Assembly: GCA_041690595.1 (NCBI GenBank)
Contig: JAWLHB010000003.1
Location: 248,001 to 304,332, forward strand
Reading direction: 5' to 3'
Source: Lentisphaeria bacterium
GTDB lineage: Bacteria > Verrucomicrobiota > Lentisphaeria > JABSQK01 > JAWLHB01
DNA length: 56,332 nucleotides
Made by a program: the position numbers and the translations under genes. Shown here in pieces: positions 1 through 56,332 of this stretch. Within the stretch, counting starts at the first letter, position 1. Each line of letters begins with the position of its first letter. The notes under the pieces were generated by a model. That model saw nothing but the letters and a program-made list of their open reading frames with translations. It was not told the DNA's origin and did no database searches.

Positions 1-591
1 AGCGTCGGCCATATGGACGGTGAGGAAGGAGATCGGCGTGTTCTGGGCGGCAAAGTTGGGTGAGGCAAAGAAGGGCGGCTGATGATTGGGATCGGCAACG
101 CAGAGCTTGTCGAGCATGTACCAGACCGTCGACTGCAGTTGTCCATAGCGCCCGCTCTGATACCGTGCCTCGGCTTCCTTGATGCGCGGATCTTCGCGCT
201 TGTGGAAGTCGATGCCCATGAGACGCCCAGTGCGGCGAGCCGCCTCGATCATGGCATGGGTTTCCTTGACGGTCGCGGCGGTGGGCTTCGGTACGACCAC
301 ATCGCAACCGGCCTCCAGCGCCGCTATCGTCGGCTGGCTGTGCAGATGGTCCGGTGTGTTGACCTGCACGGCATCGAGTTCCACGCTCTGGAGGAGGAGA
401 TTGTAGTCCTTGAAGCGACGATTCTCCGGGATGTTGAAGGTATCGCCGAACCAGTTGCGGTACTCGTCGTTGGGATCGGCCACGGCCACGATGTCGAGCA
501 GGTGGGTATAGTCGCTGCGGAAGTAGAGGTACTGATAGATTTCGCGCACCACCGAACCAACGCCGATAATGCCGACTTTTAGCTTGTCCAT
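1..591 (-). CDS. Gfo/Idh/MocA family oxidoreductase (C-terminus runs off the window; not in supplied ORF track)
   Basis: Manual translation from ATG at 591: MDKLKVGIIGVGSVVRE...LDAVQVNTPDHLH...VVVPKP...GIDFHKREDP. Rossmann GxG motif, TPDHLH, xKP and HKRxD motifs; frame stays open to position 1. Confidence 0.85.
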   Translation of the reverse strand, partial: MDKLKVGIIGVGSVVREIYQYLYFRSDYTHLLDIVAVADPNDEYRNWFGDTFNIPENRRFKDYNLLLQSVELDAVQVNTPDHLHSQPTIAALEAGCDVVVPKPTAATVKETHAMIEAARRTGRLMGIDFHKREDPRIKEAEARYQSGRYGQLQSTVWYMLDKLCVADPNHQPPFFASPNFAAQNTPISFLTVHMADA

Positions 592-622
592 GTTCACAAT
601 GTCCTGTCGTTGATCGAACTGT

Positions 623-2323
623 TTAGATAGAGCCGGTCTGATGGAGAATGAAGTGGGCGACCGTTTCGACGGCGCGCCGCATCTCCTCGATGTCCAGTTG
701 CTCCTGGTCGGAATGAGCATGCGTCAACTTGCCCGAACCGAAGGTGAGAACGGGCATCTGAGGATACTCCGTGGCAAAGAGCCGCGAATCGCAGGAGACG
801 GTCCAGCCGCGAATAGGTTCATCGGCGCATGGAAGCCCGACGGCGCGAGCCGCCGCCATGGCCGTCTGCACCGTGGGTGACTTTGGATCCCCGTCAAAGG
901 CTGCATTGTGCAGCTTATCGTAGCTGACCGCGACGACGTCGCTGCCGGCTTCGGAACGACCGATGCGCCGCAGGTAGCTGTCCGCGCCCCGTTCGGCGGA
1001 GCGCGCAAAGCGGCTCATCACCTCCTCCATCGGATGGGTGGGGACGAATCCCTGTCCACCTTCGAGGAGCAGATCGCCAGCGGGCATGGGCGAGAGCGTG
1101 AGATGGATATCCTCCGCTCCGGCGCTCATGGCGATGGCACGGCGGGAGAAGACGAGACCACGGACGAAATGCGCCATCTTGGTGATGGCGCCGTCGTTCT
1201 CCAGGATGGAGCCCATGTGCCCGGTCGAGCCATGCACATCCACCACAAAGGCGTTCCCTTCGCGGCGCATGTCGTAGTGACTCGCGACCTTCGGCTTGCC
1301 GGTATCGGGATTGAGCACCTTTGTCTTGTCACCATACATGCCCACGTATGTCTCGAGGGCGAACTCGAGTACATCGCGCACCATGGTCTCCGCCTCGGCC
1401 GAAGGCTCCCGATCGAACTCGATGCGGAAGGAGACTTCACCGCAGATGCGGCTGGGATGTTCGCCATAGGAACCAATGCAGCCGTGGCAGGTCTGGACCG
1501 GGCGTTGCGGGAAGAGGTCGTGGCGGCTCTCCGCACGAATGGAACGTCCTTCCTTCTCCATCTCTTCATTGACAAAGGCGAAGAGTTCGAAAAGGTTCAG
1601 GCCGGGGCGGTCGCGCAGGAGGCACTGGTACCAGACCGCACCGCGATTGGCGGGATAAACCACGTTGTCGGTGCATTCCATGACCATGATCGACTCGTAC
1701 CGAGCCTTCAGCTCACGGTCGAGCGCCAGCGAAAGCGAGCCGTTGCCGCCGGTCTCTTCCTCGACCACGAACATGCAGGTCACGCCGCGATTGAGGGTGC
1801 TCTTCCGCTCGGCCAGGAGCTGTGACACCACCTTGAGAGCGGCGATGATGGAAACCACCTGCCCCTTGTCGTCGCAGGAACCACGGCCGAAAACGATCCC
1901 GTCTTCCACGCGAGGCGGGAAGTAGGGATGGACGATGTCTACATGCGCATTCAGCGCGAGAGAACTGCCCGCATTGCTGCTTTCCGCACCCGGAATCGTG
2001 AAGAGCATGTTGCTGCGCCCGGTATAGGTCTCCTCCGGGCTCAACCCCTCGGGACGCTCCCGCGTCTTCGTGAAGTGCAACTGCGAGAAGGCCGGATGTT
2101 CCGCGATTCGCGGGTTGATCGGGCGCCGTTCGGCTACGGCACCCCGCAGGCCGAAGGTCATCAGCTCCCGCTCGATGATGTCGAAACACGCGGCCTCGGC
2201 ATCGCGCATCCTGCTGACGTCGGCGGCGGGCGTGGAATCGATCCGGCACATTTCCACGAGCAGCTCGGTGAGATAGCCAGTGAAAGCGGTATCGCGGGTG
2301 ATAGCCTGAATCTGTTCGATCAT
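623..2323 (-). CDS. M20 family metallo-hydrolase (ArgE/DapE-like deacylase), enlarged, about 566 aa
   Basis: NAHVD, GRGSCDDKG, VEEE, VME and C-terminal HAH metal motifs. Start MIEQ at 2323 has an AAGGAA RBS just after the upstream stop. Confidence 0.85.
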   Translation of the reverse strand: MIEQIQAITRDTAFTGYLTELLVEMCRIDSTPAADVSRMRDAEAACFDIIERELMTFGLRGAVAERRPINPRIAEHPAFSQLHFTKTRERPEGLSPEETYTGRSNMLFTIPGAESSNAGSSLALNAHVDIVHPYFPPRVEDGIVFGRGSCDDKGQVVSIIAALKVVSQLLAERKSTLNRGVTCMFVVEEETGGNGSLSLALDRELKARYESIMVMECTDNVVYPANRGAVWYQCLLRDRPGLNLFELFAFVNEEMEKEGRSIRAESRHDLFPQRPVQTCHGCIGSYGEHPSRICGEVSFRIEFDREPSAEAETMVRDVLEFALETYVGMYGDKTKVLNPDTGKPKVASHYDMRREGNAFVVDVHGSTGHMGSILENDGAITKMAHFVRGLVFSRRAIAMSAGAEDIHLTLSPMPAGDLLLEGGQGFVPTHPMEEVMSRFARSAERGADSYLRRIGRSEAGSDVVAVSYDKLHNAAFDGDPKSPTVQTAMAAARAVGLPCADEPIRGWTVSCDSRLFATEYPQMPVLTFGSGKLTHAHSDQEQLDIEEMRRAVETVAHFILHQTGSI

Positions 2324-2334
2324 GGTGAGTTCCT

Positions 2335-3702
2335 TTAGTGGAGGATATGATCGCAGGCAGCTTCCAGGACGTCGAGACCTTCGTTGAAGGCGTCGAGCGG
2401 CGTGGTGAGCGGCGGTGCGATCTTGATACAGGCGCCGCCCAACCCAACGGGGGCGAACATGAGCAGCCCCTGCTGGAAGCAACGCTCGTTGATGGCAAGA
2501 GCGGTATCCCCGTCGGGCTCTTTGGTGCCGGGCTTCACCAGAAGCAAGCCGCCGACAAGCCCGCGGTAGAGAGCGATACCGATGTTGGCGGTATGCTTCT
2601 GGCGGATCTTCTCGAGGCGGCTGCCCAGCAGCGCGCCGAGTTCCGCCGCGTGTTCGCTCAGCTTCTCGTCGCACAGGAGCTTGAGATTGGCGATGGCGGA
2701 GACAACCGGCAGAGGACTACCGCTGTGGGTACTGGTCATCGATCCTGGCGGGTAGAGATTCATGATGTCGGTGCGGCCAATGACGGCTGCCAGGGGTAGC
2801 CCCGAAGAGATGCCCTTGCCGCAGCAGATCAGATCCGGCGTGAGGTCGTAATGTTCGAAGGCGAACAACTTGCCGGTGCGGCCAAAGCCGGACTGGACTT
2901 CATCCATGATCAGGACAACATCGTTCCGCTTGCACCATTCGCCCAGCTTGCGGGCATACTCGCCCGGCATGAAGTTCGGACCGATCCCCTGATACGTTTC
3001 GGAGATGACGCCGGCGACATCTTCGGGCGCGATGCCCTGGTCGGCGAGAGTCTTCTCGAAGACGTTGAAGGAGACATCCTCCTGGCGGAACCCATCGGGG
3101 AAGGGAACGTTGACAAAGCCGCCGGGAAGGGCGACGATCCATTCCTTGAGAGCGGGAATGCCACCCATCATCTGCGAGCCGAGGGTGCGGCCATGGAAGG
3201 CGCCGCCAAAAGAGACAATAACATGCTTGCGCGTGCCGTGCTTGCGAACGGCATAGGTGCGCGCCAGCTTCATGGCGTTCTCCGTGGCTTCACTGCCGGT
3301 AGAGAGCAGGAAGACCTTGTCCAGTCCGGCGGGGGCGAGATCGACGAGCATCTTGCAGAGCTGCGCCCGCGCCTCATGAGCGAAGACGTAGGTGGAGAGC
3401 AACGGTTTGTCGATGCACTCGCGTAGCGCGTCGCAGATCTCGGCCCTGCCATGTCCGGCATTGGCGACGAGTACGCAGCTGGACCAATCGAGCCACATGT
3501 TGCCCCAACGATCATGGACCTGAATCCCTTCGGCCCGATCCCAGATAACGGGGGGCTGCCCCTGCATGCTGATCGGCTCGTACTTCTCAAGCTGTTCGAA
3601 AACAGGCAGCGACTCGGGGACCGGCAGCTGGGTGCGGATGCGGCGGTACTTCGTCTCCACCTGCTCCACGGCCTGCGGCGTCATCGAATATTTGTGTTTC
3701 AT
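2335..3702 (-). CDS. Class-III PLP-dependent aminotransferase
   Basis: TGSEATENA, AFHGRT, MDEVQSGFGRTG, PLP-Lys in CGKGISSG, TSTHSG. Confidence 0.92.
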   Translation of the reverse strand: MKHKYSMTPQAVEQVETKYRRIRTQLPVPESLPVFEQLEKYEPISMQGQPPVIWDRAEGIQVHDRWGNMWLDWSSCVLVANAGHGRAEICDALRECIDKPLLSTYVFAHEARAQLCKMLVDLAPAGLDKVFLLSTGSEATENAMKLARTYAVRKHGTRKHVIVSFGGAFHGRTLGSQMMGGIPALKEWIVALPGGFVNVPFPDGFRQEDVSFNVFEKTLADQGIAPEDVAGVISETYQGIGPNFMPGEYARKLGEWCKRNDVVLIMDEVQSGFGRTGKLFAFEHYDLTPDLICCGKGISSGLPLAAVIGRTDIMNLYPPGSMTSTHSGSPLPVVSAIANLKLLCDEKLSEHAAELGALLGSRLEKIRQKHTANIGIALYRGLVGGLLLVKPGTKEPDGDTALAINERCFQQGLLMFAPVGLGGACIKIAPPLTTPLDAFNEGLDVLEAACDHILH

Positions 3703-3715
3703 CGTCCTCTCCTTC

Positions 3716-4813
3716 TCAGTTTATTGCCAATTGATTTGACGCCGGCGCGGTGGACTGCCGGACGACCAGTTCCGGTCGCAGCAGCACCTGCTTTTCCTTC
3801 GGCGCACACCCCTCCAGCAGGTTCAGCAACATGATTGCCGCCTGCCGTCCATTCTCCCTCAAATCCGTGCGTATGGTGGTCAGCGGCGGATCGGCAAGCA
3901 GCACGGGCACCTGCTGATCCCCATACCCCATGACGGCGAAGTCGTCGGGCACGCGTTTGCCCCGTCGCTTCAGCGCGTTGATCACCATGACAGCCATCAC
4001 ATCATCCGCCACAAACCAAGCCGTGGGCGGAGCATCCAGCGCGAGCAATTTCTCGACAACGTCTTCGACCCCCGCGCGATCATCCGGTCTCGCATCCAGG
4101 AAGAGTTCCTCGGCAAAAGGCACCCCTGCTTTGGCCAGAGCTTCCCGATATCCCTCGAGCAGGCGACGGATCAGCATGGGCCGATACTCAACCGGATAGC
4201 GAAAGATGGGGCGCGTAACCAGCGCGATTCGCCGATGCCCCAAGCTCAGCAGATGCTCCATCGCCAGGAGCGCCCCGGTCTTGCTGTCGTAGGTGATGCC
4301 AGGTACGGGCTCGCCGGTTTCGGTGCGTGCTTCAAAGGAGCCGTTGACCGTGACCACGGGCATGCCGTGGCGATGGAGTTCCGTTACCGAAAGATTGGCA
4401 AAGCACTGCTTGTCGAGGATGATGCCATTGAGCAGCTTCGTACGAAAATGATCGACGATGCGCGCCACGGCATCGGAGCAGTCCACCTGCCCGATACTGA
4501 TGGGCAGAGCCTGGAGAATGGGGACATAGCCACGATCGAGGGCAACCATGCGGATACCATCAAAGAGCGCAGCGGTGTCGCTTTCATCTTCCTGCCCCGG
4601 CCGGCCGACAGCGATGCCGACATGGCGGAGCGACTGCTTGATGGAGCGCTGCAAGAGCGAACGCTGATAGCCCAGCTTGTTGGCGGCGTCCCACACCTTG
4701 TCGCGGGTCAATGCCGCCACCTGCGCATCGGGGTTGTTGTTCAACGCATGGGCGACCGTGGTGGGCGAGACTCCCGCCATCCGTGCTACATCCCGCATTG
4801 TCACCTTCGCCAT
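3716..4813 (-). CDS. LacI/GalR family transcriptional regulator
   Basis: N-terminal HTH VTMRDVARMAGVSPTTVAHAL; C-terminal VPDDFAVMGYGD, PPLTTI, PELVVRQST. Confidence 0.93.
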   Translation of the reverse strand: MAKVTMRDVARMAGVSPTTVAHALNNNPDAQVAALTRDKVWDAANKLGYQRSLLQRSIKQSLRHVGIAVGRPGQEDESDTAALFDGIRMVALDRGYVPILQALPISIGQVDCSDAVARIVDHFRTKLLNGIILDKQCFANLSVTELHRHGMPVVTVNGSFEARTETGEPVPGITYDSKTGALLAMEHLLSLGHRRIALVTRPIFRYPVEYRPMLIRRLLEGYREALAKAGVPFAEELFLDARPDDRAGVEDVVEKLLALDAPPTAWFVADDVMAVMVINALKRRGKRVPDDFAVMGYGDQQVPVLLADPPLTTIRTDLRENGRQAAIMLLNLLEGCAPKEKQVLLRPELVVRQSTAPASNQLAIN

Positions 4814-4851
4814 GCCATCGTCCCCTGCTGGTCCACGTCGTAAAAGCCATC

Positions 4852-4880
4852 ACACTACCCAAACTTGTTTGGCTTTTCAA
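4852..4880 (-). promoter_or_regulatory. Putative sigma70 promoter of the lacI operon with a palindromic operator in the spacer
   Basis: Minus strand TTGAAA-N17-TAGTGT; inverted repeat CCAAAC-TT-GTTTGG at 4859-4872 lies between -35 and -10. Confidence 0.55.
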
Positions 4881-5049
4881 GCGATTCCACCTGATTTTTC
4901 TCTGTTACCTTGCGGACGCGCGGGAATGGTGAGTGGAAGTTTGGACCAATGGAGAGAGGTATGCTTGTGTTGGAGCGACTAGCACGGTAAGTTACACGCG
5001 CTTTCATCAAATCAGAACCCGTCCAATTCCGTATAGGTTTCCCTTATTC

Positions 5050-6183
5050 ATGCACGAAGATCGACCAGCCGGCGCTACCATTCTTTCTCTGCTGCATATG
5101 GCAGGCGGCGCCTTGATATTGGCAGGCACATTCTACCTGGTATCGAAGAATGCGACAATCCCGACGCCGCTGATCAAGCTGGCGGTGCCGCAGTGGTTTG
5201 TCATTGTCTGGTTGACCCTGTTTGGAATCTGGTCGCTTGGAGCAGGGATAGAGCTGTGGATTACCCGCAACAGCGGCTGGCATCTCATCACGGCCTTTTA
5301 CCTGCACCTGATTCTGCAGGTGGCAGTACTGCTTATACAGGCGGGACTCAAGATCGATTATGTCGTCTCCTTTTCGTTTCCGGTGATCCTGCTGCTCTGT
5401 GGCGTGCTGCTCATCAGCGGCATCCTCTATGCATACTTCTGGCACCGGGAAGTGGTAGAGTCGTATGACATGGAGAGCACCGGCATGCTCTCCAGGCTGA
5501 TGCCCTCCGTGATTGTGGGGGTACTTCTGGTTATCGCCGCGCATGCGGGATACCGCTTCTTTGGCTCGGAGCCAGTCGCGGCACCACCAGAGGTTGAAGT
5601 GGGTGAAGATCCCTACTCGACCAGCGGATCACGCCTGCTCGAGCGCACCGTGCAGAACGAGCAAGAGGCGATGAGTTGGCTTCGAGAAGCGCTCGCAGCC
5701 AGCGTTGGCACGGCAGGAGTCACCCTCCCGCGGGCACAGACACTCGCGGCCGGCCCGGATCTCTGGGCAATGATCAACACCACTCCGGATCTGGATGCCG
5801 ACGCCATCGAGTTGGTGCCCATATCGACCATCGCCACACGCACCACGGAAGAGGTTGCCATCTCACCAGTGCTTGTGGCACTGGTGAAGACACCAAAGGC
5901 GCAATCTGTATGGTGGCGTGCAACACTCCGGCTGGTCAGCGAGCAGCAGCCACCGATTGTACGCGCGGCCACGCCACTCGAGCGTCATCATCTATCCGCG
6001 CGTATTCCTCTGGACTTTTCCAGCAAGCCCTTGATCATCCTCGAAGGAGACAAGCGGATCGCCATTGCCTTCCGCTCGGTCCAGGGTATCAATGAAGCGT
6101 ACTTCATCGATCTGTTACCCTCGGATGCCGATCTGGAACCCGGAGCGCGGAGCCTTCCCGAGCCATCTCCCGAAGCTCCGTAA
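5050..6183 (+). CDS. Hypothetical membrane protein (about 5 N-terminal TM segments plus soluble C-terminal domain)
   Basis: Long ORF; several hydrophobic segments in the first ~170 aa; ATG at 5050 preferred over GTG at 4933; no recognised motif. Confidence 0.7.
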   Translation: MHEDRPAGATILSLLHMAGGALILAGTFYLVSKNATIPTPLIKLAVPQWFVIVWLTLFGIWSLGAGIELWITRNSGWHLITAFYLHLILQVAVLLIQAGLKIDYVVSFSFPVILLLCGVLLISGILYAYFWHREVVESYDMESTGMLSRLMPSVIVGVLLVIAAHAGYRFFGSEPVAAPPEVEVGEDPYSTSGSRLLERTVQNEQEAMSWLREALAASVGTAGVTLPRAQTLAAGPDLWAMINTTPDLDADAIELVPISTIATRTTEEVAISPVLVALVKTPKAQSVWWRATLRLVSEQQPPIVRAATPLERHHLSARIPLDFSSKPLIILEGDKRIAIAFRSVQGINEAYFIDLLPSDADLEPGARSLPEPSPEAP

Positions 6184-6229
6184 TTCAACCGCGGCTCCCT
6201 GCACCTCCAACTAAATCGACCACTTGCCG

Positions 6230-7978
6230 ATGATCCAGGTATGGCTCACCAGCGGTGCACTTCTTGTGGTGCTTGCCGGTCTCGGATGGCACGTTCCATT
6301 TGGCAGCGGACGCCGCCAGGCACTTGGACCGGAGCGATTCGCGCTGCACCTGACCGTGGGTGTGGCGCTTGGTGTCGTGGCGTTGCACTGGCTGACTCCC
6401 CTTCTGGGACTGGTGGGCGGGGCGCTTCTCCTCATCGCCAGCGGGCTTTGCGGCTGGTGGCGCCTCGTCCACGGCCTTCAGCGGCGGCGGTGGCGGCTGG
6501 AACGCCGTCGATCGCTGCCCCTGTTGATTGCGATGGTTGTCGGCGCTATCCCTGCCACTCTCGCCGTTGCCTCCTCCACGGTTCCCTTCAATTTTGACGG
6601 GATCTTTCACAGCATGCTGGTTCATATCATTGCGGAAGGCGGCAGCATTCCCACCACGTGGGAGCCTTTCGAGCCTGTCCCGCTCAATTACCCACTCGGC
6701 ATCCACCTGCTGATGGCGGTCAACCAGCGATTCTTCGCGCCCCTGCTGCCGGAGCTGTTTCGGGCCTTCTGCTGGTGGTTTGCGGCGCTGCAGATCCCCC
6801 TGGCCTGGGTGCTGGCGAAGCGCTTCCTGCGCCACGACTGGGCCGCGCTCGGCGCCGCGATCATCTTCGCTGTCGTCCCCCGTTGGGGCGCCCCTGCCAA
6901 CATCACCCTGTGGGGTGGATTGCCGACCCTCGTCGACATGACCTTCTTCGGAGCCTTTCTGCTCCTCATGCTGCGTACCCGTGTCCGTAGCGACATCCTG
7001 GCCGGTGGCATACTGCTGGCTGCCATCATCATGACGCACCACCTGACCGCCTTTATCATTGCGATGGTTCTGGGTGTTTACCTGCTGACGATCCTCTACC
7101 GTCCAGCCAGGCCGCACCAGCGTGACTTCCTCTTGCTCTGCCTTCCCGTGCAACTGCTGCTGGCACTTCCGGCGCTGATGCGCTACGTGCAGCAGAGTCG
7201 GCGCCTGGGTGATACGGAAGCCTTCAGCTTCACGGAGGAGAAGGTCTTCACCCTGATGGAGTATGTTCAGCAGTCCGGCACCATCTTTTTGCTGCTGGTG
7301 CTGGTCGGCATCGTTTGGGGACTCTGGCGGTCCCAACGCCTGGCGCACGTGCACCTTCTTGCATGCTGGATTGGGTCCATCGGCGTCGGCTACCTGCTGG
7401 TGGGGCAGATCTACCCATGGTATATCCTGCAGACCAGCGGGCAGGTGATGACCGCAATGACTCCCTCGCGCTGGGCGACCATGCTGGCCTGTCCACTGGC
7501 TATTGTGGCCGCCATGCCGCTCAAGCACCGCCATGTCTGGTGGCTCGCCGTTCCGATCTTTGTGTTTCTCACCTGGAGTGAGCATCGCCAACCGGTGGAG
7601 CAGGCGCTATCCCCGGCCCGCATCGCCCTCTACACGGCTCTGCGGGAGCACGTACCCAAGAACGACTTCATCCTCAACACCATCACCATGAGCGGCTTTG
7701 AAATTGGCTGGATGGCGGCGTTATCGGGGCGGGAAAGCTACCCGACGCAGCTGCCCGCGTCCGAACCGAGGAACCATCCCGCCATTCGCGAGAAGGAGGA
7801 GTTCCTGGGGAATCCAGACCTGGAACGGCTACGTCAATGGTTGGCCAGGCGCGGCAAGATCGGATACATCCTGGCGGCACAGCCACCCGCCGGCGCCACA
7901 CCGCACCCGCTGTTGGAACCGGTATGGCAGCAGCCGTCAGTGGTCCTGTATCGGCTTACTCCAGAAACGGAGCCCTGA
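6230..7978 (+). CDS. Polytopic membrane protein, probable GT-C-fold glycosyltransferase-like
   Basis: More than 10 TM segments; early extracytoplasmic loop FDGIFH...IIAEGG...NYPLGIH and later THHLT pattern resemble GT-C enzymes; soluble C-terminal domain. Confidence 0.6.
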   Translation: MIQVWLTSGALLVVLAGLGWHVPFGSGRRQALGPERFALHLTVGVALGVVALHWLTPLLGLVGGALLLIASGLCGWWRLVHGLQRRRWRLERRRSLPLLIAMVVGAIPATLAVASSTVPFNFDGIFHSMLVHIIAEGGSIPTTWEPFEPVPLNYPLGIHLLMAVNQRFFAPLLPELFRAFCWWFAALQIPLAWVLAKRFLRHDWAALGAAIIFAVVPRWGAPANITLWGGLPTLVDMTFFGAFLLLMLRTRVRSDILAGGILLAAIIMTHHLTAFIIAMVLGVYLLTILYRPARPHQRDFLLLCLPVQLLLALPALMRYVQQSRRLGDTEAFSFTEEKVFTLMEYVQQSGTIFLLLVLVGIVWGLWRSQRLAHVHLLACWIGSIGVGYLLVGQIYPWYILQTSGQVMTAMTPSRWATMLACPLAIVAAMPLKHRHVWWLAVPIFVFLTWSEHRQPVEQALSPARIALYTALREHVPKNDFILNTITMSGFEIGWMAALSGRESYPTQLPASEPRNHPAIREKEEFLGNPDLERLRQWLARRGKIGYILAAQPPAGATPHPLLEPVWQQPSVVLYRLTPETEP

Positions 7979-7979
7979 G

Positions 7980-9230
7980 CTACCAGGTGCGGAAAGAAAC
8001 GTGCGCTTCCGGCTCGTAGGTGATCCGCACTGGCCGTGCATCATTCTGAATGGAGAGACGCGCAGCTTCGATCACCAGCTCATTGTAGCTGCTGTTGGCG
8101 GGTGTCGCCAGAATGCCTTCGGCATCGATGGCTCGTAAACACGCCTGCCGCCCCGCCAGATCGCCGGCCGCTTCGACGCGAAGAAGAGCCTTGACGAGCC
8201 CTTCGACGCTGCGATAGCCATAGCCGACAGCGACCTTGCCCTCGCCGCCGCGATAGACAAGGCGCATGTAATCGGGGCTTGGTTCACTGTAGCGCTTCAC
8301 CTCCGCACTGTCGCCGGTATGGCAGTACTTGAGCCCGCGATACTGGTCCTCATGGATCAGCAGAGTGCCGTCGTCATCGCCCTGACCGAGCAGCTTGAGC
8401 CCCTGCATGTTGCCGCCGGCGGCATGATTGGGATAGCCGATGGCATTGATCACGTTGAGGCACCCACCATTGTCCCAGATCACACGCGCATCGGTCCACA
8501 GGTACCCCTGCCTGCCATTCGGATACGCATCGACGATGCCATAGACGGAGACTTCCACCGGCAGGTGGCCCGTGATGAAGTGCACCTGATCGACATAATG
8601 GCAGCCCACGTAGGTGAAGAGATCGGTGTTCTCGCAGGTACACCAATTCTGGAAGTTCGACTCGCGATAGTACCACGGTTCGACCAAGGATGCCTGTCCA
8701 AGGCGGAAGTTGCCGAAGCGGCCTTCGCGGTAAAGCTGACGCGCCATAAGTGCGCGGTCGTCGAAACGCTTATGATACTCCACGCCGACAAAGAGGCCCC
8801 GCCCATGAGCGACTGCGGCGATCTCCTGCGCCTCACGGTGCGTCAAGACCAACGGCTTGACGGCGATGACGTGCTGATCGGCCGCCAAAGCTTCCATCAC
8901 GACCTGAAAATGAAGTTGGTCGGGCAGCGCCATCACCACCAACTGTCGTGGTTTCATCCTCGCCAGCACGTCGCGGTAGAGGTGCGGATGGCGCTGATCG
9001 GGATCCGACACCTGGCGGAAGTCGGGGTGTGGCCTGAAGCTCTGACCGGGAAATGCATCGCGGAGCGTCTGGTTGTCAGCAAGTGCAGCCATGGTACGAG
9101 CGGTCTGCGCACAGACGTCGATTTCTCCGATCACCCCGTCGCGTTGCAACTGGTACAACGCCGGCAACAGCTGATCGTGGGCAATCATCCCTCCGCCAAC
9201 CATGAGCACATCCGGTTTTGCCATCATCAT
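7980..9230 (-). CDS. Gfo/Idh/MocA family oxidoreductase (HKRFD subtype, resembling fungal GaaA D-galacturonate reductase)
   Basis: VLMVGGG, ALPDQLH, AVKP, VEYHKRFD, CHYVD, GYGYRS motifs. Confidence 0.8.
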   Translation of the reverse strand: MMMAKPDVLMVGGGMIAHDQLLPALYQLQRDGVIGEIDVCAQTARTMAALADNQTLRDAFPGQSFRPHPDFRQVSDPDQRHPHLYRDVLARMKPRQLVVMALPDQLHFQVVMEALAADQHVIAVKPLVLTHREAQEIAAVAHGRGLFVGVEYHKRFDDRALMARQLYREGRFGNFRLGQASLVEPWYYRESNFQNWCTCENTDLFTYVGCHYVDQVHFITGHLPVEVSVYGIVDAYPNGRQGYLWTDARVIWDNGGCLNVINAIGYPNHAAGGNMQGLKLLGQGDDDGTLLIHEDQYRGLKYCHTGDSAEVKRYSEPSPDYMRLVYRGGEGKVAVGYGYRSVEGLVKALLRVEAAGDLAGRQACLRAIDAEGILATPANSSYNELVIEAARLSIQNDARPVRITYEPEAHVSFRTW

Positions 9231-10276
9231 AGTACCTCTACCTCACGGAAATCATGTTCCAGACCAGCGTCTGCCCTCAGCCGTTCGAGCAACCGCATGA
9301 GCGTAAGTGTTTCTTCGGGCAACACCGCGGGTGGTGAGCCCGTGCTAATCGCCTTGGCGAAATCGGCATGCACATCGATGGCGAGCGCCTCATCGACGGT
9401 CACCTCCCCTACCTGCCAGTCGAGATTGTCACTGGGGTACTGGCGCCCCGCACTGGCCAGGCAGTCCACCAGTTCCTTCCGCGGCAGAGCATGCCGATCG
9501 AACCAGCGCAGCTGCAACGTGTTGCCCAGCAGAACGATGCCGCCACTCGTCCCCCAGACGTTGAGGCGATAGGGGCTGATGGCGGAAGCCTGGCTGATGT
9601 CCAACTCGCCAATGGCACCGGCCGGTGTTTGCAGCACGATCTTCACTCCATCGTCCGTGTCGCCCAGGGTAGCGATCTGCTGCAGAACGCAGAAGGAACG
9701 CTCGATGTCGTAACCGACCAACTGCAGGAGTTGGTCGAGGCCATGGGCGCCATAGTTGTTGAGCATACCGCCACCGAATCGGCGAAGACTCTGCCAGTCA
9801 TTCCGACGCGCGAAGCTGAACATGCCGATCTGGGCGCGGCAGATGCGACCGATTCGCTCTTCGGCCAAAACCTTCATCAGGGTCTGGAAGTAGCCGGCGA
9901 GGCGATGCGGCTGGTAGACCGTCAAGACCCGCCGGCGCCGCGTGGCCTCGGCGACAATGCGCTCGGCCTCGGCGGAATTCAGGGCTATCGGCTTCTCGAG
10001 CAGGACATGCAGACCGCGCGCCAGGGCAGCCAGCGCCTGCGCCTCATGAAGATGGGTAGGCGTCGCAATGACGACGGCATCCAGTTGCGCCTGATCGAGC
10101 ATGGCCTCCATCGTCTCATAGGCCACACAGCCAAGCTCCGCCTGCGCTTCCGCCCGACGTTCGGCGGCTGGATCGACGACGGCGGTAATGGCAAAGTCCC
10201 CATGTCCGCGGAGACAATGCACGTGGAAATTCCAGCCGATTCGCCCTAATCCCACAACGCCAATTTTCACTGCCAT
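9227..10276 (-). CDS. Gfo/Idh/MocA family oxidoreductase
   Basis: MAVKIGVVGLGRIG, ATPTHLH, LLEKP, GGGMLNNYGAHGLD; AAGGAA RBS before the ATG at 10276. Confidence 0.9.
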   Translation of the reverse strand: MAVKIGVVGLGRIGWNFHVHCLRGHGDFAITAVVDPAAERRAEAQAELGCVAYETMEAMLDQAQLDAVVIATPTHLHEAQALAALARGLHVLLEKPIALNSAEAERIVAEATRRRRVLTVYQPHRLAGYFQTLMKVLAEERIGRICRAQIGMFSFARRNDWQSLRRFGGGMLNNYGAHGLDQLLQLVGYDIERSFCVLQQIATLGDTDDGVKIVLQTPAGAIGELDISQASAISPYRLNVWGTSGGIVLLGNTLQLRWFDRHALPRKELVDCLASAGRQYPSDNLDWQVGEVTVDEALAIDVHADFAKAISTGSPPAVLPEETLTLMRLLERLRADAGLEHDFREVEVL

Positions 10277-10357
10277 GACAAGTTCCTTTCGCTGATGTGC
10301 TTCGGCATTGTAGGATGGAGCAGCCAAAATACAAGGCTGACTATTCTATATTTGCTG

Positions 10358-10403
10358 TTGACGCCGCAACATTTCAGGACTACGATTGTTAAATTCGTAA
10401 TAC
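10358..10403 (+). promoter_or_regulatory. Sigma70 promoter overlapped by a NikR-like palindrome
   Basis: TTGACG (10358-63)-N17-TACGAT (10381-86); GGACTA-CGATTGTTAAATTCG-TAATAC at 10377-10403, with internal TACGA/TCGTA symmetry. Confidence 0.6.
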
Positions 10404-10431
10404 CAGCACAGCAATGGGGAGATCGAAAGCG

Positions 10432-11046
10432 ATGCATCTGGTAGATGGGATAATCAGTACGCCTGTTCTGGTGGCCGGAGCGCTGGCAAGTGCCGGGGGT
10501 ATCGCCATCGGGCTCCGTCGTATGGAAGAGGAGCAGGTACCCCAGACCGCGATCCTGGCGGCGGTTTTTTTTGTGGGCTCTCTCATCCACCTTCGCACGG
10601 GCCTGACCAGCACGCACCTGGTGCTCAATGGTCTGCTTGGCATCCTTCTGGGTTGGGCCGCCTTTCCCGCCATCGCCATCGGCCTTTTTCTGCAGTGTCT
10701 CTTCTTCGCCCATGGCGGCTTCACCACGCTCGGCGTCAATACCTTCAATATGGCGGCTCCCGCGGTACTCTGCTGGTACCTCTTCGGCCGCGGCAACGAG
10801 TGCGGCACCAATGCGGTCAGGCGAGGCTTTGCCAGCGGCTTTCTCGCGGTCCTGCTGGCGGCTCTTCTCGTGGCCTTGTCGCTGCTGGGGACAGACCCCG
10901 CTTTTGCGCTTATCGCACAAGTCACCATCCTCCATCAACTGCCTGTCATGGTGATTGAAGGGGCGATAACTGCCAGCGCCCTCAGCTTCTTGGCGCGAGT
11001 ACGGCCGCGGTTGCTGAGAGTCGCCATCGCCTCGGAAAGCTCATGA
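10432..11046 (+). CDS. cbiM: Ni/Co ECF transporter substrate component CbiM/NikM
   Basis: Metal-binding N-terminus MHLVDG; HLVLNGLLGILLGW, FAHGGFTTLGVN, IEGAIT; GGGGAG RBS. Confidence 0.9.
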   Translation: MHLVDGIISTPVLVAGALASAGGIAIGLRRMEEEQVPQTAILAAVFFVGSLIHLRTGLTSTHLVLNGLLGILLGWAAFPAIAIGLFLQCLFFAHGGFTTLGVNTFNMAAPAVLCWYLFGRGNECGTNAVRRGFASGFLAVLLAALLVALSLLGTDPAFALIAQVTILHQLPVMVIEGAITASALSFLARVRPRLLRVAIASESS

Positions 11047-11642
11047 CGCATGTTTTCCAGCGCCTCCCCCTGATCCTCCTTTGCCTGGCGGGAACCATCA
11101 TGGGGGTCGTTACCGATGCCGACGCGCATCGCCTGCGCCTTTTTGCCATGGTTGAAGGGGAGGAGCTGGTCGGCTATGCCTATTTCCCGGGTGGAGGACG
11201 AGCCGCCAACTTGACCCTGCATATCCTAGGGCCGGACGACGAGCTGCTGGCGAAGATGACGACCGACACGGAGGGCGCCTTCACCTACCATGCCGGCAAG
11301 CGCGCCGACCACCTCATTCGGGTCATTACCGCCGACGGCCATCAGGCGGAGTGTCTCATTCCGGCCGCGGATCTGCCGGAGTCTCTTCCAGGGCCGGCAC
11401 TTTCCAGCGCGCCATCCGCTGCCGTCTCACCGGAACCTATCCGATCCTCAGCCGCAATGGAGCTTGACCATTCCATCGCCCGACAGCTTCGGCCGCTGCG
11501 GGAAGAGATCGACCAGTTGAAGGAGCAGATCTGGTTGCGTGACATCCTTGGCGGAATCGGCTACATCTTCGGCATCATGGGGATCATCCTGTACCGCAAG
11601 TCACGGCTCCGGCGTCGGGGCGAACCGCCGCCCCCGGGTTAA
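11043..11642 (+). CDS. Ni/Co ECF accessory protein (CbiL/NikL-like)
   Basis: Signal peptide ending ADA-H; HRLRLFA...GYAYFPGG, DGH, C-terminal TM RDILGGIGYIFGIMG; ATGA overlap with cbiM. Confidence 0.75.
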   Translation: MTHVFQRLPLILLCLAGTIMGVVTDADAHRLRLFAMVEGEELVGYAYFPGGGRAANLTLHILGPDDELLAKMTTDTEGAFTYHAGKRADHLIRVITADGHQAECLIPAADLPESLPGPALSSAPSAAVSPEPIRSSAAMELDHSIARQLRPLREEIDQLKEQIWLRDILGGIGYIFGIMGIILYRKSRLRRRGEPPPPG

Positions 11643-11643
11643 G

Positions 11644-12393
11644 ATGGCGAACGCGAGCAGAACGGCCGTGATGCCCGCCGGAAGGCTCAGCCATATAGGC
11701 CCACTCTCGCGCCTGCTGACCGCGATCGTCCTCGCCATCCGCTTCGCGACACTGACATCTCTGACCGCGAGCCTTCTTGCCGCGGCAATGGGCGGGGCGC
11801 TGGCAATCGCGATGCGCTTGCCCACGCGACTGCTCCAGCGGCGCCTGATCAGCCTGAATCTCCTTCTCGGTCTGCTTGTCGTGCTGCTGCCGTTCACCTG
11901 GCATGGCCCCACCGACAGTGAGCTTCTGGGCCTGGGCTGGAGCCGGCAAGGCCTGCACGCCGCACTCCTCATCATCTTGAAGGCCAACGGCATCGTCCTG
12001 ACCTTCATGGCCTTGCTGACGACCATCGGCCCCGAACGGCTGGGGGCTGCGCTGCAGCAGTTGCGGTTGTCGCCGAAGCTGGTTCTCATGTTCGTGCTGT
12101 GCCTGCGCTACATCGAGGTGATCCGCATGGAGTACCAGCGGCTGCGCGTCTCCATGCGCCTGCGTGCCTTCCATCCCCGGCTCGATTGCCACACCCTGCA
12201 CACCTACGGCAACCTGATCGGCATGTTGCTGGTGCGCAGCCACATCCGCTCCGAACGCGTGCTTCAGGCCATGAGGTGCAGGGGCTTCAATGGAAAATTT
12301 CCCACCGCGCTCACCACTCCCTGGAGCCGAATTGATTCTTTTGTCTTGACTTCCGCGTGCCTGCTGGTCATCTTCATCAGTATTGTTCATTGA
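11644..12393 (+). CDS. cbiQ: ECF transmembrane T component CbiQ/NikQ
   Basis: LRYIEVI...SMRLRAF and GMLLVRS...SERVLQAMRCRGF coupling motifs; starts 1 nt after the preceding stop. Confidence 0.88.
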   Translation: MANASRTAVMPAGRLSHIGPLSRLLTAIVLAIRFATLTSLTASLLAAAMGGALAIAMRLPTRLLQRRLISLNLLLGLLVVLLPFTWHGPTDSELLGLGWSRQGLHAALLIILKANGIVLTFMALLTTIGPERLGAALQQLRLSPKLVLMFVLCLRYIEVIRMEYQRLRVSMRLRAFHPRLDCHTLHTYGNLIGMLLVRSHIRSERVLQAMRCRGFNGKFPTALTTPWSRIDSFVLTSACLLVIFISIVH

Positions 12394-12410
12394 ACCAATT
12401 GAAGGTGTCC

Positions 12411-13619
12411 ATGACCTCTTTTGCATTGACGAACTGTACGCTCTGGATTGGCGACGGCAGACTCATGCCGGGTTCGGTCGTCGTTGACAATGGCCGCATC
12501 GATGCCGTCCTGCCGCCGTCGGACAGCCTCGATATGCCCATCGTCGACCTGCATGGCATGAGTCTCTCTCCGGGCCTGATCGACCTGATGGTACTTGGTG
12601 GCTTCAATCGCAGTATCCTGCGGGACAGTCCGCTGGAGATAGCGCGGGAGTACCTTCGCCTGGGAGTGACCAGCTGTCAGTTCTGCACCGGCAATCTGCC
12701 TTGGCCGACGCTCGACGGAATTGCCGCCACCGTCTCCCAAGTCAGGCAACTTACGAGCACGACCACCGACACGGCCAGAATACTCGGCATCTATCTGGAA
12801 GGACCATTCCAGGAGCCCAGACTCTCCGGCGCTAATCTGCGCCACTACACGCTGGAGCCATCGCCCGACCAGGTGAACCACGTCCTGGAAACGATGGGTG
12901 ACATCGTGACCATGGTGAACATCTCGCCAGGTATTCCAGATGACGCGAGCGCCGTTGCCCAGCTCCGGGAAGCAGGGATCGTTGTTTCGATGGCTCATTC
13001 GGATGCCCCGTCGGAGCGTGTACTGGGCTGTCTCGAAGCCGGTACTACGGTCCTCGGCCATTGCTGGGATAACAATGCGGGCCGCATTGGCGATTCCGGC
13101 GTGCAGCAACCCACCCTCGAACATGTGGCGCTGCTCGACGAGCGCCTTCGTTTCATCCACCTGATCGCCGATGGGCAGCACGCGCACCCACTCATGGTGC
13201 GCCTGGTCTTGCGCTGCCGCGGCGTCGAATCGATCTGCCTGGTCACCGATGCGGTGATACGCGCCGGCTGTCCAGATGGCCCCTACACGACAGATGACGG
13301 GCGCACCTTCCGGAAGGAAAATGGTGTCGGGCGCACGGATGAAGGCTGGTTGTGCGGCAGCGCGCTGCTCCTGCCGGATATGTTTCGTAATTTCATTCGC
13401 TTCACGGGTCTGCCCCCCGAGTTGGCGATCCAGACCGTTACCCGTAATCCTGCCGCTTCCCTTGGGCTCGAGTCAGAATTGGGGATTCTCGCCCCCGGTG
13501 CAGCCGCTGACTTCGTCGCCTGGGATGACAACCTGCGGATCCGGCGGGTCTGGAGAGGCGGCCATGAAATAGCTGATCCATCGACTTATCAGGAAATCAA
13601 CACCAAGGAGATACCATGA
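12411..13619 (+). CDS. NagA-like amidohydrolase (N-acetylhexosamine-phosphate deacetylase family, divergent)
   Basis: PGLID, YLEGPF, AHSDA, IADGQH, LVTDA, LCGS, NPA, G.LAPGAAADFV. Confidence 0.8.
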   Translation: MTSFALTNCTLWIGDGRLMPGSVVVDNGRIDAVLPPSDSLDMPIVDLHGMSLSPGLIDLMVLGGFNRSILRDSPLEIAREYLRLGVTSCQFCTGNLPWPTLDGIAATVSQVRQLTSTTTDTARILGIYLEGPFQEPRLSGANLRHYTLEPSPDQVNHVLETMGDIVTMVNISPGIPDDASAVAQLREAGIVVSMAHSDAPSERVLGCLEAGTTVLGHCWDNNAGRIGDSGVQQPTLEHVALLDERLRFIHLIADGQHAHPLMVRLVLRCRGVESICLVTDAVIRAGCPDGPYTTDDGRTFRKENGVGRTDEGWLCGSALLLPDMFRNFIRFTGLPPELAIQTVTRNPAASLGLESELGILAPGAAADFVAWDDNLRIRRVWRGGHEIADPSTYQEINTKEIP

Positions 13620-16600
13620 GAGTTCGTCACTACCTAGCCGTCTCGATGAGCATCCTGTGCCTGATCGCGCTGAAAGCCGCGGATTTGAACCCCCTGCCCG
13701 AGCAATTCCTGCTGCTTCCCGCTCCAGCGGATCTGGTGATCGACGGGAATCTGGCGGAATGGGATCTTGCGCGGGCGATCGACGTGGATCCCGAGCGGCT
13801 GCCACCGGAACAACTGCGCAGCAACGACTTCAACAATCCCATTGGCGGTCCGGCGGACATCAGCGCCAGGGTGATGCTCGCGTGGGACAACGAGCACCTC
13901 TATATCGCGGCACGTGTGCGAGACGATCACCTGATGGGGATCAAGCCGGTCGCCGAGCACAACATCGGGCCGGCCGGCTGGGCATGCGACAGCGTCATGC
14001 TCCAATTGAACAGCTACCGTCAGCCGCTGATCTCCAATACTCCCTACAGCCGCGTTCCGTTCATAGCGCTGCGCTATGTTGTGCCGGAGAATGGTCGTGG
14101 CCAACTCCTCGACAATGCGCGCGGCCTGTTGGATAAGGCCGATCAATACTGGAAGCTCCCGCGGAACAGCCGTCACGCCTCCCGCGAAACGGAGGATGGC
14201 TATGAGGTCGAAGCCGCGTTGACATGGGCCGATCTTGGCTTCAACCCACAGGCTGGCGAACCCCTTGCTATTTCCATTCTTCTTGGCGACATCGATCCCG
14301 ACGAGTCGCTCAACCAACTTGGCTGGCGCTTCCCCGTCGATGCGGAACGCGCCACCTTCCGCCTGGCGCATCACGAGGATGCGCTCGGTTTGATCACGCT
14401 GGGCAGCAAGGAACTGACGGCCGGCAGCCCGCAGGTCATTCGCTATCGGGTGGACGCAATAGGCGCGCCCGTGAAGGTTGTCGCCCTGCGCGCAGAGGGG
14501 CCGGAAGGGTTTTCGGTAAGCCATGGCATCGACACCGAGGTGCCTCAGGGTCAGCGACTCGAAGATGTGATTCCGCTGGGAGCCATGCCGGCGAAACCGG
14601 GGATAGTCACCGTAACGCTCGATGCCGTGATCGATGGTACGGCCCGCGCGATCGTTACCGACAGCTTCGAGATACTCCCACCCCAACCGCCTCCCCCACT
14701 GGTGGTCAATCCTCCCGGCGAGCTGCGACGCATGCCGCCCGAGCGCACCCACCACCATGCGCAGGAAGACAGACGCCTCAACAAGATCCCCTATTCCTAT
14801 ATCAAGGACCGTAGCGGCTACGAAAGATACATCCTTACCCACGTGAAGAGCGCTGTCGATGGTCGCGTGCCCGGCTCCCTCAAGGCCCAGGGAGACAAGT
14901 GGGCCGCCGAGCAGGTACTGCGTACGCTCGCGCTCTACCGTTTGACCGGCGAGCAGAAGCACGCGGACTGGACTCGCGAGCTTATCCAGTCTCAGCTCAC
15001 CTGGCTTCGCGACCAGACCAGCACGGACGAGCGGCTGTACCGCATGCGCAGCCTGGTATGGCCGCGCTACTTCACCTGGCAAAACGATCCGGAAAGCACC
15101 CTTGCGCCCGCGGATGCCGAAGCACAGTATACGGCGTTGTGGGCGGAGATCGCCGCCAATCCCCCCGAATGGCTCTTTCAGGAATGGGGGTATCACAACC
15201 GCTGCTGGCATCGTTGGGCAGACTGCAAGCTCCTGCTCCATTTCGCGGAAGCTGCCGGCAAACCCGCCGATCCGCGAATTGCCGAGTATGTTGCCTGGCA
15301 TGACGAGCATCTGGCCGGCCCCTATGGGGACAGCACCGACAACTCCGCCGGCTACAACTGGCTGCACGTCAACTACCTGCAGCAAGTCTATGCCGCCACC
15401 GGCCAACTCGACCAACTCCTGGAGCACCCCGGCCATCTTGACTGGGCCAAACGGTACCGCGACTATGTCAGCCCGGGCGGCATCTGGGCCAACTGGGGCT
15501 CCACCAGCGGCTGGGGAACCGGCGCATCCGGAGTTATTTCGGACATGGAACTCTTTGCCAGGCTTACCGGCGATGGCTCCTTCCGCTATGCGGCTCACCG
15601 CGCCGCCGAGTACCACTACAATCATTTCTGGCCGGACCACGATCAGTACCATGGGCCAAAGGATGCCGTGGCCAACAGCTTTGTCTTCGCCTGGCTGATC
15701 GCCGACGATGAGGTCGCGCCACGCGCGCCGACCGCAGGGAGCACCATCACCTGGCGCCATCGGGTAGGATTGACCTCACCGGAAGAGCGGAACAATCGCC
15801 CGGGACTCGACAGCTGGCGATTCCTCGACGAGGAGGTGCCGGACAAGGCGATGCTGAAGAGCGGAAACGATCCTTATGGACTGTGGGCCAAAGTGGAACT
15901 GCTTGACCTTGGCGGCCACTCCGGGCTGTTGCCAGGAGCGCTGCTCACCATTATGGATCAGGGATCCGTGCTCTACGCCGGGCAGGCCTATTACGAGTTG
16001 AGCCCAGATTTCAACAATATCGTATGGGTGGAAGATCTGGAGGGAGCAGCGGCCGATCCACGCCCCACCCGCGTCGAAGTACCCACCTTCGTGGACGATC
16101 CCGCCTTTACCTGGTTGCAGGTGCGTACTCAGCGCTTCTCGGGGCTCCCCATTACCAGCACCCGGGATATTATACTGGTCAAGAACGGCTTCATCGTCGT
16201 TCGTGATCGGCTTGACTTCCATGCCACGATGAAGCTCCGCCTCGGGCCGAACTGGCAGGCTCGAAATCTTGGTCCTCAGAGCGGCGCCGACTGGTTCAAC
16301 AGCTACTATGACAAGCTCTACCACACGGGGCTGGGACTCGGCCGAGGCGTCCAGGCGTGGCCCAATCCGGCATGGGACATGATGATCGCCTTCGCGCCCC
16401 GCCAAGACTGCCTGGTGAGTGTCCAGGATCGTCACGACGACAATCCATGGCGCGTCAGCCCGGTTCAACTGCGTCAGGCCTGGACGGGGATCGTTCAGGC
16501 TGGTGAGAGCCGCGCCTTTGTCAGCGTGCTTCTCCCGCATACGCCGATTTTCGATGTGACGCCAATACGCGGGCAACTGGAGTTCCTCGTCGATACCAAC

Positions 16601-16879
16601 GAGAGCCTGTTGCTGCGCCTGCCACGTCTCAACAACGCGAAGAAGCCTCTCGAAGGCAACAAGATCACGCTGCAATTGCACAATGGAGAGGGCGAACTGA
16701 CGGCCGAAGGCTGGGCCAGCGACGCGCGGATGGCCTTTTTCGAGCAGAACCTCAATGGTACCGTACGCCAGTCTGTCATGGTAGACGGCCAGACGCTCAA
16801 AGCCGCGGACGAGGAGCTTTCGGGGAAGGCGCGCAAGGCGGCGGCAGAGTCGATCTATACGCTGCCGGAAGGTGAGTAA
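13616..16879 (+). CDS. Large secreted protein: CBM9-like domain, Ig-like segment, Pro linker and heparinase II/III-like (alpha-toroid plus beta) region
   Basis: Signal peptide; IDGNLAEW...LAWDNEHLYIAARVRDD...GYEVEAAL (CBM9/DOMON-like); PPQPPPP linker; Trp/Tyr/His-rich helical region then GGH...NNIV beta region; ATGA overlap with the nagA-like gene. Confidence 0.6.
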   Translation: MRVRHYLAVSMSILCLIALKAADLNPLPEQFLLLPAPADLVIDGNLAEWDLARAIDVDPERLPPEQLRSNDFNNPIGGPADISARVMLAWDNEHLYIAARVRDDHLMGIKPVAEHNIGPAGWACDSVMLQLNSYRQPLISNTPYSRVPFIALRYVVPENGRGQLLDNARGLLDKADQYWKLPRNSRHASRETEDGYEVEAALTWADLGFNPQAGEPLAISILLGDIDPDESLNQLGWRFPVDAERATFRLAHHEDALGLITLGSKELTAGSPQVIRYRVDAIGAPVKVVALRAEGPEGFSVSHGIDTEVPQGQRLEDVIPLGAMPAKPGIVTVTLDAVIDGTARAIVTDSFEILPPQPPPPLVVNPPGELRRMPPERTHHHAQEDRRLNKIPYSYIKDRSGYERYILTHVKSAVDGRVPGSLKAQGDKWAAEQVLRTLALYRLTGEQKHADWTRELIQSQLTWLRDQTSTDERLYRMRSLVWPRYFTWQNDPESTLAPADAEAQYTALWAEIAANPPEWLFQEWGYHNRCWHRWADCKLLLHFAEAAGKPADPRIAEYVAWHDEHLAGPYGDSTDNSAGYNWLHVNYLQQVYAATGQLDQLLEHPGHLDWAKRYRDYVSPGGIWANWGSTSGWGTGASGVISDMELFARLTGDGSFRYAAHRAAEYHYNHFWPDHDQYHGPKDAVANSFVFAWLIADDEVAPRAPTAGSTITWRHRVGLTSPEERNNRPGLDSWRFLDEEVPDKAMLKSGNDPYGLWAKVELLDLGGHSGLLPGALLTIMDQGSVLYAGQAYYELSPDFNNIVWVEDLEGAAADPRPTRVEVPTFVDDPAFTWLQVRTQRFSGLPITSTRDIILVKNGFIVVRDRLDFHATMKLRLGPNWQARNLGPQSGADWFNSYYDKLYHTGLGLGRGVQAWPNPAWDMMIAFAPRQDCLVSVQDRHDDNPWRVSPVQLRQAWTGIVQAGESRAFVSVLLPHTPIFDVTPIRGQLEFLVDTNESLLLRLPRLNNAKKPLEGNKITLQLHNGEGELTAEGWASDARMAFFEQNLNGTVRQSVMVDGQTLKAADEELSGKARKAAAESIYTLPEGE

Positions 16880-16880
16880 G

Positions 16881-19361
16881 ATGCGGCAGGCGCTGATCGT
16901 CGCCATGCTGCTATGGGGCAGCTTGGCTGTGGCCCAGTCGCCCCCCATACCGACTCCCGACTCCCCCCTGCGCCTGCTCGATCTGCGCTGGCTGGCCCGT
17001 CCTATGCAGGAGGCGCCATTCCTCATCGATGCGTGGATAGCCCCACCGGCGGAACCGCCGTCGGAAGGTGACCTGCGCCTCATTGCCGAGGTCGACGGTC
17101 CGGGGGTCATGCAACACCTCATGCTCACGCCCCAGCACCAGTGGATACTTGAAGTCGACGGCAACGTCATTTATGACGGCACCCCGGGTGACGAGTGGCG
17201 GCAAACCGCCAATATGGCGCTTCAATCGGGACCGGGTGAACGCCCATGGGCCTGGCCTCTCGCCCAGCTCACCGGCGCGGATGCTCAGGTCATCCTGCCG
17301 ATCCCCTTTGTGTCGAAAGTGCGTATCCTATCGAAACAGGCGCAAGCGCGTCTCTGGCTGGCCGGGCTGCACTTGTCGCACCCGCCTGAACGACGTTTTG
17401 GCGATGATCGCTGGCGGGCAGAGCTGGATCGTGCCATCGATCACCTCGGTGCCATCCACACCGACACGCGAAGCGCCCCGCCGGTGGAGTCATGGCAGGG
17501 TCTGACACCACTACCCGGCACGGAGGTACTGCCGGTCTCTGCTTACACTCCTCCCGCCGGCCGTGCCAATCTCTTCACCCGAGCTGGAGCCGGCGAGATC
17601 GTCGGCATGCGCTTCGAGCTGCGCCCTTCCTTTTTCAACCGACTACGCTATCTGGTTGTGGAGATTACCACGGATCAGGCAGAGCAGCCGGCGATACGCC
17701 TGCCGCTAATCGACCTGGTCGGCAGCATGTACCCCTTCTTTCGCGGCTGGGCTTTCACGCACGGCACCTGGGTGGCGGGCCTGCAGCATCCTGCCTGGCA
17801 TCAGCCTTGGGCAGTCGCTTGGTTTCGCCTGCCGATACCCTTCGCGGACGGCATTCGCATCGATCTTCTGAATCGTCATCCCGATCTGCCCCTGCAAGTT
17901 GATGGACGCATCCAGCTATCGCCGCTCTCCCCGGAGGAAGCCGCCGTCGCCTGGCGCCTCTCCGGCCATCGGCATGACCACGACTTGCCCATGGAAGAGG
18001 GCGAGAGCCTCGAGTTGATGCGCTTTGCGGCTGAAGGGCGCCTCGCCATGCTCAGCTTCCTCAGCACTGGACATCAAAGACTCTACCATTCGCAATGGCC
18101 ACACCGCATTCAGCTCAGCCTGCACGATGGCGACGATGTTGCAGCTTCCGGCTTCCCCTTCTTTCCTTTGGGGCGAAGCCCCTTTAACGCCAAGCCAATC
18201 ACCACCACCTGGTCGCACGTACCGTACGACGAGCACGATATCATGGGCGGCAGCCGAACCTACTGGGTAGCCCCGCAGCCACTCAGCGCAGGTGGCGCGA
18301 TTCATTATGCCGCCGGCGGCTCCGATGGGCCAGCGAAGGCGGAGTCCGCCACCCTCTGGTATCAGCCGGTGGCCGTGCCCGCTCCCGCGCTGGCAACCGC
18401 TCCCGCTCCACTCCCGACTCGCTGGAACAAGCCGCTTGCGGCAGTCGCTCCAGGAGGTTGGTCGGAGGAGGCCGAAGAACTGCTTCCGCACGCCATTGCG
18501 AGCGGTGGTGACGTGTATGTCGAGCGGCGGATAGCGCTGGATGCCCAGGCATCGGGGGATGCCGCTCTGGCCTGGAATCCCCCCGCCATGGGCGACACAC
18601 TGGATCTTCTGGTCCTCTCGCCACCCACACCTTATGTGATGGTCAAGATCCGTCCACTCTCGCTACCGGGGGGCGGACGCTTCGGGGTATGGCTCCTGCC
18701 CGTGGACCACGACGATGTGATCCCCCTGTGGGCGCCGGGCGACAGAGACTTTCTTGCACGTGTGCTAGGTCGAATCGACCTTCCCTACCCTGTCGACTGC
18801 TACCAGAGCGTTCCATTTCAGCATCAATTGCACAATGTCGCCACCGTCTGCCTTCGAAATCCGTCGCCGGACGATCTGGTGCGCCTGCGCTTCGTGGCGG
18901 CTGGGGGACGCGGAACCGGCCAATTGCTGGCCGTGGATCAGATCACTATGAATCCCGCTCCCCCCTCACCAGTGGGCTGGCATGAAATGGCCGATCTCCC
19001 GCCCATTTGGGCCAATACCGGCATCACCGCCGTCCCCATGGAGGTCGGCCGTCTCGATTTCCACGGCGGTGGCGGAATGCGCCTGCACGCAGCCGCTTCC
19101 GGCTCCCTGCGCCTTCGCCTGCTCGATCCCACCGCGCCAAGGAACGGCACGTGGGAGGTTCGCGGCCTGGTGGAGAGCGGTCAGTGGAGCTTGCAGTCAG
19201 CCGACGGCGCCCTCGTTTCGCTCGGGCAATCCGGGAAAGAACCAGTAGTCTGGACTCTGCCATCGAGCAGCTCTCAGGAGCAGGATCTCATAATCGAATG
19301 CGCGCCCGGCGGCGGCACGCTCCTGCTCGATTCCTGGCGCCTGACGACACCTCAGCCCTGA
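16881..19361 (+). CDS. Secreted DUF2961/GH172-related multidomain protein
   Basis: Signal peptide; twice-occurring patterns EVDGPGVMQHL...LPIPFVSKVRI and AGAGEIVGMRF...LPIPFADGIRIDL, typical of DUF2961 jelly-roll domains; alternative GTG start at 16872. Confidence 0.55.
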   Translation: MRQALIVAMLLWGSLAVAQSPPIPTPDSPLRLLDLRWLARPMQEAPFLIDAWIAPPAEPPSEGDLRLIAEVDGPGVMQHLMLTPQHQWILEVDGNVIYDGTPGDEWRQTANMALQSGPGERPWAWPLAQLTGADAQVILPIPFVSKVRILSKQAQARLWLAGLHLSHPPERRFGDDRWRAELDRAIDHLGAIHTDTRSAPPVESWQGLTPLPGTEVLPVSAYTPPAGRANLFTRAGAGEIVGMRFELRPSFFNRLRYLVVEITTDQAEQPAIRLPLIDLVGSMYPFFRGWAFTHGTWVAGLQHPAWHQPWAVAWFRLPIPFADGIRIDLLNRHPDLPLQVDGRIQLSPLSPEEAAVAWRLSGHRHDHDLPMEEGESLELMRFAAEGRLAMLSFLSTGHQRLYHSQWPHRIQLSLHDGDDVAASGFPFFPLGRSPFNAKPITTTWSHVPYDEHDIMGGSRTYWVAPQPLSAGGAIHYAAGGSDGPAKAESATLWYQPVAVPAPALATAPAPLPTRWNKPLAAVAPGGWSEEAEELLPHAIASGGDVYVERRIALDAQASGDAALAWNPPAMGDTLDLLVLSPPTPYVMVKIRPLSLPGGGRFGVWLLPVDHDDVIPLWAPGDRDFLARVLGRIDLPYPVDCYQSVPFQHQLHNVATVCLRNPSPDDLVRLRFVAAGGRGTGQLLAVDQITMNPAPPSPVGWHEMADLPPIWANTGITAVPMEVGRLDFHGGGGMRLHAAASGSLRLRLLDPTAPRNGTWEVRGLVESGQWSLQSADGALVSLGQSGKEPVVWTLPSSSSQEQDLIIECAPGGGTLLLDSWRLTTPQP

Positions 19362-19583
19362 GACCTGCCCACGCTCAGAAGACCCGCCTGGCTGCAGCGC
19401 ATTCCTGGCGCCGGTGTGGCCATGAAGACCAAACCAGGCATCCCTGCGAAACACATCGCCGCATCCCCGCGGGTTCTGCGCCGTCAGCGATCATGGGGCC
19501 GTCATTCCATGCGAACGTTTCGGGCTGGATACCGCACGACTGCCAGGCAGATGTCGTACGGCGATCCAGCCGCCCATGTTGCC

Positions 19584-21623
19584 TTACTTCTCAGACGGTA
19601 CCACGATACCGCGCATGATGATGTTCTGGCAGAAGAGAAAGATCAGGAATGTTGGAATGGCGGCGATGATCAGCGATGCGTACATCACGGGCTGTCCCAT
19701 ACGCTGTTGCAGCTGGTACAACCAGACCATCAAGGTCCACATCTTTTCGTCCTGACAGACGACGAAGGCGAACATGAAGTTGGAGTAGGCCATGTTGAAG
19801 GCTTGCAGGGCAATGACCGCCAGAATGGGCTTCGAGAGGCTCATGGCTATCTGCCAGAAGAGGACCCATTCACTGGCCCCGTCAAGCTGGGCGCTCTCGT
19901 ACAGTTCCTGAGGCTGAGCGTCGAAGAAACCCTTGAGGAGGAAGATGCTGTAGCCGTTGGCCAGGCCCGGCAGAATCAGGGCCGCAAAGGTGTTCAGCAG
20001 GCCGAAATGACGCAGCATCAGGAAGTTCGGGATCGACGTCACCATGGGCGGGAAGGCCATGGTGCAGAGCATGAAGAGCAGGATCTTGTAGCTCGACGGC
20101 ATCTTGTATCGACTCATGGCATAGGCAGCCAGCGGGTTTACCAGGAGTGCCGAGAGGATCGCCAGCGTGCAGTAGACCACCGTATTGAAGATGCCACGAC
20201 CATGGAAGAGCATATACTCGGCCACGGTCTTGTAGTTGCGCGTGACAAATTCCCACTTGAGCGGTCCGCGATTCTCAACGAAATAGGCGAAGTGCATCTC
20301 TCGCTGCGGGAAGCCGGCATCCTCAATTTGGGTATACGCAGTCCCCAGCGCGGCATTCACCTGCTCGACACTGCCATACGTCTCCAGCAGATAATCGCGA
20401 TAGCGGGTTTCGAGCGTGTTCAGGTAGAGCATCTCTGGCGGCACCTGCCACATGGTCTCGCTGGTGGGATCGTTCCAGCCTACGATGAACTCCTCCCAAT
20501 CGGTGGCGGACATGCCGTCAAAGGGTACTTCATCGATAAGCTCGATCTCAGAAAAAGAGCCATAGCTGGTTTCATAGAGACGATTGAGATTCTCGATCTT
20601 CAGGTGGCGCGCTTGCAGGTACTTCTGGTACATGTCGGTGGCAGACTCATCGACACGAATGAAGTGCAACCCGATAGTGTCGCGGACGAACCCAGTCCAA
20701 TCTTCGCGCTCCTTCGGGTTCTCCGGGACCCGCCGCGAGAGATGCACGTCGTCCCAGGATGCATAATCCGTCTCATGCGCCGTGTTGTAGCCTTCAATAT
20801 CCAGCCCGTACAACACCTTCAGATAGAACTTCTTGTAGTAACCCTCGGCGGAGAAGTAATAGCGCAGCCCTTGGTCGACCGTTTCCTTGTAGGCATCGAG
20901 GTGCTGCTGGAAGTCGTTCGCCCGGGGCTTCTCCCGACGCTGCAAGTATTGCTCAGCACCCACGAAGACCCAGTTCCATTCGGCGAACTCCGTGCCCAGT
21001 GCCGCATTCACGGTCTCGATATCCTTGCCGTACTGCTCCCGCAACCAGTTCTTGAAGCCGCGCAGGTTCATGGCAACCGTACGCGTGACGGGGGTCTCGA
21101 AGTAACCGATTCCGTAGTAATAATCGGGCAGCTCGGCCGCCTCGATAAAGGCCAGAGCCTCATCCGCCAGCCGCTGGTTCACGTGCTCTTCGGTCACCCA
21201 ACTCTCGGTCGCTTCTTCGACCAGAGCATCGAAGTCACGCTTGTCGTACTTCTCTCCTCTTTCTTTCGCCGCCTCGGCCAGCTCATCCTCGGCTTTGCTC
21301 AGGGCTTCGACCTTGTCATCCAAGCCGGGTGGCAGGACCTTCTCGAAGTTGACATCCTCGGAATCATAGGCAGCGTTCAGGAAGGGCACTGTGTCATTGA
21401 AGAGTCCTTCGACATGCTTGCGGTAGAGCCACACGTCGTTGTGCAGAAAGCGCGGATACGCATCGAAGTACCGGATATCCACCGCGCTCTTCGTGCTGCC
21501 GGAGATCATCAACAGGAAGGGGTAGAACATGGTTATCGCGCCAATGATCAGAAAGGCATACATGCCGAAATAAAGGCTTCTGACCTTGAGCGACTGAGAT
21601 CCGATTCGAGAGATAATGGCCAT
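19584..21623 (-). CDS. Carbohydrate ABC permease (MalG-like) with ~400-aa extracytoplasmic insertion
   Basis: N-terminal TM YPFLLMISGS; C-terminal AAYAMSRY, LYESAQLDGAS (EAA loop), LSKPIL, FCQNIIMRGI. Confidence 0.9.
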   Translation of the reverse strand: MAIISRIGSQSLKVRSLYFGMYAFLIIGAITMFYPFLLMISGSTKSAVDIRYFDAYPRFLHNDVWLYRKHVEGLFNDTVPFLNAAYDSEDVNFEKVLPPGLDDKVEALSKAEDELAEAAKERGEKYDKRDFDALVEEATESWVTEEHVNQRLADEALAFIEAAELPDYYYGIGYFETPVTRTVAMNLRGFKNWLREQYGKDIETVNAALGTEFAEWNWVFVGAEQYLQRREKPRANDFQQHLDAYKETVDQGLRYYFSAEGYYKKFYLKVLYGLDIEGYNTAHETDYASWDDVHLSRRVPENPKEREDWTGFVRDTIGLHFIRVDESATDMYQKYLQARHLKIENLNRLYETSYGSFSEIELIDEVPFDGMSATDWEEFIVGWNDPTSETMWQVPPEMLYLNTLETRYRDYLLETYGSVEQVNAALGTAYTQIEDAGFPQREMHFAYFVENRGPLKWEFVTRNYKTVAEYMLFHGRGIFNTVVYCTLAILSALLVNPLAAYAMSRYKMPSSYKILLFMLCTMAFPPMVTSIPNFLMLRHFGLLNTFAALILPGLANGYSIFLLKGFFDAQPQELYESAQLDGASEWVLFWQIAMSLSKPILAVIALQAFNMAYSNFMFAFVVCQDEKMWTLMVWLYQLQQRMGQPVMYASLIIAAIPTFLIFLFCQNIIMRGIVVPSEK

Positions 21624-21640
21624 GGTAGTATTCTGCTCCC

Positions 21641-24600
21641 CTATTCCTTGTTCCCCGTCGTCTTGAACTCAAGACGGGAGAGGATGCGTAACTGATAGAC
21701 AGTGAAACCGATCAACATGAAGCCGAGGATCCATGCCATGGCCGCGGCCGGACCAAACTTCAGATGCAGATAGGCCTTGTAGAAGATATGCAGGCCGGCT
21801 ACTTCCGTATTGCTGCCGCCACCGGTCATCGCCAGGATGTAGGCGCTGCTGTTCCAGGCGCCGATGAAAACACCGACGAAGTTGATGATGAGCAGCGGCT
21901 TGAGGATCGGGATCACGATGAACAGGATTTTGTCGATGAAGGTGGCGCCATCGATATCCGCCGCTTCGTAGAAGTCGGGAGCGATGCCCTTGAGTGCGGC
22001 AAGATAGATGAGACATCCGGGTCCCATGCCGGCCCATACCATCGGGATGACGCAGCAGATCATCGCCGTTCGATCATCATCCAGCCAACGATAGGCCTCG
22101 GGCTGCACCAGGTACAGGGTCGACATTCCGCCCATCTCACGGAGAAAGACCTGCAGATAGACAAAGATGCCCAGCATCACCAGACTGAAGATGCTGCCGA
22201 CCAGCAGCGACATGTAGCTGTTGTTCAGCGCACTTCCCATCGCCGTTCGAATCACCTTCCACAACAGATAGGCGAGGAAGGCGAAGATGGCGGCGATAAC
22301 CGCCCAAACGGGAAACCAGATCAAGCCGCTGTACCAGCTCGCCGCCTGGTCGTGCAGGGAAAAGATCTGTCTGACAAAGCCGTAGGCGAAGGTAAAGAGG
22401 GTGATACCCGCCCCCAGACAGAGGAGCGCCGGCCAATAACTCTGGTGGATGTAGAGCCGCTTGGCGAAGAAAAACATGATCGTAAAGAAGAGCAGGCCGA
22501 TGAGGATGTAGCCAAGCGCTGGAATGCTCATGACGATCGTATTCAGCACGCCGAATTCATTGGGCTCATAGAAACTGCGCCACAGGTAGATCACGACCAG
22601 CCCGGTGATCACCGCCGGCAGGTAGAAGATCGTCCGGAAGAGAATCTTGCCGTGGGGTATTTCGTCCAGAAGGACAGCCAGAATGACCGGTGGCAGGAAG
22701 GTCAGGCTGATGACCAGAATGCTGTACCTGACGGAGTTCCAGACAGCCATCCACCAAGCGTGATCCCAGAGGATGTTACCGAAGTTGTCAATGCCGACCC
22801 AGACGCTATCCCCCACGATCTGGTAGTCCTGGAACGCCATGAGGGAGCCAATCATCAGCGGTACGTACTGCCAGACAAAAATGGAGAGGACCGCCGGCAG
22901 GATGATGATGTAAGCGAGGCCGTACTTCTTGAAGCCCCATTTCTGCTTCTTCTCCGTATGCTGCACCTCCGGTGGCGTGAAGGCTTTGAAGATCTTGCGG
23001 AAGACCAGCGCAAAGGCAATCGCAATGAGGACCAGCAGGACTGCCGCTGCCGAGCGGCGCACCATCAACTGCCGCGCCGTCAAGACGCCGATCATCTTCT
23101 CGTTGGCGTTGCGTGCGGCAGCATTGGCCTCCACGTCGATGATGGCGATGCGTTCCTCCGTCACCTTGCGGTTGAGAGCCTCCAGCTTATCGCGCACCGC
23201 AAGCAGATCGGACTCCGCGGCTGACTCGATCTGTTGATTGAGGATAGCGGCGGCGCTACGCACCTTTTCCAGATCCTCGTCGGCGGCGGCTTGTTCGAGC
23301 AAGCCATGCACTTCCAGCGCCGGCGCCTTCAAGCCGGAATTCGCACGTTCATTCACGCCGGTTACGTGCTTGACCAGAACCATCGCCTCGCCCAGCAGAC
23401 TGGAAACGGTATACGGGCTCTTTGCTGTATCCGCGAGATAGACGTTCAGTTTGTCGCGCAAAACGAAGAGGCGCTCATTGATGCCCATAGCCTGTTCCAG
23501 CAGAAACTGGGCCTGCACCAGGCTGGCGTTATTTCGCCGGTCGATGGCCCTCTCCAGCAACTCGTTGGCGCGGATGAGATTGTCATCCTCGCTCCGCTTC
23601 TCGATGACTGGCTGGAGCATCGCGTGCACGGCGCGGATGGCGTCTTCATCGGCCCTGGGCATGCTGTTGCTCAATTCCAAGTCGCGAACAGCCTTGAGGG
23701 GATCGGTCATGTACTCATAGACACGCTGACTATTGCGACCGTAGGGCTCGGGCTTGCCGGTCTCGATGGCGATCTGGAAGATCTCCTCCCAGCCTTTCGG
23801 CGCGAGGCGGATGATGTCTTCGTAGCCAAACATCTTGAGGTAGCGCGGATTGACGAATCGTCCGAGTCCTCCTTCCACCATCAAGCGGGTCTGTACCTCC
23901 ATGGCCTCCTTACTGTCGATGAAGCGAAGGTATTCCCAAGCCGCGTCGCGAATCACTTGGCTCTCGACGCCGGAATAGATGCCATTCATGCGGGAATTCA
24001 GCTCGCCGCCGCGATTACCGCCTGGGCCGAAAGGAACCGGCACCATGCCAACCAAGTCGGGATTCAGGGTGGCAAAGAGCTTCTCGTCGATGTAGGTAGC
24101 CATGAAGCCAATCTGGCCAAGGTCCCACTTGCGCGTCTCATCCACTTCCATGGCGGCATAGCCATAGCGGCGATTCCCTTCATCATCGAACCAGATCTCG
24201 GCGCACAGACGGGTATAGTAGTCGATGGCCTCGGCACCGGCCCTGCTGTTGAAGGTAGCGTACCATTGATCCTCTTCCTCGTCGTACTCCATGGCTTCGC
24301 CGCCGGCGCTCCAAAGGAAGGTCACCCAGAACCAGGATTCCGACTTGCCCTTGCCGAAGCGAATGCCATAGGTGCCCTTCGCGGGATCCGTCAATTTGCG
24401 GCAGGCGCGATAGAGATCTTCCCACGTCCAGTCGTTCTGCGGGTAAGGCACACCGGCTGCTTCCAGAAGATCCTTTCTATACACCATGACCTTACCCAGA
24501 ACGCCACCGGAGGGCTTTGCCCAAACGTGTTCCTCACCGTCAGGCCCGCGGCGCCGGATCACCGGCCATGTCTTCGGGTGGATCTGAAAATCCTTCTCTT

Positions 24601-25090
24601 CCTCGGTCATCCCGGCAATGTAATTGTCTTCGGGAAGATCAAGAGGATAAAGAAATCCCTGCTGAATGTAGGTGTCCGATTGGCGAAAGTTCACATAGAT
24701 AATATCCGGGGAGACGCCGCCCGCGATCGCCATCAGCGGCCCCGAGTCCATGCTCTGGCCTTCGACGCTGATGCCGCTGAAACGGTGCAGCTCGATCTTG
24801 ACGTTGTCCCAGTCAAAATCCCCGTACGTGGCCGGATCCGCCTTGTACTTGGCGGCATAGCGCTCCTTGAAGATCTCGGGAAAGCGCTCGAGGAAAAGCT
24901 TCATCGTCTCGTAGTCGGCCTTGCTCTTCGTATCGACACGAGTCGGGTCGGGCAACGACCAGAGCTTCAGGTTGATGACTGTCTTGCCGTCTTTTTCTTC
25001 AATCCATCCGGCGCGGGTGAGTGATGATGCCACGACCATCGTAACGATGGCCAGCAAAGCGATAGTCTGTAGACGTACAAACCTGGTCAT
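21641..25090 (-). CDS. Fusion of extracellular sugar-binding protein and carbohydrate ABC permease (MalF-like)
   Basis: Signal peptide at MTRFV; IAGGVSPDI, YRKDLLEAAGV, WTWEDL, AAWEYLRF (SBP family 1); C-terminal FRTIFYLPAVI, YLAALKGI...YEAADIDGA, GPAAAMAW in one open frame. Confidence 0.9.
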   Translation of the reverse strand: MTRFVRLQTIALLAIVTMVVASSLTRAGWIEEKDGKTVINLKLWSLPDPTRVDTKSKADYETMKLFLERFPEIFKERYAAKYKADPATYGDFDWDNVKIELHRFSGISVEGQSMDSGPLMAIAGGVSPDIIYVNFRQSDTYIQQGFLYPLDLPEDNYIAGMTEEEKDFQIHPKTWPVIRRRGPDGEEHVWAKPSGGVLGKVMVYRKDLLEAAGVPYPQNDWTWEDLYRACRKLTDPAKGTYGIRFGKGKSESWFWVTFLWSAGGEAMEYDEEEDQWYATFNSRAGAEAIDYYTRLCAEIWFDDEGNRRYGYAAMEVDETRKWDLGQIGFMATYIDEKLFATLNPDLVGMVPVPFGPGGNRGGELNSRMNGIYSGVESQVIRDAAWEYLRFIDSKEAMEVQTRLMVEGGLGRFVNPRYLKMFGYEDIIRLAPKGWEEIFQIAIETGKPEPYGRNSQRVYEYMTDPLKAVRDLELSNSMPRADEDAIRAVHAMLQPVIEKRSEDDNLIRANELLERAIDRRNNASLVQAQFLLEQAMGINERLFVLRDKLNVYLADTAKSPYTVSSLLGEAMVLVKHVTGVNERANSGLKAPALEVHGLLEQAAADEDLEKVRSAAAILNQQIESAAESDLLAVRDKLEALNRKVTEERIAIIDVEANAAARNANEKMIGVLTARQLMVRRSAAAVLLVLIAIAFALVFRKIFKAFTPPEVQHTEKKQKWGFKKYGLAYIIILPAVLSIFVWQYVPLMIGSLMAFQDYQIVGDSVWVGIDNFGNILWDHAWWMAVWNSVRYSILVISLTFLPPVILAVLLDEIPHGKILFRTIFYLPAVITGLVVIYLWRSFYEPNEFGVLNTIVMSIPALGYILIGLLFFTIMFFFAKRLYIHQSYWPALLCLGAGITLFTFAYGFVRQIFSLHDQAASWYSGLIWFPVWAVIAAIFAFLAYLLWKVIRTAMGSALNNSYMSLLVGSIFSLVMLGIFVYLQVFLREMGGMSTLYLVQPEAYRWLDDDRTAMICCVIPMVWAGMGPGCLIYLAALKGIAPDFYEAADIDGATFIDKILFIVIPILKPLLIINFVGVFIGAWNSSAYILAMTGGGSNTEVAGLHIFYKAYLHLKFGPAAAMAWILGFMLIGFTVYQLRILSRLEFKTTGNKE

Positions 25091-25376
25091 TGGTGCAATT
25101 CCCCTTGCGACACTGATGTCCGCTCCTATTTCCACGCTCACGTAGTCTGCCCCGGTTGAAGGTTGGCAAGCCGTTCTCACCCACCGCGGGAAAGCATGAA
25201 CTTTACTTCCCAAAGTGCTCCCTCGCAACCGGAGACTAAACTTATTTGCGCGCCAAATCAGCCTCCCTTGCCTGCGGGCATTTGCCAATGGGCCACGCCA
25301 CGGCTTATGTTAACACAAACGGACCGAAAAGAAAGCGCCCACGAGCGTTGAACGTCTTATTGTCGAGAGCTTCACC

Positions 25377-26234
25377 ATGGCCGAGTCGATTCGCCAAGCC
25401 GCTGTAGCCGGCCGCTTTTATCCGGATGATACGGGGCGGCTGGTGGCCTTCATGCAGGAGCATGTGGCGCCGGAGAGCGCGGGGGGTGGCCGAGCGATCC
25501 GCGCCGTCATTGCGCCGCATGCGGGCTATCAGTTTTCCGGCCGGACAGCCGGGCAGGCCTTCCATCAGATCGCACCCGGCAGCTTCTCCCGTGCCATTGT
25601 CCTGGGCCCGACCCACTACCTCGCCTTTCGGGGCCTCGCGGTCGCCCCGCATGAATGCTTTCGCACTCCTTTGGGCGATGCCCGGATCGACACCGTGGCG
25701 GCCAGGGAGATAGCCGACGGCGACCACCGCTTCTCTCTGCGCCCCGACGCCCATCAGCAGGAACATGCCATCGAAGTACTCATACCGTTCATCCAGTACC
25801 TCAATCCTGATGCACTGTTGCTCCCCATCGCGGTCGGCGAGATGACCCTTCAGGACGTCTACGATGCCGCCGATCGCCTGCTGCCCTTCTGGAACGAGGA
25901 GACGCTGGTCGTTGTGAGCTCGGACTTCACGCACTATGGAGCCCACTTCAACTATTTTCCCTTCTCCACACGTGAGGCCGCCGAGAGCCTGCGGACGCTC
26001 GATGGAGGCGCCATCGAGCAGATCAAACTCGCCAGCGCTGAAGGCTTTCTGGCCTATGTGGAACGCACCGGCGCCACGATCTGCGGCCGATTTCCCATCG
26101 CGGTTCTGCTCGCCATGATGGAGAAGAAAGGTGGTCTGGACACCATTGACTTGATCGACTACACTACCTCAGGAGAACTCACCCGCGATTACAGCAGCTC
26201 CGTCAGCTATGCATCCATAACCATCAGCGACTGA
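25377..26234 (+). CDS. amrB: MEMO1 family protein (AmmeMemoRadiSam system protein B)
   Basis: RQAAVAGRFYP, APHAGYQFSG, LGPTH, EHAIEV, SSDFTHYG, TICG, SVSYA. Confidence 0.92.
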   Translation: MAESIRQAAVAGRFYPDDTGRLVAFMQEHVAPESAGGGRAIRAVIAPHAGYQFSGRTAGQAFHQIAPGSFSRAIVLGPTHYLAFRGLAVAPHECFRTPLGDARIDTVAAREIADGDHRFSLRPDAHQQEHAIEVLIPFIQYLNPDALLLPIAVGEMTLQDVYDAADRLLPFWNEETLVVVSSDFTHYGAHFNYFPFSTREAAESLRTLDGGAIEQIKLASAEGFLAYVERTGATICGRFPIAVLLAMMEKKGGLDTIDLIDYTTSGELTRDYSSSVSYASITISD

Positions 26235-26238
26235 TTTC

Positions 26239-26790
26239 ATGTCCACTCTGTCCACCGTCGAAAAGCGATTGCTCATCGATATCGCCAGATCGACCATCCG
26301 TGAGCATTTGAACAATCGGGAACTGGCGCTTCCGCCCGATCTTCCGCTCAACCTGTGGGAGTTTGGCTCTTCTTTCGTCACCCTCAGACAGGGGGACAAG
26401 TTGCGAGGCTGCATGGGTGACCTGGAAGCTCGCCTGCCCGTGGTCGAGAGTGTACGACACAACGCCCTCAATGCCGCCTTTGCCGATCCACGGTTTCACC
26501 CCGTTTCCATGGGAGAGCTGCCCGAGTTGCTTCTCGAAATCACTTGCCTCGGCCCCTCCCGCGTTGTCGCTGGGGTCAAGGACATCATTCTTGGCAAGCA
26601 TGGTATCGTCTTCCACAAGGATGGCCGACAGGCCGTATTCCTGCCTCAGGTCGCCACCGACAATGGCTGGGATCTGGAGACTACCCTCGGCCATCTCTCC
26701 AGGAAAGCTGGATTCGCCCCCAATGCTTGGCGCCAGGGTGCCACCTTCGACATCTTCGATGGGGAAGTCATCGACGAGAGCGACCTCTGA
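26239..26790 (+). CDS. amrA: AMMECR1 domain protein (AmmeMemoRadiSam system protein A)
   Basis: FVTL...LRGCMG, AAFADPRF, AVFLPQVA, KAG; 4 nt after the amrB stop. Confidence 0.92.
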   Translation: MSTLSTVEKRLLIDIARSTIREHLNNRELALPPDLPLNLWEFGSSFVTLRQGDKLRGCMGDLEARLPVVESVRHNALNAAFADPRFHPVSMGELPELLLEITCLGPSRVVAGVKDIILGKHGIVFHKDGRQAVFLPQVATDNGWDLETTLGHLSRKAGFAPNAWRQGATFDIFDGEVIDESDL

Positions 26791-26822
26791 GCTGGGGCTC
26801 CGCGATATACCAGGCAACCGCC

Positions 26823-29564
26823 TTATGCCAGCAGAGAGACCAGATCTTCCGCCGTCAAGCCTACCGGCAGCTGCTTCGCGCCGTCGACCAGCTCTTCGAA
26901 GAGCTGTCGTTTTTCCGCCTGCAGGGCCATCACTTTCTCTTCCACCGAGTTCTCGGTGATCAGGCGATAGGCGATCACGGGCTTGTCCTGCCCGATACGA
27001 TGTGTGCGGTCGATGGCCTGATTCTCCACTGCCGGGTTCCACCACGGATCATAGATGAAGACATAGTCCGCTTTGGTCAAGGTCAATCCCGTTCCAGCGG
27101 CGCGCAGACTGAGCAGGAAGACCGACGGCTTGCCCGAGTTGGTGAAATTATCCACGATCTCGGCTCGACGGCTGGTAGGCGTGGCGCCGATGATTTTGAA
27201 GTACTCGATACCCCGCGCCGTCATCTGATCCTCGATCAACTGCAGCATGGAGGTGAACTGGCTGAAGACAAGAGCCGAGTGCCCTTCCGCGACCAGCTCT
27301 TCGAGCATCTCGACCAGGCATTCCAGCTTTCCGGAATCCATCTCGCCGAACGAGGCCTTTCCGTTGCCCGAGACCAAGCTGGGATGGCAGCAGATCTGCC
27401 GCAGGCGCGTCAACGCTGCCAGCACTTGCATGAACCCGCCGTTCTGGACATCCTTGCGAGCCATCGCCAGTTGCCGCTCGTAAAACTCACCCTGCCGCTC
27501 GGTCATCGGCAGCAGCATGTGTTCCTCGATTCGTGCCGGCAGTTCCGGCGCAACATCATGCTTCGTCCGCCGCAGCATCAGCGGCGCAATTCGCCGCGCC
27601 AGTTTTTCGTGGCCGAAGGTGGTGTTCACGTACCGATCTTTGAAGCTGTCCTGATCTTCCAGATAACCCGGATTCAGGAAATCCACGATCGACCAGAGAT
27701 CGAGCAGCCGATTTTCCAAGGGCGTACCGGTAAGTGCGATCCGGTACTTGGTATGCAGATTCTTGATCGACCGAGTGATCTGCGCGTCTGGATTCTTGAT
27801 CTGCTGAGCTTCGTCCAGAATCACCATTCCCAGGCTCAAGTCCTTGAGCTTCTCGAAGTCATTTCGCACGATCGCGTAGTTGGCCACCAGAATATCCCAC
27901 TTGCCGATTTCGTCGAGAATCAGCTGCCGCTCTTCGGGTGAACCCACATATCCCCTGACTTTCAGCTTGGGCGTGAAGTGCCTGGCCTCATTCAGCCACA
28001 CCGAAACCACGCTCGCCGGGCAGACCACCAGGACTTTGGACTTCGGATCGCGTACCCGCTTCACCGTCTCGATGAAGGCCAGCGCCTGCACCGTCTTGCC
28101 AAGCCCCATGTCGTCAGCCAGAATACAACCGACTTCGTAGCCAGTCCGGTTGTAGAGGAAGTTTGCCCCATCGAGCTGGTACGGCCGCAGAATTGTCTGC
28201 AACTCGCCGGCTACCTCGATCGTCTCCACATCGGGGATATTCCGCAGCTCTTCGACCAGCTCCTGCGACGATTTCGGGATGCGCAGATCCGGCAATTTGG
28301 AAAAGCCCTTCACCATCGCCTGCGCTTCGGCGCGAAGTTTTCGCTGACGCCCGTACTCCAGGCTCATGTCATTCAGCGTGGTCAAAAACTTACTCATGCG
28401 CTCAGCCGATATGTGGAGCCAGCTGCCGCTGCGGGTGCGGATGAACTCCGTCTTACTGCGGCGCAGGGCGTCGAAGTCGCTCGGCGTCAATTCCATATCG
28501 CCAAGTCGACACGACACATCGACGTCGACCCAACCATCGCCAGCCTGCAGGCTGAGTTGCGGCACCAGATTTGCCTCCCCCAGGAGGACATTCTGCAGGT
28601 CAGGATCGACCACCAGTTCCACCACGTCAGGCAGGCGCCTTACGCCCTCGGCCAAAGCCGCCATGTTCGCCGGCTCACCGGGCAGGCGAAAGCCGCCGCG
28701 CGAATCGACCTGCAACGGCAGCTCGGCCAGCACTTTCCGCACCTGCGGATAGCGCGAAGCCTTGCCCTCCACCACAATGAAGCGCTGTTTGTCGCGCACC
28801 AGTTTGCAGGGCGCATCCAGATTCAGCGATTGCACCTCGATCGAACCGATCTTAACCTCGACCTTCACGTCGGCGCCATCGGGAACCAGCTTAATCTTGA
28901 TCTTGCCTCGGCGATGCGCGTGCGTCACCGAAGGTCCTGTCAGGAGGTCCAGGCGATTCTCCAGAAGCACAGGCAGATTCCGCACCAGCGCCCGCGTCGG
29001 CACCATCGGATTCTTGCTCCCGAAAACCTGATCCATCAACTGGCGCGACAAGGGCAACTCCAACGTAGCGGGCTGACCGTTGATCATCACCTCCGTCGCC
29101 GCCGCGCCAAGGCGCCGCTCCACGTCACAGTAGGGTATGGTCCGCCCGTCCGACATCTTTACAAGCGCGGACAGCTTGCTCGTTTCCCCGCGGCACTCCA
29201 ACTCGATCCGAACCGTAGCTTCGGGGATCTCGTAGCTGTACGGCAGGCGCGAGCGGCGCTCGATGAAGCGCTCCGGTTGGTGCGCCCACTGCTCCACCCA
29301 TCGTTCGAATATTGCCTTGGGTACCTTCAGCACCTGCAGGTTGGAACGGATCAGATGGAACTTGTTGACATGGGGCCACAGGGTGCGCAGCATCGCCGCA
29401 TCGTCGGGCGACCAAGTATCCGCCCCCTGATGCACGTAACAAATCTGGTTGTACAGCGTCTGCAGGCGCATCAACTGGCGCTGCTCGCCGTCGATCATGA
29501 AGCACCGCAAGGTGATGTCACCTGGCGAATGCTCGAGATCCACCTCTACTTCTAGTCGAGTCAT
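26823..29564 (-). CDS. SNF2-family SF2 ATPase/helicase
   Basis: LADDMGLGKT, VVCPASV, LDEAQQIKN, LTGTPLEN, LRRTK, FSQF, DPWWNPAVENQAIDRTHRIGQ. Confidence 0.93.
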   Translation of the reverse strand: MTRLEVEVDLEHSPGDITLRCFMIDGEQRQLMRLQTLYNQICYVHQGADTWSPDDAAMLRTLWPHVNKFHLIRSNLQVLKVPKAIFERWVEQWAHQPERFIERRSRLPYSYEIPEATVRIELECRGETSKLSALVKMSDGRTIPYCDVERRLGAAATEVMINGQPATLELPLSRQLMDQVFGSKNPMVPTRALVRNLPVLLENRLDLLTGPSVTHAHRRGKIKIKLVPDGADVKVEVKIGSIEVQSLNLDAPCKLVRDKQRFIVVEGKASRYPQVRKVLAELPLQVDSRGGFRLPGEPANMAALAEGVRRLPDVVELVVDPDLQNVLLGEANLVPQLSLQAGDGWVDVDVSCRLGDMELTPSDFDALRRSKTEFIRTRSGSWLHISAERMSKFLTTLNDMSLEYGRQRKLRAEAQAMVKGFSKLPDLRIPKSSQELVEELRNIPDVETIEVAGELQTILRPYQLDGANFLYNRTGYEVGCILADDMGLGKTVQALAFIETVKRVRDPKSKVLVVCPASVVSVWLNEARHFTPKLKVRGYVGSPEERQLILDEIGKWDILVANYAIVRNDFEKLKDLSLGMVILDEAQQIKNPDAQITRSIKNLHTKYRIALTGTPLENRLLDLWSIVDFLNPGYLEDQDSFKDRYVNTTFGHEKLARRIAPLMLRRTKHDVAPELPARIEEHMLLPMTERQGEFYERQLAMARKDVQNGGFMQVLAALTRLRQICCHPSLVSGNGKASFGEMDSGKLECLVEMLEELVAEGHSALVFSQFTSMLQLIEDQMTARGIEYFKIIGATPTSRRAEIVDNFTNSGKPSVFLLSLRAAGTGLTLTKADYVFIYDPWWNPAVENQAIDRTHRIGQDKPVIAYRLITENSVEEKVMALQAEKRQLFEELVDGAKQLPVGLTAEDLVSLLA

Positions 29565-30059
29565 ACAGGCAGAAAACCACTCTGGTTTGGCAGGCGCCCG
29601 ACAACGCCCGGATAGTCTACAGCATTAACGTTGTACCGTCGCATGCGTCCCCCGCCATCGGCGCAAGGTTTTACAACACACTCCACTCGGCATCAGACGC
29701 GCCATTTTTCACCCCGCTCACCAGTCACTGCATGCGCATGAAAATGGTGAGCCACAATGGCCGAAATTCAAGCATCCAAGGCTTTCCAGTCATGTCACTT
29801 CCATTTCAGACACGAACCAGAGCCTGAAGCAACTCATCCCTCGCTTTGGCAGCGCAACGTCCTCGTTGCTGAGAACTCCATAGGCGAGGCGAGTAAATTA
29901 AAATTGCACCAAAAGATCCGTCTGTCAACTCTTACGGCTCCTTTTTCGCGTCGACTGGGATAGAAAAAGGCACGGGGCCCGATCTGGAAATCGGCCCGGA
30001 AGCGGCTATTGTCAATAGCTGCACGTCAGCAATAGCATGCCTCACCCCAACCGGAAGCC

Positions 30060-31166
30060 ATGAGCGCCACCTCCGATCTCAATATCCGCCCCATCATCGA
30101 ACGCTCGCGCGAAGACTATCACAAGCTGAATGACAAGCTTTCGTCTCCGGCCGCCTTTTCGAACCCGCAGGCCTATCAGCAGCTCAACCGCGAGCACCAG
30201 CGCCTTTCCACTCTCCTGAGCGTATTCGATGAACTCGAGAACAAGCGCCGGGAGCTGGTCGAGACACAGGAACTGCTCGACGATGACGAACTCGACGATG
30301 AGCTGCGCGAGTTGGCTGCCGCCGATGCCGAACGGCTGGAGAACGACATCGCGCGCCTCGAGCCCAAGGTCTATTCTCTCGTAGTTCCGCCCGACCCGAA
30401 TGACTCGCGCAATACGATCATCGAGATTCGTCCAGCTGCCGGCGGCGACGAGGCCGCCCTCTTTGCCGGCGACCTCTTCCGCATGTATACGCGATATGCC
30501 GAGCGACAGGGCTGGAAGTCCGAGCTGCTCAACATCAGCGAGACCGACCTCGGCGGCCTAAAGGATGTCGGCTTCTCCATGCAGGGCGAGGATGTCTACC
30601 GGATGCTCAAGCTGGAGAGCGGCGTTCACCGGGTGCAGCGCGTCCCCACCACGGAAGCGAGCGGCCGCATCCATACTTCCACCGTCACCGTCGCTGTCCT
30701 GCCCGAAGCTCGCGAAGTCGATGTGCAGATCAACAACGATGACCTGCAGATCGACGTTTTTCGCGCTTCTGGCGCCGGTGGGCAGCACGTCAATACCACC
30801 GACTCGGCAGTCCGCATCACGCATATTCCATCCGGCGTCGTGGTCGCCAGTCAACAGGAACGGTCGCAGCATCGCAACCGCGAGATTGCCATGCGCATCT
30901 TGCGGACCCGCCTGCTTGAAGCCCGTCAGCAGGAAGAGCAGGCGAAGTATGAGGCACGGCGCCGCGCACAGGTGGGCACCGGTGATCGCAGCGAACGCAT
31001 CCGCACCTACAACTTCCCGCAGAATCGCGTCACCGACCATCGGTACGGCCTCTCCTGGTTCGACCTTCCCCAGATCATGGATGGGGATCTTGATGCCATC
31101 CTGGAGGATCTGCATGCTGCCGCCAGCCTCCAGCGTCTCCAGGCCGAACTCGAAGCGAACAGCTAA
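30060..31166 (+). CDS. prfA: Peptide chain release factor 1
   Basis: GGDEAALFA, ESGVHRVQRVPTTE (PxT, RF1-specific), GAGGQHVN, RIRTYNFPQNRVTDHR. Confidence 0.97.
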   Translation: MSATSDLNIRPIIERSREDYHKLNDKLSSPAAFSNPQAYQQLNREHQRLSTLLSVFDELENKRRELVETQELLDDDELDDELRELAAADAERLENDIARLEPKVYSLVVPPDPNDSRNTIIEIRPAAGGDEAALFAGDLFRMYTRYAERQGWKSELLNISETDLGGLKDVGFSMQGEDVYRMLKLESGVHRVQRVPTTEASGRIHTSTVTVAVLPEAREVDVQINNDDLQIDVFRASGAGGQHVNTTDSAVRITHIPSGVVVASQQERSQHRNREIAMRILRTRLLEARQQEEQAKYEARRRAQVGTGDRSERIRTYNFPQNRVTDHRYGLSWFDLPQIMDGDLDAILEDLHAAASLQRLQAELEANS

Positions 31167-31174
31167 GCGTTCGC

Positions 31175-32761
31175 CTATTGGCGCAGCGTACCGCGCCAGA
31201 GTCGAAACTCCCGCCCCTCCACCTGCACCGGCTCGCCAGCCGTCACCCATTCCCGCACCGCCGATATGGGACGCACTTCCGCTGTTACCAGGTAAACGAC
31301 CTCGGGTTCCCGCGGGACTTCCTCCACTTGCTGGACCCGTACCACGTGTCGATCCACGTAGAAGAAGAGCCGAGGTTGCCGATCATCCCCCGGCAGGAGC
31401 GCATAAACCCGTATTTCCGGCGGAATCGCCTGGCTGAGTCCCTGTCCGGCAAATCGGTGCTCGCTTGCATACAGGCGCTGCCGCACATTGTGCGAGGAGA
31501 CCCAGACCAGGTGCAGCACCGCGATCGCCAGCAGCGTCACCAGCCAGATTGGGCCAAACCGCGGGCGTCGCAGGATGAATATCGCCAGGCCCACTGCCGT
31601 CATCAAGAGAAAGACAGTGAAGTATGCCGTCCCAACGCCAATGCCTTCCACAACCCCATCCATGAAGATGGCAGCATATCCGGATGCCAGCACCGCCCCC
31701 ACGATGGTCGCCCAGGCGAGCAGACGCGGCAGCATCAGCAACGTTTTGCCATGCCGCCTCGCCAGCAGGTGATAACTGAGCCCCGTCAGCACCCCAAGCG
31801 GTCCGATCAGCGGCAGGAGCGAAGAGATTTTCCCATCCGGCAACAGCCAGAAACAGAAGAAGACCGCCCACACAACCGTACGGCAGAACTGCGCCAGCGT
31901 GGCATCCTTCTCCAACGGTCGAAAAGCCAGACAGAAGGCCGGCCACGCCAGAAAGGGCCACGGCATGAAGGCCAATATGGCGCGGAATGGAAAGCGCAGG
32001 AAGCGCAGGAGGTAACCGGCCGTCGCCTGCTGCGGCTCGAAATCGCGGAAGAAGCGGACTACATTCTGGCTCACATTGGGCACCATCACCAGCCATGCGA
32101 TGAGCGCACACACCAGAAAGAGCAAGCTGATCATGTGATCCCGCTGCCGCATTCGCCGCAAGACGTGAATAGGACGCCGCATGAAGAAGAGCGGCAGGTA
32201 GAAATAGAAGATCGCCTTGGGGCCACCGGCCAGCATCGCCAGGCAAACCAACAGATGGCTGCAGAACCAGGCATACAGCCACTGCTTGTGTTCGCGGCTC
32301 AGGTGGTAAAAGGTGAACCAACTGGCGCAGATGAGCGCCGCAAAGAGCATGTCGCCCGTGCCCATTATTCCCATGTGCAGGGCGATCACGCTCGATACCA
32401 CCGATGCCGCCGCGACGCCTGCCGCCTGCGCCTTTCCCACCGGATAAACCATGTGCGCGGCCAGTCCCGCAAGCCCTGCCAGCGACAGGATTCCCACCAG
32501 CCGCACCGTCAACTCGCCAGTCGGCACGAAAAAGCTGATCACCGCCAGGATCCATGACGGCAACGGCGGATGAATCGTCGGCTGCCCCATGATCGTCGGC
32601 AGGAAGAAGGTGCCGCCGTGGTAGAGATCGCGCGTCATCATCGCCGTCAACGCTTCGTGGTAGCCCAGCTCAGGCAACCATGCCAACGGTAACGTCAACA
32701 GGCAGAAAATGCTGACCAGAATGACAACGGATTGGGTGGGGGGCGACTTTTCCTTGTACAT
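31175..32761 (-). CDS. ArnT/PMT-like (GT-C) membrane glycosyltransferase
   Basis: HEA...HPPLPSW...RL pattern in the first loop, many TM helices, C-terminal soluble domain. Confidence 0.7.
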   Translation of the reverse strand: MYKEKSPPTQSVVILVSIFCLLTLPLAWLPELGYHEALTAMMTRDLYHGGTFFLPTIMGQPTIHPPLPSWILAVISFFVPTGELTVRLVGILSLAGLAGLAAHMVYPVGKAQAAGVAAASVVSSVIALHMGIMGTGDMLFAALICASWFTFYHLSREHKQWLYAWFCSHLLVCLAMLAGGPKAIFYFYLPLFFMRRPIHVLRRMRQRDHMISLLFLVCALIAWLVMVPNVSQNVVRFFRDFEPQQATAGYLLRFLRFPFRAILAFMPWPFLAWPAFCLAFRPLEKDATLAQFCRTVVWAVFFCFWLLPDGKISSLLPLIGPLGVLTGLSYHLLARRHGKTLLMLPRLLAWATIVGAVLASGYAAIFMDGVVEGIGVGTAYFTVFLLMTAVGLAIFILRRPRFGPIWLVTLLAIAVLHLVWVSSHNVRQRLYASEHRFAGQGLSQAIPPEIRVYALLPGDDRQPRLFFYVDRHVVRVQQVEEVPREPEVVYLVTAEVRPISAVREWVTAGEPVQVEGREFRLWRGTLRQ

Positions 32762-33011
32762 CTTCCGCTCAGCAGGATGAGATCAGCGCTTACCGGCGCG
32801 CCCGCCTTACCGACGTGCCGACCGTTTGAAGCCTTCAATATGCAAGATCAAACCGCCAATTCAATGCGGCCGCCAAGATCAACCTGCCGTTCGCAGGCTC
32901 CCCCCCACTATTTCGCGGAGGCGCGCTTTCGCCTTCCGCAACAACAGCTATACTAAAGGCTCGCACTTCCCGCTGGCTTCTACACCGCCGCCATTAAGCT
33001 TGTGTGTTTCC

Positions 33012-33929
33012 ATGCTTTCCGGTACAGTCTTCGACATCCAGAAGTTCTCGATCCACGATGGACCGGGCATCCGTACGACGGTCTTCCTCAAAGGCTGCCC
33101 GCTGGAATGCCAGTGGTGTCACAATCCGGAATCCCAGGCCCGCGATCCTGAACTCTCCTTCAATGCCGGCCTGTGCATCGGCTGCGGCAGCTGCGTCAAC
33201 CAGTGCAGTCGCGACGGCCACCTTCTCTCCGACCGGGAGCACCGCCTCGACCGAACATCCTGTGTCGTCTGCGGCTCCTGCGCCAAGGGGTGCTACACCG
33301 GCGCGCTGGAAGTCATCGGCAGGGAGATGACGGTCGATCAGGTTATCGCCGACGTCCTCCGGGACCGCCCCTTCTATGAAACGTCGGGCGGCGGTATGAC
33401 CATCTCCGGCGGCGAGCCCCTGATGCAGATCGACTTCACCGAAGCCCTGCTTCAACGCGCGGCGGAGGAGAAGCTCCATACCTGCGTCGAGACGTGCGGT
33501 CATGCGTCATGGCAACGCCTCGAACGCATCGTCCCCCTGACCAATCTTTTCCTCTACGATTTCAAGGAGGCGGACCCGGAGCGTCATCGCCAGCTCACCG
33601 GCGTCAGCAACGACCAGATCCTCGCCAATCTTCACCGGTTGCATGCAGCCGGGGCGGCAATCCTCCTGCGCGTTCCCTTTGTCCCCGGCGTCAATGCCAC
33701 CGATGATAATATCGCAGCCCTGGCAGAACTTTCCCACCAGCTGCCGCTTCTGCAAGGTATCGAACTGATGCCCTACCATCGCCTGGGCGAAGGCAAGCAC
33801 GAACGACTGGGGCGGGGGGCACCACGCCAGATGATTGCTGAGGCCCCCACCCCCGCCATGATCGACGATTGGATCGCCCGTTTCGCTGGACTGGGCGTCA
33901 AACTTGTCAACGAACCTTCAACCAGCTGA
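33012..33929 (+). CDS. Glycyl-radical enzyme activating enzyme (radical SAM with ferredoxin-like insert)
   Basis: FDIQKFSIHDGPGIRTTVFLKGCPLECQWCHNPES (CxxxCxxC), CIGCGSCVNQC and CVVCGSCAKGC, SGGEPL, ETCG, LMPYHRLG. Confidence 0.95.
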   Translation: MLSGTVFDIQKFSIHDGPGIRTTVFLKGCPLECQWCHNPESQARDPELSFNAGLCIGCGSCVNQCSRDGHLLSDREHRLDRTSCVVCGSCAKGCYTGALEVIGREMTVDQVIADVLRDRPFYETSGGGMTISGGEPLMQIDFTEALLQRAAEEKLHTCVETCGHASWQRLERIVPLTNLFLYDFKEADPERHRQLTGVSNDQILANLHRLHAAGAAILLRVPFVPGVNATDDNIAALAELSHQLPLLQGIELMPYHRLGEGKHERLGRGAPRQMIAEAPTPAMIDDWIARFAGLGVKLVNEPSTS

Positions 33930-33935
33930 GCCTCC

Positions 33936-36176
33936 ATGCACCTAGCCGAGCATCCCACCCGCTTTGCCCTCACGTCTGAACTGCGCGACATGCTTGAACA
34001 ATCGGCCAGACGCGCGGCCAGCCCCCCACCCCAGCAGCGGCAAGATCTTCAGACCCACGCCTTCTTCGAGCTCTATGCGGAGTTGCCGTTGCGTGAACGG
34101 CAGGCACGTTCCCTTGCTTACGCCATGGTCAATGAACCCGTCATTGTCTTTCCTGACGACCGCCTGCATGGCGTTTTCTACGGCGGCGGCGATCCCCAGC
34201 TGGGCGGGACTGGACCGTGGGAAGCATACTGCAGTGTCGCCGATGGCCGGCGCCGCGAAGCCGCCGAAAATCCCGAGATGCTTCCTTTCCATGATCCCGG
34301 CGGATCCTTTATCATCAGCACCGGCGCTTTCCCCGGCCATATCGCGTGGAATTATCATGACGTGCTCGAGATCGGTGTCGACGGGCTGATCGAGCGCCAT
34401 CGACAAGCCCTCGCCGATACTCGGGATATGGTCGCGGCGGAGTACTACCGGGGGGTGATCATCCTGCTCGAAGCTGTGCTGACCTGGAACGACCGCCATG
34501 TCGCCGCACTTCGCGAGCTGCTGAGCAGCGCGAGGGATCCCCAAGCTCGGCAGCGGCTGACGGAATCCATCGACCTCCTCGAACGGGTCCCTGCCCAGCC
34601 GGCGCGAACGTTCCTCGAAGCCCTGCAGAGTTTCTATTTCATCTGGTTGGCGGTTATGTATGAGGTACCTTACGGTGGCAACAGCCCCGGCCGGCTCGAC
34701 TACTTTCTCTGGCCCTATCTGCAACGTGAATACGCCGATGGCAGCCTCGATCGCGAGCAGGTTACCCACCTCCTCTGCGAGCTTTTCATCAAGATCGACG
34801 AGCGCGTACACGCCTCGGACGGCCACGTCAACACCATTGTTGTCGGCGGTGTCGCTCCCGATGGCAGCGATGCCGTCAATCCGCTCAGTTGGATGATGCT
34901 CGACGCCTTCGAGGCGTTACCGCTCACGCATCCTGCCGTCTATACCCGCGTCAGCAGCCGGAATCCGCCGGAGTACCTGGCCCGCTGCGTCGACTACCTC
35001 GTCAACGGCGGCAATCGTGCCCAGATCCTGGCCGACGAGGCGATCATCACCGCGATGATGCAAGACCATGCGATGCCCTTTGAGGATGCCGCCATGTACA
35101 TGTGCGGCGGGTGCATGGAGATCGCTCCCCACGGGCTCAATTCCGACCTCCTCTTCGCTTTCCTCTACAACGTTCCGAAGACGGTCGAGCTGCTGGTTAC
35201 GGGCGGTACCTGCCTGATCACAGGCAAGCCGAGGCTCGAAATGCCTGGCAGCCTCCGCGATTACCCGGATTTCCCAGCCTTCTACGCTGCCTGTGTCGAT
35301 GAGATCCGGCGCGTTCTGCATGCCAAGTTCCGTACGCTGGACATCTACAGCGAGACCATGGCGCACTGGCGTCCAGCCTTCCTCCAGTCCAGCATGACCG
35401 GCGACTGCCTGCTTCGCGGCCGTTCTCAGCAGGATGGAGGCGCCCGCTATGCGGACTATGGCGGCACCCCCCTGGGTCTTCAGAATGCGGCCGATGCGCT
35501 TTATGCCATCAAGCGTGCCGTCTTCGACGATCACATCTGCACCGCCGATCAGCTCATGGCAGCGCTAACCGCCAACTTTGTCGGCCACGACGCCCTGCGC
35601 CGACGCCTCCTCGCGATCCCCAAGTTCGGCGAAGGCGACCCCGGCGCCGAGGCGATGATGGCACAGCTCCTGGCGGATCTCTGCCATGTCTTCGACAGTT
35701 ATACAAATCGCCATGGCGGCCGCGTCAAACCCATCATCTTCACCTTTGTCTGGGCTCCGGAGATGGGGCGTAACCTGGGCGCTTCGGCTGACGGACGACT
35801 TGCCGGTGAACCCATCGGCCATGGCCTGACGCCACAGCGCCTCGGCTCGCGCCGCGGCCTCACCACCGCCATCGATGCAAGCACGCAGATCCCCCTGCAC
35901 CTGGTACGTGGCGGCGCCTCCACCATGTGGGACATGGATGCCGCCAGCTTGCGTACCGACCTTCTTCAGGCCATTGTGCAGGCTTTCATCAATCGCGGCG
36001 GGCAGATCTTCCAGGGCAATACCAGCGATGTCGCCGAACTCGAACGCGCACTCCTTTCCCCCGCCGATTATCCTAACCTCATTGTGCGCGTGGGGGGCTT
36101 CTCCGCCCGCTTTATCAACCTCAATCCGCAGCTTCAGCAGGAAATCGTCCAACGCCACCGGCACCTCACACGATGA
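33936..36176 (+). CDS. Glycyl radical enzyme 1 (PFL-like superfamily, non-PFL class)
   Basis: PARTFLEALQ, GRLDYFLWPY, Cys loop CGGCME (C393/E395), ASADGR, C-terminal LIVRVGGFSARF (G721). Confidence 0.93.
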   Translation: MHLAEHPTRFALTSELRDMLEQSARRAASPPPQQRQDLQTHAFFELYAELPLRERQARSLAYAMVNEPVIVFPDDRLHGVFYGGGDPQLGGTGPWEAYCSVADGRRREAAENPEMLPFHDPGGSFIISTGAFPGHIAWNYHDVLEIGVDGLIERHRQALADTRDMVAAEYYRGVIILLEAVLTWNDRHVAALRELLSSARDPQARQRLTESIDLLERVPAQPARTFLEALQSFYFIWLAVMYEVPYGGNSPGRLDYFLWPYLQREYADGSLDREQVTHLLCELFIKIDERVHASDGHVNTIVVGGVAPDGSDAVNPLSWMMLDAFEALPLTHPAVYTRVSSRNPPEYLARCVDYLVNGGNRAQILADEAIITAMMQDHAMPFEDAAMYMCGGCMEIAPHGLNSDLLFAFLYNVPKTVELLVTGGTCLITGKPRLEMPGSLRDYPDFPAFYAACVDEIRRVLHAKFRTLDIYSETMAHWRPAFLQSSMTGDCLLRGRSQQDGGARYADYGGTPLGLQNAADALYAIKRAVFDDHICTADQLMAALTANFVGHDALRRRLLAIPKFGEGDPGAEAMMAQLLADLCHVFDSYTNRHGGRVKPIIFTFVWAPEMGRNLGASADGRLAGEPIGHGLTPQRLGSRRGLTTAIDASTQIPLHLVRGGASTMWDMDAASLRTDLLQAIVQAFINRGGQIFQGNTSDVAELERALLSPADYPNLIVRVGGFSARFINLNPQLQQEIVQRHRHLTR

Positions 36177-38281
36177 TGACGCCACCAGACATGAAATCGG
36201 ATGCCATCTGGCATCAGCTTCTGGCCATCGAGCCTTCGCCCCGGATCGAGCGACTGCTTCAACGCCATCGCCAACAGGCCATGCTCTCCGAGACCCATCA
36301 CATCACCGATGTCGCCGCCGCCAACGATTGGACGGAGGCGATGATAGCCGCCTATGCGGCGACTACCGGCCGGAGCGCCATTCATCGCCGCGCCGCCGCA
36401 CTTGCCTCCTTTGCCGAAACGGCGCCCATCGCGCCACCGCAGGCAGACGACATATTCCTGGGCAGCCAGGCCTTCTTCCCCGCCATCAGCCGCGCTGCCC
36501 GCCACGCCGAGCTGATCGATCTGGGATGGGCGCGGAATGCTGGCCATATCGTGCCCGGCTACGAGAGCTTTCTTCGATTTGGCATCACGGCCATGACCGC
36601 TATCCTGAGGGAAGCTCGCAGCCACGTAACCAGCCTGGAGCAGGCGGAAACGTTCGAGGCATTCGAGACTGCGCTGCTCGCCTTCCAGCACTACCTGCGG
36701 CGGCTTGCCGACCTCGCCGACGATACGGCGGCACCACATCTGCGGCACCTGGGCCTTCACGCGCCGGACAGCTACGAGCAGGCCCTTCACCTTCTCTGGG
36801 CAATGCAGCTCTTTCTCCATGCGGAAAACCCCGCCTCCGCCATCTCCTTCGGGCGGGCGGACAGGTACCTCTTTCCCTTTCTTCTACTCGATCAGCGGAC
36901 TGGGCGCCTCGACTGGCAGCAGGCATTCGACCTGACCGCGGCCTTCTTCATCAAGTGTTGCGAGGGTGGGGAGAGCCAGAATCTCACCCTTGGCGGCATC
37001 GATGAACATGGCACTGATGCGACCAACCCGCTCTCTTTCCTCATGCTGGCGGTCATGAACCGGCTGCGTCTGCCCCAGCCGTCGCTCTGTGTACGGCTGC
37101 ATCCCACTGCCCCTGCCAGCTTTGTGGCGGCCGCCTGTGAGCTGGCGGCCAGCGGTTGCGGCCAGCCCGGCTACCTGAACGACACTGCCGTCATTCCCGC
37201 CCTCCAAGCCGTGGATATCCCTCTGGAACGAGCCCGCAATTACGCCATTGTCGGCTGCTACGAAGCCACCCCGCATGGTGACTGCTATCCGAACACCGTC
37301 GGCGGCGGTGCTCATCTGGTCAAGGAGCTGGTCACCTGGCTGAACCAAGTCGCGGATACGCCTCCACCGACTCACGAGGCGCTGCTGGAAGGATGGCTGA
37401 CCCACATGCAACGGCATTTCGACCAGCTTCGCGCCACGGCCTGGCAACCAGCCTGGAATCACTGGCGCGATCACGCCCCCTCGCCCTTCACCAGCATGCT
37501 GGTGCAAGGGTGCATCGAAACGGCCAAGCCACTGGAAGCCGGCGGCGCTCGCAGCAACCTCTTCGGCATCAACATGGTTGGCCTCGGCACCGTGATCGAC
37601 AGCCTCCACGTCATTGACCAGCTTGTGTATCGTGATCAGTCTCTTTCTCTGCGCCAGATCATGGATGCCGTCCTCGACGACTTCCCAGACGAGAGCCTTC
37701 GCCTGCGCCTGGCCGCTGTCGGCGGTCGGTACGGCACCGACAGCGAGGAGACCAATCAACTGGCGGCATTGCTATCCGATCGCCTAGCCCGCCTGATCCT
37801 CGACCAGAAGATGGCGCATGGTGTTCGCCCCTACCCCGCTTTTTTCCGCTTCTACGCCGACATCTTCAGCCGTGAAACCGCTTCCCCCGACGGCCGACGC
37901 TGCAACGATCTGCTGAGCTACGGGGTCGGCGCCAATCTGGCAACCACCACTACCCCAACGGCCGTGCTGCGTTCGGCCTGCCATGTGGCCCATGCCCTCT
38001 GTGCCTGCGGCAATCCGCTGGCCATCACCCTCTCGCCCGCCGATGTCGCCGGTGGCGCCGGTCGGCAGCGCATTGCCGCGCTCATCGAGACCTACTTCAA
38101 AGACGGCGGCTTTCACCTGCACCTGAATGTGGCGCACGCGAAGCAGTTGCGCGAGGCGATGGTAAGCCCGGAGCGGCACGGCGATCTCATGCTGCGTATC
38201 AGCGGCTTCAGCGCCCGATTCATCAAGCTCAACCCGGTGCTTCAGCAGGCCCTTGTCGACCGCGCTGAACAGGGCCGCTGA
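36173..38281 (+). CDS. Glycyl radical enzyme 2 (PFL-like superfamily, non-PFL class)
   Basis: SFGRADRYL, QNLTLGG, PQPSL, GQPGYLND, Cys loop IVGCYE (C362/E364), ASPDGR, LMLRISGFSARF (G678); ATGA overlap with GRE1. Confidence 0.92.
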   Translation: MMTPPDMKSDAIWHQLLAIEPSPRIERLLQRHRQQAMLSETHHITDVAAANDWTEAMIAAYAATTGRSAIHRRAAALASFAETAPIAPPQADDIFLGSQAFFPAISRAARHAELIDLGWARNAGHIVPGYESFLRFGITAMTAILREARSHVTSLEQAETFEAFETALLAFQHYLRRLADLADDTAAPHLRHLGLHAPDSYEQALHLLWAMQLFLHAENPASAISFGRADRYLFPFLLLDQRTGRLDWQQAFDLTAAFFIKCCEGGESQNLTLGGIDEHGTDATNPLSFLMLAVMNRLRLPQPSLCVRLHPTAPASFVAAACELAASGCGQPGYLNDTAVIPALQAVDIPLERARNYAIVGCYEATPHGDCYPNTVGGGAHLVKELVTWLNQVADTPPPTHEALLEGWLTHMQRHFDQLRATAWQPAWNHWRDHAPSPFTSMLVQGCIETAKPLEAGGARSNLFGINMVGLGTVIDSLHVIDQLVYRDQSLSLRQIMDAVLDDFPDESLRLRLAAVGGRYGTDSEETNQLAALLSDRLARLILDQKMAHGVRPYPAFFRFYADIFSRETASPDGRRCNDLLSYGVGANLATTTTPTAVLRSACHVAHALCACGNPLAITLSPADVAGGAGRQRIAALIETYFKDGGFHLHLNVAHAKQLREAMVSPERHGDLMLRISGFSARFIKLNPVLQQALVDRAEQGR

Positions 38282-38283
38282 TC

Positions 38284-39024
38284 GTGTATACGACCGAGCA
38301 ATACCTTCTCGCCGCCGCCGCCGCCCTGATGGTCGGCTTTTCCAAGACCGGGCTTCCCGGAACCGGCATTCTGGTCGTGCCGATCATGGCCCTCATCTTC
38401 GCAAGCACGCGCGAATCCATCGGCCTGCTACTGCCCATGCTGATTGTCGGCGACATCTTTGCGGTCGCTTACTACAAGCGCCACGCACAGTGGAAGCAGC
38501 TCTGGCGACTCTTTCCCTGGGTGGCCCCCGGCATGGCCGCCGGCTACCTTCTGCTGCTGTGGACGCGCGACAAGAGCTTCGACCTGGCGCCGTTATTGGG
38601 CGCCATTGTTCTGGCACTGGTCATCGTCGACCTGTTGCGCATGCGCTACCAGTGGGTGAACATGCCGCACCAGACGTGGTTTGTCGGCGGCACCGGCACA
38701 CTTGCCGGCTTCACGACGACAGTCGGCAATGCGGCCGGCTCCATCATGAATATCTATTTTCTCAGCCTGGATCTGCCCAAGGCGCAGTTTGTCGGCACCG
38801 CCGCCTGGTTTTTCATGATCGTGAACCTGGCAAAGGTTCCCATATTCGTGCACAACGACATGATCACCACCTCGTCGCTGGGCTTCGACGTGCTGATGAT
38901 TCCAGCCATTGCGGTGGGCGCCGTGCTTGGCATCCTCCTCCTGCCGGTGCTGCCGCAGAAAGCCTTCAACCTGATCGTTCGGGTGCTTGCCGCCGTCGCC
39001 GCCCTGAAGTTGATCATCAATTGA
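38284..39024 (+). CDS. TauE/SafE (TSUP) family membrane transporter
   Basis: [47 protein letters not shown]; about 8 TM; GTG start 2 nt after the GRE2 stop. Confidence 0.88.
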
Positions 39025-39886
39025 AGTCGAGCAACCGCCGCTCCAGATAGCTGCGATAGTCACAGCTCGGCATCTCGCTTACGTGATGCGCCATCCGGTC
39101 GCGTCGCACGTACCCCATGTGAAGGGCCACTTCTTCCAGGCAGCCGATCTGCAGCCCCTGACGTTGCTGAAGCGTGAAGATGAAGTTGGCTGCTTCGAGG
39201 AGGCTCGCATGGGTGCCGGTGTCCAGCCACGCAATCCCGCGTCCGAGCATTCGGCACTGCAACTCCTCCAGTTGGAGGTAAGCCATGTTGAGATCGGTGA
39301 TCTCCAGTTCTCCTCGGCTGGACGGCGCCAGCTTGCGCGCCATCTCGCTGACCTTGCCATCGTACAGGTAGAGCCCTGGCACCGCAAAATGACTCTTGGG
39401 GTTGGCGGGCTTCTCCTCAATCCCCAGCACCCTGCCGCTCTCTTTGTCGAACTCCACCACCCCATAGCGGGAAGGCTCCTGCACATAATAGCCAAAGATG
39501 AGTGCACCGGCTGTAAAACTCCGCACAATCTCCAGGATGCGCATATTCCCGTAAAAGATGTTGTCACCGAGGATCAGGGCCACCGGTTCGCCGGCGATAA
39601 AATCCTCACCAAGAATGAAGGCTTGCGCCAGACCGCCTGGGCGTGGCTGCTCCCGATAGGTGAGCGAGAGCCCCCACTGCGAGCCATCGCCCAGCAGATC
39701 CCGAAATCGCGGCAGATCCTGTGGCGTGGAGATCAACAGGATCTCCCGGATACCGCCCAGCATCAGCGTCGACAGCGGATAGTAGATCATCGGCTTGTCG
39801 TAGACTGGCTGAAGCTGCTTGCTGGCGACGCGGGTGATTGGGTGCAGACGCGTGCCCGCGCCGCCAGCCAGGACTATTCCTCTCAT
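39017..39886 (-). CDS. rmlA: Glucose-1-phosphate thymidylyltransferase
   Basis: [57 protein letters not shown]. Confidence 0.96.
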
Positions 39887-42174
39887 TCAACCCCCTTGCC
39901 CGCTGCATCCAGTACCGGATCGATGCGCTTCGCCACGGTCGAGTCAACGCCGACCACGGAAACCAGGTCCGAGAGGATGTTCAGCGTCTCCCGCAGATAG
40001 AAATCCGCATCCAGATCACCTTCGTCCTCTGTATTGAGCTTGCCGCGCTTCGTCTTTGAAAGGATCTCATCGCTACGCTTTGCCCAGTACTCGTCTTCTT
40101 TGCGCAGCTTGATGCGTTCATCCTTGTTCAGCGTGATGGTCTTGCGGTCTCGCCGCTCTCCGTATCTGTGGATGTCCGAGACCAGTTGCTTGAACTGCTC
40201 GTCTTCAGCCAGGCGGCTGTCATGGCGCTGGCGAAGGAAGTCGAGATGACTCACAACATCGGGGCGGGCGCGTACAATCTCGCGAGCCTCGATCTCGTCC
40301 CAAGCCATGGCATGCTCCAACTCGGCCTCACCTTTCACCATGTGATCGAGAAAGGAGGGCAGGACAAAGTCAGGATGAACACCCCGCTGCTGGGTGGAAC
40401 CACCGTTGACCCGGTAGAACTTCGCCATCGTGAATTTGAGTGCACCGGGATTTTCCTCGCGCAGGGAGTGGAGCATGTCCAGCTTCTGGACGGTCTGTAC
40501 GGTCCCCTTGCCGTGTGTCATCTGATCACCGATCAGGATGCCCCGCCCGTAGTCCTGGATAGCCGCCGCGAAGATCTCCGATGCGGAAGCACTGGTCCGG
40601 TTGGTCAGAACCGCCAGCGGCATGTCAAAGGCAAAGCCACCATCGGCATCAGGATAGACATTGATCCCTTCGCGTTCGCGCACCTGAACGATCGGCCCGC
40701 TCGGGATGAAGAGACCCGCCAGGTTGATCGCTTCCGTCAGGCTGCCGCCACCATTGTACCGCAGATCGATGACCAGACCGGAAATAGCGTCTTCCTTCGT
40801 CATCTTCTCGACCAGGTTGCGGACGTCAACGGTTGTGCTCTTGGCATTGGGGTCACCCGTGCGCAAGGCCTCGAAATCCGCATAGAATGAGGGCAGATAA
40901 ATGATGCCGATTTTGCGGCTCTGCCCATCGGGGCCGGTGTGCTCGATTACCTCGCTCTTGGCTTCCTGATCGCGAAGCTGCACTTCGTCACGGGTGATCT
41001 TGATGATCTGCGGGACATCATGCACATCCTTTGCGATGGAGAGCGTCACACCGGTGCCCTTTTCGCCACGAATCTTGCGAACCACCTGGTTCAGCGGCAT
41101 GTTCACCACATCTTCCAGTTCGCCCCCCTCCTGACCAACGCCGAGAATGTGATCTCCAGCTTTCAAACGGCCGTCCAGAGCGGCAGGTCCCCCAGGAACC
41201 ACGCTCACTACTTTGGTGTAGCCATCTTCCATCGTCAAGGTCGCGCCGATTCCCTGCAGCGAAAGCTTCATCGAGATATCGAAATCTTCCGAGGTGCGCC
41301 AGTTGAAATAGGAGCTGTGTGGGTCGAATACCTGGGTGAAGGTGGAAAGGTAAAGCTCGAGGACATCCGTGTTGTCGTTGCCCTGCAGCAAGCCGAGATA
41401 CTCTTCGTGGCGCTCGACGAACTGCTGTTGGGGACTCTCTTCCTTCTCCTCGATTTTTCCCTTGTCGACAACATCCTGCCCCGTTACCGGCAGTTCCGCG
41501 TCGGCATGGGCTTCCGCGACCGCTTCAGCATCGCCTTCCTGCTTGGCTTCGCGCACCTTGCGCGCAGCCTCGATTTCCTCGTTAGTGATCACGCTCACAA
41601 GCATCTGATTCTTCATGCGCTTGCGCCAGACTTCATCGAGCGCCTCGCGGGACTCCATCCACGGCACGTTCTCACGATCTACCAGCAGTTCCTCGTCAGT
41701 CGTATAGTCAAACGGCTCCTCGGCGCGCGCCTTCGCGTAGTCTACACGCTCCCGTGCGCGCTCGAGAAAGCGGCGGTATACGGCAAAGGCAAAGTCGAGG
41801 TCTCCACGCCGCAGCAAGTCGTCAAGGACCAGGCGGTACGGCATGAATTCGTCGATATCGCTTTTCAGGAAGTATACATGCTCAGGATCGAGCCGGTTGA
41901 AGTACTCGTCGAATATCTGCCCAGAGACCTCGTCATTCAACTCGGGCTTGGTGTAGTGTCGCTGCAGCATCCTGTAGACAACGACGCGAGCAATCTTGCT
42001 GTCTCCGGCAGTTGGTTCAAGCACCTTGGCGGCAGCCGCCTCATCCGCCGCGGCCGCCGGGAGAGGTTGAAGGCCCAGCCCGACGATGGCGGTTACCAGC
42101 AGGGCGCTGATGGCAGGCAAGATGACGGGTCGCAGCCGGCCCAGAGCCAGCATGACATAAGTATGTAAGTTCAT
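39883..42174 (-). CDS. prc: Carboxy-terminal processing protease Prc/Tsp (S41A, PDZ)
   Basis: DPHSSY, GIGA (PDZ), [36 protein letters not shown]. Start uncertain (GTG 42252 or ATG 42174). Confidence 0.92.
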
Positions 42175-42257
42175 CGCTTGATCATTCCTCGGTGTGGTTT
42201 CTCTTTGCAGTTCTGGCAAGAGGTTAGACGATAACAGGGAGAATAAGTTCACTCACT

Positions 42258-45200
42258 TCAGGGTGTTTCCGCAAACAGCTTTTCCAGCCCCGGATCGAGC
42301 TGAGCACCCAACTGTTTGGCTTTCTCATACCAGTTCTTCGCTTCGGTCATCCTCGGAGGATCCAGCGTCGAATACAGTACGGCCAGATTGAAGGCGGTAT
42401 CCGGATTGCTGGCATCCAGTTCCTGAGAACGCTCGAACTGTACCTTGGCCGAATCGATCCATCCCAGTTGACGACATGCCACACCCAGGTAACGGTGAAA
42501 ATCTGCATCGTCCGGGAAAAGCGCCACGGCTCGACTCAGCATCGAGATACCAAGATCGCCCTTCTCCGTACGCACTAATATAAAGCCAAGCGGCAGCAGA
42601 ATGTCCCGGTCGTCCGGATTTTTGTAGAATGCCCGCATCAGATGCGTTTCGGCGTTGGCATAATCGCCCTTGTCGCTCAGGATGTTGCCCAGACGGGTGA
42701 GCGCCCGCACATGGTCCGGATCCCGCTCGAGGACTTTCTCGTAAAACCAGATGGCCCCTTCAGTGGCTCCGTCCCGCTCGGCCTGCAGCGCCTGACTCAA
42801 CAAGCTGTGCAACTCCTCCTGCTGCGCTCGCGTCAGGCCGCCGGCAGCCACGGACTGCTGATCGATCGCTGCCAGCTGCTTCTCGGCCTCCTGTCTGGCC
42901 GCTTCGGCAGTCGCGGCCACTTCCTTCTGGTGGTTGTATTCCTCCAGCGCCTTCTTCAGCTGGCGGTTCAGCATCTCCTTCTCCTGCTGCCCCTCTTGGA
43001 CCATCCCCGCGTGACGGCTCTCCAATTGGCTATGCGACGTCTCAAGTTTCTTGAGCATCTGTTCCTTCTGCTCCATCAACTCACGTTGAGCGCCGACCAG
43101 TTTCTGCAACTGCCCCACCTGTATCTCCAGCGCCGCCAGTTTCTCAGCCTGGCCCGTGACGTCGCTGGTGCTGCGCTGCAGGGCTTCCATCTTATCCCGG
43201 AGTTGATCGCGCGCAGCCGCGAGCGTGGCGATCTCCTTCTCTCCTTCCGCCAGACGCGCCTTCAACTGCTCGACCGTATTCTCTTCCCGTTCAAGGGCCT
43301 GCCGGGCCGCTACGGCCGACTGCCGCGTCGCGACACCATCGGCCTCAACCGCGGCGACTTTATCCTTCAGTTGCCGATTCTCCTGCTGAACTGCCTCGAT
43401 CTGTCTGGTCAGTTCCGTGACTGCCGCCAGGCGCATGGCTTCCTGATTCTTCGCGTCGTCCAGTTTTGCCTGAACGTCCCCGAGCTTCTGACGCAAGTCG
43501 TTCGCTTCCAAAATCTTCTGGGCGATCTCCGCTTCAGTCTTTCGCACCTGCTCTACCAGTTTCTCGGGCAGCCCCGCGGCGGCGGCATCGGCCGGTATGT
43601 CGGCGCGCGCCTGTTTGACCTGACGAGTGAGCAGTTCGACCTCGCTCCGCAGACCGGGAACCAGCTTCGCCTGTTCTTCCATTTCCGCGATGCGTTTCAA
43701 ACTTGCCTGCAGCTCAGGCAATTCAGCCAGCTGTTCGCGCAGGGCGACAGCCTCTCGCGCCAAAGGTTGCGCCGCGTCCAGCGCCGCGCTCTTTTCCTTC
43801 AGCTCTTCAGCCAGTCGTTGCGCCTCGTCTTGCAGCTTCAGTGCGTCCGTAAGCCCCTGGGTCGTCAACATTACCTGCAGTTTCTCTACCTGCTGCCGCA
43901 GTTCCGCATTCTGCGCCAAAGCAGTTGCGGCGCTAATGGCGTCGGGATTTGCCTGTTGTTCAGCAAGCAGCTTGTTCCGCGCCTTCAGGTCAGCCACCAG
44001 TTGCGACTGCTCGCGCAGTTGCAGCGCGGTCTTTTCGCCGACCTCTTTCAGCTCTTTCGCCACTTCTTCACGCGCTCTGGTGGCTACCGTAAGGTTGTTG
44101 GTCAGTTGTTCGACCTGTACCTGCAACTGATGCAGCCGCGTCTGCTGTTCCTTCTGAGCGGCTGCTTCGCGCTTGCGCAGGATCTCCAACTCGGCCTGGG
44201 TCTTTTCCAGATCGCCTTTAAGGGAACGGCTCACCTGTGTTTGGCTGGCGTTCTTCTTCTCCAACTCCTGCACCTGCCTGGCATTGTCGGCCATCTCCTG
44301 TCGCAGAGCGTCGCGTTCTTTCACTGTGGCGGCAAGCCTCTCCATAACGGCATCCACCTGATTCGCCTTCTCGCGCAGTTCGGCATTGGCCATCTGCAGG
44401 GCATCGAGCCCCTTTCTGCCGCGGGCTTCCTCTACCTGGCTCTTGCGAAGGCCGTCGCGCAGAATCTGCGCCTCATCACGCAACGCGGACAGTTCCTTCT
44501 CCCTCGCCAAGTAGAGCTGTTTGGTCTGCTGCACATCATCCGTTTTCTTCTGTACTTCCTCCAGCACTGCGCGCAGACGTTCAACCTCCTGCCGCTGGGA
44601 CGCCACGGTTGTTTCCCGCTGCACGAGTTGCCCCTGCAATTCCTGCTGCCGCTCGCCCATCCGCGCGATAGTTTGCTGCGCCAACTCGTAATTCCGTTTG
44701 ACGGTCCCGCTCGATGCCTGCTCCTCCTGAAGTTGGAGTTGCACCTGCGCGCGCTCCACGGAAAGACGCTTGTTCGTCTCAAGCAACTCGTCGATCCGCG
44801 CATTCAGCCCCCGTGAGGCCGCCTCGTACTCGGCGCCTTTCTTCTGCATCTCGTTCAACTGCGTCTGCAATTTGGCATAGGCATCGCGCAGTCCCTTCTC
44901 GTCTTCGAGTTCCTTCAGTTCGTTGACCAGCGCTTCCTGTTTCCCCTCGAGGGAGTGCACACGCTGCTTCAGCTCGCGATTTTCCCACGCGAGCTTCTCC
45001 GCCAACTGTGCGCTCTCGCTGCCGCGGGCTGCTTCTGCCCGGGCCTTCTCCAAAGCCTGGCTCAGCCGCGTCGTCTGGGCGGTCAGCTCCTGGACCTTGT
45101 TGTTGGCCCCTTCCACCGCCTGCTCCAGCCGCATATTGGCTTTGGTCACATCATCGAGCGTCAGTGCTTTTTCAACCACCTTCACTTTCGCCGCGAGCAC

Positions 45201-45485
45201 GTTGACCTTGTCCCGGCAGAATTTGATCCGGTAATCCAGAATGAACGGATTCCAGGCAGGGTACTTGGCCTTTACCTGGAGGTAGACGTCGAGCGCCGTC
45301 TGGTAGTGCTGCCGGGCATCCTGGAACTGCCGCGCGTCTTCCGCCTTCTGCGCCAGTTCGAAGCGCTCATAGCCTTTCATCCACTCTGCACGCGCCTGCG
45401 GATTGTCTTCCTCCTCCGCGAATGCCCGCATGGGTAGAACCAACAATGTCAATGCCGCCAGACAGACGGCCAGTTTGGTATACAT
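42258..45485 (-). CDS. Exported protein with very long coiled coil and C-terminal TPR repeats
   Basis: Signal peptide MYTKLAVCLAALTLLVLPMRAFA; about 800 aa of E/K/Q/L/A heptad-rich sequence; C-terminal TPRs (YEKVLERDPDH, LSRAVALFPDD, AFNLAVLY). Confidence 0.85.
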   Translation of the reverse strand: MYTKLAVCLAALTLLVLPMRAFAEEEDNPQARAEWMKGYERFELAQKAEDARQFQDARQHYQTALDVYLQVKAKYPAWNPFILDYRIKFCRDKVNVLAAKVKVVEKALTLDDVTKANMRLEQAVEGANNKVQELTAQTTRLSQALEKARAEAARGSESAQLAEKLAWENRELKQRVHSLEGKQEALVNELKELEDEKGLRDAYAKLQTQLNEMQKKGAEYEAASRGLNARIDELLETNKRLSVERAQVQLQLQEEQASSGTVKRNYELAQQTIARMGERQQELQGQLVQRETTVASQRQEVERLRAVLEEVQKKTDDVQQTKQLYLAREKELSALRDEAQILRDGLRKSQVEEARGRKGLDALQMANAELREKANQVDAVMERLAATVKERDALRQEMADNARQVQELEKKNASQTQVSRSLKGDLEKTQAELEILRKREAAAQKEQQTRLHQLQVQVEQLTNNLTVATRAREEVAKELKEVGEKTALQLREQSQLVADLKARNKLLAEQQANPDAISAATALAQNAELRQQVEKLQVMLTTQGLTDALKLQDEAQRLAEELKEKSAALDAAQPLAREAVALREQLAELPELQASLKRIAEMEEQAKLVPGLRSEVELLTRQVKQARADIPADAAAAGLPEKLVEQVRKTEAEIAQKILEANDLRQKLGDVQAKLDDAKNQEAMRLAAVTELTRQIEAVQQENRQLKDKVAAVEADGVATRQSAVAARQALEREENTVEQLKARLAEGEKEIATLAAARDQLRDKMEALQRSTSDVTGQAEKLAALEIQVGQLQKLVGAQRELMEQKEQMLKKLETSHSQLESRHAGMVQEGQQEKEMLNRQLKKALEEYNHQKEVAATAEAARQEAEKQLAAIDQQSVAAGGLTRAQQEELHSLLSQALQAERDGATEGAIWFYEKVLERDPDHVRALTRLGNILSDKGDYANAETHLMRAFYKNPDDRDILLPLGFILVRTEKGDLGISMLSRAVALFPDDADFHRYLGVACRQLGWIDSAKVQFERSQELDASNPDTAFNLAVLYSTLDPPRMTEAKNWYEKAKQLGAQLDPGLEKLFAETP

Positions 45486-45758
45486 CCTGCTATATCTCCA
45501 TGTATGAGCGTGCCAAGTCACCACCATGTCGGGGAGGGATCGCTGTCGAGGATACACACAGCGAAGCATCCGGTGAGCGTAAAGTACACCCCAACAGGCG
45601 TCTCGGCAACCAGGAAAACGGCAACCGGTCGGTCCCTTCAGAAAGCCGCATAGCGACAAAAGTTACCGACGGCATGTCGACATTCCTTTACACCTCATCC
45701 ATACAGCGACAAAGCACATGCACCATATAGCCTCAGCAAAAAACCTACAGGGGTTCAC

Positions 45759-46388
45759 ATGATCGCGGAGAATCTCGATAGTATTGCCGGCAGAAACGCC
45801 GCCGATGAGCAGATCCTCAAGCTGCTGCGTGAGAAGCATCCAGCTGCGCCCAAACGACTGCTCGACAACTACGGCGAAAGAGTTTATGCGCTGGCAAGGC
45901 GCATTCTCGCCTCGGATGAAGACGCCAAGGACGCCATGCTGGAAACCTTCATCACGATTCTGCGCAAATGGCCTACCTTCCGCGAGCAGTCGCAGTTCTC
46001 CAGTTGGGTCTATCGCGTCGCGCGCAATCAGGCGATCATGATGCTGCGCAAGCGCAGCCGTACGCAACACGTCATTTCCCTCGATATGCCGGCGTTCGCC
46101 TTCAGCAATGCCCAGGACTCGCCTCGCAGCCTGGTCGAGAATACCCCTAACAACTCGCCTGCCCCCGATCAGCATCTGGCGCAGGGCGAACTTCGGGCTC
46201 AGATTCATCAGGCGATCGATTCTCTGGATCCTGCTTACCGCCATGTCTATCGCATGAAGGAAGTGGAAGGCAAGTCGCTCAAGGAGATAGCCCACCTTAC
46301 CGATCTGAGCGAAATGGCGATCAAATCACGGGTGCATCGCGCCAGGGAACAGCTTCGCTGCAAACTGGCGGCGGTCTTCTACAACTGA
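45759..46388 (+). CDS. ECF RNA polymerase sigma factor
   Basis: Region 2 (YALARRIL...DAKD...FSSWVYRVARN) and region 4 (EGKSLKEIA...IKSRVHRAR). Confidence 0.92.
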   Translation: MIAENLDSIAGRNAADEQILKLLREKHPAAPKRLLDNYGERVYALARRILASDEDAKDAMLETFITILRKWPTFREQSQFSSWVYRVARNQAIMMLRKRSRTQHVISLDMPAFAFSNAQDSPRSLVENTPNNSPAPDQHLAQGELRAQIHQAIDSLDPAYRHVYRMKEVEGKSLKEIAHLTDLSEMAIKSRVHRAREQLRCKLAAVFYN

Positions 46389-46411
46389 GAGTTTTCACCC
46401 TCCCAAACCCC

Positions 46412-46456
46412 AGCTCTCCATGCCGCTGCCGCATGCGCATGGAGAGCTTTCTTTTT
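46412..46456 (+). terminator. Rho-independent terminator after the ECF sigma gene
   Basis: AGCTCTCCATG...CATGGAGAGCT 11-bp stem followed by TTCTTTTT. Confidence 0.8.
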
Positions 46457-46572
46457 GCCGGGACGGCAACTATAGTATCGAAGTCTCTTGCCCGCTGGGC
46501 AGAGACTTATGCAGCAGCGAGCCATTGACATAAATAGGTGGGGAGCCGGATTTCTCAAGTGATGAGCGAGAC

Positions 46573-47544
46573 ATGCTAGGCGATCGAGACTATATGCGCC
46601 CGCAATGGCGCGGGGGCTACTCTGGACCGTTCCGACGCGGAAGAGGCCCCCTTTCCGTGACCACCCTCATCATCCTGGTCACTATTTTCGTCTTTATCCT
46701 TCAGTTGGTCATACCGGGCTTGACCGAGACTCTCGGCTTACGGGCTCCAGCGATCCGGGATGGGCAAATCTGGCGCCTCGTCACCCACATGCTCGCGCAC
46801 TCCGATCAGAGCGTCTTTCATATTCTGCTCAACATGTTTGTTCTATTCATGTTCGGCAGAATGATCGAACAGAGCATTGGCCCGCGGCACTACATTGCTC
46901 TGTATATGGTGAGCGGCATCAGCGGTGGCCTGCTGTGGCTCCTCTTCAACTGGAACCCGGTCGTGACTGAGATGGGGCCTTATCATCCCCTGCTGGTTGG
47001 CGCCAGCGGCGGCGTCATGGGTATCCTTGCAGCTACGGCTTACCTCTTCCCGCACGAACGCGTCATGCTCCTCATCCCCCCGATTCCGATGAAGTTGCGC
47101 ACGATGGTCATCTGCATCATCATTGTCGAAGTGGGTATGGAACTGATGCGTACCTCGACCGGTATCGCGCATCTGGCGCATCTTGGTGGCATTGCGGCGG
47201 GTTTTCTCTATATTCATCTTTTCTGGAAGCGGCGAGGCTTCGTCCGTCATGGCCCCAGTCGCACCACCTCGTTTGGCCCTTCGCCACCGGCAGTCCGCGC
47301 CGGCACGCTTCGCAACCTCTTCGGCGGCAACAGCGCCAAGAGCCGGGAAGCCCACGCTCCGGACCTGCGCTGGGCTCCACCTCCCGAGCTTTCTTCCCCT
47401 CGGGGCGAAAGCGACGAGGTGGTTGATGAGCGAGAAGTCGACCGTATTCTCGACAAAATTGGCCGCGAAGGAATCCGCAGCCTCAGCAACGACGAACGAC
47501 GTGTCCTCAAACGTGCCAGCGAACGCGAAAAGCGAAAACTCTGA
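46573..47544 (+). CDS. Rhomboid family intramembrane serine protease with C-terminal soluble tail
   Basis: WRLVT, HILLNM, GASG, AHLAHLGG; tail VDRILDKI...SL...ERRVL. Confidence 0.92.
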   Translation: MLGDRDYMRPQWRGGYSGPFRRGRGPLSVTTLIILVTIFVFILQLVIPGLTETLGLRAPAIRDGQIWRLVTHMLAHSDQSVFHILLNMFVLFMFGRMIEQSIGPRHYIALYMVSGISGGLLWLLFNWNPVVTEMGPYHPLLVGASGGVMGILAATAYLFPHERVMLLIPPIPMKLRTMVICIIIVEVGMELMRTSTGIAHLAHLGGIAAGFLYIHLFWKRRGFVRHGPSRTTSFGPSPPAVRAGTLRNLFGGNSAKSREAHAPDLRWAPPPELSSPRGESDEVVDEREVDRILDKIGREGIRSLSNDERRVLKRASEREKRKL

Positions 47545-47546
47545 TC

Positions 47547-48485
47547 ATGGCTGATCCCGATCTCCGCATCACCCTGGCAGGCATCCCCCTGCGCAATCCC
47601 GTTCTCACCGCCTCCGGCACCTTTGGGTACGGCAAGGAATACCAGGGGCTGGTTCCCATGGAGCGTCTTGGTGGTATTACCGTCAAGGGCGTCTCGCCGT
47701 TCCCTTCGCATGGCAATCCCACGCCGCGCACCTGCGAAGTCTTTGCCGGGCTCATCAATTCCATCGGCTTGCAGAACCCCGGCATCGACACCTTCATTAC
47801 GCATCCCGACTACCTGCCTTTCCTGCGAACCCTCGACACGCAGATCTTCGTCAACATCTGGGGCAAGACCATCGAGGACTACGTGGAAGTGGCGCGTCGC
47901 CTGGAGGCGGAGCGGGAAGGCATCGCCTGTCTCGAGATCAACATTTCCTGTCCGAATATCAAGGAAGGGGGCATCGCCTTCGGCACTGATGCCAAGCAGT
48001 CCGCCAGAGTGGTCAAGGCGGTCCGTGAGGTGACGACGCTCCCGCTGAGTACGAAGCTCAGCCCCAATGTCAGCCGTATTGGCGACTTTGCAAAGGCCGT
48101 GGTCGATGCGGGTAGCGATATCATTTCCCTGATCAACACCTTCCCGGCAATGGCCATCGATATCGAGACCCGTCTACCGCGCATTGCCAGCATCACGGGG
48201 GGGCTCAGCGGTCCGGCCATCAAGCCGCTTGCCGTCCGGATGGTCTATGAATGCCACCGCGCCGTGCAGGTACCGATCATCGGCATGGGCGGCATCAGCA
48301 GTCCGGAAGATGCCATCGAATTCATTCTGGCGGGCGCGTCGGCGGTGGCGGTGGGCACCGCCATTTTCGCCGATCCTCGCGCTCCCGTGAGAATCGTCGA
48401 TGGCATTGCAGCCTATATGCGCCGTCACGGCGTGAACAGCTTGAGCGAGCTTATTGGGCAGGTGGGTGTGCGGGCCCCCGCCTGA
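47547..48485 (+). CDS. pyrD: Dihydroorotate dehydrogenase, family 1 catalytic subunit
   Basis: NPVLTASGTFG, NSIGLQNPG, EINISCPN, KLSPNV, LINT, GGLSGPAIKP, IIGMGGI. Confidence 0.94.
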   Translation: MADPDLRITLAGIPLRNPVLTASGTFGYGKEYQGLVPMERLGGITVKGVSPFPSHGNPTPRTCEVFAGLINSIGLQNPGIDTFITHPDYLPFLRTLDTQIFVNIWGKTIEDYVEVARRLEAEREGIACLEINISCPNIKEGGIAFGTDAKQSARVVKAVREVTTLPLSTKLSPNVSRIGDFAKAVVDAGSDIISLINTFPAMAIDIETRLPRIASITGGLSGPAIKPLAVRMVYECHRAVQVPIIGMGGISSPEDAIEFILAGASAVAVGTAIFADPRAPVRIVDGIAAYMRRHGVNSLSELIGQVGVRAPA

Positions 48486-48513
48486 TGCAGGGGCCCGCTG
48501 AATCGGCAGCCTG

Positions 48514-49308
48514 TCAGACTCCCTGCTCCAGCAGGAACTGCAGGCTTGACTCCAGGCAGTTGAACGGGTCACGACCAAAGCAGTTGTCCTGTTCGACCGC
48601 ATACCATTCGACTCCCGCGGCGCGGCATGCCGGCAGGATCTCGCTCCAGTCGAGGTTGCCTTCGCCGATCGGCGCGAAGCGCGCCTCGTTGCCCTCAGCC
48701 ACCTCTTTGTCCTTGAGGTGAATCACCGGCACGCGACCATGCGCCCGCTCGAAGAGGCGGACCGGATTCACCCCGGCATGCACGGCCCAATAGGTGTCGA
48801 TCTCCAGGCAGAAATCCTCGCCACCTTCGTCCACGAATATGTCGTACCTGGTGCGCTGGCCCGGCCCCGTCCGCACAAACTCGTACGCGTGGTTGTGATA
48901 GCCAAAGCGGATGCCCGCCTTTTTCAACTCGGCGATCACCTGGCTCGACTCCTTGACGAAAGAGCGGAAGCCGTCCGCGCCCTGTTCACGATAAGGGGCG
49001 GGAATGCCGCCAACGGCGGCGAAGGTGCAGCCCAGCGTCTGATGAAAGTCAATTTCCCGCTGAGTCTCTCTTGCAAGCGCCTCCCAGCCGCGATGCGTGG
49101 CAATGCACTGCAAACCATTATCGTCCAGCATCGCGCGGGCTTCTTTCGCAGAGACTTCGGGGCTTTCGCCGTTCATGCAACCAACGGCCGAAAGCTGCAC
49201 CGCGGACCATCCCATCTTGGACAGTTTCTTCAAGGTTGCGGCAAAATCAGCTCCCGTGCCGATGTACTCTCGCAATGTGAACATCTGAACCGCGGCTCGA
49301 CTGGCCAT
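48514..49308 (-). CDS. Sugar phosphate isomerase/epimerase (xylose-isomerase-like TIM barrel)
   Basis: VQMFTLR, GYHNHAYEF, EIDTYW, IHLKD, IGEGNLDW, VEQD; GAGGAG RBS. Confidence 0.9.
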   Translation of the reverse strand: MASRAAVQMFTLREYIGTGADFAATLKKLSKMGWSAVQLSAVGCMNGESPEVSAKEARAMLDDNGLQCIATHRGWEALARETQREIDFHQTLGCTFAAVGGIPAPYREQGADGFRSFVKESSQVIAELKKAGIRFGYHNHAYEFVRTGPGQRTRYDIFVDEGGEDFCLEIDTYWAVHAGVNPVRLFERAHGRVPVIHLKDKEVAEGNEARFAPIGEGNLDWSEILPACRAAGVEWYAVEQDNCFGRDPFNCLESSLQFLLEQGV

Positions 49309-49874
49309 GAGAACTCCTCGCTTTCTTACGTTATAAGGATAAAAGGAATTTAATGAGGATAATGGAGCCAAACGAAAAAACAACTGTCTAATCTAAAAAA
49401 GTGAAGAGACGCCATTACCGGTCAGCCAAGCGGTCACGCTCGGCAGACGAGGTTCTGCCCTGTCACTCAATTGACCCAACTTCAATCACCTCTGTGCCGT
49501 TGAGCCTCTTTTCCGCTAAATCGCAAGCTTTTAGTTGACTTCAACCATTATCCGTGTTACCTCATGTAATCGTTTCGATTAACGAAACTAACGCTTACAA
49601 CAAAGCGACCATCAATTCGCCACGGATTTGGATGTGTCAACAAAGTTGACAACGGCAGCATTGGCAACTACTGCCAACATTTAGCGAAAGCGAGGTGAGT
49701 TTGACAAACGCCGGAAATGCTATAGTTTACGTAAAATAAGCATTTTCAGTTAGTTGCAACTTCAACCATGAATCCTGGCAGGGCTTCTGCTAATACATAC
49801 CACTATCTCAGGGGGGTAGGAATCGATCTCTGAGAAAAGGGTGAAAACACGTACAACCTATAGAGGAGTCGATC

Positions 49875-50099
49875 ATGACAAAGAAAAAGAGCAATGCCCA
49901 CGTAGAGCAAGAGCCGCTGATGACATTGTCGGATGTGGCCAGTTTTCTGCAGGTAGCCGAGCGTACAGTTTATCTGTGGGCCCAGCGGGGCATGATCCCC
50001 AGCTTCAAGCTGGGTAACGTCTGGCGCTTCAAGCGCACGGATCTGGAAAGATGGATCGAGGAATGCAAGTCCACCACGCCCCGCACCGCCGCGGAGTAA
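49875..50099 (+). CDS. Small excisionase/BldC-like helix-turn-helix DNA-binding protein
   Basis: LMTLSDVASFLQVAERTVYLWAQRGMIPSFKLGNVWRFKRTDLERWI; GAGGAG RBS. Confidence 0.88.
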   Translation: MTKKKSNAHVEQEPLMTLSDVASFLQVAERTVYLWAQRGMIPSFKLGNVWRFKRTDLERWIEECKSTTPRTAAE

Positions 50100-50145
50100 G
50101 TGGTGCGGATTCTGGCGTGATCCGTGCATCGCGCCTGTTTCTCTT

Positions 50146-50185
50146 CCACCGGCTTCACGTTGCGACGTGAGGCCGGTGGCATTTT
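50146..50185 (+). terminator. Putative terminator after the HTH gene
   Basis: CCACCGGCTTCACGT-TGCG-ACGTGAGGCCGGTGG 15-bp stem (one G-U) followed by CATTTT. Confidence 0.7.
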
Positions 50186-50216
50186 CCCTTTGGCGCCTCA
50201 GGCAGTTCGTCCAAAC

Positions 50217-50245
50217 TTGACACTTGCACCACTTTGCGTTATAGT
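50217..50245 (+). promoter_or_regulatory. Near-consensus sigma70 promoter for the iscA-orf-nfu operon
   Basis: TTGACA (50217-22)-N17-TATAGT (50240-45). Confidence 0.75.
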
Positions 50246-50322
50246 TATAAGCTATACGGGTGGTTCTCCGAACTCCCCGTTTTTCATTGCACAGCAACCA
50301 ACCGGGGGAGTCACGAACGCCC

Positions 50323-50643
50323 ATGGATATTGCGCTCACCGACAAGGCACGCACCCGGCTCAAGAGCCTGGGGGCCGGCCAAGATCACTTTCTACGAATT
50401 TCAGTCGTTGCCGGCGGTTGCAGCGGGCACACCTACAGCGCCGCACTGGATCACCAGATGCAGCCTGGCGATGAGGTCATCTACGATGACGATGGACTTC
50501 GCATTGTTGCCGAAGGCCGCAGTTCCCTTTTCCTCGATGGGCTCGTCATCGATTACTCTGACGATCTGATCAAAGCCGGCTTCAGACTCAGCAACGGCAA
50601 CGCGAAGACCGCGTGCGGTTGCGGCGCCAGTTTCAGCATGTAA
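50323..50643 (+). CDS. A-type Fe-S carrier (IscA/HesB/ErpA family)
   Basis: LRISVVAGGCSG...IDYS...CGCGASF; GGGGAG RBS. Confidence 0.93.
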   Translation: MDIALTDKARTRLKSLGAGQDHFLRISVVAGGCSGHTYSAALDHQMQPGDEVIYDDDGLRIVAEGRSSLFLDGLVIDYSDDLIKAGFRLSNGNAKTACGCGASFSM

Positions 50644-50666
50644 TTTCAATCAGCCATGAGGGTGCC

Positions 50667-50879
50667 GTGAGTACCGAGCCAATACCACTTCTGGGCGGAA
50701 AATCCGTCTATTGTATCAATGAGAGTCAGTTGCGTGAAGCCTTTCAACTGGCCACGGAGGATCCCATCAGTTCTCCTCGTATTCAGGAAATCCTCAAGGA
50801 GCTGGAAGGATCGCTCAGCCGCAATGAGCGCGCCGCCCTCGCTTTCGTGATGATTGACCGACTGTTGAAAACCGCCTAA
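50667..50879 (+). CDS. Small hypothetical protein (70 aa) in the Fe-S carrier operon
   Basis: GTG start with GAGG upstream; fills the gap between iscA and nfu on the same strand; amphipathic helical composition. Confidence 0.6.
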   Translation: MSTEPIPLLGGKSVYCINESQLREAFQLATEDPISSPRIQEILKELEGSLSRNERAALAFVMIDRLLKTA

Positions 50880-50895
50880 ACCAGGCATTCGCGCC

Positions 50896-51453
50896 ATGAG
50901 CAAGACGCCGATTCAGATCAATCTGGAATTCACACCGAACCCCAACACGCTCAAGTATGCGATTAATAAGCGGATCCTCGCCACGGGCGCGGAGAACTTT
51001 ACGGATGCGGCTGAGGCCGCCGAGTATTCGCCGCTTGCCAATAAGCTCTTTGGCATCGATGGCATCAGCGGGGTCATGATCGGCCCCTCCTTTGTCACCA
51101 TAACCCTGTCAGATACGGACAATCTGCGTGAGCTGAACAAGCAGGTGATGAGCGTTCTGAAGGAACACCTGGAATCCGGTGAACTCATCTGCAAGCCCCG
51201 CGAGCGCGAGTTGAGTCCCGAGCAGGATGAAACATCGACCCGCATCCGCGCGATCATCGAGAACGAGATTCGTCCGGCCGTCGCCATGGACGGCGGCGAT
51301 GTCAGCTTCGAAGGCTACAAGGATGGAATCGTCTATCTCTACATGATGGGTGCATGCGCCGGTTGCCCAAGCGCCAGCATGACCCTCAAGATGGGCATCG
51401 AGAGCAGACTCAAGCAGGAAGTTCCCGAGATCGTCGCCGTCGAACAGATCTGA
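50896..51453 (+). CDS. NifU/Nfu family Fe-S carrier (Nfu N-terminal plus NifU-C domain)
   Basis: TPNPNTLKY...SPLANKLF; IRPAVAMDGGD...GACAGCPS...TLKMGIE. Confidence 0.93.
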   Translation: MSKTPIQINLEFTPNPNTLKYAINKRILATGAENFTDAAEAAEYSPLANKLFGIDGISGVMIGPSFVTITLSDTDNLRELNKQVMSVLKEHLESGELICKPRERELSPEQDETSTRIRAIIENEIRPAVAMDGGDVSFEGYKDGIVYLYMMGACAGCPSASMTLKMGIESRLKQEVPEIVAVEQI

Positions 51454-51480
51454 AGCTTTGATCCACCTTACGGTGGAGAC

Positions 51481-51519
51481 AAAAAAGCCGCCCGCGCAAC
51501 GAATGCGCGAGCGGCTTTT
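51481..51519. terminator. Bidirectional rho-independent terminator
   Basis: AAAAAAGCCGCCCGCGCA-ACGAA-TGCGCGAGCGGCTTTT between convergent genes. Confidence 0.85.
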
Positions 51520-51532
51520 GAGTTTCAGAGGG

Positions 51533-53800
51533 TTAGAGGCCCTTCACGGCATCGACGAGAGCGTCGGCCGTGATTCCGAAGTGCTCCCAAGTTTCCATGT
51601 GGCCTTCGGATGGGGCAGTGCGCGGATCGACGATGCCGATGAAGTCAGCGGGGACGGCTGCCTTGCAGGCAAGTCCCGCCACCACGGCGGCAAAGCCGCG
51701 CAAGCCGGAAGAGAGGCCGCCGATGAGTCCGTCTTCAATGCTCACCACGCCACCCGGGTACTTCTTGATCAACTTCAGAGTCGCCGGGAGATCCAGCGGC
51801 ATGCCGTTGACGATGGCGACATCGACCGGCGTGCCAGCCTCTGCCAGCCGGGCGGCCGCCTGATCCGCCAGGAACGCGGGGGCGCCCATGGCCAGAATGA
51901 GCTTGGTGGCACCTTCGTAGCGGCGGAAGCTGGTGATCGGCTCCCAATCGTCCGTTGCCTTGTAGAGGGGGCCGGAACCATCCTGTTTGGCAAGCACGGG
52001 CAGATTGTCGCGCGGGATGCCGATGATATGGGCGCCGTAATGAGCCGCCAGATCCTTCACCGCGACGAAGGCCGAACGGACGTCCGCCGGCGCATAGAAG
52101 CGGTGCAGGTAGGGCAGATACCCGAGGGCCAGGCTGATCCAGTCCAGGCCCCAGCCGGAGAAGTGATCGCGGCCGGTGCAGGCGCCGACATGCGAAAGAT
52201 GCATGCAGACATTCAGCCCCTCGTTGACGCCGTTGAGGTTGCGCTGGTAGCGCCACATCTCAAAGCCTTCGCGGGCAATGCCTTCGAAGAAGGCGGCAAA
52301 GGTGCTGAAGACGTTGAGCTGGGGATCACGGCTGCTCATCGCCAGCCCGTTCGCCATCATCGCGGAGACCTGCTCTTCGATGCTCATCTCGAACTGATGG
52401 TCCGGCTTGATGTGCTGACGCGCCTTGTCCAGCTTGGTGGAAGCATCCAGATCGCAGCTGATGACAAAGACGCGTTCCGGGAAGCTCTTGGCGACCGCTT
52501 CGTACGCAGCTTGGGAGCCTCCGCGGGGACTGGTTTCCTTGCCGATGGGGGGCAGCTTCTTGTCGGCCTCTTCGCATACATCCTTCGAGAGCACCAGATT
52601 GGGCGAACCACTGGCCGGACGGGCCAGGGTCTTCACCAGTCGGGGCTTGGCCTGACGCAGGGCGCTCAATGCAGCCTGCTGCTCACTTGTGGCCTGCATC
52701 ATTGGATTCGCCAGCACCTCCTCTTCCTTGCGTCCTTTCATCGAGCCGTCATGGTGGCCCTTGCCGCCAGGAAGATTGTTGACGAGGAAGACGCATTCGA
52801 GCATCGGATAGAGATCACGATAGCTCATCAACGCGCCCGGCACCCAGATCTTGGTGCTCGTGGCCACGTTGTTCGCCTTGGCAAACGCTTCGGTCTCTTT
52901 CACGATGCCGTACTGCTCGGCAAAGTGCTTGAGGTCGACGACCTGCTGATCGTCGGTGCGATAGCCGGTCGGGTAAATCAGGCTCGGCCGTCCCTTCTGC
53001 GCGAGGGTGTACGCTTGCCGATATGCCGCATAGAGGCCGACGACGTCGTGCAGGCTGGGAATCTCGATGATCTCAATGCCCATTGCCTGTATGATTGGCC
53101 GCGGATCCTTGTCCATGATCTCCTTGTTGGAGCCGGAGAGCTGGATGCCGTTGCGGTGCATGATGTAGGTGATTGGCGCCTTCTGCAAATCGGCGCCATT
53201 GAAGCCGTTGAGGGCCTGGCCGGAGATCCAGCCGGCGTCGCCGCAGTGGCAGACGACCCATGCGCCTTCGCCATGCTTGGCGCGCAGACCGACAGCCTGG
53301 CCCATCGCGGTCGGGATCATCACCCCGAGGCGGCCACTGCCGAGTTGGGTTCCACCGGGAATCCAGGAGACGTGGCCGGCGATGTCCAGATCGCGACGGA
53401 ACTTGTCGATCACGTCCTGTTTGTCGATGAAGCCAAAGGCCGAGAGAACCCCGAAATAGCCAATGCTGCAGTGACCGTTCTCGATCGCGTACTCTTTCTT
53501 CTCGTAGTCGGTGCAGGCGACCGTTAGCGTTAGAGCAGGCGTCAAGTCCAGCCCGCCGCCGAGGTGGTCAAGTTCGCCGATGGTGGCCAAAGAAGCCAGG
53601 GAGCTGATCGCGGTACGCGCGGCATCGATTTCCAGTGCCTGCAAGCCGAGAATCTGATCGCGGGTCAGGTTGGCCTGTCTGCCGATATCGATATGCAGCG
53701 GCACCACCTTGGACTCGACGTCGCCTTTGAGGTAGCGGGAGGTGTCAAGTAGCTGCTGATTACGTTGCTGCTGCGCAGCCCATGCGGGGTCGAGGGTCAT
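51533..53800 (-). CDS. Divergent single-chain transketolase-like ThDP-dependent enzyme
   Basis: DHLGGG, NGH, AGH, GSGRLG, GDAG...N ThDP motif, CDLDAST, SIEEQ, STFAAF, HVG, IED; AGGAG RBS before the ATG at 53800. Confidence 0.8.
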   Translation of the reverse strand: MTLDPAWAAQQQRNQQLLDTSRYLKGDVESKVVPLHIDIGRQANLTRDQILGLQALEIDAARTAISSLASLATIGELDHLGGGLDLTPALTLTVACTDYEKKEYAIENGHCSIGYFGVLSAFGFIDKQDVIDKFRRDLDIAGHVSWIPGGTQLGSGRLGVMIPTAMGQAVGLRAKHGEGAWVVCHCGDAGWISGQALNGFNGADLQKAPITYIMHRNGIQLSGSNKEIMDKDPRPIIQAMGIEIIEIPSLHDVVGLYAAYRQAYTLAQKGRPSLIYPTGYRTDDQQVVDLKHFAEQYGIVKETEAFAKANNVATSTKIWVPGALMSYRDLYPMLECVFLVNNLPGGKGHHDGSMKGRKEEEVLANPMMQATSEQQAALSALRQAKPRLVKTLARPASGSPNLVLSKDVCEEADKKLPPIGKETSPRGGSQAAYEAVAKSFPERVFVISCDLDASTKLDKARQHIKPDHQFEMSIEEQVSAMMANGLAMSSRDPQLNVFSTFAAFFEGIAREGFEMWRYQRNLNGVNEGLNVCMHLSHVGACTGRDHFSGWGLDWISLALGYLPYLHRFYAPADVRSAFVAVKDLAAHYGAHIIGIPRDNLPVLAKQDGSGPLYKATDDWEPITSFRRYEGATKLILAMGAPAFLADQAAARLAEAGTPVDVAIVNGMPLDLPATLKLIKKYPGGVVSIEDGLIGGLSSGLRGFAAVVAGLACKAAVPADFIGIVDPRTAPSEGHMETWEHFGITADALVDAVKGL

Positions 53801-53906
53801 TAGGATGAGCTCCTGAACTGGTGGTTGTAAGACAAACGATGCTTCTCCGCAAGCAAGGGCCCCGGGCAGAAAGATGCCTCGATACACAGGGCACGGGCGA
53901 AATGGA

Positions 53907-53934
53907 AGTTTACGGCTTCAAGCAGAAATATCAA
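53907..53934 (-). promoter_or_regulatory. Possible sigma70 promoter for the transketolase-like gene
   Basis: Minus strand TTGATA-N16-TAAACT. Confidence 0.4.
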
Positions 53935-53971
53935 GCTTTTTTCCGCCGATTACGTTAGGCATCGACGGCTT

Positions 53972-55333
53972 TCAAGCGAGGGGCAGCGTGATGGTGATGG
54001 TGGTGCCGCGCCCCGCCTCGCTCGCCGCCTCGATATGTCCCCGATGGGCAGTCACGATCCACTGGGCGATGGAAAGTCCAAGACCGGTCCCCGCCGTTCG
54101 ACTTCTGTCGACCTGATAGAAGCGATCAAAGATGCGAGCCAGATGCTCTGCGGGCACCCCTTCACCTTCATCCCGTACGCGAAGTACCGCCTGATCCTCA
54201 TGCGTCTCCAGCGTGACCAGCACGGTGGAGCCGGCGGGTGCGTACTTGATCGCATTGTGGATGGGATTGTAGATCATTCTGGTCAGGAGTGTCGGAACCC
54301 CCTGCACGTGGACATCGTCCTGCGTCTGGATGGCGAGAGTGATTCCGGCCTCATCTGCAAGAAACTCCACCTGATCCACGACCATCGCGATGCGCGCAGC
54401 CAGATCCACCTTCTCGAACCTTTCCGCCAGCCGGGAAGTTGGCTGAGATAAGAGCAACAGGCTCTCAACCAGATGCTGCAGATGCGCGATCGCCTCGATG
54501 CCGGAAGCCAGCGCCTCCTGATAGTCGACGACATCCCGCTCCTGCCGTAGCCCGACCTCCAGATTACCACGCAGCACTGTCAGCGGGGTGCGCAATTCAT
54601 GTGCGACATTGGCGCTGAATTCACTCACCCGCCCGAATAGTTGCTCGAGTTGCTCAAAGCTTGCATCGAGCTGATCGGCGAGCTGCTGCAACTCCACGTG
54701 CGGCATTGACTCCGCCCCGATACGCGCATCGAGATGCCCCTTGCTAAGTTGTTGGGCGGTTCTCGCGATCTGTGCCAGCGGCGCCACGACACGACGGCTC
54801 ACCCATAATCCAATCAACAGGCTCATCGATGCGACAAGGAGAAGATAGACGCTGAGCGCGGTTAATAATTGCTCCAGCGTTTCCTCGTGGCCTGAACTGC
54901 GCAACAGGACTTCCCAGTTTTCGCTTCTCAGGCGCAGGCCATAGCTCCATTCTTCAATTCCGCGTGGTCGCCACGTGTACGAGTAGATCTTGCCGGTGGG
55001 AGGTGCAGGCAGGTCCTGGAGTCTTGGTGCACCGTCAGTCGCATGAAGTAGTCTACCCTCCCGTGTGTAGATTGAGAAGGCAATGCGTTCCTGTCGGTCC
55101 GTAAAGCGCACATAATCGCCTACCATGGCAAAGACCGCGGGATCTGCCGCGGCTTCTTCATCCTGAGGGAGGCGGTCCGTAATGCTCAAAGCCAGATAAA
55201 GCAGGTCATGGCGCCCGGCATCCGCCTCGCTGTGCATGAGGAATAGCGCCATGAAAAGAAAGATCGCCAACCCGGCAAGCATCAGGCTGCCGGCAATCCA
55301 TGCGGTGACATGATAACGATAGGAGAGCATCAT
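53972..55333 (-). CDS. Membrane sensor histidine kinase (HAMP-HisKA-HATPase)
   Basis: Two TM segments, HAMP, AHELRTPL, NAIKY, DEGEG, IFDRFYQ, GTGLGLSI. Confidence 0.93.
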   Translation of the reverse strand: MMLSYRYHVTAWIAGSLMLAGLAIFLFMALFLMHSEADAGRHDLLYLALSITDRLPQDEEAAADPAVFAMVGDYVRFTDRQERIAFSIYTREGRLLHATDGAPRLQDLPAPPTGKIYSYTWRPRGIEEWSYGLRLRSENWEVLLRSSGHEETLEQLLTALSVYLLLVASMSLLIGLWVSRRVVAPLAQIARTAQQLSKGHLDARIGAESMPHVELQQLADQLDASFEQLEQLFGRVSEFSANVAHELRTPLTVLRGNLEVGLRQERDVVDYQEALASGIEAIAHLQHLVESLLLLSQPTSRLAERFEKVDLAARIAMVVDQVEFLADEAGITLAIQTQDDVHVQGVPTLLTRMIYNPIHNAIKYAPAGSTVLVTLETHEDQAVLRVRDEGEGVPAEHLARIFDRFYQVDRSRTAGTGLGLSIAQWIVTAHRGHIEAASEAGRGTTITITLPLA

Positions 55334-56001
55334 GTTTCACGCAGGGTATAGCCGACGCCGCGTACCGTGTGGATCAGTTTCTGACTGAAGTCGTCGTCGA
55401 TCTTGCGACGCAAATAGCGAATGTAGACATCGATGACGTTGCTGTCGTTGTCAAAGTGAATATCCCACACATGTTCGAGTATGGACGTTCTGGTAAGGAT
55501 ACGGTTTCGATTACGCAGAAGGTACTCCAACAGGGCATACTCCCGGGCGGTGAGTTCGATATCGCGGCCGCCGCGCATCACCTTGTGCCGGGCCGGGTCC
55601 ATGACGAGATCCGCGACGATCAGCTTGGTCGGGGTCAGCGCATCGCCACGCCGCAGGAGGGCGCGAATGCGGGCGACGAACTCATCAAAGGAAAAGGGCT
55701 TCGTCAGGTAATCATCCGCGCCTCTGTCCAGCCCCTCGATCTTGTCCCCGACACTGTCCCGCGCCGTGAGCATCAGGATCGGCAAGGTAGCACCTTGCTT
55801 GCGTACGCGTTCCGTGAGTGAAAAGCCATCGAGATACGGCAGCATGACATCAAGGACGGCAAGATCATAATCACCAGAGAGAAGCGGGGCAATGGCGTCT
55901 GTGCCGTTATCCACATGATCGACCGCGTAGGCCTCTTCGCGCAGTCCTTTCAGGATGAAGCGCGCCACTGCCTGGTTATCCTCGACAAGCAAAATGCGCA
56001 T
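55330..56001 (-). CDS. OmpR/PhoB family response regulator
   Basis: MRILLVED, LDVMLP, LMLTARD, GADDYLTKPF, IDVYIRYLRRK, TVRGVGY; AGGAGAG RBS. Confidence 0.95.
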   Translation of the reverse strand: MRILLVEDNQAVARFILKGLREEAYAVDHVDNGTDAIAPLLSGDYDLAVLDVMLPYLDGFSLTERVRKQGATLPILMLTARDSVGDKIEGLDRGADDYLTKPFSFDEFVARIRALLRRGDALTPTKLIVADLVMDPARHKVMRGGRDIELTAREYALLEYLLRNRNRILTRTSILEHVWDIHFDNDSNVIDVYIRYLRRKIDDDFSQKLIHTVRGVGYTLRET

Positions 56002-56322
56002 GACTCTCCTCTTTGTCTCTTCCTCATTATCGTCTTGCCTAAAATGCATCGGCTTCAGGCAAGATCAAGATGCGTCTCCATTAGAGAACTCTCATGGAAC
56101 GGTTGTTGCCGCCAGCCGCCAGCGCGATATGCTGGATAGGTAACAATCACCCTTTCCTGAAGTGGAGCCGACTACGCATGTCAGGCAAATCCAAGGCTAT
56201 TCCCGTTCGCTCGTGCCGAATGGCAGTCATGCCCGCGGTAAGCGTCAAAAATACCCCATGGTGAATATTCGCTTGCTCGTGCGCACAGTATCTCCTGTGA
56301 CTTGAACCCCCTACAGGAGATC

Positions 56323-56332
56323 ATGAGGATGA
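56323..56332 (+). CDS. Probable start of a gene truncated by the window edge
   Basis: AGGAGA followed closely by ATG codons (56323 and in-frame 56329) at the end of the window. Confidence 0.35.

What the first reader, a model, noticed from the sequence alone, without database searches (positions are those of the whole stretch)
33012..39024. One activase, two different glycyl radical enzymes and a TauE/SafE transporter: candidate undescribed anaerobic radical pathway
Seen: four same-strand genes with gaps of 6 nt, a 4-nt ATGA overlap and 2 nt. Both GREs keep the radical Gly (RVGGFS, G721; RISGFS, G678) and a Cys-x-Glu loop (GCME; GCYE). They are clearly divergent from each other and short (746 and 702 aa), and only one activase is present. 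Established: PFL has an adjacent Cys-Cys pair, whereas CxE occurs in GRE eliminases (CutC, glycerol/propanediol dehydratases, HypD, isethionate sulfite-lyase) and in hydroxyphenylacetate decarboxylase. TauE/SafE proteins export sulfite or sulfonates. Inference: either two sequential radical steps (e.g. dehydration then C-S cleavage of a sulfonated sugar or polyol, with product export) or a heterodimeric GRE served by one activase. No microcompartment shell, aldehyde dehydrogenase or small Fe-S subunit genes are adjacent, so it does not match the classic cut/pdu/hpd/bss layouts.
Basis: partly seen in the sequence, partly recalled or inferred. Interest (0 to 1): 0.85.

Follow-up and report, generated by a model that had tools for sequence, protein, structure and literature searches.

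The report
Capless radical enzymes sharing one activator
Two distantly related oxygen-sensitive radical enzymes, both from unstudied families that lack a lid segment present in the studied relatives, sit beside an activating enzyme that likely also switches on four scattered relatives; they likely break down different sugar-derived compounds, and the neighbouring transporter gene is likely a bystander.

Summary
The four genes, gaps and motifs are as described; the proposed sulfonate pathway or heterodimer is not supported. GRE1 and GRE2 are 27% identical, belong to two separate uncharacterised clades, and are adjacent in 0 of 98 related loci. No TauE ortholog lies in those loci, and orthologs occur in 5 genomes with no GRE. 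The Arg/Gln/Arg sulfonate triad of C-S lyases is absent (0 of 3 in GRE1; 1 unconserved of 3 in GRE2). The real pattern is wider. This genome has 7 GREs and 2 activases, a closed relative chromosome has 18 and 3, and Victivallales arrays hold up to 6 GREs with one activase. All 7 GREs here lack 8-16 residues of the beta2-beta3 'cap helix' segment that a 2026 review calls conserved. Best reading: independent CxE/His radical C-O lyases for different sugar-derived substrates, served by a shared activase. Substrates and shared activation are inferred, not shown. The scan noted 'several GREs, one activase' before in other genomes (e1-974694, e1-5562774, e1-3863459, e1-760253).

The parts
33012..33929 (+). 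Glycyl-radical enzyme activase (radical SAM with ferredoxin-like insert). One of only two in the genome; likely the shared activase for six GREs.
   Evidence: TIGR02494 over cut-off, all specific activase equivalogs below cut-off. Genome count 2. Tree groups it with activases that neighbour GRE1-, GRE2- and STCVE-clade enzymes (support 0.91-0.94, n=18).
33936..36176 (+). GRE1: uncharacterised 'GGCME' clade GRE. H135, C393, E395, G721 invariant in 112 of 112; cap segment 19 aa; near-invariant NRAQ motif on beta5; Gly-Gly (G247/G248) where glycerol dehydratase has His281/Ser282.
   Evidence: AF2 pLDDT 95.7; Foldseek best hits PD and GD, TM about 0.9, 23-25% id
36173..38281 (+). GRE2: uncharacterised 'VGCYEA' clade GRE. 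H125, E267-S-Q-N270, C362, E364, T375, G678 invariant in 61 of 61; cap segment 14 aa; relatives often lie beside an IclR regulator and an activase.
   Evidence: AF2 pLDDT 94.2; Foldseek best hits GD and PflD, TM 0.87, 22-24% id
38284..39024 (+). TauE/SafE-family membrane protein. A usually single-copy gene in this lineage; likely co-transcribed here but not linked to GREs elsewhere.
   Evidence: PF01925; ortholog distribution and context

Best explanation
GRE1 and GRE2 are intact members of two separate, uncharacterised glycyl radical enzyme clades that lack part of the cap segment; each likely works on its own as a radical C-O lyase on a different sugar-derived compound, and the adjacent activase likely serves both plus four orphan GREs elsewhere in the genome. 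Steps: (1) the activase cleaves SAM and installs the radical on G721 and G678 (motifs shown; chemistry from established GRE knowledge; sharing inferred from gene counts). (2) The radical moves to C393 or C362 and the thiyl radical abstracts H from a carbinol carbon (established for the family). (3) E395 or E364 deprotonates the hydroxyl, and the beta1 His (H135 or H125, equivalent to glycerol dehydratase His164) helps a neighbouring C-O bond break, giving a deoxy-carbonyl product by dehydration or ring opening (inferred from residues). (4) The missing 10-15 cap residues likely leave a larger or more open pocket than in glycerol or propanediol dehydratase (deletion shown; consequence inferred). 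(5) An aldehyde or ketone product would be reduced by an Fe-alcohol dehydrogenase, which sits in 6 distinct relative arrays but not here (inferred). The TauE gene is likely a chance neighbour. The substrates are not identified.
For: Separate clades with support 1.00 (n=44 and n=52), patristic distance 4.36 against 1.92 for GD-CutC; neither groups with six reference eliminases/isomerases. Catalytic residues invariant. GRE:activase counts: 7:2 here at 97% completeness; 18:3 in a single 8.2-Mb chromosome checked ORF by ORF, with 16 GREs lacking an adjacent activase and one activase free-standing; 7:2, 7:2, 9:2, 9:2, 11:3 in five genomes of 95-99% completeness; 10:1, 10:1, 11:1, 11:1 in four MAGs. 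Arrays of 3-6 full-length divergent GREs in 9 of 50 GRE2-clade loci, 8 of them with exactly one activase in the locus. Internal control: this genome's second activase groups (0.93-0.98, n=9) with activases that, in the 7 of 8 loci whose GRE was placed in the tree, sit beside the RVCGWN Gly-loop clade, and it sits beside such a GRE itself. That leaves six GREs with R[VI][SAG]G[FY] loops for the window's activase. Cap segment is 29-30 aa in 7 of 7 reference GREs, 19-20 in 112 of 112 GRE1-clade, 14 in 61 of 61 GRE2-clade, 13-21 in the other five GREs of this genome. Solved GREs spanning the region are 7-17 residues longer and the models show no helix there. Same-strand neighbours of relatives include glycoside hydrolases, sulfatases and GFO/IDH/MocA oxidoreductases; arrays carry IclR and Fe-ADH.
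Against: No activity or substrate was measured. CxE also occurs in decarboxylases (IAD Glu502; PMC13598205 passages), so it does not fix the reaction class. Sugar-related neighbours are probably background in these genomes (URO-D-like genes number 64 here); I measured no background for the others, and no neighbour of GRE1 recurs. This genome lacks the IclR ortholog. Gene counts do not prove shared activation: orphan GREs could be silent, or use an activase that TIGR02494 misses. Several gut relatives are near 1:1 (7:7, 6:5, 5:6, 6:5, 3:3). The counted genomes were chosen for having many GRE candidates, and most counts are match rows, not checked genes. The sole activases of two Armatimonadota MAGs and the free-standing one in the closed chromosome lie outside the window activase's clade, so there is no single 'hub' lineage. 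Deep nodes of both trees are weakly supported (FastTree only).
Confidence: 0.6

Rival explanations
1. Same architecture (independent enzymes, shared activase), but the chemistry is not C-O cleavage of sugars: one or both are decarboxylases or C-N/C-C lyases acting on non-sugar or carrier-bound substrates that the open, capless pocket admits.
For: CxE is shared with decarboxylases. GRE1 replaces glycerol dehydratase His281/Ser282 with Gly-Gly and has an unusual near-invariant NRAQ on beta5. No importer or kinase recurs in the arrays. IclR regulators also sense aromatic and small acids (recalled).
Against: Best sequence and fold matches are GD, PD and PflD, with HPAD, BSS and AAD ranked last among GREs. 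The beta1 His is invariant. Fe-ADH in arrays fits an aldehyde product.
Confidence: 0.2
2. Two sequential radical steps on one sulfonated sugar or polyol (dehydration, then C-S cleavage) with TauE exporting sulfite or sulfonate.
For: Tight gene spacing. GRE2 has Arg121 at the IslA Arg189 position. Sulfatases occur in 10 related loci. In one GRE1 fragment search HpsG ranked first, by 0.3 bit.
Against: The two-Arg-one-Gln anchor used by all three C-S lyases (PMC13450708 section 5.6.3) is absent: 0 of 3 in GRE1 and 1 of 3 in GRE2, with Arg at that site in 6 of 61. No TauE ortholog in 167 other loci; Pfam found one TauE among 20 other multi-helix ORFs, on the opposite strand beside a distant GRE. 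None of 29 TauE orthologs has a GRE or activase within 1.5 kb. 5 of 5 tested genomes with the ortholog (94-97% complete) have no PFL-like gene. No aldehyde-handling gene was seen between the steps.
Confidence: 0.06
3. GRE1 and GRE2 form a heterodimer (or members of the battery form mixed oligomers), one partner covering the other's missing cap, activated by one activase.
For: 4-nt overlap. 25 of 39 genomes with a GRE2 relative also hold a GRE1-clade gene. Both lack the cap segment. Recurrent sets of the same clades share operons.
Against: Never adjacent in 98 related loci and in one array together only once, with another GRE between (L054). Minimal IclR-GRE2-activase loci exist in small Clostridia genomes, one of which (G278) gave no GRE1 match. 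Both keep complete catalytic sets. The review describes only homodimers and homotetramers; the word 'heterodimer' does not occur in it.
Confidence: 0.07
4. The adjacent activase is specific to one or two of these enzymes, and most orphan GREs in such genomes are rarely or never activated or use an unrecognised activase.
For: The review reports few cross-activations, mostly between near-identical Gly loops (PMC13450708 section 2.5). Gly loops differ among the orphans.
Against: Orphan clades are full-length and conserved across phyla at 40-65% identity with invariant catalytic residues. The only other TIGR02494 matches in this genome are weak (E>=1e-7).
Confidence: 0.07

Closest known systems
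B12-independent glycerol dehydratase (PDB 1R8W) and GRE 1,2-propanediol dehydratase (5I2G, 9RCO-Q)
   Same: Fold (TM 0.87-0.92), CxE loop, beta1 His equivalent to His164, Gly loop; top Foldseek and phmmer matches.
   Different: 22-27% identity; His281/Ser282 replaced (G/G in GRE1, S/A in GRE2); Tyr339 and Tyr640 positions are V298/F602 and S268/F558; cap segment 10-15 residues shorter; no alcohol dehydrogenase or microcompartment gene seen adjacent.
GRE sugar isomerases PflD and YbiW (1,5-anhydrohexitol-6-phosphate C-O lyases; PDB 8ID0, 8YJO, 8ID7)
   Same: CxE and beta1 His; best phmmer matches for GRE2; a similar beta2 loop (ENPASAIS vs ESNASSLS).
   Different: About 27-28% identity; separate clade; cap segment deleted; no PTS or aldolase genes adjacent here; each E. 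coli enzyme has its own activase.
C-S lyases IslA/IseG and HpsG (PDB 7KQ3, 5YMR, 6LON)
   Same: GRE fold, CxE.
   Different: Sulfonate triad absent; ranked below GD, PD, PflD and CutC in fold searches; cap region 11-17 residues longer in them.
Shared activation by E. coli PFL activase (PflB and TdcE), HPAD-AE and IBSS-AE cross-activation
   Same: One activase acting on more than one GRE (PMC13450708 section 2.5).
   Different: Known cases are close homologues with identical or near-identical Gly loops; here up to six paralogs at 26-31% identity to GRE1 or GRE2 with differing loops would share one activase.

Membership tests
Glycyl radical enzyme superfamily (PFL-like) | PF02901 + PF01228, 10-stranded barrel, Cys loop and C-terminal Gly loop | tested here: met
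Glycyl radical enzyme superfamily (PFL-like) | Cap helix between beta2 and beta3, described as conserved across GREs | tested here: not met
   Segment 19 and 14 aa against 29-30 in 7 references; no helix there in the models. Location from the review legend and IAD cap 390-396 relative to Cys500. This marks a variant and does not remove them from the superfamily.
Glycyl radical enzyme superfamily (PFL-like) | Radical installed by an activase; glycyl radical EPR signal | not testable with these tools
   Needs anaerobic activation
GRE 1,2-eliminases / isomerases | [quoted passage not shown] | tested here: met
   C393-M-E395 in 112 of 112; C362-Y-E364 in 61 of 61
GRE 1,2-eliminases / isomerases | Demonstrated elimination or ring-opening reaction | not testable with these tools
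   No assay possible
Named classes GD, PD, HypD, CutC, HpfG, HpsG, PflD/YbiW, IAD, HPAD, PFL | NCBIfam cut-off reached or clustering with the reference in a tree | tested here: not met
   Best equivalog scores 146-258 bits against cut-offs of 1000-1150; separate clades from GD, PD, HypD, CutC, PflD, YbiW, PflB. IslA, HpsG, HPAD, BSS, IAD, AAD, HplG were not in the tree; they were compared only by HMM, phmmer or Foldseek.
C-S cleaving GREs (IslA/IseG/HpsG) | Arg + Gln on beta1 and Arg on beta8 anchoring the sulfonate | tested here: not met
   GRE1 A131/H135/I600; GRE2 R121 (6 of 61)/H125/A556. Mapped through HypD equivalences given in PMC8473560 and alignments. The beta8 position is an indirect mapping that assumes no gap and a 20-residue tag in 6VXC.
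Pyruvate formate-lyase | Adjacent Cys-Cys pair on the Cys loop | tested here: not met
   GGCME and VGCYE against ACC in PflB
GRE microcompartment (GRM) loci and small-subunit GREs (HPAD, BSS) | Adjacent shell, aldehyde dehydrogenase or small Fe-S subunit genes | tested here: not met
   Immediate flanks are a PMT_2-like gene and rmlA and the intergenic gaps are 6 nt or less; the whole genome was not searched for shell genes.
Conserved AE-GRE-GRE-TauE system | Gene order conserved in relatives | tested here: not met
TauE/SafE (TSUP) exporters | PF01925 match | tested here: met
   99.8 bits against 32.6
TauE/SafE (TSUP) exporters | Sulfite or sulfonate as the transported compound | not testable with these tools
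   Contexts of orthologs vary (metK-pfkB-ahcY, nucleoside phosphorylase, others)

The most novel reading that the evidence does not exclude
Lentisphaeria, Kiritimatiellae, Armatimonadota, Planctomycetota and some gut Clostridia carry a previously undescribed radiation of 'capless' glycyl radical enzymes: at least seven recurring orthologous clades, one of them without the Cys-loop Glu. They form a battery of up to about 20 enzymes per genome, switched on by one to three broad-specificity activases, and carry out new radical reactions on substrates larger than those of known GREs, such as rare sugars released from complex glycans. This locus holds the genome's broad activase and two of those clades.
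Probability: 0.45. Interest if true: 0.8.

Novelty: new variant of a known kind. Interest (0 to 1): 0.6.

Why it matters
[quoted passage not shown] This locus offers a direct test of the first and last points: one activase against six paralogs about 26-31% identical, with a second activase and its RVCGWN-loop partner as a built-in specificity control. A broad activase would be a practical reagent for activating uncharacterised GREs. The capless clades are a large untested pool of anaerobic radical chemistry in sediment and gut glycan degraders, now annotated as 'pyruvate formate lyase' or 'HypD' (source names). The sulfonate pathway as first proposed should be dropped.

Tried and rejected
Sulfonate pathway and obligate heterodimer: see rivals. 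Recent transfer of the block: GC and GC3 match the neighbours; TauE GC3 is a little higher (0.82 against 0.71-0.77), not interpreted. URO-D-like neighbours (16 loci): rejected as background, since 64 copies occur in this genome. Insertion of the activase and GREs between an ancestral PMT_2 gene and tauE: the PMT_2 gene beside TauE in L181 gave no match to the window's. TauE about 10 kb from a GRE in two genomes of one genus: opposite strand, eight to nine unrelated ORFs between, and TauE follows metK-pfkB-ahcY. Hidden third activase: the best weak TIGR02494 match (C57, E 1e-7) is a 364-aa ORF that I read by eye as an AmmeMemoRadiSam-type enzyme (label recalled, not scanned); the C13 match was fetched but not examined. 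Promoter and terminator scan: not above shuffles. ESM Atlas: only PFL-like clusters. IQ-TREE on activases timed out, so FastTree was used. A GRE2 beta8 fragment search gave no IslA alignment. Complex prediction was not run: the pair is 1448 residues against a 1000 limit, and a pass on trimmed halves would follow from likeness to solved homodimers. The 1.84-billion-protein profile search was not run. Literature searches listed no paper on these clades, on capless GREs or on GRE expansions in these phyla. The library lacks most subscription journals, and I did not open supplements, where similarity-network tables (for example of PMC6453916 and PMC11528403) may include these sequences as unassigned clusters.
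Full report
Observation. The four ORFs, their lengths, spacing (6 nt, ATGA overlap, 2 nt) and motifs are exactly as reported. The activase passes TIGR02494 and no specific activase model. Neither GRE reaches any NCBIfam cut-off. Both carry PF02901 and PF01228, and the last gene is PF01925. GRE1 and GRE2 are 27% identical and 21-29% identical to seven reference GREs. AlphaFold models are confident (pLDDT 95.7 and 94.2) and match the GRE fold, best to glycerol and propanediol dehydratases and PflD at 22-25% identity. Neighbours are a PMT_2-like gene, prfA, rmlA and a tail-specific protease.

The genome context changes the question. The genome (8.1 Mb, 97% complete) has seven GREs and two activases. 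Four GREs have no activase nearby; the fifth sits with the second activase. I did not determine the organism. Named relatives of both enzymes come from Lentisphaeria, Kiritimatiellae, Armatimonadota, Planctomycetota, Hydrogenedentes, Chloroflexi and Clostridia. In a sample of 251 genomes of the same phylum, 51 had a match to GRE2 at E<=1e-30 (only four candidates per genome were scored) and the best outside this genome was 36% identical, so this operon was not found among those searched.

Is the gene order conserved? No. Keeping near-full-length clade members by HMM score left 50 and 48 loci; fragments and distant GREs were dropped. A GRE1-clade gene adjoins a GRE2-clade gene in 0 of 98. They share an array once (L054) with another GRE between. 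Many loci are short contigs, which limits this test. Of 39 genomes with a GRE2 relative, 25 had a GRE1-clade match at E<=1e-100 and 14 had none (completeness not given). TauE: phmmer and tblastn recovered the window's own gene and nothing in 167 other loci. A Pfam scan of the 21 multi-helix ORFs found only the control and one TauE beside a distant GRE on the opposite strand. Orthologs exist in 29 of those 39 genomes, none with a GRE or activase within 1.5 kb, in 29 of 42 phylum genomes, and in 5 of 5 tested genomes that have no PFL-like gene. Against this reading, two genomes of one genus have TauE about 10 kb from a GRE, but there it follows metK-pfkB-ahcY on the other strand.

What is conserved. 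GRE2 relatives have an activase directly downstream in 14 of 50 loci, GRE1 relatives in 2 of 48. An IclR regulator occurs in 15 distinct loci (17 BLAST rows, one locus fetched twice and one a near-duplicate), once fused to the GRE2 relative, and an Fe-alcohol dehydrogenase in 6 distinct arrays plus one more among the 7 loci clustered. Twenty of the 50 GRE2-clade loci hold two or more full-length GREs and ten hold three to six (L054 and L056 among them, L056 a near-duplicate of L052). A tree of 191 GREs (21 near-duplicates removed; FastTree, 672 columns) shows recurring orthologous clades recognisable by their Cys loops: GGCME (GRE1; 1.00, n=44), VGCYEA (GRE2; 1.00, n=52), STCVE, GGCTE, NSCMG (no Glu), xGCYE with an RVCGWN Gly loop, and others. 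This genome has one each of seven types, and the arrays are reshuffled sets of them. GRE1 and GRE2 are far apart (4.36 against 1.92 for GD-CutC), and the six reference eliminases and isomerases fall elsewhere. Deep nodes are poorly supported.

Activase sharing. GRE:activase counts are 18:3 in a single closed 8.2-Mb chromosome, checked ORF by ORF, with 16 GREs lacking an adjacent activase; 7:2, 7:2, 9:2, 9:2 and 11:3 in five genomes 95-99% complete; 10:3, 10:1, 22:9, 15:4, 10:1; and 11:1, 11:1, 15:2, 10:2, 10:2, 10:2, 24:4, 5:1, 16:8 in MAGs of unstated completeness. These are match rows from genomes picked for having many GREs. Several gut relatives are near 1:1. In activase trees the window's enzyme groups with activases that neighbour three different GRE clades, while the second activase groups with those beside RVCGWN-loop GREs. 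This fits the review's view that the Gly loop helps set specificity, and leaves six GREs to the window's activase. The review (PMC13450708: abstract, sections 2.5, 4.3, 4.4, 5.6, 5.7, 5.8, 7 and passages read) describes the activase as specific to each GRE and lists few cross-activations, all between close homologues. Sharing here is inferred from counts only.

Active sites. PMC8473560 (passages) equates IslA Arg189/Gln193/Phe682 with HypD Arg156/His160/Thr645, and PMC6453916 (passages) gives the same triad for IseG. Mapped through HypD and GD alignments, the triad positions are A131/H135/I600 in GRE1 and R121/H125/A556 in GRE2, with Arg at 121 in 6 of 61. Both clades keep an invariant beta1 His and CxE, the pair that the review assigns to dehydration in glycerol dehydratase. 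GRE1 adds near-invariant PYGGN, D295, NRAQ and D404; GRE2 adds E267-S-Q-N270, T375 and D563. That the GD positions His281, Ser282, Tyr339 and Tyr640 line the pocket is recalled; a paper search for them found nothing.

Cap segment. The stretch from the helix Lys to the beta3 Gly is 29-30 residues in 7 of 7 references, 19-20 in 112 of 112 GRE1-clade, 14 in 61 of 61 GRE2-clade and 13-21 in the other five GREs of this genome; a few array clades (TACNR, VGCCR) keep 30. Solved GREs that span the region, including IslA, IseG, HpsG, HPAD, AAD, HplG and PFL2, are 7-17 residues longer, and the models have no helix there. The review places the conserved cap helix between beta2 and beta3. IAD's cap (390-396, Cys500; PMC13598205 passages) lies at the same distance from the catalytic Cys as the deleted stretch. 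That a missing cap means a larger pocket is inference.

Mechanism and verdict. Most likely two independent radical C-O lyases for different sugar-derived substrates, activated by a shared activase (0.6). Rivals: other chemistry in the same architecture (0.2), hetero-oligomer (0.07), narrow activase with idle orphans (0.07), sulfonate pathway (0.06). Sugar substrates rest on residue type and on neighbours (glycoside hydrolases, sulfatases, GFO/IDH/MocA, Fe-ADH, one aldolase, one FGGY kinase) that may be background. Nine literature searches listed no description of these clades (PMC11528403 and PMC6325248 seen as passages only; no supplements opened). Earlier scan notes report several GREs with one activase in other genomes; no note matched these proteins by sequence. 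Classed as a new variant of a known kind, interest 0.6: the locus as a fixed four-gene pathway is not real, but it is a good entry point to a large untested, capless GRE radiation with apparently shared activases.

Noticed in passing
G000 contig C40:8850-11138 (-); relatives in L050, L057, L059, L060, L062, L064, L065, L071, L073: A recurring GRE clade with the Cys loop NSCMG, i.e. no Glu at the CxE position, conserved across phyla; it cannot use the usual eliminase base.
   Followed up: partly
G000 contig C19:97652-100881 (-): GRE with an RVCGWN Gly loop beside its own activase; both form matching clades in relatives, a natural specificity control.
   Followed up: partly
L065/L205 (Victivallaceae MAG), L073, L071, L045, L051, L052, L080, L208: Arrays of IclR, three to six divergent GREs, usually an Fe-ADH, and one activase; L065 holds six GREs of 3-kb-flanked order around the genome's only detected activase.
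   Followed up: partly
L059:7094-11551 (+); protein P0059: A GRE2 relative fused to an IclR regulator domain.
   Followed up: no
L219:2254-4638 (-) and 1364-2389 (-) (G285): A GRE with an unusual Gly loop (RIHGTFV) beside a very divergent activase.
   Followed up: no
L227:5247-6248 (-) (G285): A free-standing GRE activase with no GRE within the 11 kb fetched, between a GH10 gene and an unknown gene, in a chromosome with 16 orphan GREs.
   Followed up: partly
G000 whole genome; contig C9:92101-96556: 64 URO-D-like (PF01208) genes; two flank the C9 GRE directly.
   Followed up: partly
L235:1-4225 and L236:3-3284: The TauE ortholog follows metK, a pfkB kinase and ahcY on one strand, and lies beside a nucleoside phosphorylase in L189, which hints at a SAM-cycle or nucleoside role rather than sulfite export.
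   Followed up: partly
window 21641-25288 (-): A 1215-aa fusion of an extracellular solute-binding domain and an ABC permease domain.
   Followed up: no
window 25377-26790 (+): Memo-like and AMMECR1 genes side by side; a candidate partner radical SAM gene lies on contig C57 (identified by eye only).
   Followed up: no
P0083, P0085: Distant GREs carrying an F5/8 type C (PF00754) domain, which would suit carbohydrate binding (domain function recalled).
   Followed up: no
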